NCBI RefSeq assembly: GCF_044704955.1
Contig: NC_091989.1
Coordinates: forward strand, 21,948,001 to 22,012,000
Direction: 5' to 3'
From: Pristiophorus japonicus
Taxonomy: Eukaryota
DNA: 64,000 nt
Every line of letters starts with the position of its first letter. Positions within the stretch are counted from its first letter, which is position 1. A program made the position numbers and the translations under genes. Below are positions 1 to 64,000 of the stretch, in pieces. Under the pieces are notes generated by a model. That model was not told where the DNA came from. It ran no database searches and worked only from the letters and a program-made list of their open reading frames with translations.

Positions 1-169
1 GGTAAGAAAAGGAATGAGGAGCCACAGAAACTGGTCCTATCCAACATGTATAATGTACTTGCTACCTGTGAGGCTAAGGATAAAGACGGTCAGAAGAACA
101 GCCAGAATGTGGACCATGGCACTTTGAAGCTGGAGGCTGTCCTAAGGGGGGAGGAGGAGAGGAAGTATA

Positions 170-1171
170 GGGCCCAAGTTTCCACATGAAAAAAAATGGG
201 CGCCCCTCCGAGCTGGGCGCCCGTTTTTCACGCCTAAAACGGCGCCTAAAAAAATAATCGCGATTCTGGAGCGCTTTGCAGCTCCTTGTCTGTTTGGCGC
301 GGTGCCCAGGGGGGCGGAGCCGACACTCGCGCCGATTTTGTAAGTGGGAGGGGGCGGGTACTATTTAAATTAGTTTTTTTTCCTGCCGGCAACGCTGCGC
401 GTGCGCGTTGGAGTGTTCGCGCACGCGCAGTGTGAAAAAAACATTGGCACTCGGCCATTTTTGTAGTTCTTTGTAGCTGTTTAATTTTTGAACATTTTTT
501 AATAAAAGCACATTGCCATCAGCACTGAGGCTTCTTGTAACCTTCTCACTGTCTCCTTCCCCCCCCACCGGGAACGAACGGCTGTTTCCTCCTCCCCCCC
601 CCCTCCCGCTCAGCGGCAACGAACGGCTTTCTCCTCCCACCCCCCCCCTCCCGCTCAGCGGCAACGAACGGCGGCAGAATTCTCCCTGGCTGAAGCACTT
701 TCACACAGGTAGGAAGATGGTTTATTTAATCTTTTCTTTGCTTATAAATGTTTATTCAGGTTGGATTTATTTGTATAATATTTGTAGAAGTATAAATAAG
801 GATTTATTGTAGAATTTAATGAGTTCCCTTCCCCCCCCCTCCCCCCACCCCCACCTCGTTCTGGACGCCTAATTTGTAACCTGCGCCTGATTTTTTAATG
901 TGTAGAACAGGTTTTTTCAGTTCTACAAAAATCTTCACTTGCTCCATTCTAACTTAGTTTGGAGTACGTTTTCACTGTGGAAACTTTGAAATCAGGTGTC
1001 AGTGGCCGGACACGCCCCCTTTTGAAGAAAAAATTCTGTTCCAAAGTAGAACTGTTCTAACTGACTAGAACTGCAGAAAAAAAAATGTGGAGAATTGCGA
1101 TTTCTAAGATAGTCCGTTCTCCACCAGTTGCTCCTAAAAATCAGGCGCAAATCATGTGGAAACTTGGACCC
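170..1171. mobile_element. Harbinger-type non-autonomous DNA transposon (MITE)
   Basis: 20-bp terminal inverted repeat GGGCCCAAGTTTCCACATGA / TCATGTGGAAACTTGGACCC (1 mismatch); flanks ATA/ATT; non-coding; CR1 ORF1 resumes after it; internal ~40-bp tandem repeat at about 560-672. Confidence 0.8.
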
Positions 1172-1575
1172 ATTATGTGGTATTTGTTGGAGATTCTATA
1201 ATTAGGGGGACAGATAGCATCCTTTGTAGCAAGATCGAGAGTCCCACATGCTATGTTGCCTAACTCGTGCCAGGGTAAGGGACATCTTGATCCAGATTGA
1301 AAAGTTATTGGAGAGGGAGGGGGAGGTTCCTGTCGTTGTGGTCTATGTTGGGACCAACAACATAGAGAAGAGTAGGCAAGAGGTCCTGTTTGGGGAGTAC
1401 CCGGAACTAGGAGCTAAATTAAAGACCAGGACCTCAAGGGTTATAATCTTTGGATTATTACCTGAGCCACGTGCAAATTGGCATAGAGATAAGCTGATTA
1501 GGGAAGTAAACACATGGCTAAAGGAGTGGTGTGGGAAAGAGGGGTTCCATTTCATTGGGCACTGGCACCAGTATT

Positions 1576-2188
1576 AGTATTAGGCAGTTCCTCGTATCGA
1601 GGATGTCCCGCTTCCACAACAAAAGGGATGAGGGACCATATATACCAGGTCCCGAACTACATGTTAAAGGGTGGAAGATGCATGTGCATGGATTCTTTTA
1701 ATGTGGGGTGGCCGTTGCACACCAGTCACCACACTGGCTTGACAGAGCTAGGTCTAGGTCTTGGCCAAGGTTAACCAAGACGATTGGAGACCAAGCTCTG
1801 TTGTATGGACCTGCTGCGCACACATACTTCTACTGTCCATAGATCGCAGTGTGGGCTGGCCTGTGCTGTCTCTGGGCTCTCGCTTCTTCCGGGCCCCGAA
1901 CTCTCGGCTCTCCTGGGCCCCGATCACGTCGCTCCTGGGCCCCGATCTCTCTGCCACGATTTTGCGCTGCTCCTCCGCTGCTTGCCGCCTCTCCTGCTAT
2001 TCCTGGGCCGCTCCGATGGTCCTGCCCATGCTCCAATTCGCGACCTGGATTCTGGTGACATTAATCCAGTCGCCCTCCTCGAAGCCATCGCCCTCCTGGG
2101 ACAGCTCGCACTGCTCCCTGCAGGGGCTAGCTCCAGCTCATTTTATCCCCGAACTATGGCGATGGTGTTCCCGCGCAGGTTGGGGGCC
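1576..2188 (-). mobile_element. Non-autonomous RTE-derived retroposon (5' UTR, first endonuclease codons and 3' tail)
   Basis: 11-bp target duplication GC(A/G)CCAGTATT (1565-1575 and 2189-2199); minus-strand end CATCCTCGATACGAGGAACTGCCT plus (AATACT)n; remnant M*FGTW resembling the RTE endonuclease start MKFGTWNV. Confidence 0.7.
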
Positions 2189-2799
2189 GCGCCAGTATTG
2201 GGACAGAAAGGAACTGTGCCGTTGGGACGGGCTCCACCTGAACCGGTCTGGGATAAACAGGGTGGTCACAAGGACATTGGGGTGGGGGGAGGTCTTAGGG
2301 GGAAATTGCAGTACAAATAGTAGTTCAAAAACAAATGAAAGGGAAGAGAGCAGAGTAGCAGTCAGAAATTGTGCTTTAGGCAATACATATAAAGGGAAAA
2401 CTAAAAGATGTGAAGCAATTAAACCAGAAGAGAGAAATAAGAAACATGTGAGTAAAACATCAGAGCTGAAGGACAGTCTAGGGTGTGTGGCCCAAATAAG
2501 CATTCTTTATACAAACACATGGAGTATAAGGAATAAATTGAATAAACTGCAGGCACAAATTCAAATTGTGAGGGTATGACATGGTATCCATTACTGAGAC
2601 ATGGCTGCAGGACAGTCTCAACTGGGAACTAAATATACCACGTTATAAGGTCTGCAGGAAACACAGGAAAAATGGCAGTGGGGAGGAGTAGCCTTAGATA
2701 TTCAGGATGAAATCACTTCAGTGGAGACTTTATGGGTTGAATTGAGAAATAGGAAAGGATCTTAGACTGTAGTGGGAGTTGTGTATAGGCCCCCTGGTC

Positions 2800-3405
2800 T
2801 ATTGGGAGTGTTGTTGGAGCTGCACTCATCCAGACAAGTGGAGAATATTCCATCACACCTCCTGACTTGTGCCTTGTAGATGTGGGAAAGGCTTTGGGGA
2901 GTCAAAAGATGAGAAACTCTCCGCAGGATATTCGGCATCTGACCCACTATTGTAGCCATAGTATCCATGTGGGTGGTCCAGTTAAATTTCTGGTCAATGG
3001 TGACCCCCTGGATATTGATGGTGGGGGATTCAGCGATGATAATGTAGTTGAATGTCAAGGGGCGGTGGTCAGATTCTCGCTTGTTGGAGATAGTCATTGC
3101 CTGGCACTTATTTGGTGCAAATGTTACTTGCCACTTATCAGCCCAAGCCTGAATGTCGTCCAGGTTTTGCTGTATGCGGGCATGGACTGCTTCATTATCT
3201 GAGGAGTTGCGAATGGCACTGAACACTGCAATCATCAGTGAACATCCCCACTTCTGACCTTATGATGGAGGGAAGGTCATTCATGAAGCAGCTAAAGGTG
3301 TTTGGGCCGAGGACACTGCCCTGAGGAACTCCTGCAGCAATGTCCTGGAACTGTGATGATTGAACTCCAACCACCACAACCATCTTCCTTTGTGCTAGGT
3401 ATAAC
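2800..3405 (-). mobile_element. LINE fragment, reverse transcriptase region (CR1/L2-group, WADKWQVTFAP family)
   Basis: AGVPQGSVLGP, F.DD, DIQAWADKWQVTFAPNKCQ, YKAQVR; continues at 11776-12017 on the other side of a CR1 insertion. Confidence 0.8.
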
Positions 3406-3607
3406 TAGAGGGATGGCAGTGCAGCTCAGTCCCATGGAGTGCACATCGTGCGACATGTGGGAAGTCCTGGACGCTTCGCACAACCACCTAGACAACCACG
3501 TGTGCAGGAGGTGTCTCCAGCTTCAACTACTCGAGCTCCGCATTTCGGAGCTCGAGCAGCGGGTGGAGTCAATACAGTGCATCCGCGAGGCTGAGAGCTA
3601 TGTGGAT

Positions 3608-6600
3608 TATTGTGTTCCTAACACAGATGAGACTGCACACAGGGAGTTTAAAGTAACAGTGACCTCAGTCTTTATTAAGACACTCCAGAGTGAGGAACAG
3701 GCCTTAGGGGCTGGCTTATATACAGCGCTCCCAAAGAATGCTGGGATCCCTTGGGACTTCAGGGGATGCGCTCCCTGGTGGCGGAACATGGGAGTGCATG
3801 CTTTACAGATACACAACATCACTCCCGCGCAAAGTCAAAGTGAAAATTATTTACAAGGTGAGGCGGTCGGGAACCTTTCTTTCCCTGGTGGACTGCCTCG
3901 GTACAAATGTCTGTTCTGGTGTGTTGGCTGTGCCTTCGCTGGGCTGGCGTATTGTTGTCCCTACACGGCTGCTGGGTAAGCCTGGCCTTGCTGGGCTGTT
4001 GGGCATGATGGGTTCGATTTCCTGGTGGGGTGGTGTCGTTGATTCTATGGGTGTGCGATGTGGGCTCGAAAAAGGTGGTGTCTGCTGTGGGTTGTTCAGG
4101 GCAGTCTGTGAACCGCAGCCTCATTTGGTCCAGTTGCTTTCTGCAAATTTGTCCATTGTCTAGTTTGACTACAAACACCCTAGTCCCTTCTTTAGCTATC
4201 ACCGTGCCCGCGAGCCACTTGGGACCATGTCCATAGTTTAGCACATACACAGGGTCATTCAGATCAATTTCCCGTGACACAGTGGCGCGACCATCGTTTA
4301 CATTTTGTTGCTGCCACCTGCTCTCTACCTGATCATGCAGGTTGGGGTGAACCAACAAGAGTCTGGTTTTAAGTGTTCTTTTCATGAATAGCTCAGCCGG
4401 GGGCACCCCTGTGAGCGAGTGTGGTCTCGTGCGGTAGCTGAGCAGTACTCGGGACAGGCGGGTTTGAAGTGAGCCTTCTGTGACTCGTTTAAGGCTCTGT
4501 TTGATTGTTTGTACTGCCTGCTCTGCCTGCGCATTGGAGGCTGGTTTAAACGGGGCCGAGGTGACATATTTGATCCCATTGCGGGTCATGAATTCTTTAA
4601 ATTCGGCACTGGTGAAACATGGCCTGTTGTCACTTACCAGTATGTCAGGCAGGCCGTGGGTGGCAAACATGGCCCTCAGGCTTTCAATGGTGGCGGTGGC
4701 GGTGCTTCCCAACATTATTTCACATTCAATCCATTTTGAAAAAGCATCCACCACCATCAGGAACATTTTACCGAGAAACGGGCCCACATAGTCGACATGG
4801 ATCCTTGACCATGGTCTGGAGGGCCAGGACCACAAGCTTAATGGTGCCTCTCTGGGCGAGTTGCTTAACTGAGCACACACGCTGCATTGCCGTACACAGG
4901 ACTCTAAGTCAGAGTCGATTCCGGGCCACCACACGTGGGATCTGGCTATCGCTTTCATCATTACTATACCCGGGTGTGTGCTGTGGAGATCCGAGATGAA
5001 CGTCTCCCTGCCCTTTTTGGGTAGCACTACGTGGTTACCCCACAACAGACAGTCTGCCTGAATGGACAGCTTATCCTTTCGCCGCTGGAACGGCTTGATT
5101 AGCTTTTGCATTTCAATGGGATGTTGGCCCAGCTCCCATGCAGTACATAGTTTTTTACTAGGGACAGCAGAGGATCTTGGCTGGTCCAAGTCCTAATCTG
5201 GCGGGCTGTGACAGGTGATTTATCATTTTCCATTGCTTCCATGACCATCCACAAGTCTGTAGGCTGCGCCACCATCAACAAGTTTGCAGACTGCGCCATT
5301 TCCACCACCGTGGTGGGCAATGGTAGCCAACTGAGAGCATCCGCACAGTTCTCGGTGCCTGGCCTGTGGTGGATGGTGTAGTTATAAGCTGATAGCGCGA
5401 GTGCCCACCTTTGTATACTGGCTGAGGCATTAGTATTTATCCCCTTGTTTTCAGGGAACAGGGAAATGAGGGACTTGTGATCGGTTTCCAGCTCAAATTT
5501 GAGGCCAACAGGTACTGATGCATTTTCTTTACCCCGAACACACATGCTAATGCCTCTTTCTCAATCATGCTGTAGGTCCTCTCGGCCTTAGACAAGCTCC
5601 TGGAGGCATAGGCGACAGGTTGCAACTTCCCCGCAACATTAGCTTGTTGTAATACACACCCGACTCCGTACGACGACGCATCACATGCTAGCACAAGTCT
5701 TTTACACGGGTTATACAATACAAGCAGCTTGTTGGAGCTTAAAATGTTTCTGGCTTTCTCAAAAGCAATTACTTGGTTTTTTCCCCATACCCAGTTCTCA
5801 CCTTTGCGCAATAACACATGTAGGGGCTCTAGGAGGGTGCTTAACCCCAGTAGGAAGTTACCAAAATAGTTGAGGAGTCTCAGGAATGACCGCAGCTCCG
5901 TGACGTTCTGTGGCCTGGGCGCGTTCCCGATAGCCTCTGTCTTGGCGTCTGTGGGCCGAATGCCGTCCGCCGTGATCTTTCTCCCCAAAAACTCTACTTT
6001 TGTTGCCATGAAGACGCATTTCGACCTCTTCAGCTGCAGCCCTACGCGATCCAGTTACTGGAGGACCTCCTCCAGGTTTTGTAGGTGCTCAATGGTGTCC
6101 CGACCTGTGACCAATATGTCGTCCTGAAAAACCACTGTGCGTGGTACCGACTTGAGTAGGCTCTCCATGTTTCTCTGGAAGATTGCTACAGCCGACCGAA
6201 TTCCAAACTGGCATCTGTTATAGATGAACAGTCCCTTGTCCGTGTTGATGCAGGTAAGGCCCTTCGAAGACTCCTCCAGCTCCTGCATCATGTCGGCCAA
6301 AGTCAGGTCGAACTTGTTGAACGTCTTGCCTGCTGCCAGTGTCGCAAATCGGTCATCTGCCTTAGGTAGCGGTTATTGGTCCTGTTGCGAGAAACGATTA
6401 ATAGTTGCTTTATAATCGCTGCAAATCCTGACTGTGCCATCACTTTTGAGTACTGGAACAATTGGGCTGGCCACTCGCTGAATTCCACTGGGGCGACGAT
6501 GCCCTCGTGTTGCAGCCTGTCCAGATCGATTTCCACTCTCTCCCTCTTCATGTGAGGTACCGCTCGCGCCTTGTGGTGAATGGGTCATGCCTCTGGGACC

Positions 6601-8169
6601 AAGTGGATCCGCACCTTTGCCCCGAAAAAGTTTCCAATGCCTGGCTCAAAAAGGGAAGGAAATTTGTTCAGAACCTGGGTACATGAGGCCTTATTGACAT
6701 GTGATAGTGCTCGGATGTCATCCCAGTTCCAGCGGATTTTGCCTAGCCAGCTCCTTCCAAGCATTGTGGGGCCATCGCCTGGGACAATCCAGAGTGGCAG
6801 TTCGTGCACTGTTCCCTCGTAGGTGACCACGGCACTGCCCAGGACAGTGATAGGTTCTTTGGTGTACGTTCTCAGTTTCGTGTGGATGGGGCTCAGGGCT
6901 GGTCTGAGTGCCTTGTTGCACCACAGTCTCTCAAACATCTTTTTACTCATGATGGATTGGCTAGCGCCAGTGTCCAGTTCCATGGCTACGGGTATGCCAT
7001 TCAATTTTACATTTAGCATTATAGGTGGACATTTTGTCGAAAACGTATGCACCCCGTGTACTTCAGCATCTGCCTCCTCTCTCTGAGGCTTGAAATTGCT
7101 TTGATCCACCATGGACCAATCTTCCTCTGCCACATGGTGGTTAACAGGTTTTGCAGAGCTTGCAGCTCATCTGCAAGCCTGTTGGAGGTGCCCCATTGTT
7201 CCACAGCTCTTGCAAACATACCCTTTGAAGCGGCATGAATAGGCTGAATGGAAGCCTCCACAATGTCAACAAGGTGTGAATTGCCTTGTATTCATCCTTT
7301 GTTGTGGACTCTGAGTCATCTGGGTCACCGGAGGCCTGCTGGCAGTTGCAGACTCATGGTTTCTGCCCTGTACATTTCTGCTCGCAAACACAGTTCCAGT
7401 TAATTTATGAACATTGCTAGCACTTGTGTGCTGAGAGATTTGTTTGGTGTTATTACTAGTGGACATAAATGCCTGTGCTATCGCAATGGCCTTACTGAGG
7501 GTTGGTGTCTCTACAGTCAAATGTTTTCTTGGGATGGTCTCGTGGCCAATGCCCAGCACAAAAAAGTCTCTGAGCATTTGCCCCAGGTAGCCATCAAACT
7601 CACATTGTCCTGCAAGTCGCCTTAGCTCGGCAACATAGCTCGCCACTTCCTGACCTTCAGATCGCTGGTACGTGTAGAACCGATACTTCGCCATCAGCAC
7701 GGTCTCCCTCGGGTTAAGATGCTCCCGAACCTGTGTACACAGCTCCTCATATGACGTATTTGTGGGTTTCACCAGAGCCAAAAGATTCTTCGTGAGGCTG
7801 TAGGTCGGTGCCCCGCAGACCATGAGGAGGACCACTCTCCTTTTTGCAGCGCTTCCTTCTCCGTCCAGCATGTTGGCTACAAAGTACTGGTCTCGCCATT
7901 CGACATAGGCTTCTCAGTCCTCATCCTCCAAGAACTTCTCCAGGATGCCCACAGTTTGCTGCATCTTTGTGTTGGATTCGTGTACTCATCACCAGTTATT
8001 GTGTTCCTAACACAGATGAGACTGCATATAGGGAGGTTAAAGTAACAGTGACCTCAGTCTTTATTAAGACACTCCAGAGTGAGGAACTGGCTTATATACA
8101 ATGCTCCCAAGGGATGCTGGGATCCCTGGTGGCGGAACATGCGAGTGCATGCTTTACAGATACACAACA
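3608..8169 (-). mobile_element. Gypsy-1 LTR retrotransposon (Mag-like), full length, decayed
   Basis: LTRs 3608-3818 and 7997-8169; decayed primer-binding site TGGTGATGAG; polypurine tract by 3819; gag, protease (LDTGAS), RT (FQDD), RNase H and integrase (HSTHPG, HVDY, SDN) split by frameshifts; only GAT is duplicated at the flanks. Confidence 0.95.
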
Positions 8170-9742
8170 GATAGCACGTTTCAGGAGGTGGTCACCCCGC
8201 AGCTTAAAGGTGTGCAGGCAGAGGGGAAGTGGGTGACCACCAGACGTAGTAAGTGTGCTAGGCAGGTAGCGCAGGAGTCCCCCTGTGAGTCCATCTCGCT
8301 TTCAAACCAATATTCACTTCTGAGTATTGGTAAGGATGATGGTGCCTCTGAGGAGTGCAGCTGAGCCAATTCCAAGGCACCACGGGAGGCTCAGCTGCAT
8401 AGAGGGGAGGGACGAAGAATAAAAGAGCCCTAGTGTTAGAAGATTCTATAATTAGGGGAACAGACAGGCGTTTCTGCGGCCGTAGACCTGACACCCGACT
8501 GGTTTTGTGCCTCCCTGGTGCCAGGGTCAAGGATGTCACAGAGCAGACACCGGGCATCCTGGGGGATGGGGGAGGGTAAACAACTAGAGATCGTGGTCCA
8601 TATCGGGACCAACGACATAGGTAAAATAAAGGATGAGGTCCTACAGGAAGAATTCAAGGAGCTCGGAAGAAAATTAAAGGGTAGGACCTCAAAGGTAGTA
8701 ATCTCCGGGTTACTACCGGTGCCACATGCTAATGAGTATAAGAATAGAAGGTTAGAGAGGATGAACACATGGCTGAAAAGTTGGTGTAGGAGGGAGGGCT
8801 TTAAATTCTTGAGGCATTGGGACCGCTTCTGGGGGAGATGGGCACTGTACAAACAGGACGGGTTGCATCTAACCAGCGCCGGGACCATAGCCTTGCGGGG
8901 AGTTTTGCTAGTGTTGTTGGGGAGAGTTTAAACTAGCTTGGCAGTGGGGTGAGAACCTAAGAATGAATTCAAAAGGGAAGGAAGTAAAGCAGAAATTGGA
9001 CAGCAGAAATCTAGAAAGCGAATCTGTAAGACAGAGGAAACAGGGCTTAGTAGTCAGCAAGGAGGTCTTCCTGTGCTGAATGGTATATACTTTAATGCAA
9101 GGAGTATAGTGAATAAAGCGGATGAGTTAAGAGCACAGGTAGACACTTGGGAGCATGACATTATAGCCATTACAGAAACATGGATGAAAGAGGGGCAGGT
9201 TTGGCAGAACAATATTCCTGGTTACAGGATTTTTAGACAAGATAGAGAGGGGGGTAAAAAGTGGGGCGGGGTTGTGGTACTGATTAAAGAAAATATTACA
9301 GCGGTGAGGAGGGATGATATGTTAGCGGGATCATCAAATGAGGCCATATGGGTCGAATTGATAAATTAAAAAAAGGGCAATCACACTGCTGGGTGTGTAT
9401 TATAGACTCCCAAACAGTGGGAGGGAGATAGAGGAGCAAATATGTTGGCAAATTGTTCAAAAACCATAAGGTAGTAATAGTAGCGGATTTTAACTATCCA
9501 AATATTGATTGGAACAAATTTAGTGTGAAGGGTATAGAGGGTGCGGAATTCTTGAAATGCATTCAAGAGAACGTTTTTAGTTAGTATGTAGCAAGCCCAA
9601 CACAAAAGGGGGCGGTCTTGGATATAGTTTTGGGGAATGAAGCTGGGCAGGTTGAAGGGGTATTAGTGGGCGAGCACTTGGATGCCAGTGACCATAATTC
9701 AGTCAGATTCAAGTTGGTTATGGATAAGGACAAGGGTAGGCC

Positions 9743-11032
9743 TTGAATAAAATAGCTAATGTAGTACCCTTGTTTAAGAAGAGAGAAAGAGATAGGCCGA
9801 GTAATTACAGGCCTGTCAGCCTAACCTCAGTGGTGGGAAAATTATTGGAAAAAATCCTAAAAGACAGGCTAAATCTACATTTGGAAAGGCAAGGATTAAT
9901 TAGGGACAGTCAGCATGGACTTGTTAAGGGAAGATCGTGTTTGACTAAGCTGATTAAATTTTTTGAGGAGGTAACCAAGGTGGTCGATGAGGGTAGTGTG
10001 TACGATGTAGTATATATGGACTTTAGTAAGGCTTTTGATAAGGTCCCACATGGTAGACTGGTCATGAAGGTTAAAGCCCATAGGATCCAGGGCAAAGTGG
10101 CAAGTTGGATCCAAAATTGGCTTGGAGGTAGGAAGCAAAGAGTAATGATTGATGGACGTTTTTGTGACTGGAAGGATGTTTCCAGTGGGGTTCCGCAGGG
10201 TTCAGTATTGGGTCCCTTGCTTTTTGTGGCATATATCAACGATTTAGATTTGAATATAGGGAATATGATTAAGAAGTTTGCAGACGACACTAAAATTGGC
10301 TGTGTGGTTGATAATGAAGAGGAAAGTCATGGGTTGCAGGAGGCTATCACTCTACTGGTCAGGTGGGCAGAGCAGTGGCAAATGGAATTTAATTCAGAGA
10401 CGTCTGAGGTGATGCACTTTGGGAGGGCTAATAAGGAAAGGGTATACACATTAAGCAGTAGGCCACTTAATAGTGTAGAGGAACAAAGGGACCTTGGAGT
10501 GCTTGTCCACAGATCCCTGAAAGTAGCAGCCAGGTGGGTTAAGAAGGCATACGGAACGCTTACCTTTATTGGCCGAGGCATAGAATATAAGAGCAGGGAG
10601 GTAATGCTTAAATTGTATAATACTTTGGTTTGGTCACAACTGGAATACTGCGTGCAGTTCTGGTCACCGTATTATAGGAAGGATGTGATTGTACTAGAGA
10701 GGGTGCAAAGGAGATTTACTAGGATGCTGCCTGGAATGGAGAATATTAGTTATGAAGACAGATTGGATAGGCTGGGTTTGTTCTCATTGGAACAGAGGAG
10801 GTTGAGAGGAGACCTAATTGAGGTGTACAAAATATTGAGAGGCCTGGACATAGTGGATAGTAAGGGTCTATTTCCATTGGTAGAGGGATCTATTATGAGG
10901 GGCCATAGTTTTAAGGTGGTTAGTGGAAGATTTAGAGGGGATTTGACGGGGCTTCTTTATGCAGAGGGTTGTGGGGATCTGGAACTCGCTGCCTGGAAGA
11001 GTGGTGGATGCAGAAACCCTCACCACTTTTAA
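9743..11032 (+). pseudogene. CR1 ORF2 reverse transcriptase remnant
   Basis: [39 protein letters not shown]. Confidence 0.9.
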
Positions 11033-11078
11033 GAGATGGCTGGATGGGCACTTAAAGTGCCGTAACCTGCAGGGTTAC

Positions 11079-11325
11079 TGTCATGATCTTACATTATTAT
11101 ATATAACTGTATTCTAACATGCTATACATGACTGTAATAAGATATGACCTGTAACCACAAGCATACCTTACCACCAGGGGTGTACTTGCAAGATACAGGT
11201 ATATAAGAGCAGGTCTCAGGCAAGTGCAGCATTCCAGAGCTGCGAAATAAAGGTGCAGGTCCAGAGTGACCTTGACTTCACTACATGCCTCGTGTGAATC
11301 TGTACTGAGGGGACAGGACTTTACA
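11079..11325 (+). mobile_element. Solo LTR (Gypsy-type)
   Basis: TG...CA ends, 5-bp target duplication GTTAC, TATATAA and AATAAA in order; absent from the paralogous CR1 copy near 63410. Confidence 0.9.
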
Positions 11326-11775
11326 GTTACGGACTTAAAGCTGGTAATTGGGATTAGACTGGATGACCTTTTGTTGGACGGAGCAGATATAATGGTAAGT
11401 ACTGCAGGGAATAGAATACGACCAGCGTGATCTCCTGGACTAGTTTCGATCGCCTGGATGGGTCGGAGAGGAATTTTCCCAGATTTTTTCTCCCTAAATT
11501 TACCTGGGTTTTTATCTGGTTTTTGCCTCTCCCAGGAGATCACATGGCTCCGGTTGGGGTGGAGTGTAGAATGTTTCCATATAAGGTGTGTCATAGTTTG
11601 GTGAGGCAGACTGGTTGGGCTGGGTGCTCTTTGCCTTTCCGTCATTGTTCATAGGTTTATATGTAACCTTTAGGGTTGCTGACCAAGGGCCATGCGACTC
11701 TTTGTCGGCCGGCGTGGACACAATGGGCTGAAATGGCCTCCTTCTGCGCTGTAAATTTCTATGTTTCTATGTTTG

Positions 11776-12017
11776 AATCCAGCCAATGGAGAGTTTTTCC
11801 CCTGACTCCCATTGACTTCAGTTTTACTAGGGCACCTTGATGCCACACTCGATCAAATACTGCCTTGATGTCAAGGGCAGTTACTCTCACCTCACCTCTG
11901 GAATTCAGCTCTTTTGGACAAAGGCTGCCATGAGATCTGGAGCCGAGTGTTCCTGGAGGAATCCAAACTAAGCATCAGTGAGCAGGCTATTGGTGAGCAA
12001 GTGCTGCCTGATAGCAC
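11776..12017 (-). mobile_element. Continuation of the LINE at 2800-3405
   Basis: Sequence joins across the CR1-A insertion (TGCTAGGTATAACT | CCAGCCAATGGAGAG). Confidence 0.7.
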
Positions 12018-12320
12018 CATAGAATAGGGTAATTTCTAAATGATGAAAAGCTAAAAACAGTGAATGTCCAAAGACACTTGGGGGTTCAGACACACAGATC
12101 ATTAAAATGTCATGAACAGGTATAGAAAATAATCAAAAAGGCTAATGGAATGCTGACCTTTATATCTAGAGGATTAGAATAGAAGTGGGTAGAAGTTTTG
12201 CTGCAGCTGTACAAAACCCTGGTTAGACCACACCTGGAGTACTGTGAGCAGTTTTGGAAGGATATATTGGCCTTGGAGGGAGTGCAGCGTAGGTTTACCA
12301 GAATGATACCCGGACTCCAA

Positions 12321-14277
12321 GGACTAGAAATTAGCCAGCCTAACGCACATTTTAACGTGATTTTTTTGCATTAAAACTGCATTTTTGTTCTTAAAATAAA
12401 GTGCACAAAATTCCCCAAAGTTTAAGAATGGTGTTTTCAAAATATCGGCATTTTGCAGATTGCCATACCTTAAAAATAGGAATGCCTAAATTTGGCCATT
12501 CGGTGAACCTGTACTTGGATCAAAAAGCAACGCATAGAAAAAGCAGGCATTGCAGTCTAAGAAACGCCGGTAAGTAGTGGGGAAAATGCTTGAAACTATC
12601 ATTAAGGAAGAAATTGCGGGACATCTAGATAGGAATAGTGCAATCAAGCAGACGCAGCATGGATTCATGAAGGGGAAATCATGTTTAACTAATTTACTGG
12701 AATTCTTTGAGGATATAACGAGCATGGTGGATAGAGGTGTACCGATGGATGTGGTGTATTTAGATTTCCAAAAGGCATTCGATAAGGTGCCACACAAAAG
12801 GTTACTGCAGAAGATAGAGGTACGCGGAGTCAGAGGAAATGTATTAGCATGGATAGAGAATTGGCTGGCGAACAGAAAGCAGAGAGTCGGGATAAATGGG
12901 TCTTTTTTGGGTTGGAAATCGGTGGTTAGTGGTGTGCCACAGGGATCGGTGCTGGGACCACAACTGTTTACAATATACATAGATGACCTGGAAGAGGGGA
13001 CGGAGTGTAGTGTAACAAAATTTGCAGATGACACAAAGATTAGTGAGAAAGTGGGTTGTGTAGAGGACACAGAGATGCTGCAAAGAGATTTGGATAGGTT
13101 AAGCGAACGGGCTAAGGTTTGGCAGATGGAATACAATGTCAGAAAGTGTGAAGTCATCCACCTTGGGAAAAAAAACAGTAAAAGGGAATATTATTTGAAT
13201 GGGGAGAAATTACAACATGCTGAGGTGCAGAGGGACCTGGGGGTCCTTGTGCATATCCCAAAAAGTTAGTTTGCAGGTGTACCAGGTAATCAGGATGGCA
13301 AATGGAATGTTGGCCTTCATTGCGAGAGGGATGGAGTACAAAAGCAGGGAGGTCCTGCTGCAACTGTATAGGATATTGATAAGGCTGCACCTGGAGTACT
13401 GCGTGCAGTTTTGGTCACCTTATTTAAGGAAGGATATACTGGCTTTGGAGGGGGTACAGAGACGATTCACTAGGCTGATTCCGGAGATGAGGGGGTTACC
13501 TTATGATGATAGATTGAGTAGACTGGGTCTTTACTCGTTGGAGTTCAGAAGGATGAGGGGTGATCTTATAGAAACATTTAAAATAATGAAAGGGATAGAC
13601 AAGATAGAGGCGGAGAGGTTGTTTCCACTGGTCGGAGAGAGTAGAACTAGGGGGCACAGCCTCAAAATACGGGGGAGCCAATTTAAAACCGAGTTGAGAA
13701 GGAATTTCTTCTCCCAGAGGGTTGTGAATCTGTGGAATTCTCTGCCCAAGGAAGCAGTTGAGGCTAGCTCATTGAATGTATTCAAGTCACAGATAGATAG
13801 ATTTTTTAACCAATAAGGGAATTAAGGGTTACGGGGAGTGGGCGGGTAAGTGGAGCTGAGTCCACAGCCAGATCAGCCATGATCTTATTGAATGACGGAG
13901 CAGGCTCGAGGGGTTAGATGGCCTACTCCTGTTCCTAATTCTTATGTAAGAAGACCTACAAAAAAGGTAAGTTGAAGTTTAAAAAAATTTATTTTTTTCA
14001 GCGATTCATTTCTTAAGGCATTTGTGAATGTTTTCTCATTTTAAATTTTTTATTTTTGCAAATTTTAAGAAATTTTCTCCCCTCTATTTTTGGTGATATC
14101 GGCCTCGTTGTAAAGTTACAGACCACGGCGGTATTAAACACGATTCCTCCAGCAACGCCATTTTTTAACGACAGGGGTATTGCTTGGCCAAACTTAAAAA
14201 ATGCCGAAATTTTTCTTTTTTCTTCACAAAAATGACGCTTTTTATCAAATAATGACAGGCTAGGGAATTTCTAACCC
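12321..14277. mobile_element. Harbinger-type MITE containing a CR1 insertion
   Basis: Degenerate inverted termini GGACTAGAAATT / AATTTCTAACCC; 3-bp target duplication CAA on both sides. Confidence 0.7.
12574..13947 (+). mobile_element. 5'-truncated CR1 (TTCTTATG-tail subfamily)
   Basis: RT ORFs 12577-13269 and 13199-13816; same subfamily as 61555-62497 and 40678-40847. Confidence 0.93.
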
Positions 14278-14849
14278 CAAGTCTCAAGTTATGAGAGATT
14301 ACACAAATTAGGGCTGTATTTCCTGGAATTTAGAAGGTTAAGGGGTGATCTGATCGAAGTTTTCAGGATATTAAGGGGAATGGATAGGGTAGATAGAGCG
14401 AAACTATTTTCACTGGTTGGGGATTCTAGGAATAGGTGGCATAGTCTTAAAAATTAGAGCCAGACTTTTCAGGAGTGAAATTAGGAAACACTTTTACACA
14501 CAAAGGGTGGTAGAAATTTGGAACTCTCTTCTGCAAACGGCAATTGATGCTAGATCAATTGTTAATTTTAAATCGGAGATTGATAGCTTTTTGTTAACCA
14601 AAGATATTAAGGAATATGGGCCAAAGGCGGGTATATGGAGTTAGATTGCAGATCAGCCATGATCTCATTGAATGCCGGAACAGGCTCGAACGGTTGAATT
14701 GCCTACTCCTGTTCCTATGTTCCAGTGTACTGTCATAGAACAGTGTGGGATGAGCACAGGGCATTGGGATTTCAGTGTACAGTTGCGGGTAAAAGAGGGG
14801 TGAGAACAATGCATTAAAATTCCCATGTCACAGATTGATGATATGGACG

Positions 14850-15340
14850 CAGGGATCGTGAATTACGATGAACCCATACCCGTTCATTGCACTGTAGGTA
14901 GCATGTTAAAGTAATGTTACTTGCTGATTTCCATGATTGCTGCATGCAGCCAGTGCTACCTGCACTGTTCATTGGTTGCACGCATCAGCAGGGGTCCTTT
15001 ATCGCAAGTGGCTAGCGCTACTTAAAGGTAACCTGCACCTCTTAAAGGGAGGTACGTTAGAAGTGGTGTCAGGAGGTGAATTGATTTTGAAGAATTTTGT
15101 CATGGTGGCTCATCCTTTGAGAGAGCATGCATGAAGGTTTTCTGATGATGCACTGGAGGTCTTGATGCAGGAGGTGGAGAGAAGGAGGGACATCCTATAT
15201 CCGCAAGGGGGTAGGTAGCCCTCTAGACATGTACTCAGGAGGCACTGGAAAGAAGTAGCTGCGGAGGCCAATGCCAGTATAACTCCAATAACATGGATGC
15301 AGTGCAGGAAGAAGTTTAATGATCTGACATGAGTTATCAA
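14850..15340 (+). pseudogene. Remnant of an old Harbinger Myb/SANT-like gene, exon 1
   Basis: RFSDDALEVLMQEVERRRDILY...HWKEVA...TWMQCRKKFNDL with in-frame stops; similar to 37636-37878. Confidence 0.75.
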
Positions 15341-15341
15341 G

Positions 15342-18300
15342 ATAAGAACATAAGAAATAGGAGCAGGAGTACGCCATTTTGCCCCTTCACCTTACTCCGC
15401 CATTTAATAAGATCATGGCTGATCTGATCATGGAATAAACTCCACTTCCCTGCCCATTCCCCATAACCCTTTATTCCCCTATCGTTCAAAAATCTGTCCA
15501 TCTCTGCCTTAAATATATTCAATGACCCAGCCTCCACAGCTCTCTGGGGTAGAGAATGCCACAGATTTACAACTCTTTGAAAAATAAATTCCTCCTCATC
15601 TCAGTTTTGAATGGGTGACCCTTTATTCTGAAACTATGTGCCCTAGTTCTAGATTCCCCTATGAGTGGAAATATCCTCTCTGCATCTACCTTGTATTAGC
15701 TTGTATGTTTTGATAAGACCACCTCTCTTTCTTCTGAACTCCAATGAGTATAGGCCCAACCTACTCAACCTATCTTCATAAGTCAACCCCGTCATCTCCG
15801 GAATCAACCTAGTGAACTTCTCTGAACAGCCTCCAATGCAAGTATATCGTTTCTTAAATATGGAGACCAAAACTATACGCAGTACTCTAGCCTCACCCTG
15901 TACAGTTGTAGCAGGACTGCTCTGCTTTTATATGCCACCCTCCTTGCAATAAAGGCCAACATTCCATTTGCCTTCTTGATTACTTGCTGTACCTGCATTC
16001 TAATGTCTTGTGCTTAATGCACAAGGACCCCCAGGTCTCTCTGTACTGCAGCATTTTGTAATTTTTCTCCATTTAAATAATAATTTGCTTGTTTATTTTT
16101 TCTGAAAAAGTGAATAACCTCACACTTTCCCACATTATACTCCATCTGCCAAATATTTTCCCACTCACTTAGCCTGTGTATATCCCTTTGCAAATTTTTT
16201 GTGTCCTCCTCACAGCTCGCTTTCCCACCCATCTTTGTATCATCAGCAAACTTGGCTACATTACACTCGGTCCCTTCATCCAAGTCATTAATATAGATTG
16301 TAAATAGTTGAGGCCCCAGCACCGATCCCTGTGGCACCCCACTAGTTACTGTTTGCCAACCGGAAGATGACCCATTTATCCCAACTCTCTGTTTTCTGTT
16401 AGTTAGCCAATGCTCTATCCATGCTAATATATTATCCCCAAACTTGTGAACTTTTATATTGTGCAGTAACCTTTTATGTGGCACCTTATCGAATGCCTTC
16501 TGGAAATCCAAATACACCACATCCACTGGTTCCCCCCTATCCACCCTGTTCGTTACATCCTCAAAGAACTCCAGCAAATTTGTCAAACATGATTTCTGTT
16601 ACGTATGAAGAAATACTGTGAGCTCAAAGTAAAGTGTGACCTTAATCTTTTATTGCAGGTCTCCAGAGTGCCTCTCCAACCTGTGAGGCCTCCTTAAATA
16701 CCTGTGCTCCCAAGGGATTATGGATCCCTTGGGACTCCAGGGGATGAGCCCTCTGGTGGCTGAACAGGGTATATACAAGTTTACATATATAACAACACTC
16801 CCGCCCCAAAGTCAACAGTGTAACTATTTATAATGTGAGTCGATCTGGGGCCCTTCTTGCCCTGGTTGATCGTCTCGGGGCAATTGCTGGTATTGGTGAA
16901 TCATCTATTGGGCCCTCACTGGGCTGCTGTGCAGCTGACCTTGCTGGGCTGCCTGGTGTGGTGAGTCCTGCTGGGCTGCTGTGGATGATGGGTTCTGCTT
17001 CGTGGCCAACCGCGGTGTCGGTTGCCACTGGTGTGTGTGTTCGGGGGGGTCAAAGAAGGTAGGGTCCAAAGTAGGTTGCTCAGGATAGTCCATGAATCGA
17101 GTTTGATTTGGTCCAAGTGTTTCCGGTGAATGAGTCCATTTGAAAGTTTGACCCGAAATACCTTGCTCCCCTCTTTGGCCACAACAGTGCCGGGAAGCCA
17201 CTTGGGACCTTGTCCATAATTCAATACAAATACAGGATCATTGATTTCAATCTCGCGTGACACATTTGCGCTATCATGATATGTACTTTGCTGAAGCCGC
17301 CTGCTCTCTACCTGTTCATGTAGATCAGGGTGAACTAACGAGAGCCTTGTCTTGAGTGCCCTTTTCTTGAGCAGTTCAGTGGGTGGAATCCCCGTGAGCG
17401 AATGGGGTCTCGTGCGGTAGCTAAGCAGGACTCAGAATGGGCGAGTCTGCAGTGAGTCTTCCGTTACCCTCTTCAAGCCCTGCTTGATGGTTTGCACTGC
17501 TCTCTCTGCCTGACCATTGGATGCTGGTTTAAATGGGGCAGATGTAACATGTTTGATCCCGTTGTGGGTCATGAATTCTTTGAACTCTGTACTGGTAAAA
17601 CATGGCCCGTTGTCGCTCACAAGGACATCGGGCAGGCCGTGCATGGCAAACATGGCCCGCAAGCTTTCAGTGGTGGCAGCGGACATGCTTACCGACATTA
17701 TCTCACAGTCAATCCATTTGGAGTACGCATCTACAACCACAAGGAATATTTTACCCAAGAACGGGCCTGCATAGTCGACATGGACCCTAGACCACGGTTT
17801 GGGGGGCCATGACCATAAACTTAGTGGCGCCTCCCTGGGCGCGTTGCTTAACTGTGAGCGTGTGTTACATTTGTGCACGCAGGACTCTTAAGTCCGCATG
17901 ATACCTGGCCACCACACATGAGATCTGGCTATCGCTTTCATCATTACGATGCCTGGGTGGGTACTGTGGAGGTCACTGATGAAGGTGTCTCTACCCTTCT
18001 TGGGGACCACTACCCGATTGCCCTACAGACGGCAATCTGCCTGTACAGACATTTCATCTTTGCGCAGCTGGTACGGCTTTATCTCTTCCTGCATTTTCAC
18101 TGGGACACTGGGACACCCGTGAAGCACACAGTTTTTAACTAGGGACAGTAAGGGGTCCTGACTCGTCCAGTTTCTAATCTGTCGGGCTGTGACGGATGAT
18201 TGCTCACTCTCAAATGCTTCCATAACCATGACTACTTGTGCGGGCCTACTGAGAGCATCGGCACAGTTTTCTGTGCCTGGCCTGTATGCGGACAACCTAA

Positions 18301-21241
18301 GCGCCCATCTCTGGATCTGGACCGATGCATTAGTATTTATCCCCTTACTCTCGGAAAACAGGGATATAAGTGGCTTATGGTCAGTTTCCAATTCAAATTT
18401 TAGCCCAAACAGGTATTGATGCATTTTCTTTACCCCATGAACACATGCTAATGCTTCTTTTTCAATCATGCTGTAGGCTCTCTCAGCCTTGGACAGACTT
18501 CTGGATGCATAAGCAACTGGTTGCAATTTCCCAAAATCATTAGCTTGTTGCAATACACACCTGACGCCGTACAACGACGCATCACATACTAGTACCAAAT
18601 GCTTACATGGATTATACAACACGAGCAATTTGTTTGAGCATAACAATTTTCTAGCTTTTACAAAGGCATTTTCTTGGCTTTTACCCCAAACCCATATGAC
18701 CCCTTTATGCAGTAAGGCGTGCAGTGGTTCTAACAGAGTGCGGAGACCCAGTAAGAAGTTACCAAAGTAGTTCAGGAGTCCTAGAAACGACTGCAGCTCT
18801 GTCACGTTCTGTGAACTTGGTGCGTTCTCGATTGCCTCAGTCTTCGAATCGGTGGGGGCCTGATGCTGTCCATCGCAATCCTCCTCCCCAGGAACACCAC
18901 ATCAGCCACCAGGAAAACACACTTTGAGCGATTTAATCTGAGCCCCACGTGGTTGAGTCGAGTAAGAACCTCCTCCAGTTTCTGTAGATGCTCGACTGTG
19001 TCCCGACCTGTAACCAAGATGCCACCCTAGAAGACCACTGTGCGCGGGACCGGCTTCAATAAGCTTTCCATGTTTCCCTGGAATATCGCTGCGGCTGATC
19101 GAATTCCATCTGTTATAAATGAAGAGACCTTTGTGCGTGTTGATGCAGGTGAGGCCCTTCGATGATTCCTCCAGCTCCTGCATCATGTAGGCTGAGGTCA
19201 AGTCCAGCTTCGTGAATGTCTTTCTTTCTGCCAGCATTGTAAAAAGGTTGTCGGCCTTTGGTAATGGGTATTGGTCCTGCAGGGAAAAACAATTGGTAAT
19301 TACTTTGTAATCACCACAGATTCTGACGGTGCCGTCTCCCTTGAGGACTGGAACGATCAGGCTGACCCACTCGTTGAATTTGATTGGTGAAATGATGCCC
19401 TCTCTTTGCAGCCGGTCTAGCTCGATCGCTACCCTTTCTCTCATCATGTACGGTACTGCTCTCGCCTTGTGATGAATGGGTCGTGCCCCCGGAATTAGGT
19501 GGATCTGCACTTTTGCTCCTTGGAATTTCCCGATGCCTGGTTCGAACAGCGAAGGGAACTTGTTTAAGACCTGGGCAGACGAAGTGTCGTCAGCGGGCGA
19601 GAGCGCTTGGATGGTGTCCCAGTTCCAGCGTATCTTTCCCAGCCAGCTCCTGCCGAGCAGCGTGGGACCATCGCCCGGTACCAGCCAGAGCGATAGCTTG
19701 TGCACCGCTCCATCGTAGGAGACCTTTACAGTAGCACTGCTGATTATGGGAATCAATTCTTTTGTATAAGTTCTTAGTTTCGTGCGAATTGGAGTCAAGA
19801 CTGGCCTTGAGGCCTTGCTGCAGCACAATTTTTCGAAAGTCTTTTTGCTCATGATGGACTGGCTCGCGCCCGTGTCCAGCTCCATTGATACCGGGAGTCC
19901 ATTTAGTTCAACCTTCAGCATTATCGGGGGACACTTCGTGGTAAATGTGTGCCTCCCATGTACCTCTGCCTCCTCGGTCTGAGGCTCTGGTTCATCGTGA
20001 TCCATCGTGGATCTGTCCTCCTCTGCAACATGGTGGTTTTCAGGATTAAAAGGGTTTGCAGCTCGCCCGCACATACATTGGAGGTGTCCCATTGTTTCAT
20101 AGCCCTTGCAAACGTACCCTTTGAAGTGGCATGAATGGAAATGATGATCACCCCCGCAGCGCCAACAAGGTCTTAATGGCCTTACATTCATCACCCTTGA
20201 TGGTGGACTCTGAGACATCTGCGTGCGTGCAGCTGCAGGCATGTGGGACCTGCCCTGGACGTTGCGATTTGAAAACAACATCACTTTGTTCACAGTACTT
20301 GTAGCAGCACTTGTGTGCTGGGAGTTTGCTTAGTATTGTCACTTGTGCAATGAACGCCTGGGCTATCACTATGGCCTTACCCAAGGTTGGGGTCTCTACA
20401 GTCAAAAGTTTGTGAAGTATCATTTCATGACCAATGCCAAGTACAAAAAAATCTCTGAGTATGTGCTCCAAATGTCCTTCAAATTTGCAATGTCCTGCAA
20501 GGCGTCTTAACTCAGCGACATAACTCACCACTTCCTGGCCTTCGGACCTTTTGTCAGTGTAGAACCGGTACCTCACCATCAGAACGCTTTCCTTTGGGTT
20601 CAGATGCTCCCGGACCAGTGTGCACAAATCATCGTATGATTTCTCTGTAGGTTTCGCTGGAGCAAGCAGATTTTTCATGAGGCCATACGTTGGTGTCCTG
20701 CAGACGGCGAAGAGAATCGCCCTACATTTGGCAGCGTTCCCTTCTCTTCCAGCTTGTTGGCCACGAAGTATTGGTCGAGTCGCTGCACGAAGGTTTCCCA
20801 ACATCTCCCTCCGAAAATTTCTCCAGGATACCCACTGTTCTCTGCATCATTGGGTTCGTTATCTGTATCTTGTCACCAGTTATTATGTATGAAGAAAGAG
20901 TCTGACCGGATACTGTGAGCTCAAAGTAAAGTGTGACCTTAGTCTTTTATTGCAGGTCTCCAGAGTGCCTCTCCAACCTGTGAGGCCTCCTTAAGTACCT
21001 GTGTTCCCAAGGGATTATGGGATCCCTTGGGACTCCTCTGGTGGCTGTACAGGGTATATACAAGTTTACATATATAACAATTTCCCTTTCATAAAACCAT
21101 GCTGACTCTGCTTGACTGAATTATGCTTTTCCAAATGTCCTGCTACTGCTTCCTTATTAATGGACTCCAGCATTTTCCCAATGACAGATGTTCGGCTAAC
21201 TGGTCTATAGTTTCCTGCTTTCTGGCTGCCTCCTTTTTTAA
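15342..21241 (-). mobile_element. 5'-truncated CR1, interrupted by Gypsy-2
   Basis: Tail at 15342, RT motifs 16014-16586; resumes at 21080 (QHGFMKGKSC joins across the insertion). Confidence 0.9.
16597..21079 (-). mobile_element. Gypsy-2 LTR retrotransposon (Mag-like), full length, decayed
   Basis: LTRs 16597-16794 and 20881-21079; 5-bp target duplication ATTTC; gag with two CCHC knuckles, protease, RT, RNase H, integrase. Confidence 0.96.
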
Positions 21242-21655
21242 GAGGTGGCTACAGATATAGTGAATGCATTGGTTTTGATCTTCCAGAAATCCTTTGACTC
21301 TAGAATGGATCCTGTAGATTGGAAGGTAGCAAATGTAACAGCACTGTTCAAGAAAGGAGGGAGAGAGAAAACAGAGAACTACAGACCAGTTAACCTGGCA
21401 TCATTAATAGGGAAAATGCTAGAATGTATTATTAGTGGTATGGTAACAGAACTTAGAGAATCATAATATCTTTGGGAAGAGTCAACACAGATTTATTAAA
21501 GGGAAATCGTGTTTGACAAATCTGTTAACGTTTTTGAGGTTGTAACTAGCAGGGTAGATAAAGGAGAACTAGTGGATGTAGTGTATTTGGATTTTCAAAA
21601 ATCATTCGATAAGGTGCCTCACAAGAGGTTATTACACAAAATTAAGGCTCAAGGG
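21242..21655 (+). mobile_element. CR1 ORF2 fragment
   Basis: [25 protein letters not shown]...DFQKSFDKVPH. Confidence 0.85.
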
Positions 21656-21713
21656 AGTTCATTTCATCAATGACTGAACTATGAGAAGACTGAGTACGGT
21701 GATTGTTAAGTTT

Positions 21714-22015
21714 GATTTTTTTTTTATTTGTTCATGGGATGTAAACATTGCTGACAAGGCCAGCATTTATTGTACATCTCTAATTGCTCTGGAACCATTG
21801 CAGTTTGTGTGGTGAAGGTACTCCTATAGTGTTGTTAGGGAGAGACTTCCAAGATTTTGACCCAATGACTATGAAGAAACGGCGATCTATTGCCAAGTGA
21901 GGAGGGTGTGTGACTTGGAGGGGAACTTGGAGGTGATGGTGTTCCCATGCGCCTGCTGCCTTTGTCCTTCTAGGTGATAGTGATCATGGGTTTAGGAGGT
22001 GCGGTCGAAGAAGCT
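21714..22015 (-). mobile_element. LINE 3' end, probably the WADKWQ family
   Basis: Poly-T run (poly-A on the minus strand) followed by sequence I recognise as a common shark LINE 3' end. Confidence 0.55.
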
Positions 22016-22184
22016 ATCCCATTGTTTTGACATTCATGGCCTTTACGCGGGATAACCACGAGACGATTCCTCAGAGGATCTCATTCTTTCTGATGGTCCA
22101 CCATTACAGGACCTACAGCCATGCACCAGAGCAGATACTCGCACTTCAGTAGCACCAGTTAGAGAGTTAGTTGGGTTTTCACCT

Positions 22185-22640
22185 GTTGGCAGTCTACCAT
22201 CTGAGCCAGAACGTTGTGGGTTGAAGTGGCTGTTCCACAGACTTGGGCACATAATCTAGGCTGACATTTCAGGGCAGTACTGACGAAAGGTGATGCTGTC
22301 TTTCAGATGACGTTAAACTGAAGGCCCATCTGTCCATTGAGTAATCATTGAATCATAGATCATGGATGAAAAAGATCCCATGGCACTATTTGAAGAAAAG
22401 CAGGGGAGTTCTCTTAGTGATCTGGCCAATATTAATCCCATCACTAAGATCACTTAAAACAGATTATCTGGCCATTTATCACAATCATGTTTGTGAGACC
22501 TTGCTGTGCACAAATTGGCTGCTGCATTTCCCTCCATTACAAGAGTGACTACAATTCAAAAGTACTTAATTGGCTGTGAATCGCTTTGGAACATCCTGGT
22601 ATTGTGAAAGATACTATATACATGCAAGCTCTTTATTTCA
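22185..22640 (+). mobile_element. tRNA-derived DeuSINE (SacSINE1-like)
   Basis: Degenerate B-box head, Deu-domain motifs AAAGATCCCATGGCACTATTTGAAGAA and TGGCCAATATT, L2-like tail. Confidence 0.7.
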
Positions 22641-23516
22641 TTCATGAAGTTCATGAAACAACTAAATATGTTTTGGGAGATAGAGATTAAGGAATTGGTG
22701 AGAAGGTAAAGTTGCGATCAACCATAAACCAAATGGCCTTTCTCTGGGCTCAATTTTCCCCAGTGATTTGTGCCGTTTTTTTTGGCACACACTGCTTTTT
22801 TTGGCGTAAGTTTTAAAAATTTACGTTTCCCCAATGAATGTGCGCCAGCGTAACTCAGTTGGTTATGATTTTTTTCCGTTAGTTTCTTTTCGTGTCATGG
22901 GGTGTAACCTGATGTCTGTGCCAGGTTTTCTCAATTATGTAAGTTTGCTCAAAAAAAATGTCTCCTAGGTTGGCGTATGCGACTGCTCCCGAAAAACCAG
23001 CGCGCGCTGAAAAATCGCCGCAGAATGTTTTGGAGCGAGCGAAGAACACATAAATATGCATAATAAAGATTTTTTTCTTTTACTTTAGTTTGATGGAGTT
23101 TTGTAAGTTTTCATTTTTATTAAATTGACACGCCACACCGAACATCTGCAAACAGGGTTCGAGGGTCGGAGCGTCGGCTGGCAGAATCTGATACTTGCCC
23201 GGACACAGGGGTTCGACTTCAAAAGAAGTCCGAGGGAGGTGGGGAGCTGCAGAAGGCATACGGAAGGCATCAGAAGCCTTCACCACCCATCAAATCAAAC
23301 CCGGGTTGGTGGGGGGCTGTGGAAGGCATATGGAAGGCATCAGAAGCCTTCACTTCGCATCAAATGTAGTCCGGGAGGTTGGGGGTGGAGTGTTCCTGAT
23401 CACTGCGCCTGCTCAGACCTGGGTGTGGTCCATACAGGCCTTGTGAGGAGAGGGAACAAAGAACCTTGTCCTGCCTGCCTGCTGTTTCGAGCTTCTTGCA
23501 AAGATAAAATTTAATC

Positions 23517-25668
23517 ATGGGGGCAATACCCACCATGCCATAACTTGTGCCAGCCTTCTGCATGATGGTGCTGCGGAGGAGACAATTGATTTGACGTCTT
23601 CACATGAGGATCCTCAGAGCACGTAGGGTGATGGGCAGGAGGCCTTACCCACATTGGGTATATCGAGACAGGCATTCGTACCTGCACCTGAGTGATGCAG
23701 ACTGTGTCAAGAAAGTTGCATTTCCGCAAAGAAACATAGAAAATAGGTGCAAGAGTAGGTCATTCAGCCCTTCGAGCCTGCACCGCCATTCAATAAGATC
23801 ATGGCTGATCATTCCTTCAGTATCCCTTTCTTGCTTTTTCTCCATACCCCTTGACCCCCTTAGCCGTAAGGGCCATATCTAATTCCCTCTTAAATATATC
23901 CAATGAACTGGCATCAATCACTCTCTGCGGCAGGGAATTCCACAGGTTAACAACTCTCTGAGTGAAGAAATTTCTCCTCGTCTCAGTTCTAAATGGCCTA
24001 CCCCTTATCCTAAGGCTATGTGCCCTGGTTCTGGACTTCCTCAACATCGGGAACATTCTTCCCACATCTAACCTGTCCAGTCCCGTCAGAATCTTATACG
24101 TTTCTATGAGATCCCTTCTCATCCTTCTGAACTCCAGTGAATAAAGGCCCAGTTGATCCAGTCTCTCCTCCTATGACAGTCCAGCCATCCCTGGAATCAG
24201 TCTGGTGAACCTTCGCTGCACTCCCTCAATAGCAAGAACGTCCTTCCTCAGATTAGGAGACCAAAACTGAACACAATATTCCAGGTGAGGCCTCACTAAG
24301 GCCCTGTACAACTGCAGTAAGATCTCCTTGCTCCTATACTCAAATCCCCTAGCTATGAAGGCCAACATACCATTTGCCTTCTTTACTGCCTGTTGTACCT
24401 ACATGCCCACTTTCAGTGACTGATGAACCATGACACCCAGGTCTCGTTGCACCTCCCCTTTTCCTAATCTGCCGCCATTCAGATAATATTCTGCCTTCGT
24501 GTTTTTGCCCCCAAAATGGATAACCTCACATATATCCACATTATACTGCATCTGCCATGCATTTGCCCACTCACCTAACCTGTCCAAGTCACCCTGCAGC
24601 CTCTTAGCGTCCTCCTCACAGCTCACACCGCCACCCCGTTTAGTGTCATCTACAAACTTCTTGTAGCTGAGATCTGTGAGTTAGTAAAAGCAGACCCTCA
24701 ACCTAGAAGTGTCAGGAGAACTGCTTTGTCAGTTGAAGTGAAGGTTACAGCTGCACTTTCATTTTATGCATCTGGATCGTTCCAAGCTACAACTGGGGAT
24801 GTGTGCTCTATTTCTCAACATGCAACACATTTCTGCGTTCGGCAGGTGACTGCTGCACTATATGCCCGGAGGAATGACTACATAAAGTTTCCCATGACCA
24901 CCCAGGCAATGCATAATAGGGCTGTGGGCTTCTCCAGGATTGCTGGCTTTCCCAAGGTACAGTGCTGCATTGATTGTACCCACATCGCCTTGCGAGCACC
25001 TTTTAGAGGATTCCGAGATGTACAGGAACAGAAAAGACTTCCACTCCATTAATGTGCAGCTTGTGTGTGACGACATGCATCGCATCATGTCAGTTGATGC
25101 AAGATACCCTGGGAGCACCCATGATGCGTTCATCCTACATGAGAGCATTATATCTGCCACGTTTCAGCAGCAGGCAGAAGGGCACAGCTGGCTATTGGGA
25201 GACCAAGGTTACGGCCTTGCCACCTGGCTCATGATGCCCCTACGCGTAACCCGGACGGAAGCTGACCGGGAATACAACATGTCGCACTTTGCAACGCGCA
25301 GCATAATAGAGAGGACCATTGGCACCTTGAAACAGCGTTTCCGATGCCTGGACCATTCCGGAGGCTACTTGCAATACTCCCCTGAGATTGTTGGTTTGTT
25401 CACTGTTGTGTTTTGCATGCTGCATAACTTAGCCATCATGAGGGAGCAGCAGCTGATAGTAGAAGACCCACCTGAGGTGAGAGTGGCTGATGATAATGAT
25501 GAGGAAGATGCAGATGATGATGATGAGGAGGAGGAGGACGAGGATGAGGAAGCCATGCAACTACCTGAACCCGGAGCATGACAGCGGAGGAGAGCGGGCC
25601 GTCATTCCCCTTTAACGATTGCTCGAGTCTTGCGTCAGCAGCTCATCTGTGAATGTTTTGCTGCCTGA
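23517..25668 (+). pseudogene. Harbinger-A DDE transposase, split by a CR1 and frameshifts
   Basis: KVTAALSFYASGSFQ, IDCTHI, YPGSTHDA, LLGDQGY, IIERTIGTLKQRFRCL, acidic C-terminal tract. Confidence 0.92.
23730..24660 (-). mobile_element. 5'-truncated CR1 inside the Harbinger transposase
   Basis: ORF2 C-terminal motifs and tail; target FRKE|VVAEIC rejoins across it. Confidence 0.92.
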
Positions 25669-25840
25669 AGGCTCAGTGGCAACTATTCCACATGGACCAA
25701 GTTTACTGTTTGGAGCTGTTCCATAATTTTGTGTTGTGTTAATGGAACAAATAATGGAAATTATTCTGTTTACTTCAAATGTTGTGTTAATAATGGAACA
25801 AATAAAGTAAATGATTCAGTTATAATTTAAAATGATAACT

Positions 25841-27715
25841 GAACCTCCACTTTTTTTGCATGCTTAACGCCCACTTTATCGCTGAAATGATGTATAATGC
25901 CAATATATCGCCCATTTTGGCACAAAATGGAAACTGACGGGCATCTTTAGAAAACTTATCGCCGAGCGTTACTTTCCCCATGTGCTTAACGATGGGAAAA
26001 AAATGACCGCCCGCCCACCTTTTTGGGGCGGAATCATCAGAATGGGCAAAATCAACGGCCATAATATCACCCAGCGTTACTTTTCGCATGGAATTAACGC
26101 CGAAAATCAATAATACCGCCCACCCACTTTTTTTTGTCGTAAGAGCAGATTTGATGAAACTAACGCCCAGGAGATCGCCCACCGTCACTTTCCCCACCTC
26201 ACACACATATCGCCCACAATATCGCTCTCCCAAAAAACCACCCACAAAAAGTGGAACTGTTCTGAACGAACGCCAGCGGTGTGGCTGACATTTTTAAAAT
26301 CCCACTCTTACGTGAGGAGCTGATATCTAAACGATTTGCTTGAAAGAGCGTTGATGTGAGTGACAACGCTGACACACTGCTGTGTGTGTGCAGCTCAGAC
26401 ATCAATAGTGCCCATCACCTTGGTGCCAGTTAAAGTTTACATTGATTGATGTTAAGTTGTATTTAACCCTTTCATGTTAAAGAATCACCAGTGTGTAACA
26501 GTGCAGCTATCTGAGACAATGCGCGACAAGGTTATGTTCAATAACAAAAATTTTATACCAACATTGGTCTGAAATCATAAGCATCACAGGCAATAACACC
26601 CAACCCCCGCCCACACCCCACTTTTTTCACCATTGACATAAATCACATGTTCAACACGTCCAGCAACACAGAATACAAAGGCAAAGCAGGAGCGTGGTCC
26701 CCAGCCCCCATACATTGTAACAAATTGCATACACCCAGATGAAGATATAACACCATCATCACGTGCGGACATGCACCTCACTTTCCTTCCCCCTCCCCTT
26801 CTTCTCCCCAACTCTACTCCTTCCCTTCCTCGCTCCATAGCGCCTGGCCGAGGAGCTCCTCAGGCGGTGCCACATTGGGGGTGATGAAGGCAGGTGCGGT
26901 CATTGCACGGGTACGGGAGTGGGGGGTGCCAAGGGGGCAACATTCTCTGATGCAGAAGCAGGATCTTCGTCCTTGCTCTCATCTGTCATTCGCAGTGGTG
27001 GTGTGGAACCCAGGGGTGGAGTGCCGCGCTCGGGGACTATTGGGAGGCCTGTGGCAGCAGTGTTCCTGGCTATCGCATTGAGGGCCTCCGCCATCCGCGG
27101 AATGTACTCGGCCAGCTGTCGGGATATGCCCCTCAATGCTTCGATGAGCTGGTCACCAATGTCTACAGTCCTCCTGGACAACTGTACCATCTCTCCGCTG
27201 TCATGTGGCGCTCATGGAACAGACCTGCTGCATCCAAAGGACCTCCCCGGGGTCGGCGCTGTCCTGGGGACAAATGGAGTGCCCTGTGGCGAGATGCTTG
27301 GGGCCGGTACCTCCAGAGTGGAGGCGGGAATGACCGGAGGACCACTAGATGGCCTTGGGATGGAATGGCTTCTGGAGCGTGGCGATGCAGGTTCCTTGAA
27401 GTCTGTGCTCTCATCCGTGGAGAACAGACCCAGCGGATTGACGGGCGAGAATCGGAGCTCCTCCGCATCAGATGTAGGATCATCCGCCGATTCCTGCCCT
27501 GCGCCCCCAGCTTCTGGCCTCTAAGATCTTGCCTTGAGATGCGCTGCTGGGTGAGCTGAAAAACACAAATGAGGTTATTAGAGGAGAAGGGGGTGCTAGG
27601 GTCACAAGGTGAGTCCAGCGCTACACACAGCATATGTAGGACAAAAGCACCACCGCTCTCAAAATCATCGCAGACATCACATTTCATGACCATCAACACA
27701 TTTGCATTCCAATGA
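25841..27715. mobile_element. Harbinger-B fragment: subterminal region plus 3' exons of the Myb-like gene, no transposase
   Basis: 25841-26290 is the reverse-complement homologue of 60410-60860; 26790-27090 matches 58440-58760; minus-strand ORF remnants 26900-27560. Confidence 0.75.
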
Positions 27716-27842
27716 TGGGTGGGGGGGGGGGGGTGCAGACGGTAATGTGGAAGGCCCGGCTTGGGCCTCTTCAGAGGCTAGTTTGGGGATTGGAGTGGGA
27801 GTGGCAGTTGATTCTGTCAATGGGCGCGGGGTCTTGGCTTGT

Positions 27843-30800
27843 TAGAAACATAGAAACATAGAAAATAGGTGCAGGAGCAGGCCATTCGGCCATTCTAGCC
27901 TGCACCGCCATTCAATGAGTTCATGGCTGAACATGAAACTTTAGTACCCCCTTCCTGCTTTCTCGCCATACCCCTTGATCCCCTGAGTAGTAAGGACTTC
28001 ATCTAACTCCCTTTTGAATATATTTAGTGAATTGGCCTCAACTACTTTCTGTGGTAGAGAATTCCACAGGTTCACCACTCTCTGGGTGAAGAAGTTTCTC
28101 CTCATCTCGGTCCTAAATGGCTTACCCCTTATCCTTAGACTGTGACCCCTGGTTCTGGACTTCCCCAACATTGGGAACATTCTTCCTGCATCCAACCTAT
28201 CCAAACCCGTCAGAATTTTAAACGTTTCTATGAGGTCCCCTCTCACTCTTCTGAACTCCAGTGAATACAAGCCCAGTTGATTCAGTCTTTCTTGATAGGT
28301 CAGTCCCACCATCCCGGGAATCAGTCTGGTGAATCTTCGCTGCACTCCCTCAATAGCAAGAATGTCCTTCCTCAAGTTAGGAGACCAAAACTGTACACAA
28401 TACTCCAGGTGTGGCCTCACCAAGGCCCTGTACAACTGTAGCAACACCTCCCTGCCCCTGTACTCAAATCCCCTCGCTATGAAGGCCAACATGCCATTTG
28501 CTTTCTTAACCGCCTGCTGTACCTGCATGCCAACCTTCAATGACTGATGTACCATGACACCCAGGTCTCGTTGCACCTTCCCTTTTCCTAATCTGTCACC
28601 GTTCAGATAATAGTCTGTCTCTCTGTTTTTACCACCAAAGTGGATAACCTCACATTTATCCACATTATACTTCATCTGCCATGCATTTGCCCACTCACCT
28701 AACCTATCCAAGTCACTCTGCAGCCTCATAGCATCCTCCTCGCAGCTCACACTGCCACAGTGTCATCCGCAAATTTGGAGATACTACATTTAATCCCCTC
28801 GTCTAAATCATTAATGTACAATGTAAACAGCTGGGGCCCCAGCACAAAACCTTGCGGTACCCCACTAGTCACTGCCTGCCATTCTGAAAAGTACCCATTT
28901 ACTCCTACTCTTTGCTTTCTGTCTGACAACCAGTTCTCAATCCACGTCAGCACACTATCTCCAATCCCATGTGCTTTAACTTTGCACATTAATCTCTTGT
29001 GTGGGACCTTGTCAAAAGCCTTCTGAAATTCCAAATATACCACATCAACTAGTTCTCCTTTGTCCACTTTACTGGAAACATCCTCAAAAAATTCCAGATT
29101 TGTCAAGCATGATTTCCCTTTCACAAATCCATGCTGACTTGGACCTATCATGTCACCATTTTCCAAATGCGCTGCTATGACATCCTTAATAATTGATTCC
29201 ATCATTTTACCCACTACTGAGGTCAGGCTGACCGGTCTATAATTCCCTGCTTTCTCTCTCCCTCCTTTTTTAAAAAGTGGGGTTACATTGGCTACCCTCC
29301 ACTCGATAGGAACTGATCCAGAGTCAATGGAATGTTGGAAAATGACTGTCAATGCATCCGCTATTTCCAAGGCCACCTCCTTAAGTACTCTGGGATGCAG
29401 TCCATCAGGCCCTGGGGATTTATCGGCCTTCAATCCCATCAATTTCCCCAACACAATTTCCCGACTAATAAAGATTTCCCTCAGTTCCTCCTCCTTACTA
29501 GACCCTCTGACCCCTTTTATATCCGGAAGGTTGTTTGTGTCCTCCTTAGTGAATACTGAACCAAAGTACTTGTTCAATTGGTCTGCCATTTCTTTGTTCC
29601 CCGTTATGACTTCCCCTGATTCTGACTGCAGGGGACCTACGTTTGTCTTTACTAACCTTTTTCTCTTTACATACCTATAGAAACTTTTGCAATCCGCCTT
29701 AATGTTCCCTGCAAGCTTCTTCTCGTACTCCATTTTCCCTGCCCTAATCAAACCCTTTGTCCTCCTCTGCTAAGTTCTAAATTTCTCCCAGTCCCCAGGT
29801 TCGCTGCTATTTCTGGACAATTTGTATGCCACTTCCTTGGCTTTAATACTATCCCTGATTTCCCTAGATAGCCACGGTTGAGCCACCTTCCCTTTTTTAT
29901 TTTTACGCCAGACAGGAATGTACAATTGTTGTAATTCATCCATGTGGTCTCTAAATGTCTGCCATTCCCCATCCACAGTCAACCCCTTAAGTATCATTCG
30001 CCAATCTATCCTAGCCAATTCATGCCTCATACCTGCAAAGTTACCCTTCTTTAAGTTCTGGACCATGGTCTCTGAATTAACTGTTTCATTCTCCATCCTA
30101 ATGCAGAATTCCACCATATTATGGTCACTCTTCCCCAAGGGGCCTTGCACAATGAGATTGCTAATTAATCCTCTCTCATTACACAACACCCAGTCTAAGA
30201 TGGCCTCCCCCCTAGTTGGTTCCTCGACATATTGGTCTAGAAAACCATCCCTTATGCACTCCAGGAAATCCTCCTCCACCGTATTGCTTCCAGTTTGGCT
30301 AGCCCAATCTATGTGCATATTAAAGTCACCCATTATAACTGCTGCACCTTTATTGCATGCACCCCTAATTTCCTGTTTGATGCGCTCCCCAACATCACTA
30401 CTACTGTTCGGAGATCTGTACACAACTCCCACTAAAGTTTTTTGCCCTTTGGTGTTCTGCAGCTCTTCCCATATAGATTCCACATCATCCAAGCTAATGT
30501 CTTTCCTAACTATTGCATTAATCTCCTCTTTAACCAGCAATGCTACCCCACCTCCTTTTCCTTTTATTCTATCCTTCCTGAATGTTGAATACCCCTGGAT
30601 GTTGAGTTCCCAGCCCTGATCATCCTGGAGCCACGTCTCCGTAATCCCAATCACATAATATTTGTTAACATCTATTTGCACAGTTAATTCATCCACCTTA
30701 TTGCGGATACTCCTTGCATTAAGACACAAAGCCTTCAGGCTTGTTTTTTTAACACCCTTTGTCCTTATAGAATTTTGCTGTACAGTGGCTCTTTTTGTTC

Positions 30801-31810
30801 TTTGCCTTGGGTTTCTCTGCCCTCCACTTTTCCTCATCTCCTTTTTGTCTTTTGCTTTTGTCTCCCTCTGTCTCCCTGCATTGGTTCTCATCCCCCTGCC
30901 ATATTAGTTTAACTCCTCCCCAACAGCACTAGCAAACACTCCCCCTAGGACATTGGTTCCAGTCCTGCCCAGGTGCAGACCATCCGGTTTGTACTGGTCC
31001 CACCTCCCCCAGAACCGGTTCCAATGCCCCAGAAATTTGAATCCCTCCCTGCTGCACCACTGCTCAAGCCATGTATTCATCTGCGCTATCCTGCGATTCC
31101 TACTCTGACTAGCACGTGGCACTGGTAGCAATCCCGAGATTACTACTTTTGAGGTCCTACTTTTTAATTTAGCTCCTAGCTCCTTAAATTCGTTTCGTAG
31201 GACCACATCCCTTTTTTTTACCTATGTCGTTGGTACCAATGTGCACCACGACAACTGGCTGTTCTACCTCCCATTTCAGAATGTCCTGCACCCACTCCGA
31301 GACATCCTTGACCCTTGCACCAGGGAGGCAACATACTATCCTGGAGTCTCGGTTGCAGCCGCAGAAACGCCTATCTATTCCCCTCACCATTGAATCCCCT
31401 ATCACTATCGCGCTCCCACTCTTTTTCCTGCCCTCCTGTGCAGCAGAGCCAGCCACGGTGCCATGAACTTGGCTGCTGCTGCCCTCCCCTAATGAGTCAT
31501 CCCCCCCAATAGTACTCAAAGCGGTGTATCTGTTTTGCAGGGGGATGACCACAGGGGATCCCTGCACTACCTTTCTTGCACTGCTCTTCCTGCTGGTCTT
31601 CCATTCCCTATCTGGCTGTGGACCCTTCTCCTGTGGTAAGACCAACTCACTACACGTGATACTCACGTCATTCTCAGCATCGTGGATGCTCCAGAGTGAA
31701 TCCACCCTCAGCTCCAATTCCGCAACGCGGACCGTCAGGAGCTCGAGGCGGATACACTTCCCACACACGTAGTCCCCAGGGACACCGGAAGTGTCCCCGA
31801 GTTCCCACAT
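27843..31810 (-). mobile_element. Young CR1 LINE with most of ORF1 and all of ORF2, few disruptions
   Basis: ORFs 31184-31810, 30904-31206, 29770-30891, 28747-29751, 27941-28750; (TTTCTATG)n tail; nearly identical to 41803-45069. Confidence 0.96.
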
Positions 31811-33300
31811 GTTCCCTTATTGCAGCAGCTAACTCCAACATTCCCTCCCTCATGTGCCTTGACACGGTCTCAACTACCTCGAACATTCCCTCCCTCAAGT
31901 TCACCGACAGTGTCTCATCCTTCCCTCCCCAGTGACATGCCCTCCCTTATTTTGAGCAAAAGTGTGTCAACTACCTGCAAAATTCCCTCCCTCATATTCC
32001 CGGACAGCATTCCCATTTCTCATGATAGTGTTGTTATTTCTCCAGACAGTCCCAATACCTCATCACCCACCCCATTGATGGTGTCCAGGAGTGATCGGGT
32101 AAGGTCAATGCTCTCCGCACTCATTGCCATCATGTGAACCACATCTGTTGGATCCTGTACCTCAGGAGAGCGTAGTCCAGCTCTCCTTCTCCTTCTCACC
32201 CTGGGTGTGGCTTGCAGCATCCCAGTGGGACCTGCAGCCTCGGACTGTAGGGCTCTGTGTGTGCCTTGCTGTATGCCACTGGGACCCGCAGCCTGGGACA
32301 GTGGGGCCCTGGGTGTGCCTTGCTGCACCCCACTGGAATCCCCAGTCTCAGATGGTGGGAAACTATGGAATGTCCAACCAACACTCAAACTACCACTCAG
32401 GAAAGGGGCTAGCACCTCAATGGGCGGCATCTGCACCTCCTCCAAAGTGAGCACAACAGTGGGGGCTTCATCTATCCCCTCCCCATCCCCCTCATCCCTA
32501 TGCGCTTCCCTGTCTGAATCTTCTTCTGCATCGTCAGGGTTGGTCTTAAGTTCTGTAAAATATAACAGAACAGACAAATGGTTAGCAGCAGAGGAGAGGG
32601 CAGGGTGGGTGGCATGTGTAAGCTCACACAGCGCAGGCAGCAGACAGCAGGCTCATTTGAAGGACCACGATGAATGATAGCACATAACATCAACCGAAGT
32701 GTAGCTGAGGGAGGCAACCCCATGAATCGAAGCATAGCTAGCCTGCACAGTACTTAACATTTAGGAGAGCCAGACTGTGGAATATATGCAGGACTTACCC
32801 TCTCCCTTGAGTGTGGGCCCAGCTTGTGCGGTGGTGGTTGCTTTTCTCCAGGCAGGACCATCAAAGCAGTGACCCTCTCTTCCAAGGGTGTCAGTGGGTG
32901 CAGATTTGCTGGGGCTCCTCCTGTTCAAGTTCTTTCCCTTTTGTTTATGTGCCACTTTCCTCTGCAAAGATGAAAATATAACCTTTTAGAGAGGGTGTCT
33001 TTCTGCTGGGTGGGACAGATGTAGATGGTCACATTTTACAATTGCAATTCCATTGAAAAATTGAAAATATTACTTACATTAACTACTTGACCTAGGTCCT
33101 GCCACTTCTTTTTGCGCTGGCCACCACACCTCGGGGTGGTCACCATTGCACAGTAATCTTGTGCAAGATTGTTCCAGCGTTTCTTCATTTCTTTGGGTGG
33201 AACTTTTATGTGACCTCTGCTGGTGCCAGCTCCTGCCATCTGCTCTCAATCACAGTAACTAGTGCCTCCACTTCATCCTGTAAGAAATTGCATGTTGCAT
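31811..33300 (-). pseudogene. Harbinger-A Myb/SANT-like partner gene, spliced; last exon continues at 27720-27842
   Basis: FLQDEVEALV...RWNNLAQ...QRKKKWQDL; GTAAGT donors near 33077 and 32798; acceptors near 32964 and 32554. Confidence 0.8.
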
Positions 33301-33658
33301 TGCAGCTCCGATTTTTCCAACGAAATTTAAAGTTCTCACACACACAACTGGCTCTTTAAAAATAGCCGATGGCCGGGAGCTATACTGCGCATGCATGCCC
33401 ATAGGAATCAAGTAAAAAAACGTCCTTTTTTTTCGCGCATGCGCAGAAGGGGCAGCATCGTTTTTTCCGAGACTACAGGACAGGCTGCACGGTGCCAATT
33501 TCAAGAAATAGTATGGGGAAACTTGGCACATTTATTTTTAGAGCAGCCGTAGCCTAGAAAAACATGTGTAACTCTGGCAATACACCAAAACACGGCTTTG
33601 GGGAAAATTGAGCCCCCTGTTTCTAACATCTCCAATGTTTCTCTGCTTCTTTAAACAG

Positions 33659-33817
33659 ACATCACAAACATAAATAAGCAGAGGAAACATGGCTCCACAA
33701 TTATCGCATGGAAATGTCTTGACGGCGCAAAACAGGCTTCTACTGAAAAACTCATTTTTGTCACCTTGGTCTGCAACAGTTTACAAATAACAGGCACAGG
33801 AAACCCTTTACCTTGTG
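33659..33817 (+). CDS. Candidate 159-nt phase 1-1 coding exon of an unidentified host gene
   Basis: CTAAC branch point, pyrimidine tract and CAG acceptor, one open frame, G|GTTAGT donor; lies in non-repeat DNA. Confidence 0.35.
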
Positions 33818-34020
33818 GTTAGTATGGTATTAATAAATATGGCTCGTATCGGCCATAGAAATGTATGTGTAAATGCAGATGGCAGCAGGAAGAGCATGTA
33901 ACCACCTATCCAGCTATCGATCTGCAGATATGTATGAACTCACCTCAAGTGGAAAGCTACCAGAATAAGGTGGTACTAATAAACTCATTGTATCCTAAAA
34001 AAAACACATCACATCATTCA

Positions 34021-36270
34021 CCACAACAACAACAACTTGTATTTATATAGTGCCTTTAACGTAGCGAAACATCCCAATGCACTTCACAGGATTAAAAATT
34101 TGACATTGAGCCGGATAAGTAGAAATTAGCGCAGGTGACTAAAAGCTTGGTCAAAGATGTAGATTTTAAGGAGCATCTTGAAGGAGGAAAGAAAGGTGGA
34201 GAGGTTTAGGCAGAGCGTTCCAGAGCTTGGGGCCTAGGCAACAGAAGGCACGGCCACCAATGGCTGAGCGATTATAATCAGGGATGCTCAAGAGAGCAGA
34301 ATTAGAGGAGCGCAGACATCTCGGGGGGGAGGGGGGGGGAAGGTGGCATTGTGGGGCTGGAGGAGATTACAGAGATAGGGAGGGGTGAGGCCATGGAGGG
34401 ATTTGAAAATAAGAATGAGAATTTTGAAATCGAGGAATTGCTTAACCGGAAGCCAATGTAGGTCAGCGAGCACAGGGGTGATGGGGACTTAGTGCAAGTT
34501 AGGAAATGGGCAGCCGAGTTTTGGATCACCTCTACTTTACGTAGGGTAGAATGTGGGAGGCCAGCCAGGAGTGCGTTGGAATAGTCAAGTCTAGAAGTAA
34601 CAAAGGTATGGATGAGGGCTTCAGCAGTGGATGAGCTGAGGCAAGGGCAGAGATGGGCGATGTTACGGAGGTGGAAATAAGCGGTCTTATGCTGCGATAT
34701 GTGGTCGAAAGCTCATTTCAGGGTTAAATATGACACCAAGGTTGTGAACAGTCTGGTTCAGCCTCAGAGAGAATTGGGGAGAGGGATGGAGTCAGTGGCT
34801 AGAGAACGGAGCAGGTGGCAGGGACCCAAAAAGAATGGCTTTGGTCTTCCCAATATTAAATTGGAGAAAATTTCTGCTCATCCAGAACTGGATGTTCGAC
34901 TGGCAGTCTGACAATTTAGAGACCGTGGAGGGATTGAGAGAAGTGGTAGTGAGGTAGACCTGGGTGTCCTCAGCGTACATGTGGAAACTGACGCTGTGTT
35001 TTCAGATGATGTTGCCAAGAGACAACATGTAGATGAGAAATAGGAGGGGGCCAAGGATAGATCCTTGGGGACACCAGAGATAACGATGCAGGAGTGGGAA
35101 GAGAAGCCATTGCAGGTGAGTCTTTGGCTACGATTAGATTGATAGAATGGAACCAGGTAAGTGCAGTTCCACCCAGCTGGACAACGGTGGAACGGTGTGA
35201 AGAAGGATAGAGTGGTCAACCGTGTCAAAGGCTGCAGACAAGTTAAGAAGGACGAGGGGGGATAGTTTGCCTTTGTCACAGTCACAAAGGATGTCATTTG
35301 TGACTTTGATGAGAGCTGTTTCGGTACTGTGGCAGGCGGGGAAATCGGATTGGAGGGATTCAAACATGGAATTGCGGAAAAGGTGGGTATGGATTTGGGA
35401 GGCGACAACACATTCAAGGACTTTGGAGAGGAAAGGGAGGTTGTAAATGGGGCAGTAGTTTGCAAGGACAGAGGGGTCAAGGGTTGTTTTGTTGAGAGGG
35501 GTGATGACAGCAAATGTGAGGGAGAGCAGGACAGTACCTGAGGAGATAGAACCATTAACAATGTCAGCTAACATGGGAGATAGAAAGGGAAGTTAGGTAG
35601 TCAGCAGTTTGGTGGGAATAGGGTCAAGGGAGGAGGAAGTGGGTCTCACGGACAGGATGAGCTCAGAAAGGACATGAGGGGAGATCGGAGAGAAACTGGA
35701 GAAAGGTGTGTGGTCAGAGCTAGGGCAGGGCAGATCCTTGGAGGAAGTTTGGCTCGGTGGGCTAGGGGAAGGAAGAGAAGAGGCAGAGGCAGCCGAAAGG
35801 ATGGTCTCAGTCAGAGACAAAGAAGTCCATGAACTCCTCACCCTTATTATCAGAGGTAAGGGTGGAGACTGGGAAGAGCAGTTTAAAAAGACAGTTAGCA
35901 ATGGAGAATAGAAGCCGAGGTTTATCTTTACATTCCAGAATGATTCTGGAATAGTGAGCGATTTTGGCAAATGAGAGCAGGACCCGATAGTGCTTTATGT
36001 GGTCCAGCAAGATCTGTGGATCAAGTGAATGGCTAAACCAGTTGTCCACCATATCCGTTCAAATCTGTGTCCCTTGGACTTAAGGGAGCATAGATCGGGG
36101 AATGGCCAGGGTGAGAAAGAGTAATTGTTTTAATAGGGACTAGAACATCATAGGTGGTGGTGAGGGTGTGATTGAGCCGATCGGTAGCTGCAGAAATGCC
36201 ATGCTAAATGGAGGGCCAAAGGCTGGACAGTTAGGAGTTCATAAGAGCAGTTGTAAGAGGGTCGGGAGAG
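34021..36270 (-). mobile_element. L2 LINE, 5'-truncated and decayed
   Basis: LSAAFDTVDH, YAEDTQVY, LHWLPV; tail TATATAAATACAAG(TTG)n. Confidence 0.9.
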
Positions 36271-36492
36271 AGCATAATATCCTCCATCAGCTTCATTTGT
36301 ATGACTGATTAATCTTTCCCGTACATTTTGACAAAAGTATGTTTTATCAGCTCAGATGTGGGAGGCCCATGAAACATTCAACAATATATACAGTTTGAAA
36401 ATGTATGGTCCCAAAAATCCTTGGATTGCAAGATCCTTTGCGCGATGTTTGTACAGTTGTGTAAGTGAGTGAGAAAGGGAACAAAACATAAC

Positions 36493-37311
36493 AAGATCAT
36501 GTTTGTACCAGTCTAGAATTTAGGAGAGAGGTCTACTGTTTAACCCCTCCCTAATATCTTAATGCTCGTATAGTCAAGGAAGTACAGGGTGGCCTTCTCA
36601 TGGGCCTTGTAACTAATAGACTTCATACCATTTCAGGTTTCTTCCCTTTTATTAAGTATCACTTTGTCTTACAGGCAGACAAATAGTTTTGAAGGAATAC
36701 TTATAGTAACAGACATTGCCCAACCAGTAGCCCATCTTAGGTGTGAGAAAGTGACCATTCATCATGCAACTAAGTTGTGTTACATTGATTTGCTGTGTGA
36801 AGAACTTTCAGCTTCTAAATTGCACCATGAATGTGTGACCTGCTGGAATATCAGCTTCCATGATAAGTGATGCAAGAACTGAAATGTTGTGTCAAGGCTT
36901 AGCATGGGCCAGTAGTAAATATATAACAGGTTGACAAGCCACACTAGAACCACCTGATAAACACTGTTCATACATTTATAGTTTTAAGATCTGCCATCGT
37001 CTTCCACAGTGTGAAGTGATGCATTTTGGAAGGAAGAATGAGGAGAGGCAATATAAACATTCATCACACCTCACACCTTTCTCACACCTAAGATGGGCTA
37101 CTGGTTGGGCAATGTCTGTTACTATAAGTATTCCTTCAAAACTATTTGTCTGCCTGTAAGACAAAGTGATACTTAATAAAAGGGAAGAAACCTGAAATGG
37201 TATGAAGTCTATTAGTTACAAGGCCTTTGACTATACGAGCATTAAGATATTAGGGAGGGGTTAAACAGTAGACCTCTCTCCTAAATTCTAGACTAATACA
37301 AACCTGATTTT
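36493..37311. repeat. Near-perfect inverted duplication, arms 36493-36751 and 37077-37311
   Basis: Direct reverse-complement match; the right arm lacks about 24 nt. Confidence 0.95.
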
Positions 37312-40300
37312 ACATGGAGTTACAGGAACTGAGAGACGGGGTCGGGGGTGAGGGGGGGGGGGACTAAATTGGATAAGACCCGAAAATGGGCACAGGGATC
37401 ATGATGAGCCCGCACCCATTGAAAGCTTATGATGCCTGCTAATTAACATGAATTCAGTGCTAAGCCCAATGCTAAACGAGCTGTTGGTTGGCTCAGAGCT
37501 GGTGGGCCCAATATCATGTGGAGTCCGCTCTCTATTTAAAGGTTGCCTGTAGAGTGAAAGGCTGCCTGCACTTCTTAAAGGAGAGATGCTTTGTGAGCAA
37601 AGTACCTCATTGTGACTACAGCTGCAACTTAGCAATGTCTCAATAGGGCAGAGAAAGGACACCTCAGTTTTCTGATGCAGCACTGGAGGCCTTGGTGCAG
37701 TGGGTCTATAGGGGAAAGTGGGTCCTTTACTGTAGGGGAGGTAGGAGGCCTTGCAGACACACTGTTCGAAGGCGGTGGGACGAGATCGCTGAAGCCGTCA
37801 GTGCCACCAGACTGTCCAAAGGACATGGATCCAGTGCCGGAAGAAGTTTAATGACCTCACACAACTTGTTAACTTGTGGGTGAATGCATCTCAAATGCCA
37901 TATCTTCACACACTGCTCACTGCACCACATCTCCATCACTCACCTACCAATAATCTCGAGCAATCATGACTCATATCCCATAATCATATCTTCACCTCAC
38001 CCTTACCACTACTGCAAGCCTCACATCCATATTTCACACCTTACACACAATATCAACTATTCAACCATGACAGGCACATCAACTGTTAAGTATGGAAAAA
38101 CTCCACAAGACTGAGTACTATGAGCTAAAACTGATGTGACCTTAGTCTCTTTAATACAACTCCAGAGTTCCTAAGCAGCATGGCAGACAACCTTTTATAC
38201 TCCCTTGCAGGCGGTGTGCAGGTGACCCTTGGGCCTTCAACAGTTGCGCCCTCTGGTGGCAAGTCTTACACGGTTACAATGATAACATACATAACATCAC
38301 TCCCCCCCAAAGTCTTTGATACAAATTATTTACAAGTTGAGACGATCTGGGGCCCTACGCTCCCTGGTTGATCGTCTGAGTTCAAACTCTGGCATGGGTA
38401 AGTTGGTCGGACCATTGCTGCACTGCGGCACGGTTGGTCTGACAGGACAATTGGGAATGGTGGGTTCATCCTCTTGATTGACAGTGAGGTCGATTGCTGG
38501 TTGGGTGTGTGTTGGTGGATCGATGATGGTGATGTCCTCTTCAGGTTGTTCCTAGTTGTCGGTGAACCGCAGTTTGGTCTGATCCAAATACTTTCTGCAC
38601 GTTTGTCCATTCAATAGTTTGACTATAAACACTCTATTCCCCTCCTTGGCCAAGGCAGTGCCAATGACCCATTTAGGACCATGATCGTAATTAGGGACAA
38701 ACACAGGGTCGTTAACATCAATGTCACGCGATACAGCCGCACGATCGTGGTACATGTTTTGCCGGTGCCGCCGGGATTCCACATGATTATTTAGATCCGG
38801 GTGGACTAGGGAGAGCCTGGTTTTGAGTGCTCTCTTCATTAACATTTTTGCAGGGGGAACCCCAGTGAGCGAGTGGGGTCACATCCGGTAGCTGAACAGA
38901 ACTCAAGATAAGCGGGTCTGCAAGGGGCCTTCCGTCATGCATTTCAAGCTCTGCTTGATAGTTTGGACTGCCCGTTCCGCTTGACCGTTGGATGCGGGCT
39001 TAAACGGGGCAGACCTGACATGTGAGTCATAAACTCGTTGAATTCCGAGTTGGTGAAACACGGTCCATTGTCACTGACAAGGACGTCAGGCAAGCCATGG
39101 GTGGCGAACATAGCCCGGAGGCTTTCAATGGTGGCAGTGGATGTGCTGGATGACATGATTACGCAGCATTCAATCCATTTAGAGTAAGCGTCCACTACAA
39201 CTAAAAACATCTTTCCGAGAAAGGGGCCAGCAAAATCTTCGTGGATCCTGGACCACAGTTTGGAGGGCCATGGCCACAGACTCAATGGAGCTTCCCTTGG
39301 TGCATTGCCCAATTGTGAGTACGTGTTGCACTGGTGTACGCATGACTCTATGTCCGAGTCAATGCCGGGCCACCAAACATGCGACCTGGCTATAGCCTTC
39401 ATCATGACTATGCCTGGGTGGGTATTATGTAGGTCACGTATGAACTTTCCCTGCCTTTTTTTGGCAAAACCACGTGATTACCCCATAAGAGACAATCCGA
39501 CTGGATGGACATTTCATCTCTGCGTCAGTGAAACGGCTTAATTTCATCTTGCATTTCCCCAGGAACGGCCGACCAGCTCCCATTGAGGTCGCAACTTTTT
39601 ACAAGTGATAACATAGGATCCTGGCTGGTCCAGGTCCTGATCTGGCGAGCAGTGACGGGTGACCCCTAGCTCTCAAAAGCATCCATGACCAGAAGCAAGT
39701 CTGCGGGCTGCGCCATTCCACCCTGGTAATGGGCAATGGTAGCCAACTGAGGGCATCAGCACAGTTCTCCATGCCTGGTCTGTGGCGAATAACATAGTCA
39801 TAGGCGGACAATTTTAGTGCCCATCTTTGGATGCGGGACGAAGCATTGGTGTTTATACTTTTGCTTTCTGAAAACAGCGAAATGAGTGGTTTGTGGTCGG
39901 TTTCAAGCTCAAACCGAAGTCCAAATAGGTATTGGTGCATTTTCTTAACTCCATATACAAATGCTAATGCCTCTTTCTCGACCATACTGTATGATCTTTC
40001 AGCCTTAGACAGACTTCTAGACACGTATGCAAGCGGTTGAAGTTTGCCTGATACATTGGTTTGCTGTAACACACAGCCGACTCCGTACGAATTTGCATCA
40101 CAAGCTAGCACTAATCGTTTACACGGGTCATACAGTACAAGTAACTTATTGGAACTTAGTAGGTTACTGGCCTTCTCAAAGGCTGTTTCTTGAGATTTAC
40201 CCCAAACCCTGTCGTCACCCTTACGTAACAACATGTGCAACGGTTCCAACAAAGTGCTTAACCCGGGTAGAAAGTTACCAAAATAGTTGATGAGTCCTAG

Positions 40301-40677
40301 GAATGAATGCAGCGCCATCACATTCTGTGGTCTGGGTGCATTCTTGATGGCCTCGATCTTTGAGTCCGTGGGTCTGATGCTGTCTGCTGCAATCTTTCTC
40401 CCCCAAAATTCGATCTCTGGTGCCAGAAAAACACACGTCTGGAGCGTTTCAGCCTGAGTCCCACTCTGTCTAATCGACTTAGAACCTCTTCCAGGTTGTG
40501 CAGGTGTTCAGTGATGTCACAACTGGTGATCAGGATTGTGGTGTATGTAGCACACAAATCACTGACTCCACACAGTCTGGTGTTAATCTAACTGCTGTGA
40601 CCTTCGTCCTTTATTGTTCAGCTCCAGAGTGTCTCTCAGGTGTGGTGGTCAGCCTTTTATAATGCCTGTTGCAGGTA

Positions 40678-40847
40678 TCCTGTTCCTAATTCTTATGTTC
40701 TTATTATTAAGGGAATTAAGGGTTACAGGGAGAGGGCGGGTAAGTGGAGCTGAGTCCACGGCCAGATCAGCCATGATCTTATTGAATGGCGGAGCAGGCT
40801 CGAGGGGCTAGATGGCCTACTCCTGTTCCTAATTCTTATGTTCTTAT
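40678..40847 (+). mobile_element. Very short CR1 3' end with a duplicated tail, inside the Gypsy-5 LTR
   Basis: TCCTGTTCCTAATTCTTATGTTCTTAT occurs twice; GTA on both flanks. Confidence 0.85.
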
Positions 40848-41802
40848 GTACTTCCAGGTTTCCCACCACAGTGCCCTCTGTGGTGTACCATTGTGCTTAT
40901 ATTACATTTAAGGTACCAGGGCGATACACACATCAATACATAACATCACACTTCCCCCCCACCAGGACGCAGGACGACGATACACACATCAATACATAAC
41001 ATCACACTTGTCCAACGGAAGGCAGGCAGGCATAGACAGTGCATTAGTATGGTACATGTTATCTGGTACATTAACTAGTTATTGACTGGTAACGGGTCCC
41101 TGGTATTGACTGGTAACGCCGCCATCTTGCTCTCTGCCGCTCCGGATGCCCTCCGCCGCCGCAGCCTCCGCTCCCCTCCGTTGCCACCTGACTTGCCGCC
41201 TCTCCTGCGGCCGTCGTCGTCGCTTCTCCGGTGGCCACTAGCCGCCTGCCCTGCGGCCATCGTGGCCTCTCCAGCGGCCACACTTGCCGCCTCCCCTGCG
41301 GCCTCCGTAGCGGCCTCCCCTGCGGCTGCCATGGCTGCTGACCTCCAGCTGCTGCCTCCGCCTGACTCATGGCCACCGACCTCTAGTTTCTGCCGCCACC
41401 CGACTCTCCCTCTGCGTGGGCCCGTCCGATCCGCCGGCCATCCTGGATCCCTCGCACCCCGCCTGCAGCACCCAGCTGGCTCCCCCCCCTCCCCCTCCAC
41501 TAGGCCCCTCTCTGCAGGGCTTCTTGCCTGTGGGGGCTGAGGCTGCAGGATCTCTATGTGAGGTCCGGGCCTGGGGCTTGCTCTGCTTGCCTGTGGGTGG
41601 ATTGAGGCTGCAGCTCCAACTCGGTCGGCGCTGCTCTCTGGGGACCCGGGGCACGGCAGCACCCCGGGGACCAGCGGCCTGTGGAGTGGTGAAGTCTTCC
41701 CAGTTCCCACGGACTGTCCCCATCCACCTCGGCCGAGGAGTGTCGGCCCATCGCCTGCAATGACCCACAAAGGTAAACCGTGCGTCTCGTCCCCGTGGGA
41801 TA

Positions 41803-44800
41803 CATAGAAACATAGAAAATAGGTGCAGGAGCAGGCCATTCAGCCCTTCTAGCCTGCACCGCCATTCAACGAGTTCATGGCTGAACATGAAACTTCAGTA
41901 CCCACTTCCTGCTTTCACGCCATACCCCTTGATCCCCCGAGTAGTAAGGACTTCATCTAACTCCCTTTTGAATATATTTAGTGAATTGGCCTCAACTACT
42001 TCCTGTGGTAGAGAATTCCACAGGTTCACCACTCTCTGGGTGAAGAAATTTCTCCTTATCTCGGTCCTAAATGGCTTACCCCTTATCCTTAGACTGTGAC
42101 CCCTGGTTCTGGACTTCCCCAACATTGGGAACATTCTTCCTGCATCCAACCTGTCCAAACCCGTCAGAATTTTAAACGTTTCTATGAGGTCCCCTCTCAC
42201 TCTTCTGAACTCCAGTGAATACAAGCCCAGTTGATTCAGTCTTTCTTGATAGGTCAGTCCCACCATCCCGGGAATCAGTCTGGTGAATTTTCGCTGCACT
42301 CCCTCAACAGCAAGTATGTCCTTCCTCAAGTTAGGAGACCAAAACTGTACACAATACTCCAGGTGTGGCCTCACCAAGGCCCTGTACAACTGTAGCAACA
42401 CCTCCCTGCCCCTGTACTCAAATCCCCTCGCTATGAAGGCCAACATGCCATTTGCTTTCTTAACCGCCTGCTGTACCTGCATGCCAACCTTCAATGACTG
42501 ATGTACCATGACACCCAGGTCTCGTTGCACCTTCCCTTTTCCTAATCTGTCACCATTCAGATAATAGTCTGTCTCTCTGTTTTTACCACCAAAGTGGATA
42601 ACCTCACATTTATCCACATTATACTTCATCTGCCACGCATTTGCCCACTCACCTAATCTATCCAAGTCACTCTGTAGCCTCATAGCATCCTCCTCGCAGC
42701 TCACACTGCCACCCGACTTAGTGTCATCCGCAAATTTGGAGATACTACATTTAATCCCCTCGTCTAAATCATTAATGTACAATGTAAACAGCTGGGGTCC
42801 CAGCACAGAACCCTGTGGTACCCCACTAGTCACTGCCTGCCATTCCGAAAAGTACCCATTTACTCCTACTCTTTGCTTCCTGTCTGACAACCAGTTCTCA
42901 ATCCACGTCAGCACACTACCCCCAATCCCATGTGCTTTAACTTTGCACATTAATCTCCTGTGTGGGACCTTGTCGAAAGCCTTCTGAAAGTCCAAATATA
43001 CCACATCAACTGGTACTCCTTTGTCCACTTTATTGGAAACATCCTCAAAAAATTCCAGAAGATTTGTCAAGCATGATCTCCCTTTTACAAATCCATGCTG
43101 ACTTGGACCTATCATGTCACCATTTTCCAAATGCGCTGCTATGACATCCTTAATAATTGATTCCATCATTTTACCCATTACTGAGGTCAGGCTGACCGGT
43201 CTATAATTCCCTGCTTTCTCTCTCCCTCCTTTTTTAAAAAGTGGGGTTACATTGGCTACCCTCCACTCGATAGGAACTGATCCAGAGTCAATGGAATGTT
43301 GGAAAATGACTGTCAATGCATCCGCTATTTCCAAGGCCACCTCCTTAAGTACTCTGGGATGCAGTCCATCAGGCCCTGGGGATTTATCGGCCTTCAATCC
43401 CATCAATTTCCCCAACACAATTTCCCGACTAATAAAGATTTCCCTCAGTTCCTCCTCCTTAATAGACCCTCTGACCACTTTTATATCCGGAAGGTTGTTT
43501 GTGTCCTCCTTAGTGAATACTGAACCAAAGTACTTGTTCAATTGGTCTGCCATTTCTTTGTTCCCCGTTATGACTTCCCCTGATTCTGACTGCAGGGGAC
43601 CTACGTTTGTCTTTACTAACCTCTTTCTCTTTACATACCTATAGAAACTTTTGCAATCCGCCTTAATGTTCCCTGCAAGCTTCTTCTCGTACTCCATTTT
43701 CCTTACCCTAATCAAACCCTTTGTCCTCCTCTGCTGAGTTCTAAATTTCTCCCAGTCCCCAGGTTCGCTGCTATTTCTGGCCAATTTGTATGCCACTTCC
43801 TTGGCTTTAATAATATCCCTGATTTCCCTAGATAGCCACGGTTGAGCCACCTTCCCTTTTTTATTTTTACGACAGACAGGAATGTACAATTGTTGTAATT
43901 CATCCATGCGTTCTCTAAATGTCTGCCATTGCCCATCCACAGTCAACCCCTTAAGTATCATTAGCCAATCTATCTTAGCCAATTCATGCCTCATACCTTC
44001 AAAGTTACCCTTCTTTAAGTTCTGGACCATGGTCTCTGAATTAACTGTTTCATTCTCCATCCTAATGCAGAATTCCACCATATTATGGTCACTCTTCCCC
44101 AAGGGGCCTCGCACAATGAGATTGCTAATTAATCCTCTCTCATTACACAACACCCAGTCTAAGATGGCCTCCCCCCTAGTTGGTTCCTCGACATATTGGT
44201 CTAGAAAACCATCCCTTATGCATTCCAGGAAATCCTCCTCCACCGTATTGCTTCCAGTTTGGCTAGCCCAATCTATGTGCATATTAAAGTCACCCATTAT
44301 AACTGCTGCACCTTTATTGCATGCACTCCTAATTTCCTGTTTGATGCCCTCCCCAACATCACTACTACTGTTTGGAGGTCTGTACACAACTCCCACTAAC
44401 GATTTTTGCCCTTTAGTGTTCTGCAGCTCTACCCATATAGATTCCACATCATCCAAGCTAATGTCTTTCCTAACTATTGCATTAATCTCCTCTTTAACCA
44501 GCAATGCTACCCCACCTCCTTTTCCTTTTATTCTATCCTTCCTGAATGTTGAATACCCCTGGATGTTGAGTTCCCAGCCCTGATCATCCTGGAGCCACGT
44601 CTCCGTAATCCCAATCACATCATATTTGTTAACATCTATTTGCACAATTAATTCATCCACCTTATTGCGGATACTCCTTGCATTAAGACACAAAGCCTTC
44701 AGGCTTGCTTTTTTAACACCCTTTGTCCTTTTAGAATTTTGCTGTACAGTGGCCCTTTTTGTTCTTTGCCTTGGGTTTCTCTGCCCTCCACTTTTCCTCA

Positions 44801-45069
44801 TCTCCTTTCTGTCTTTTGCTTTTGCCTCCTTTTTGTCTCCCTCTGTCTCCCTGTATAGGTTCCCATCCCCCTGCAATATTAGTTTAACTCCTCCCCAACA
44901 GCACTAGCAAACACTCCCCCTAGGACATTGGTTCCGGACCTGCCCAGGTGCAGACCGTCCGGTTTGTACTGGTCCCACCTCCCCCAGAACCGGTTCCAAT
45001 GCCCCAAGAATTTGAATCCCTCCCTGCTGCACCACTGCTCAAGCCATGTATTCATCTGCGCTATCCTGC
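41803..45069 (-). mobile_element. Young CR1 LINE truncated within ORF1, inserted in the Gypsy-5 protease
   Basis: Target AMVQ|VSHG rejoins across it; tail at 41803. Confidence 0.96.
41895..44876 (-). CDS. CR1 ORF2 (AP endonuclease and reverse transcriptase), open frame of 993 codons; true start uncertain
   Basis: CLNARS, ITETW, GDFN, SDH, QHGF, GVPQGSVLGP, KFADD with no stops. Confidence 0.92.
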   Translation of the reverse strand: MQGDGNLYRETEGDKKEAKAKDRKEMRKSGGQRNPRQRTKRATVQQNSKRTKGVKKASLKALCLNARSIRNKVDELIVQIDVNKYDVIGITETWLQDDQGWELNIQGYSTFRKDRIKGKGGGVALLVKEEINAIVRKDISLDDVESIWVELQNTKGQKSLVGVVYRPPNSSSDVGEGIKQEIRSACNKGAAVIMGDFNMHIDWASQTGSNTVEEDFLECIRDGFLDQYVEEPTRGEAILDWVLCNERGLISNLIVRGPLGKSDHNMVEFCIRMENETVNSETMVQNLKKGNFEGMRHELAKIDWLMILKGLTVDGQWQTFRERMDELQQLYIPVCRKNKKGKVAQPWLSREIRDIIKAKEVAYKLARNSSEPGDWEKFRTQQRRTKGLIRVRKMEYEKKLAGNIKADCKSFYRYVKRKRLVKTNVGPLQSESGEVITGNKEMADQLNKYFGSVFTKEDTNNLPDIKVVRGSIKEEELREIFISREIVLGKLMGLKADKSPGPDGLHPRVLKEVALEIADALTVIFQHSIDSGSVPIEWRVANVTPLFKKGGREKAGNYRPVSLTSVMGKMMESIIKDVIAAHLENGDMIGPSQHGFVKGRSCLTNLLEFFEDVSNKVDKGVPVDVVYLDFQKAFDKVPHRRLMCKVKAHGIGGSVLTWIENWLSDRKQRVGVNGYFSEWQAVTSGVPQGSVLGPQLFTLYINDLDEGIKCSISKFADDTKSGGSVSCEEDAMRLQSDLDRLGEWANAWQMKYNVDKCEVIHFGGKNRETDYYLNGDRLGKGKVQRDLGVMVHQSLKVGMQVQQAVKKANGMLAFIARGFEYRGREVLLQLYRALVRPHLEYCVQFWSPNLRKDILAVEGVQRKFTRLIPGMVGLTYQERLNQLGLYSLEFRRVRGDLIETFKILTGLDRLDAGRMFPMLGKSRTRGHSLRIRGKPFRTEIRRNFFTQRVVNLWNSLPQEVVEANSLNIFKRELDEVLTTRGIKGYGVKAGSGY

Positions 45070-47213
45070 ACCATCGCTCTGCCAAGAACAGGTATTAGTT
45101 CCCTGGTGTAGGTACGTAGCTTCGACGTGACCGGGACCAGCTTGGGTCGTGCAGCTGGGTTTATCCACAGTTTATCAAAAGTTCTCTGACTCATCAACGA
45201 CGGACCCGAGCCTGTGTCCACTTCCATACTCACAGGGACTCCGTTGATTTTTACTTCCCTTATCACTGGGGGCGAATCGTCGGTACACGTGTACAGTCCC
45301 AACACCTCATCATCTTCTGCCTGCTCCTCGCTGATGGTGGATCATCCCCCATCTCCTCAACTACATGGTGAGTCCGATTTCTTTTACACATATGCTGAAG
45401 GTGGCCTTTCGTGTGGCAGGTATTGCATGTGTACTCCGCAAACCTGCACCGGTGAGCCCCATGGCTTCCTCCACAGCGCCAGCATGGTGCTGCTTGATTG
45501 GCCCCCCTCGGGGACTAGATGGATCTGCACCTTGGCGACTGTGAAGTTGCCGATGCTTGGTTCAAATAGTGACGGAAACTTGCTCAGTACTTGGGTGCAT
45601 GAGGCATCATCCACTGAAGATAGTGCTTTGATGTCGTCCCAGTTCCATCGAATCTTTCCCAGCCAGCTTCTGCCGAATAGCATTGGGCCATCGACTGGTA
45701 CAATCCACAGTGATAAATCATGCACAGCTCCATCGTACGATACCTTAACTGCCACACTGCCAATGACTGATATGAGCTCTTTGGTGTAGGTGCACAGTTT
45801 TGTCTGAATCGGGCTCAGTTTGGGCTTTTGTGCCTTGTTGCCCTACAGTTTCTCAAAAGCCTTCTGGCTCATAATTGACTGACTCGCCCCCGTGTCCAAC
45901 TCCATTGATACCGGAATACCGTTCAATTTGACGTTCAGCATGATAGGAGGGCTCTTGGTGGTGAAGGTGTATACCCCATGCACTTCTTCCTCGGGTTGAG
46001 TTGCCTCTCTTGTTTGTTCTGCGTGATCCGTGCCAGATCGATCATCCTCTGCCGACTCTGCCACATGGTGAGTCGCAGCACTCTTGCCCATTTGCTGGAG
46101 GTGTCCCATTGTTTCGCAGCCTTTGCACATGTAGTGCTTGAATCGACATTGACGGGCTCGATGATTACCCCCGCAGCGCCAACATGGTGCTAATGGATTT
46201 GCATTCACGCCCGATGGCGGACTCTGAGTCATCCAAGGTCTTGCAGCTGCAGATGTGTAGGCCCTGCCATATGCAGTTCTGCCTGCTAGTGATGTTATTT
46301 TATGCATAGTACTTGCTGGTGAGCTTCGATGCTGGGAAGTTATCTGTCTGATATTATCGCTCGTGGATATGAATGCCTGAGCAATCATGATGGCCTTGCT
46401 CAGGTCTAGGGATTCCGTGGACAGCAACTTGCAAAGAATGACCTTGTGGCCGATGCCAAGCACAAAAAAGTCCCGCAGCATTTCCCCCCAAAATGCAGCA
46501 AATTCGCAAGTTCCCACAAGGCGTCTCAGGTCGCCACGTCCTGGCCCTCGGAGCGGTGGAGTGTGTCGAAGTGATATCTGGCCATTAAGATGCTCTCCTT
46601 TGGCTTGAGGTGGTTCCAAACCAGCGTACACAAATCTGTATCTGTCTTCTCCGCTGGTTTCTCCGGTGCTAACAGATTCTTGATGAGGCCGTATATTGTG
46701 GACCCACACACGGTGAGGAGAATCGCCCTGTGCTTGACCGCTTTATCGTCCCCATCCAGCTCAATGGCCACGAAATACTGGTTGAGACGCTCAATGAAGG
46801 CTTCCCAATCATCACCCTCGACAAATCTCTCTAAAATACCAATGGCAGCCATGACCGCGTGAAAGTTCGTAATCTGTTATTCGTCACCAATTGTTAAATA
46901 TGGAAGAACTCCACAAGATTGAGTACTGTGAGCTAAAACTGATGTGACCTTTGATAGGTCCTTACTATACAGTATAAATGCACACGAGGCCCATGCTTGA
47001 GAGAAGGTCAGTCTGTGACCTGTCCTTTATTCCTCAGCACTCAAGTGATGAAGGCGGGTGGAGCTTCCCCTTTTGTACCTGAAGGCCCAGGTTAGGAGTG
47101 TCTCCCACCTAGTGGTCATTGTTCTCACAGTGTACACCTTAGGTCAGATTATACATGGGTTACAATGCTGGTTGAATACGTGACATCACCTCCCCCCCAA
47201 AGTCTTATTGGGA

Positions 47214-50200
47214 TCACAGGTTGAGTCTCTCTGGTGGTTTACACTCTCTTGTAGAGCGCCTGAGTTGGGGCTCCGGTTGTTGGGCGCTGGCCTGAGTGCC
47301 TGCTGTTTGCGGTGCCTCAGGCCTATCCGGACTGCCCACAGTGATTGGGCTCTCCTCCCTTTGGTTCCGGTGTTCGGTCACCTGTGGTGGAGTGAACTCT
47401 ATATCGTGTTCTTCCTCTGCTTCTTCTATGGGGTTGCTGAACTTCCTTTTTGTTTGATCCACGTGTTTGCGGCAGATTTGGCCATTGGTAAGTTTAACTA
47501 CCAGAATCCTATTTCCCTCTTTGGCAATCACAGTGCCTGCGAGCCATTTGGGCCCTGCAGCGTAGTTGAGGACAAAAACCGGATCATTTACATCAATACA
47601 TCGCGCCCTCGCATTCCTGTCATGGTAGTCATATTGTGACTGGTGCCTGCTCTCAACAATTTCTTTCATGGTGGGGTGTATAAGGGATAGCCGGGTTTTG
47701 AGCGTCTTTTTCATTAGCAGCTCTGTGGGTGGAACTCCTGTGAGCGAGTGTGGTCGGGATCTATAGGCCAACAGGAGGCATAAGCGGCTTTGTAGGGAAC
47801 CCCCTTGGATTCTGAGCATCCCCTGTTTGATTAACTGCACTGCTCGTTCCGCCTGGCCGTTTGAGGCCGGCTTGAACGGTGTCGTTCTGACATGGTTAAT
47901 TCCATTGCCTGCCATGAAGTCCTGGAATTCAGTGCTTGTGAAGCACGGGCCATTGTCGCTGACCAAGACGTCCGGTAGACCGTGGGCAGCGAACATTGCC
48001 CGTAGACTTTCTACCGTGGCAGAGGATGTGCTTGAATTTAAAATGTCACACTTGATCCATTTGGAGTAGGCATCTACTACAACCAAAAACATTTTTCCCA
48101 TGAAAGGACCTGCGTAGTCCACATGGATGGGTGACCAAGGCTTGGCGGGCCATGGCCAGGGGCGAAGGGGGGCTTCCCTGGTCGCATTGCCCAGCTGGGC
48201 ACACGTGTTGCACCTGCGAACACAAAGTTCCAGATCTGCGTCTATCCCTGGCCACCAAATGTGTGACCTGGCAATTGCCTTCATCATGACAATGCCCGGG
48301 TGCTCATTGTGGAGTTCTCTGATGAACACCTCTCTGCCCATCTGGGGCAGGACTACGCGGTTTCCCCACAGTAGGCAATTGGCCTTAATCAAGAGTTCAT
48401 CCCTGCGTCTGTGAAATGGTTTAAATTCCTCAGGGCATGCCCTGTACGTGGCTGCCCAGTCCCCATTCAGGACACATTTCTTGACTAGAGACAATAGCGG
48501 GTCTCTATTTGTCCAGACTTTAAATTGACGGGCTGTCACGGGTGAGCCTTCGCTTCCGAAAGCTTCAACAGCCATGACCATCTCAGCAGCATGCTCAGTA
48601 GTCCCTTCAGTGGTGGCTAGTGGGAGCCTGCTGAGTGCATCGGCGCAGTTTTCAGTGCCCGGTCTGTGCCGAATTGTATAGTCATAGGCGGCTAACGTGA
48701 GTGCCCACCTCTGTATGCGGGCCGATGCGTTTGCATTTATGGCCTTGTTGTCAGCCAAAAGGGACGTTAGGGGTTTGTGATCTGTCTCCAGCTCAAATTT
48801 CCTGCCAAACAGGTACTGGTGCATTTTCTTTACAGCATATACACATGCGAGCGCCTCCTTTTCTACCATCCCGTAACCCCTTTCTGCCTGGGACAGACTC
48901 CTGGAGACATAAGCTACCGGCTGTAACTGACCCTTGACACTGACATGCTGCAACACACACCCAACACCATGGGATGACGCATCGCACGTTAACACAAGTT
49001 TCTTACATGGGTCATATAGTGTTAACAGAGTGTTGGAACATAACAAATTGCATGCTTTATTAAAAGCCCTTTCCTGGCTGTCCCCCCAGACCCATTCGCG
49101 ACCTTTGCGTAGGAGCGCGTGTAGCGGCTCTAGCAGCGTGCTCAATTTGGGAAGAAAGTTACCAAAATAGTTCAGGAGCCCCAGGAATGAACGCAGCTCC
49201 ATCGTGTTACGGGGTCTGGGTGCTCTCTGGATCGCTTCCGTCTTGGACGCAGTAGGGCTGATCCCATCTGCTGCTACCCTCATCCCCAGGAATTCTACCT
49301 CTGGAGCTAGGAAGACGCACTTCGCCTTTTTCAGTCGCAGCCCTACCCAGTCCAGTCTGCGTAGCACCTCCTCCAGGTTGTGGAGGTGTTCTTCAGTATC
49401 GTAACCCGTGATGAGGATGTTGTCCTGAAAAACCACCGTCCATGGAATCGACTTGAGGAGGCTTTCCATATTTCGTTGGACGATCGCGGCGGCCGAGCAA
49501 ATCCCGAACGGACATCTGTTGTACTCAAACAACCCCTTCTGTGTCGTGATGGTGGTCAGCTTCTTCGACTCACTCGCCAGCTCCTGGGTCATGTAAGCTG
49601 AGGTCAGGTCCAATTTTGAAAAAAGTTTGCCACTGGATAGCGTCGCAAAGAGGTCCTCTGCTCTCGGTAGCGGGTACTGGTCTTGGAGTGACACCCGATT
49701 GATGGTGGCCTTGTAATCACCACATATCCTGACCGACCCATCCGCCTTGAGCACCGGCACGATCGGGCTCGCCCAGTCACTGAATTCGACTGGCGAGATG
49801 ATGCTGTCCCTCAGCAGGTGGTCCAATTCGCATTCTATCTTTTCCCGCATCACATATGGCACCGCTCTGGCCTTGTGGTGTACTGGTCTGGCGTCCGGCT
49901 TTATGTGAATCACTACCTTGGCCCCCATGAAAGTGCCGATGCCGGGTTGAAATAATGAGTCAAATTTGTCCAGGATCTGTGAGCATGATACTCGCTCCAC
50001 AGAGGAAATTGCATTGACATCACCCCATTTCCAGTTCATGACAGCAAGCCAACTCCTCCCCAGTAGTGCGAGACCGTCACCTGGGACAATCCAGAGTGGC
50101 AACCTGTTCTCCGAATCTTTGTGGGTCACGACTACAGTGGCGCTGCCTAGCACCGGAATGATCTGCTTTGTGTAAGTCCGTAGCTGTGCGTCAATCGGCG

Positions 50201-50837
50201 ATAATTTTGGCCTCCTGGCCTTGGACGCCCACCATTTTTCGAACTGTTTGATACCCATCAGGGACTGGCTGGCTCCCGTGTCTAGCTCCATTGATACTGG
50301 GATGCCGTTGAGGAGCACTTTCATCATTATTGGTGGCGTCCTGGTATGTGAACTGTATACATGCTCCACATGAACTCGCTGAACTTCAGCTTCCAGCGAT
50401 TTCCCCCAGCGTTCATTTCTGCAATTTCTGCAGGTATTTTGCTCATCTCTGGAAACTCCAGCTGAGTGTGTGCTTCCACGCCTCCAACATGAGCTGTTGT
50501 TGGAAACAAAAGGTCCCTTGCCAGTCGATCGTCCCTGACTGCCCCTGTGACTGTCCTTGAATGCGCCATTAACAGGTGTTGATGGCCCCATTACTGGCCG
50601 CATTGTCCCTTGCAATGGTGTGAATCGCAGTTCAACTTGCCATTGTCTCTGTCGAACTCCCCCTCTGGGTTCGACTACATGTTGGGGCATGCCCGATTGC
50701 CCTTGTCTGCCTGGAGAACTGTGTGCTGCTTTAACAATATTGAATCTCTGTCCCAACCATTCCTTAACACAGTACCTCTTTTCTGTTCTGCTCGTGGCCA
50801 TGCTCGCGTGGTTTAAATCCCAATTTCTCGTCGCCAT
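47214..50837 (-). CDS. Gypsy polyprotein: truncated Gag, protease, RT, RNase H, integrase (1207 codons)
   Basis: LDTGAS, VFQDNIL, CDASS, HNEHPG...CNTC, HVDY, SDNG, AER; Gag capsid region missing. Confidence 0.88.
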   Translation of the reverse strand: MATRNWDLNHASMATSRTEKRYCVKEWLGQRFNIVKAAHSSPGRQGQSGMPQHVVEPRGGVRQRQWQVELRFTPLQGTMRPVMGPSTPVNGAFKDSHRGSQGRSTGKGPFVSNNSSCWRRGSTHSAGVSRDEQNTCRNCRNERWGKSLEAEVQRVHVEHVYSSHTRTPPIMMKVLLNGIPVSMELDTGASQSLMGIKQFEKWWASKARRPKLSPIDAQLRTYTKQIIPVLGSATVVVTHKDSENRLPLWIVPGDGLALLGRSWLAVMNWKWGDVNAISSVERVSCSQILDKFDSLFQPGIGTFMGAKVVIHIKPDARPVHHKARAVPYVMREKIECELDHLLRDSIISPVEFSDWASPIVPVLKADGSVRICGDYKATINRVSLQDQYPLPRAEDLFATLSSGKLFSKLDLTSAYMTQELASESKKLTTITTQKGLFEYNRCPFGICSAAAIVQRNMESLLKSIPWTVVFQDNILITGYDTEEHLHNLEEVLRRLDWVGLRLKKAKCVFLAPEVEFLGMRVAADGISPTASKTEAIQRAPRPRNTMELRSFLGLLNYFGNFLPKLSTLLEPLHALLRKGREWVWGDSQERAFNKACNLLCSNTLLTLYDPCKKLVLTCDASSHGVGCVLQHVSVKGQLQPVAYVSRSLSQAERGYGMVEKEALACVYAVKKMHQYLFGRKFELETDHKPLTSLLADNKAINANASARIQRWALTLAAYDYTIRHRPGTENCADALSRLPLATTEGTTEHAAEMVMAVEAFGSEGSPVTARQFKVWTNRDPLLSLVKKCVLNGDWAATYRACPEEFKPFHRRRDELLIKANCLLWGNRVVLPQMGREVFIRELHNEHPGIVMMKAIARSHIWWPGIDADLELCVRRCNTCAQLGNATREAPLRPWPWPAKPWSPIHVDYAGPFMGKMFLVVVDAYSKWIKCDILNSSTSSATVESLRAMFAAHGLPDVLVSDNGPCFTSTEFQDFMAGNGINHVRTTPFKPASNGQAERAVQLIKQGMLRIQGGSLQSRLCLLLAYRSRPHSLTGVPPTELLMKKTLKTRLSLIHPTMKEIVESRHQSQYDYHDRNARARCIDVNDPVFVLNYAAGPKWLAGTVIAKEGNRILVVKLTNGQICRKHVDQTKRKFSNPIEEAEEEHDIEFTPPQVTEHRNQREESPITVGSPDRPEAPQTAGTQASAQQPEPQLRRSTRECKPPERLNL
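50827..50836 (-). promoter_or_regulatory. Primer-binding site TGGCGACGAG, complementary to a tRNA-Ser 3' end
   Basis: Directly after the 5' LTR; decayed versions in Gypsy-1, -2 and -3. Confidence 0.75.
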
Positions 50838-51950
50838 TGATAGGTCCTTACTATACAGTATAAATACACACGAGGCCCATGCTTGAGAGAAGGTCAGTCT
50901 GTGACCTGTCCTTTATTCCTTAGCACTCAAGTGATGAAGGTGGGTGGAGCTTCCCCTTTTGTACCTGAAGGTCCAGGTTAGGAGTGTCTCCCACCTAGTG
51001 GTCGTTGTTCTCACAGTGTACAACTTAGGTCAGATTATACATGGGTTATAATGCTGGTTGAATACATGACAACCTTAGTCTCTTTAATACTACTCCAGTG
51101 TACCTAAGCAGCATGGCAGACAACCTTTTATACTCCCTTGCATGAGGTGTGCAGGTGACCCTTGGGCCTCCAACAGTTGCGCACTCTGATGGCAAGTCTT
51201 ACACAGTGACAATGTTTACATACATAACATCAACCAAACACATTGCACCACACTCACTGACACACTTCCCTTTCTCTTTCAGGTTAAGATGGTTCATAAC
51301 TGGAGCAAGCAGGAGCAAACAGGCAGGGGGAGGGGCAGGGGGGATGGCGGTGGGGGGGGGGGGGGGGTTAAGCATAGCTACAGAATCTGACCCAGCTGGA
51401 GAAGACAGTGCTAGAGATAATTGGAGGGGCTGTCACTGAGGCCGTGGCGATCCCAAGAACCAGTCCAGCCTGTGCATGAAGAAGTAGAGGAGGAGAGTGA
51501 TGGAAAAGAGACATCGACACTCAATATGACACTCACAGGCACCAGCTCAGAAAATGGCACTGCCTGAACTTTAGAGAGTAGTGCCGGTGCCAGCTCCCTG
51601 GAGGGCGAGATCGCACACAAGTTCTGCTGCACAGGACTCAGATGAGGACATCGATAGGGTGGCCTTCAGAAGCAGGGTGATGGGCATGCACACAGAAATG
51701 CTTGGTGCAATGGCAGGCCTGCCAGAGAGTCTCTTGTCACTGTCAAAGAGCCTGGAGGAGATCAGTTCATAAATTGCACAGAGCTTTGCATGGAGCTTGG
51801 AGGCCATGATTTCCAGGATGGAAGATATGGCCAAGTCCATTAGAGCAATGTGGACCCCACCATGATGCTGGCTGTGACGGGCGATGTTGCACCTTCCATT
51901 GCAGCATAATTGGAAGTGACCAAATATCCGAGTGCTGCACTGGTAGCTAA

Positions 51951-53769
51951 CCTGAGGACTGGGAGAAATTTAGAATTCAGCAGAGGAGGACTAAGGGTTT
52001 AATTAGGAGGGGGAAAATAGATTATGAGAATAAGCTTGCAGGGAACATAAAAACTGACTGCAAAAGCTTCTATAGATATGTGAAGAGAAAAAGATTAGTG
52101 AAGACTAATATAGGTCCCTTGCAGTCAGAATCAGGTGAATTCATAATGGGGAACAAGGAAATGTCAGATCAGTTGAACAAATACTTTGGTTCTGTCTTCA
52201 CTCAGGAAGACTCGAATAACCTCCCGAAAATACTAGGGGACCGAGGGTCGAGCGAGAAGGGGGAACTGAGGGAAATCCTTATTCGTCAGGAAATGGTGTT
52301 AGGGAAATTGATGGGATTGAAGACATTCCAAAATTCCATGGACTCTGAAAAAGAGAGAGAGAAAACAGGGAATTATAGATCGGTTAGCCTGACATCGGTA
52401 GTGGGGAAAATGCTGGAATCAATTATTAAAAATGTAATAGCAGCGCATTTGGAAAACAGTGACAGGATTGGTCCAAGTCAGCATGGATTTATGAAAGGGA
52501 AATCATGCTTGACAAATCTTCTAGAATTTTTTGAAGATGTAACTAGTAGAGTGGATAAGGGAGAACCAGTGGATGTGGTGTATTTGGACTTTCAAAAGGC
52601 TTTTGACAAGGTCCCACACAAGAGATTAGTGTGAAAAATTAAGGCACATGGTATTGGGGGTAATGTATTGACGTGGATAGAGAACTGGTTAGCAGACAGG
52701 AAGCAAAGAGTGGGAATAAACGTGTCCTTTTCAGAATGGCAGGCAGTGACTAGTGGGGTACTGCAAGGTTCAGTGCTGGGACCCCAGCTATTTACAATAT
52801 ATATAAATGATTTAGACAAAGGAATTGAATGTAATATCTCCAAGTTTGCACTAAGCTGGGTGGCGGTGTGAGCTGTGAGGAGGATGCTAAGAGGCTGCAG
52901 GGTGACTTGGACAGGTTAAGTGAGTGGGCAAATGCATGGCAGATGTAGTATAATGTGGATAAATGTGAGGTTATCCATTTTGGTGGCAAAAACAGGAAGG
53001 CAGATTATTATCTGAATGGTGACAGATTAGTAAAAGGGGAGGTGCAACGAGACCTGGGTGCCATGGTACATCAGTCATTGAAAGTAGGCATGCAGGTACA
53101 GCAGGCAGTAAAGAAAGCAAATGGCAAGTTGGCCTTCATATCGAGAGGATTTGAGTATAGGAGCAGGGAGGTCTTACTGCAGTTGTACAGGGCCTTGGTG
53201 AGACCATACCTTGAGTATTGTGTGCAGTTTTGGTCTCCTAATCTGAGGAAGGACATTCTTGCTATTGAGGGAGTGCAGCGAAGGTTCACCAGACTGATTC
53301 CCAGGATGGCAGGACTGACATAAGAAGAAAGACTGGATCAACTAGGCTTATATTCACTGGAATTTAGAAGAATGAGAGGGGATCTCATAGAAGCATGTAA
53401 AATTCTGATGGGATTGGACAGGTTAGATGCAGGAAGAATGTTCCCGATGTTGGGGAAGTCCAGAACTAGGAGTCACAGTCTAAGGATAAGGGGTAAGCCA
53501 TCTAGGACCGAGATGAGGAGAAACTTTTTCACCCAGAGAATTGTGAACCTGTGAAGTTCTCTACCACAGAAAGTTGTTGAGTCCAGTTCGTTGGATATAT
53601 TCAAAAGGTAGTTAGATGCAGCCATTACGGCTAAAGGGATCAGGGGGCATGGAGAGAAGGCAGGAGTGGGATACTGAAGTTGCATGATCAGCCATGTTCA
53701 TATTGAATGGCGGTGCAGGCTCGAAGGGCCGAATGGCCTGCTCCTGTACCTATTTTCTATGTTTCTATG
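51951..53769 (+). mobile_element. 5'-truncated CR1 with internal deletions
   Basis: ORF2 fragments 52080-53554; (TTTCTATG)n tail. Confidence 0.92.
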
Positions 53770-55149
53770 CCTGTCATACAGGCTCAGCTTGCTGCCACGC
53801 AAGCTCAGTCAGACTACTCTCATGCAGGCTCAGCTTGCTGCTACAGAAGATCAGACTCTGCCATAGTGGCTGGGTTTACAGTGTGGAAAGGGGCTTGCAG
53901 GATCTCACAGTAGCCCAGCAATCTGTCCTGCAGCAGATGGCTAGAAATGCTGAGGTGCCACCTCAGGGGAGCAAGAACCTGCTGTCCTTTCTCAGGATGA
54001 CAGCATTTGTACTTCCACAGTACACTCACGACTGCTGCCAGGATACCGGGTATTCACCAGCTTGATGTGCTGGGCGTGGTCGCACACCAACTAAACATTA
54101 AGAGAGTGGTAGCCTTTGCGGTTACGGTACATCTCATCATTGATATGCGGTGTCTGCAAAGCCACAAATGTGCAGTCGATGGTGCCATGCACCATGGGAA
54201 GCCCGATATCCTGGCAAAGCGTGCAACTGCTGCTTCTCTTTGTTTAGAGAGAAGACGATGAAATCCCTTCTACTGGAGTACGGAGCTTCTGTGACCTCCC
54301 GATGCGGCGATGGATGGTGAACTGCGATATGTTAGCTATGTCACCTATTCCAGCCTGAAAGGATCTGCTGGTGAAAACATTAAGGGCCACGGTCACCTTG
54401 AAGGCCACTGGCAGCCACCGTTACCCTGCTTGGAGGCAGCAGATCTGCTTCCAAGAGGTAATAGAGTCTGTGACCACCTCCTTTGTAAAGCGGAGCTTCC
54501 GAATACACTGCTTCTGGCTTAGGTGCAGGTAGAAGTGCTCCCTGAAGACCCATGGTATGTAAGGCCTCCTTCTGAGAGCCCTCCTCCCTCCACGAGCAGC
54601 TTGTCTTTGCTGCCTCTGCTTTACCTCCCTGTCATGCTGCAGCATGAGGGGGACGGCAAGTAGAGCCCCCATGACTGGGAGCAAGTGGTGTAGTCGGAGC
54701 CTTGCAATTGCAGCCAACCCCTTCTCAGTGTCCAACTGCACTCCGTGCACACTTTAGCAACGTTCTAAATGGCTTCCAGCAAGCCAGTATGGATATAAAC
54801 TCTGTTAGAGCCAGTACAAGAGAAATAATCAACTTATCTGCAAATTGGATGTATCCTTTTAAATAGAGCTGGTGGGTGGGGGGGGCGGTGGGGATCCCTC
54901 AGCTATGCATGTTTAAGAGAGGGCGTTTTTGAAATGGCGACGTCCAAAATGGCAGATCATGTGTCAAATCATTTTGAACGTCACGATCTGCCTACTCTGG
55001 ATACTGCCAGCATGCGCATGTCCCGCTCACGCTATCGTCCTCACCAAGATGGCGACCAGCGCAGGTCGCGGTGGAAGCGAGGCGGCTGCCATTTTTTTCT
55101 GAAAATGGCCTTAACTTGGGCAAGGTACCAAATTTCGCAGTTATGGGGT

Positions 55150-55560
55150 TTTACATACACATTAATCTTTGAAGGTGGCAGGAGTAGTTGATCAAGCTGT
55201 TGAAAAAGCATATGGGATCCTTGGCTTTATGAATAGAGGCACAGAGTAAAACGCGAGGAAGTGATAGTAAATCTTTATAGATAATTGGTTAGACCTCAAT
55301 TGTGTACAATTTTGGGCAGCACATTTTAGAAAGGATGTCAAGGTTGGAAAGGGTACAGCACAGATTTATCAGAATGGCAACAGGGATGAGAAAATTCGGT
55401 TATGTGGAGAGACTAGAGAAACTGGGATTGTTCTCTTTTTAGAACAAAGAAGGTTAAGGGGAGAGTTAATAACGGTGCTCAAAATTATGAGTGGTTTTGA
55501 TAGAGTAGATAGGGAAAAACGGTTTTCACTGGCAGGAGGGTCGGTATCCAGAGGACACAC
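55150..55560 (+). mobile_element. Old CR1 ORF2 3' fragment; resumes at 63838-64000
   Basis: KAYGILGFMNRG, LEKLGLFS, RGH|(R)FKII joins across CR1-A copy 2. Confidence 0.75.
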
Positions 55561-58011
55561 AGGACCCAAGTGCCGAGCAGCCCCGACTCGAGCGACCCCG
55601 ACCCGAGCAGTCCCGACCTCAGTGAGTCCGAGCGGCCCGCCCTAAGCGCTGAGCGGCCCCGACCCGAGCGGCCCAGCCCTGAGCGGCCCCGGCCGGAGGT
55701 AGGCGAGGACTTCACTTCTGGTGAGGAGCTTAGCCCTCATCCGTGCAGTTAAGTGGTTGGCTGTTTGATTGGTAAGTATCTCTCTCTTTTACTTTTTAAT
55801 TAGATTTTAATTAGATAGGTCTAATTAAAGGGATGGCAGGGCAGCTCAGTCCTGTGGAATGCATGTCCTGCGGCATGTGGGAAGTCCTGGACGCTTTGCA
55901 TGGCCTAGACAACTATGTGTGTAGGAGGTGTCTCCAGCTTCAACTACTCGAGCTCCATGTTTCGAAGCTTGAACTGCGGCTGGAGTCAATACGATGCATC
56001 CGCGAGGCAGAGAGCTACGTGGATAGCACGTTTCAGGAGGTGGTCATCCCATAGCTTAAAGGCATGCAGGTAGAAGGGAAGTGGGTGACCACCAGATGGA
56101 GCAAGCATGCTAGGCAGGTAGTACAGGAGTCCCTCTATGAGTCCATCTTGCTTTCTAACTGATATTCTCTTCTGAGCACCGGTGAGGACGATGGTGCCTC
56201 TGGGGACTGCAACCAGAGCCAAGTCCAAGGCACCACGGGTGGTTCAGCTGCACTGGGGGGAGGGACAAAGAATAAGAGAGCTGTAGCGGTAGGGGATTCA
56301 ATAGTTATGGGAACAGAGAGGCGTTTCTGTGGCCGTAGATATGACTCCAGGATAGTATGGTGCCTCCCTGGTGTCAGGGTCAAGAATGTCACAGAGCGGA
56401 CGCAGGGATTTCTGGGGGGAGAGAGCAAATAGCTAGAGGTCGTGGTCAATATCGGGACCAAGACATAGGTAGAAAGAGGGATGAGGTCCTGCAGGCAGAA
56501 TTTAGGGAACAGGAGAAAAATTAAAGGGTAGGACCTCAAAGATAGTAATCTCCAATTTACTACCGGTGCCACATGCTAATGAGTATAAGAATAGGATAGA
56601 CAGGATGAACGCATGGCTGGAGAATTGGTGTAGGAGGGAGGGCTTTAAATTCCTGAGGCATTGGGACCACTTCTGGGGGAGATGGGACCTGTACAAACCG
56701 GATGGGTTGCACCTCAACAGTGCTGGCACCAATATCCTCATGGGGAGATTTGCTAGTGCTGTTGGGGAGAGTTTAAGATAACTTGGCAGGGAGGTGGGAA
56801 CCTGAGAACAAATTCAATAGGGTAGTAAGGCTGAAATTGGATAGCAAGAAGTTAGAAAATATAAGACAGAGGAAACAAGGGTTAATAAGTAGTAATCAAG
56901 GAGGTCTTCCTGTGCTAAATGGTATATACTTTAATGCAAGGAGTATAGCAAATAAGGCGGATGAGCTAAGAGCACAGGTAGAAACTTGGTAGTGTGACAT
57001 TATAGTCATTACAGAGACATGGCTGAAAGAGGGGCAGGTTTGGCAGCTCAATATTCCTGGTTGCAGGATTTTTAGACAAGACAGAAGGTGGGGGGTAAAA
57101 AGGGGGGTGAGTCACGGTATTGATTAAAGAAACTATTACAGCGGTGAGGAGGGATGATATGTTAGAGGGATCATCAAATAAGGCCATACGGGTTGAATTG
57201 AAAAATAAAAAAGGGGTGATCACACTGCTGGGCATTTATTATAGACCCCCAAACAGTGGGAGGAAGATAGAGGAGTAAATATATAGGAACATTTCTGTGA
57301 AATCCAAAAACCATAGGGCAGTAACAATAGGAGAAATATAGTGTGAAGGGTATAGAGGATGCAGAATTCTTAAGATGCATTAAAAGAACTTTTTTAGTCA
57401 GTATGTAACAAGCCCAACATGAGAGGGGGCGGTTTTGGATTTAGTTTTAGGGAATGAAGCTGGACAGGTGGAAGGGGTATTAGTGGGAGAGCACTTGGGC
57501 GTCAGTGACCATAATTCAGTCAGATTCAAGTTAGTTATGGATAAGGATAAGGATAGACCAGGAATAAAAGTCCCAAATTGGGAAAAAGTTAACCGCTAAG
57601 TTGAGGAGTGATTTGGCCACAGTGGACTAGAAACAGCTATTTGTGGGTAAATCAATGTCGGAACAGTGGGAGGCATTCAAGGAGGAGATCTGGAGGGCTC
57701 AGGGCAAACATGTGCCCTTAAAGGAAAAGGCTGGGAATAACAATTCCAGAGCCCCCTGGATGTCTAGGGACTTCCAGGGGAGGATAAAGAAAAAAAGAGA
57801 AGCTTATGTCATATGCTGACAGCTAAATACTGTCGAATCTTTGGAGGAATATAGAAAGTTCAGAGGTAAAATTAAAAAGGATATTAGGAATGCTAAGAGA
57901 GAGCATGAAAAATTTTTGACAAGTAAAATTAAGGAAATCCCAAAGATATTCTATAAATATATTAAGAGCAAGAGGATAACTAAAGAAAGTGTAGGGCGTA
58001 TTAGAGACCAT

Positions 58012-60866
58012 GGGCTAGATTTTCCACTTTTGTACTTATCGCCCCAAAATAGGCGTTATTTCCGGCATGGGCGGTAAAAAAGGGTTTTCGCCCATTCTCA
58101 AAGCACCTAGTCTCCATTTTTTAAAATGCGATATGAAATGGGCGGTAGTGTTAAATCTCGCTGATGTTTTGCCTAAAAGTGTCGCCGTCCTTAGCAACGG
58201 CATGGCAACGTTCGATTCCTGCGATTCAGGATGTCAAAGGTCATCATGACATGCACAGAAGAGGAGAAAGAGAGAGAGAGAGCTCAGAGGGACTGAAGGC
58301 GTGTGTGGCTATGGTGTGTGCTTGTTTGGCTGTTGTGGGAAGCACGAGGGAGATTCACCAGCAGAAAAAAGCCTCAGCACCAAGAACATAGTTGGCACCG
58401 AGTTTTTGTCCAACACATAAGATATAACATGGAAGGGATGGTGGAGGCCCTGGAGCTGTAGCCAGGAACGCTGGTGGCAGAGGGCTCCCAGTGGTCCCGG
58501 AGCACGGCACTGCACCCTAAGGTTGCCGCACCTCGATTGCCAACCACACGAGAGCCAGCAGCAACATCTTGCTTCTGGCTCGGAGCACGATCCCACCTTA
58601 GGACCGTCCTCTCCCGTATCCGTCCAAGCAGCGTTTCGGCCGTCATCCACCCTTCCCCCACCCCCCAATGAAGCATCGCCTGAGGAGCTCCTTGGCCAGG
58701 CGGCTTGCAGTCAGAAGGGGAAGGGGTAGAGGTGTGGAGGAGAAGTGGGGGTGGGGGGGGGGAAGGATTTTTTTTTACAGAGATATTTATGATTTCAGAC
58801 AAATGTTCGGTTTAAAATATTTTTTATTTAACAAAACCTTGTTGCGCATTGGCTCAGATAGCTGCACCGTTACACACTGGTGATTCCTTAACATCAAAGG
58901 ATATAATGACACTTAACTTCAATCAACTTAAACTTTAACTGTCACCAAGGTGATGCCCACCATTGATGTATCACCTGCAAACCCAGCAGTGTGTCAGCCT
59001 TGTAAATAACACCAACGTTCTTTCAGGCAAAGCGGTCATTGATGAGCTCATGACATAAGGTTCTTGCAGCTATCATGCACCACGGGCACTTTAATGCGGT
59101 GTACAGGGGTACGGGGGCATGGCTTCAGCGTCAACCTGATTGTCTGGGCTGATGTCAACATTCGTCTCCTCGTCCTCCTCTTCCTCGCTCTGGTGAGGTG
59201 GACTGTCAGACTCATCAGGCAATTCTTGTCCCCTCCTGATAGCCAAGTTGTGCAACATGTAGCACACCACCACGAATTGAGCTACCTGTTCAGGGTGGTA
59301 TTGGAAGTCGCCTCCTGAATGGTCCAGGCATCTAAAGCGCTGTTTCAGCACTCCAATGGTTTTCTCCACGATATTGCGAGTGGCTCTGTGGCTCTCGTTG
59401 TATTGCCTCTCGGCTTCGATGTGGGTGTCACACAGGGGGCTCATCAGCCAGGTGGCGAGGCCATATCCTTTGTCACCAAGCATCCAGCATTGACCTTGTG
59501 GCTGATTGGTAAACAAGACAGATACAGTGCTCTCATGCATCATGTGAGCATCATGGATGCTGCCCGGAAATTGAGCATTCACTGCCAGTATAATTTGCTG
59601 GTGGTCAACAACCAGTTGGACATTCAGGGAGTGGAATCCCTTGCAGTTCCTGAAAGCCTCTACATCCTGAAAAGGTGCCTGCATCGCGATGTGCGTACAG
59701 TCTATTGCTCCCTGCACCTTGGGGAAGTTTGCAATTCTGGAGAATCCTAGAACCCTCTCACTCTGTGCCTCCCTGGTCAAAAGGAAGCTGATCAAGTCCC
59801 TCCTGCATGCGTACAGGGCTTCAGTGACCTGTCTAATGCAGTAATGTGTGGCATGCTGAGAAAGTCCGCAAATGTCGCCAGCTGTGGCCTGAAAAGAACC
59901 CGAGGTGTAGAACGATAGTGCCACGGTGACGGACAGTGCAGTACTGATGATGCTGACAGGCTGCAGATCTCCCGTTATCAGCTGGCATACCTCAGTGATA
60001 ACCACTTTGTGGAAGCGCAGTCTCTGAAGGCAGGTGGTGTCGGGCAAGTCGAGGTAAGACTGCTTCTAGCTGTACTTGCAGGGGGTGGTCCTCCTCATCA
60101 GTCTGGCACGTCTTACATTGGGCACATAATGCTGTGGAGCGTACCTTCGGTGATCTTGAGTCTGCTGCATGTAATTGGTCATCAAGAGAGGGTGAGAAAA
60201 GACAGGCCCCATTGCAATAGCTCTCTGTTTTCCACCGATTGGTCACAAACAATGAATGTCCCGACGAAAACACCTATTCAATTCCAATCAGTCACAGTAT
60301 GGTCAAGATATTGGTACAGATGTTCACATCAACTCCACAGTACATCCGAACTCCTCCGAGGTTGAAGCACAGCAGCCTTTTAAAGGATACAATATGTGAT
60401 GTAGAACATGGCGTCCATAACTCTGTGATTAATTCCGGTTAGTTCCACTTTTTCTGGGTGTTTTTTTCGGTGAGCGATATTGTGGGCAATATGTGTGCGA
60501 GGTGGTGAAGGTGACGCTGGGCGATCTCATGGCCGCTACTTTCGGTAAATATGCTCTTTACGACAAAAAAAAGTGGGCGGGTGGTATTATTGAATCTCGG
60601 TGTTAAATCAGTGCGGAAATTAATGCTGGGCAATATTATGGGCATTGATTTCGCCCATTCTGATGATTCCGCACAAAAAAAGTGGGCAGACGGTATTATT
60701 TTTTCCCGGCGTTAAGCACATGGGGAAAGTAACACTTGCCGATAAGTTTCCGAAAAATGCCCATCAGTTTCCATTTTCTGACTAAATGGACGATAACTGG
60801 GCGTTATATGTCATTTCAGCGGTAAAGTGGGCGTGAAGCATGCAAAAAAAGTGGAGGTTCTAGCCC
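58012..60866. mobile_element. Harbinger-B DNA transposon with the Myb-like gene largely deleted
   Basis: Inverted termini GGGCTAGA...TCCACTTTT / AAAAGTGGA...TCTAGCCC; 3-bp target duplication CAT. Confidence 0.92.
59091..60212 (-). pseudogene. Harbinger-B DDE transposase, catalytic region open for 318 codons, stop near the N-terminus
   Basis: GAIDCTHI, FPGSIHDA, LGDKGY, IVEKTIGVLKQRFRCL. Confidence 0.9.
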
Positions 60867-61554
60867 CATGAGGGTAATCTTTGTGTGGAGGCAGAAGATG
60901 TTGGTATGTTTCTTAATGAATACTTTGCGTCTGTTTTCACAAAGGAAAGGGGCAGATACTGCTATCAAGGAGGAGTGTGAAATTCTGGATGAAATAAACA
61001 TAGTGAGAGAGGAGGTATTAGGGAGTTTAGCAGCTTTGAAAGTAGATAAGTCTTCAGGCCCAGGTCTTGCATTCCAGGCTGTTGAGCAAAGTAAAAGAGG
61101 AAATAGCAGAGGCCTTGACCATCATTTTCAAGTCCTCTTTAGATTGGGCATGGAGGACTGGAGGATTGCTAGTGTGGTACCCTTGTTTAAGAGAGAAAGG
61201 GATAGGCCGAGTAATTACAGGCCTGTCAGCATAACCTCAGTGGTGGGAAAATTATTAGAAAAAATCCTGAAAAACAGGATAAATCTACATTTAGAAAGGC
61301 AAGGATGAATTAGGGACAGTCAGCACGGATTTGTTAAGGGAAGATTGTGTTTGACTAGCCTGATTGAATTTTTTGAGGAGGTAACCAAGAGGGTCGATGG
61401 GGGTAGTGCATATGATGTAGTGTATATGGACTTTAGCAAAGCTTTTGATAAGGTCCCAAATGGTAGACTGGTCATGAAGGTTAAAGCCCATGGGATCTAG
61501 GCAAAGTGACAAGTTGGATCCAAAATTGGTTTAGAGGTAGGAAGCAAAGGGTAA

Positions 61555-62497
61555 TAAGAACATAAGAACATAAGAATTAGGAAAAGGAGTAGGCCATCTA
61601 GCCCCTTGAGCCTGCTCCGCCATTCAACAAGATCATGGCTGATCTGGCCATGGACTCAGCTCCACTTACCCGCCCGCTCCCCATAACCCTTAATTCCCTT
61701 ATTGGTTAAAAATCTATCTATCTGTGACTTGAATACATTCAATGAGCTAGCCTCAACTGTTTCCTTGGGCAGAGATTTCCACAGATTCACAATCCTCTCG
61801 GAGAAGAAATTCCTTCTCAACTCGATTTTAAATTGGCTCCCCCGTATTTTGAGGCTGTGCTCCCTAGTTCTAGTCTCCCCGACCAGTGGAAACAACCTCT
61901 CTGCCTCTATCTTGTCTATCCCTTTCATGATTTTAAATGTTTCTATAAGATCGCCCCTCATCCTTCTGAACTCCAACGAGTAAAGACCCAGTCTACTCAA
62001 TCTATCATCATAAGGTAACCCTCTCATCTCCGGAATCAGCCTAGTGGATCGTCTCTGTACCCCCTCCAAAGCTAGTATATCCTTCCTTAAGTAAGGTAAC
62101 CAAAACTGCACGCAGTACTCCAGGTGCGGCCTCACCAATACCCTATACAGTTGCAGAAGGACCTCCCTACTTTTGTACTCCATCCCTCTCGCAATGAAGA
62201 CCAACATTCCATTCGCCTTCCTGATTACCTGCTGCACCTGCAAACTAACTTTTTGGGATTCATGCACAAGGACCCCCAGGTCCCTCGGCACCTCAGCATG
62301 TTGTAATTTCTCCCCATTCAAATAATATTCTCTTTTACTGTTTTTTTCCCCAAGGTGGATGACCTCACACTTTCCGACATTGTATTCCATCTACCAAACC
62401 TTACCCCATTCGCTTAACCTATCTAAATCTCTTTGCAGCCTCTCTGTGTCCTCCACACAACCCGCTTTCCCACTAATCTTTGTGTCATCTGCAAATT
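61555..62497 (-). mobile_element. 5'-truncated CR1 (TTCTTATG-tail subfamily)
   Basis: ORF 61656-62390; tail repeats at 61555. Confidence 0.94.
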
Positions 62498-64000
62498 GTT
62501 GATGGATGTTTTTGTGTCTGGAAGGATGTTTCCAGTGGGTTCCGCAGGGCTCAGTACTGAGTCCTTTGCTTTATGTGGTATGCATCAATGATCTAGATTT
62601 GAATATAGCGAGTATGATGAAGAAGTTTGCAGATGACACTAAAATTGGCTGTGTGGTTGATAATGAAGAGGAAAATCATGGACTGCAGGAGGATATCAAT
62701 CTACTGGTCAGGTGAGCAGAACAGTGGCAAATGGAATTTAATTTGGATAAGTGTGAGGTAATGCACTTGGGGAGGGCTAATATGGAAAGGGTAGAAAGTG
62801 TAGATGAACAAAGGGACCTTGGAGTGCTTGTCCACAGATCCCTGAAAGTAGCAGGCCAGGTGGATAAGGTGGTTAAGAAGGCATATGGAATGCTTGCCTT
62901 TATTGGCTGAGGCATAGAATACAAGAGCAGGAGGTTATGCTTAAAATGTATAATACTTTGGTTAGGCCACAGCTGGAGTACTGCATGCAGCTCCGGTCGC
63001 CGTATTATAGGAAAGATGTGATTGCACTAGAGAGGGTGCAGAGGAGATTTACTAGGATGCTGCCTGGAATGGAGAATCTTACCTATGAGGACAGATTAGA
63101 TAGGCTGGGTTTATTCTCATTGGAACAGAGGAGGTTGAGAAGAGACCTCATTGAGGTGTATAAAATTTTGAGGGGCCTGGATATAGTGAATAGCAAGGGC
63201 CTATTTCCCTTGGTGGAGGGGTCAATTACAAGGGGGCATAATTTTAAGGTGATTGGTGGAAGGTTTAGAGGGGATTTGAGGAGAGGCTTCTTCACGCAGA
63301 GGGTTGTAGGGGTCTGGAACTCACTGCCTGGAAGGGGGTGGATGCAGAAACCCTCACCACATTTAAAAGGTGCTTGGATGGGCATTTAAAGTGCCGTAAC
63401 CTGCAAGGTTACGGACCTAGAGCTGATAAGTGAGATTAGACTGGATAACCTCTTGTTGGCTGGTGTAGACATGATGATAAGTACTGCAGGGAATCGAATA
63501 CTGCCAGGGTGATCTCCAGGACTAGTTTCGATCGCCTGGATGGGTCGGAGAGGAATTTTCCCAGATTGTTTTCTCCAATTGGCCTGGGTTTTTAATGTTT
63601 TTTTGCCTCTCCCAGGAAATCACATGGCTCCGGTTGGGGTGGAGTGTAGAATGTTGCGATGCAGGGGGTGTCGCAGTTGTGTGGGGCAGACTGGTTGGGC
63701 CGGATGCTCTTTACCTTTCCGCCATTATTCATTGTTCATAGGTTTATACGTAACTTTCAGGGCTACTGACCGAGGGCTGTGTGGCTCTTTGTCGGCCAGC
63801 GCAGACATGATGGACCGAAATGGCCTCCTTCTGTGCTAATTTAAGATAATTGACAAAGGAGCCAGGAGATGAAATTTGTTTTTAACTCAGCAATTTATGT
63901 TAATCTGGAATGTATTGCCGAAAAGGGTGGTAGAAGTAGATTCAATAGTAATTTTCAAATGGGAAATGGATATATAGATAAAAAGGAAACATTTGCAGGG

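Follow-up and report, generated by a model that had tools for sequence, protein, structure and literature searches.

A conserved slippery heptamer at the ORF1/ORF2 junction of CR1 elements points to -1 programmed ribosomal frameshifting

How ORF2 of LINEs is translated has been described as an open question (PMC3894237), reinitiation being the route in the cases worked out. Passages of PMC2881922 and PMC3894237 describe mammalian L1 and silkworm SART1 as LINEs with a bicistronic RNA in which output of ORF2 depends on translation of ORF1, and a review states that a -1 frameshift is needed for ORF2 of the Dictyostelium elements TRE5-A and TRE3-A, which are non-LTR retrotransposons of the APE type (PMC5911963). 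The heptamer U_UUA_AAC is listed among the most shifty ones (PMC5009743), and G_UUA_AAC is given as the site of equine arteritis virus (EAV), where it is paired with a strong pseudoknot (PMC3835772); excerpts of these two papers bear out what the initial annotation of this DNA had stated, namely that both heptamers serve as slippery sites in nidoviruses. CR1-group elements are reported as the dominant retrotransposons of most vertebrates, occupying 22-34% of shark and ray genomes (PMC13343379). The portions of the CR1 literature examined, including PMC13343379 and PMC4316615, hold nothing on how ORF2 is translated, and no report of a CR1 frameshift was found in the literature searched, the founding descriptions (Haas 1997, Kajikawa 1997) lying outside that search. 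Here we compare with these systems the ORF1/ORF2 junction of a CR1 element found in the window, that is, the whole stretch of 64,000 nucleotides analysed, which comes from a 5.9-Gb genome.

The CR1 copies in the window and their junctions

On the minus strand, ORF1 of the main copy ends with GAG GAG TTA AAC TAA, placing the heptamer directly before the stop, and the -1 frame from the heptamer reads VKLILQGDGNL, so that ORF2 is open across the junction. Stop to stop this frame extends from 44903 to 41895 (minus strand; 1002 aa); the CLNARS motif of its endonuclease starts at 44690, and its Pfam matches are Exo_endo_phos (1.3e-14) and RVT_1 (8.3e-33). Four G-runs follow, starting 10, 17, 30 and 40 nt after the heptamer (44871-67, 44864-62, 44851-49 and 44841-39). 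A sister copy carries the same heptamer, GTTAAAC, at 30913-30907 (minus strand). The initial annotation had pointed out the ORF1 end with its heptamer, the open -1 frame, the G-runs and the sister heptamer, and each was confirmed in the sequence (Table 1), though the sister ORF2 proved to be out of phase: 187 nt separate its heptamer from the endonuclease as against 198 nt in the main copy, a difference of 11 nt, and one of its GGG runs is lost.

Table 1. Positions in the window of the CR1 features discussed in the text
Feature	Position	Strand	Remark or basis
ORF1 3' remnant (CR1, SGNH/GDSL esterase domain, last ~62 codons, ending ...AVGEELN-stop)	44879..45067	-	5'-truncated; homologues with PF13472
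Slippery heptamer G_TTA_AAC, in ORF1 register	44882..44888	-	derived form of T_TTA_AAC
ORF1 stop TAA, directly 3' of the heptamer	44879..44881	-	TAA/TAG in all 14 groups; TGA also common in lineage A
G5 run, candidate 3' stimulator	44867..44871	-	starts 10 nt after the heptamer; position kept in vertebrate-type groups
Three further GGG runs, completing a canonical G-quadruplex pattern	44839..44864	-	sequence
First in-frame AUG of ORF2, codon 29 from the heptamer (GAG AUG A)	44799..44801	-	rival start
ORF2 in the -1 frame: 66-codon basic linker, APE endonuclease, reverse transcriptase	41895..44888	-	997 codons, stop-free
CR1 3' UTR, ending in tandem TTTCTATG octamers, without poly(A)	41803..41894	-	sequence
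Sister copy junction, G_TTA_AAC TAA	30904..30913	-	decayed downstream
Junction of family B (second CR1 family), T_TTA_AAC TAG	8927..8936	+	sequence
Family B junction, decayed (TTTAAGA TAA)	56772..56781	+	sequence

Searched alone, the 62-aa ORF1 remnant had no Pfam match; an intact copy of the family (L003) matches vertebrate proteins bearing PF13472, which points to an esterase-type ORF1, and for the family B copy in the window the Pfam match is Lipase_GDSL_2 (1.6e-11). Among named proteins, those of sharks and rays come closest to the ORF1 protein, which suggests a cartilaginous fish as the likely host. Tandem TTTCTATG octamers end both the main and the sister copy at the 3' side, and an octamer microsatellite 3' end without poly(A) is described as a feature of vertebrate CR1 (PMC4316615). 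Judged by its architecture (APE-RT ORF2, esterase ORF1, octamer 3' end) and its ORF1 homologues, the element is a vertebrate-type CR1 LINE. Its family, here called lineage A, is young and large, given that 149 of the 150 scored genome matches to the ORF1 remnant are 100% identical over 62 aa and that the 33-base junction pattern in its G form has 27,363 exact matches in the genome. Collinear matches to the protease region of a Gypsy-type element adjoin the main copy at either end (45067 and 41803, minus strand), so the copy was inserted into such an element. Since it keeps only about 62 ORF1 codons, it cannot itself make a fusion protein, and what follows concerns the family.

Among the 440 stop-to-stop frames of at least 60 codons in the window, three end in a slippery-type heptamer, by a list extended to include G_UUA_AAC, and two of the three are these CR1 junctions; the real test is conservation across lineages, not this chance count. 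Intact family members have the same junction in 30/30 cases, a result that tests codons only because the query included L-N.

The window also holds a Gypsy-type pol with an open frame of 1232 codons (47214-50912, minus strand), whose protease, RT, RNase H and integrase motifs were recognised by eye, and several decayed relatives of it elsewhere. Two further frames, 24579-25581 (plus) and 59091-60065 (minus), look like fragments of a Harbinger/PIF transposase.

Conservation of the heptamer and of the reading phase

Lineages were sampled with queries stopping short of the heptamer, in 60 blind 10-kb stretches, and with a pattern blind to synonymous choice. The codon test covered 157 copies in 14 groups, from the element's own genome and from metagenome fragments, and kept only copies with a stop 26 codons after DGLHL, those with an indel or a lost stop being dropped; the groups are related (three are subfamilies of A and two of B), so their counts are not 14 independent trials. 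TTA AAC were the commonest last two ORF1 codons in 14/14 groups. The codon before them takes nine forms (GCT, GGT, CAT, ACT, AGT, GAT, TAT, TTT and GAG), varying at bases 1 and 2 and having T as its third base in 13 of the 14 groups. The heptamer is T_TTA_AAC, of the X_XXY_YYZ type, in these 13 groups, and G_TTA_AAC, which is not a perfect XXX, in the family of the main copy, whose G form is derived. At the two Leu of DGLHL five codons are used each, and among ten lineage representatives the other shared Leu codons are identical in 19/96 pairs and two-fold codons in 70/113, indicating that other synonymous sites are near saturation.

The synonymous-blind pattern gave 75 metagenome/GTDB matches, six of which carry T_TTA_AAC. 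Only four of the 75 have a downstream endonuclease; all four are among these six and have it in the -1 frame, three of them having seeded the profile, and the remaining two T_TTA_AAC contigs end early. None of the other matches, 52 distinct ones and for the most part SGNH-like proteins of bacteria, carries T/G_TTA_AAC, and they use 21 heptamers with many codon pairs; seven of these 52 controls have T_TTA_AAT, likewise a slippery form, which speaks against the frameshift. An ORF1 alignment search of viral contigs found no relatives.

A reading that needs no recoding takes the motif as a by-product of protein constraint, ORF1p ending in L-N, together with shared ancestry. L-N is indeed nearly invariant: among 120 listed ORF1 homologues, from sharks, rays, chimaera, coelacanth, bony fish, frogs, turtles and squamates by source name, 80 (one of them misaligned) reach the homologous C-terminus, with L in 77 and N in 79 at the last two places, and an L-N terminus with the same spacing from DGxHL can occur in bacterial SGNH hydrolases as well. 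Such a constraint, however, fixes neither TTA AAC nor the wobble base of a codon that is free to vary, and it is set against synonymous sites near saturation elsewhere and 21 heptamers in 52 controls. Of the last 12 residues, the one before L-N varies most among the 80 homologues (13 amino acids), and yet K/E/Q/M/W, whose codons cannot end in U, occupy it in 3/80 as against 144/640 at positions -11 to -4 (p 1e-5; 0.025 after thinning to 36 sequences). We regard protein constraint as a hardly credible account, which the codon tests and controls already largely refute. The junction heptamer is a real and deeply conserved feature of CR1, and its conservation as nucleotides, judged from these comparisons, exceeds what coding would need.

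Within lineage A, counted by eye among 200 listed matches, TTA is kept in 200 and AAC in 196, while the preceding codon (GGT, GAT, GAG, GGG) and the stop (TAA, TGA, TAG) vary. The free breaking of the heptamer by synonymous change, which the initial annotation had named as evidence against its proposal, was not seen in these matches, and the comparison of junctions it had suggested gave TTA AAC as the commonest last codons in every group. In the same upstream context, position 1 of the heptamer is G in 27,363 exact matches vs a base other than G in 9,058, and among 100 listed non-G matches it is A in four and C in none. In four contig sets guessed to be RNA, from other organisms, the best-supported differences among those listed include G to T at the first heptamer base and none at the next six; these were not counted as evidence, and such contigs are silent on translation.

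The -1 phase is kept across lineages whose linkers differ in length. The modal distance from heptamer to endonuclease is 198 nt in A, 165 nt in B and 207 nt in C and D, single elements have 99, 141, 189 and 219 nt, and two variants of A have 210 and 441 nt, all of them multiples of three. Nine of ten lineage representatives are stop-free over the linker (shuffle probabilities 0.002-0.17 each). Decayed families are often out of phase, with 22/43 copies in phase in B and 8/15 in C; E/F are unresolved, with 1/5.

The two A variants are amplified (L347, L038 and L065 with the 441-nt linker; L338, L050 and L079 with the 210-nt linker; 6/80 copies each). In both, a different endonuclease start follows the A-type ORF1 with its junction, and they look like recombinant masters; the 441-nt variant has a short NARS-type motif, a spacer and then a second start, staying in the -1 frame throughout. 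In family B, eleven distinct copies are 2 nt short, seven on contigs C23/C3985 and four scattered. We considered and rejected an active out-of-frame family, as the seven look like local duplicates; on contig C23 of genome G000, near-identical family B copies (L097, L112-L115, L277 and others) share small deletions, likely through local amplification.

Start codons, downstream elements and routes to ORF2

In most copies read, a stop interrupts the -1 frame 2-8 codons upstream of the heptamer, and the overlap contains no AUG, so ORF2 cannot start upstream at an AUG. Downstream, 80 of the first 100 listed G-form places of lineage A were fetched, 69 align without indel, and 66 of these 69 have an in-frame AUG at codon 19, codon 29 or both. 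The AUG of the main copy lies 37 codons before the endonuclease motif. Of 2,659 matches lacking AUG29, the first 100 were inspected, and AUG19 is present with a strong context in 99 of them. An in-frame AUG is also usual in families C and D, at codons 43 and 52. Lineage A might therefore make ORF2p mainly by termination and reinitiation at an in-frame AUG 47-77 nt after the ORF1 stop, its G-form heptamer being a weakened inheritance from frameshifting ancestors. The hand-over pattern of the AUGs (19 only, both, 29 only), the position of both upstream of the endonuclease and the predominance of G over non-G at heptamer position 1 would all suit this route, as would the linker, in which no amino-acid constraint is seen (shared changes lack third-position bias, with 6/8/4 before and 11/6/9 after codon 29), and reinitiation is the route described for L1 and SART1 in the part of PMC2881922 consulted. 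By composition, however, an in-frame AUG is expected anyway with probability about 0.6, so that the lineage A AUG is not strong evidence. Against reinitiation, no amplified variant breaks the frame from heptamer to codon 29, which are 87 nt apart in 46 of 49 measurable copies with three differing singletons; a TGG-to-TGA change at codon 4 occurs in 6/80, close to the rate at neighbouring G sites (1-4/80), and TTA AAC is unchanged across the A subfamilies.

Nor can reinitiation explain family B or the elements L152, L154 and L188. Of 20 in-phase family B copies, 17 lack a Met ahead of the endonuclease motif, L111 having its first at codon 132, inside the endonuclease domain, and L152, L154, L188 and L174 lack one too; starting at an AUG would thus cut off the endonuclease start in all of these. 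Dependence on the downstream AUG, which the initial annotation had set against its own proposal, is a live rival in lineage A. As the main route of lineage A we consider reinitiation unlikely; with an AUG in nearly all copies it may contribute there, perhaps beside a weaker shift at the G form.

The conserved 3' feature is a single run of 4-7 G that starts 7-12 nt after the heptamer. It is present in most copies of A, B, C, D and F, in two of four E copies and in L154, L174, L186 and L224, with shuffle probabilities of 0.008-0.11 per group. A strong conserved stem after the heptamer was not predicted in the vertebrate-type copies folded with ViennaRNA, which does not model pseudoknots; the 60 nt after the stop of the main copy fold at -4.1 kcal/mol (z -0.5), or -6.5 with a G-quadruplex allowed. 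In L152 (z -2.7) and L188 (z 0.1), two divergent, AT-rich, CR1-like metagenome elements that share the heptamer and stop, the place of the G-run is taken by a hairpin, its stem beginning 9-10 nt downstream. We take L174 and L186 to be bird-like and L152 and L188 to be invertebrate-like. L224 resembles named turtle proteins; this vertebrate CR1 sits on a 257-nt contig in a Jeotgalibacillus assembly, likely as contamination, and the CR1 ORF1 protein P0007, labelled Pseudomonas aeruginosa, is likely contamination too.

The initial annotation had proposed a G-quadruplex as stimulator, which fared poorly. Among the 18 folded copies, the four-run pattern occurs in five of seven from lineage A (the sister copy and L050 lack it) and in one poly-G copy; the remaining 10 do not show it. 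Excerpts of PMC3919603 put the peak of G-quadruplex-stimulated frameshifting at about 7%, with spacers of 6-8 nt and short loops, vs a spacer of 10 nt and loops up to 10 nt in lineage A. The pattern being family-specific and its spacer off the optimum, we rejected the quadruplex as a general conserved stimulator. A search for a long-range partner of the G-run in ORF2 or the 3' UTR gave a best duplex of -17.5 kcal/mol, within the shuffled range of -14.0 to -18.9, and such a partner was rejected. From the sequence, a splice-site or branch-point reading of the junction was also discarded, the base after the heptamer giving AG only in TAG families, as was polymerase slippage, a long homopolymer being absent.

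Heptamer, stop and G-run could also form a signal (TTTAAAC-stop-G-run) for AUG-independent reinitiation or another termination-coupled event, which would yield free ORF2p and no fusion. Mammalian L1 ORF2 initiation is reported as AUG-independent (PMC5009743, PMC1965478, both in excerpt), the stop always adjoins the heptamer, and there is no strong classical stimulator; such a signal would, however, predict neither the X_XXY_YYZ pattern in the ORF1 register nor a -1 phase kept from the heptamer over linkers of 99-441 nt. We consider it very unlikely.

A -1 programmed ribosomal frameshift at the junction is the best explanation and, in our judgement, probably the right one, supported by conservation of the heptamer as nucleotides, by the constant -1 phase over unequal linkers and by the AUG-less lineages. 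From the observed site, phase and conservation we infer slippage, its rate, its stimulator and the fusion product as follows. Most ribosomes would stop and release ORF1p of about 315 aa, and a minority would slip back one base with tRNA-Leu and tRNA-Asn on UUA AAC (tandem slippage) and then read C-UA as Leu in place of the stop. The product would be an ORF1p-ORF2p fusion of ~1,310 aa (315 + 995), with a predicted junction ...GEELN/LILQGDGNL or ...GEEL/KLILQ.... The pause would come from the adjacent stop and a 3' element 8-11 nt downstream, presumably the G-run, acting as structure or as a protein-binding site, in vertebrate-type lineages and the hairpin in the two metagenome elements. Lineage A, with G as first base (the EAV form), may have a second, reinitiation route through its in-frame AUG. 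The Gag-Pol-like fusion suggested by the initial annotation gains from cross-lineage conservation, phase and AUG-less lineages, and the AUG of lineage A counts against it; the fusion itself would follow from the slippage we infer.

A bolder version, which we hold tentatively and think doubtful, is that all members of the esterase-type CR1 clade, in sharks, sauropsids and hosts further afield, produce their RT as a fusion via U_UUA_AAC, stimulated in vertebrates by a protein-bound short G-run ~10 nt downstream and not by a stem, in a regulated Gag-Pol-like ratio; a candidate for the bound protein may be a host G-run binder or ORF1p itself.

Three protein records (P0121, P0038 and P0078) continue from the ORF1 esterase through FKL in the -1 frame; P0121, a ray gene model named hydroxyacid oxidase 2, does so through GFKL and reaches the endonuclease. 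A natural lineage with a single fused ORF was rejected: a search for longer homologues gave four proteins, and P0121 is one predicted model, not a lineage. L015:1-1689 is an in-frame chimera of the RT part of ORF2 and the 3' half of ORF1, produced by one CR1 copy abutting another.

Comparison with described systems

If the frameshift is real, the CR1 enzyme would be synthesised already joined to the ORF1 esterase. This would fix the stoichiometry, and cis-preference would be reached by another route than in L1. Annotations that begin ORF2 at its first Met would truncate the endonuclease of AUG-less families, and constructs for testing CR1 retrotransposition would have to include the native junction. 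The T and G forms of the heptamer, and AUG-less vs AUG-bearing families, offer ready-made natural comparisons.

Canonical vertebrate CR1 elements, with esterase ORF1 and APE-RT ORF2, share the architecture and 3' octamer end of this element in the accounts given by PMC13343379 and PMC4316615, and what we propose is a known mechanism in a group in which we found no description of it. CR1 would not be the first LINE with a -1 frameshift, in view of the Dictyostelium TRE5-A and TRE3-A (PMC5911963, in excerpt), although these belong to a different clade, have an unrelated ORF1 and are compared here through the statement of the review. L1 and SART1 differ in using termination-reinitiation, through UAAUG in SART1 and a spacer in L1, which yields free ORF2p with no slippery site and no fusion. 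A downstream element without a stem has a parallel in the arterivirus nsp2 frameshift, where passages of PMC5009743 describe a short unstructured motif, CCCANCUCC, 11 nt 3' of the shift site; that motif is C-rich and bound by nsp1beta and a poly(C)-binding protein, so that for the CR1 G-run it serves as an analogy only. The closest likeness in the site itself is to the nidovirus ORF1a/1b junction, where excerpts of PMC3835772 and PMC5009743 give identical heptamers (U_UUA_AAC in coronaviruses and most arteriviruses, G_UUA_AAC in EAV) at the end of the upstream ORF, with the polymerase in the -1 frame. Nidovirus sites have a strong pseudoknot 3-7 nt downstream, whereas the CR1 junction has instead a G-run that starts 8-11 nt downstream, with no comparable stem predicted by a model that leaves pseudoknots aside, and its host is a LINE.
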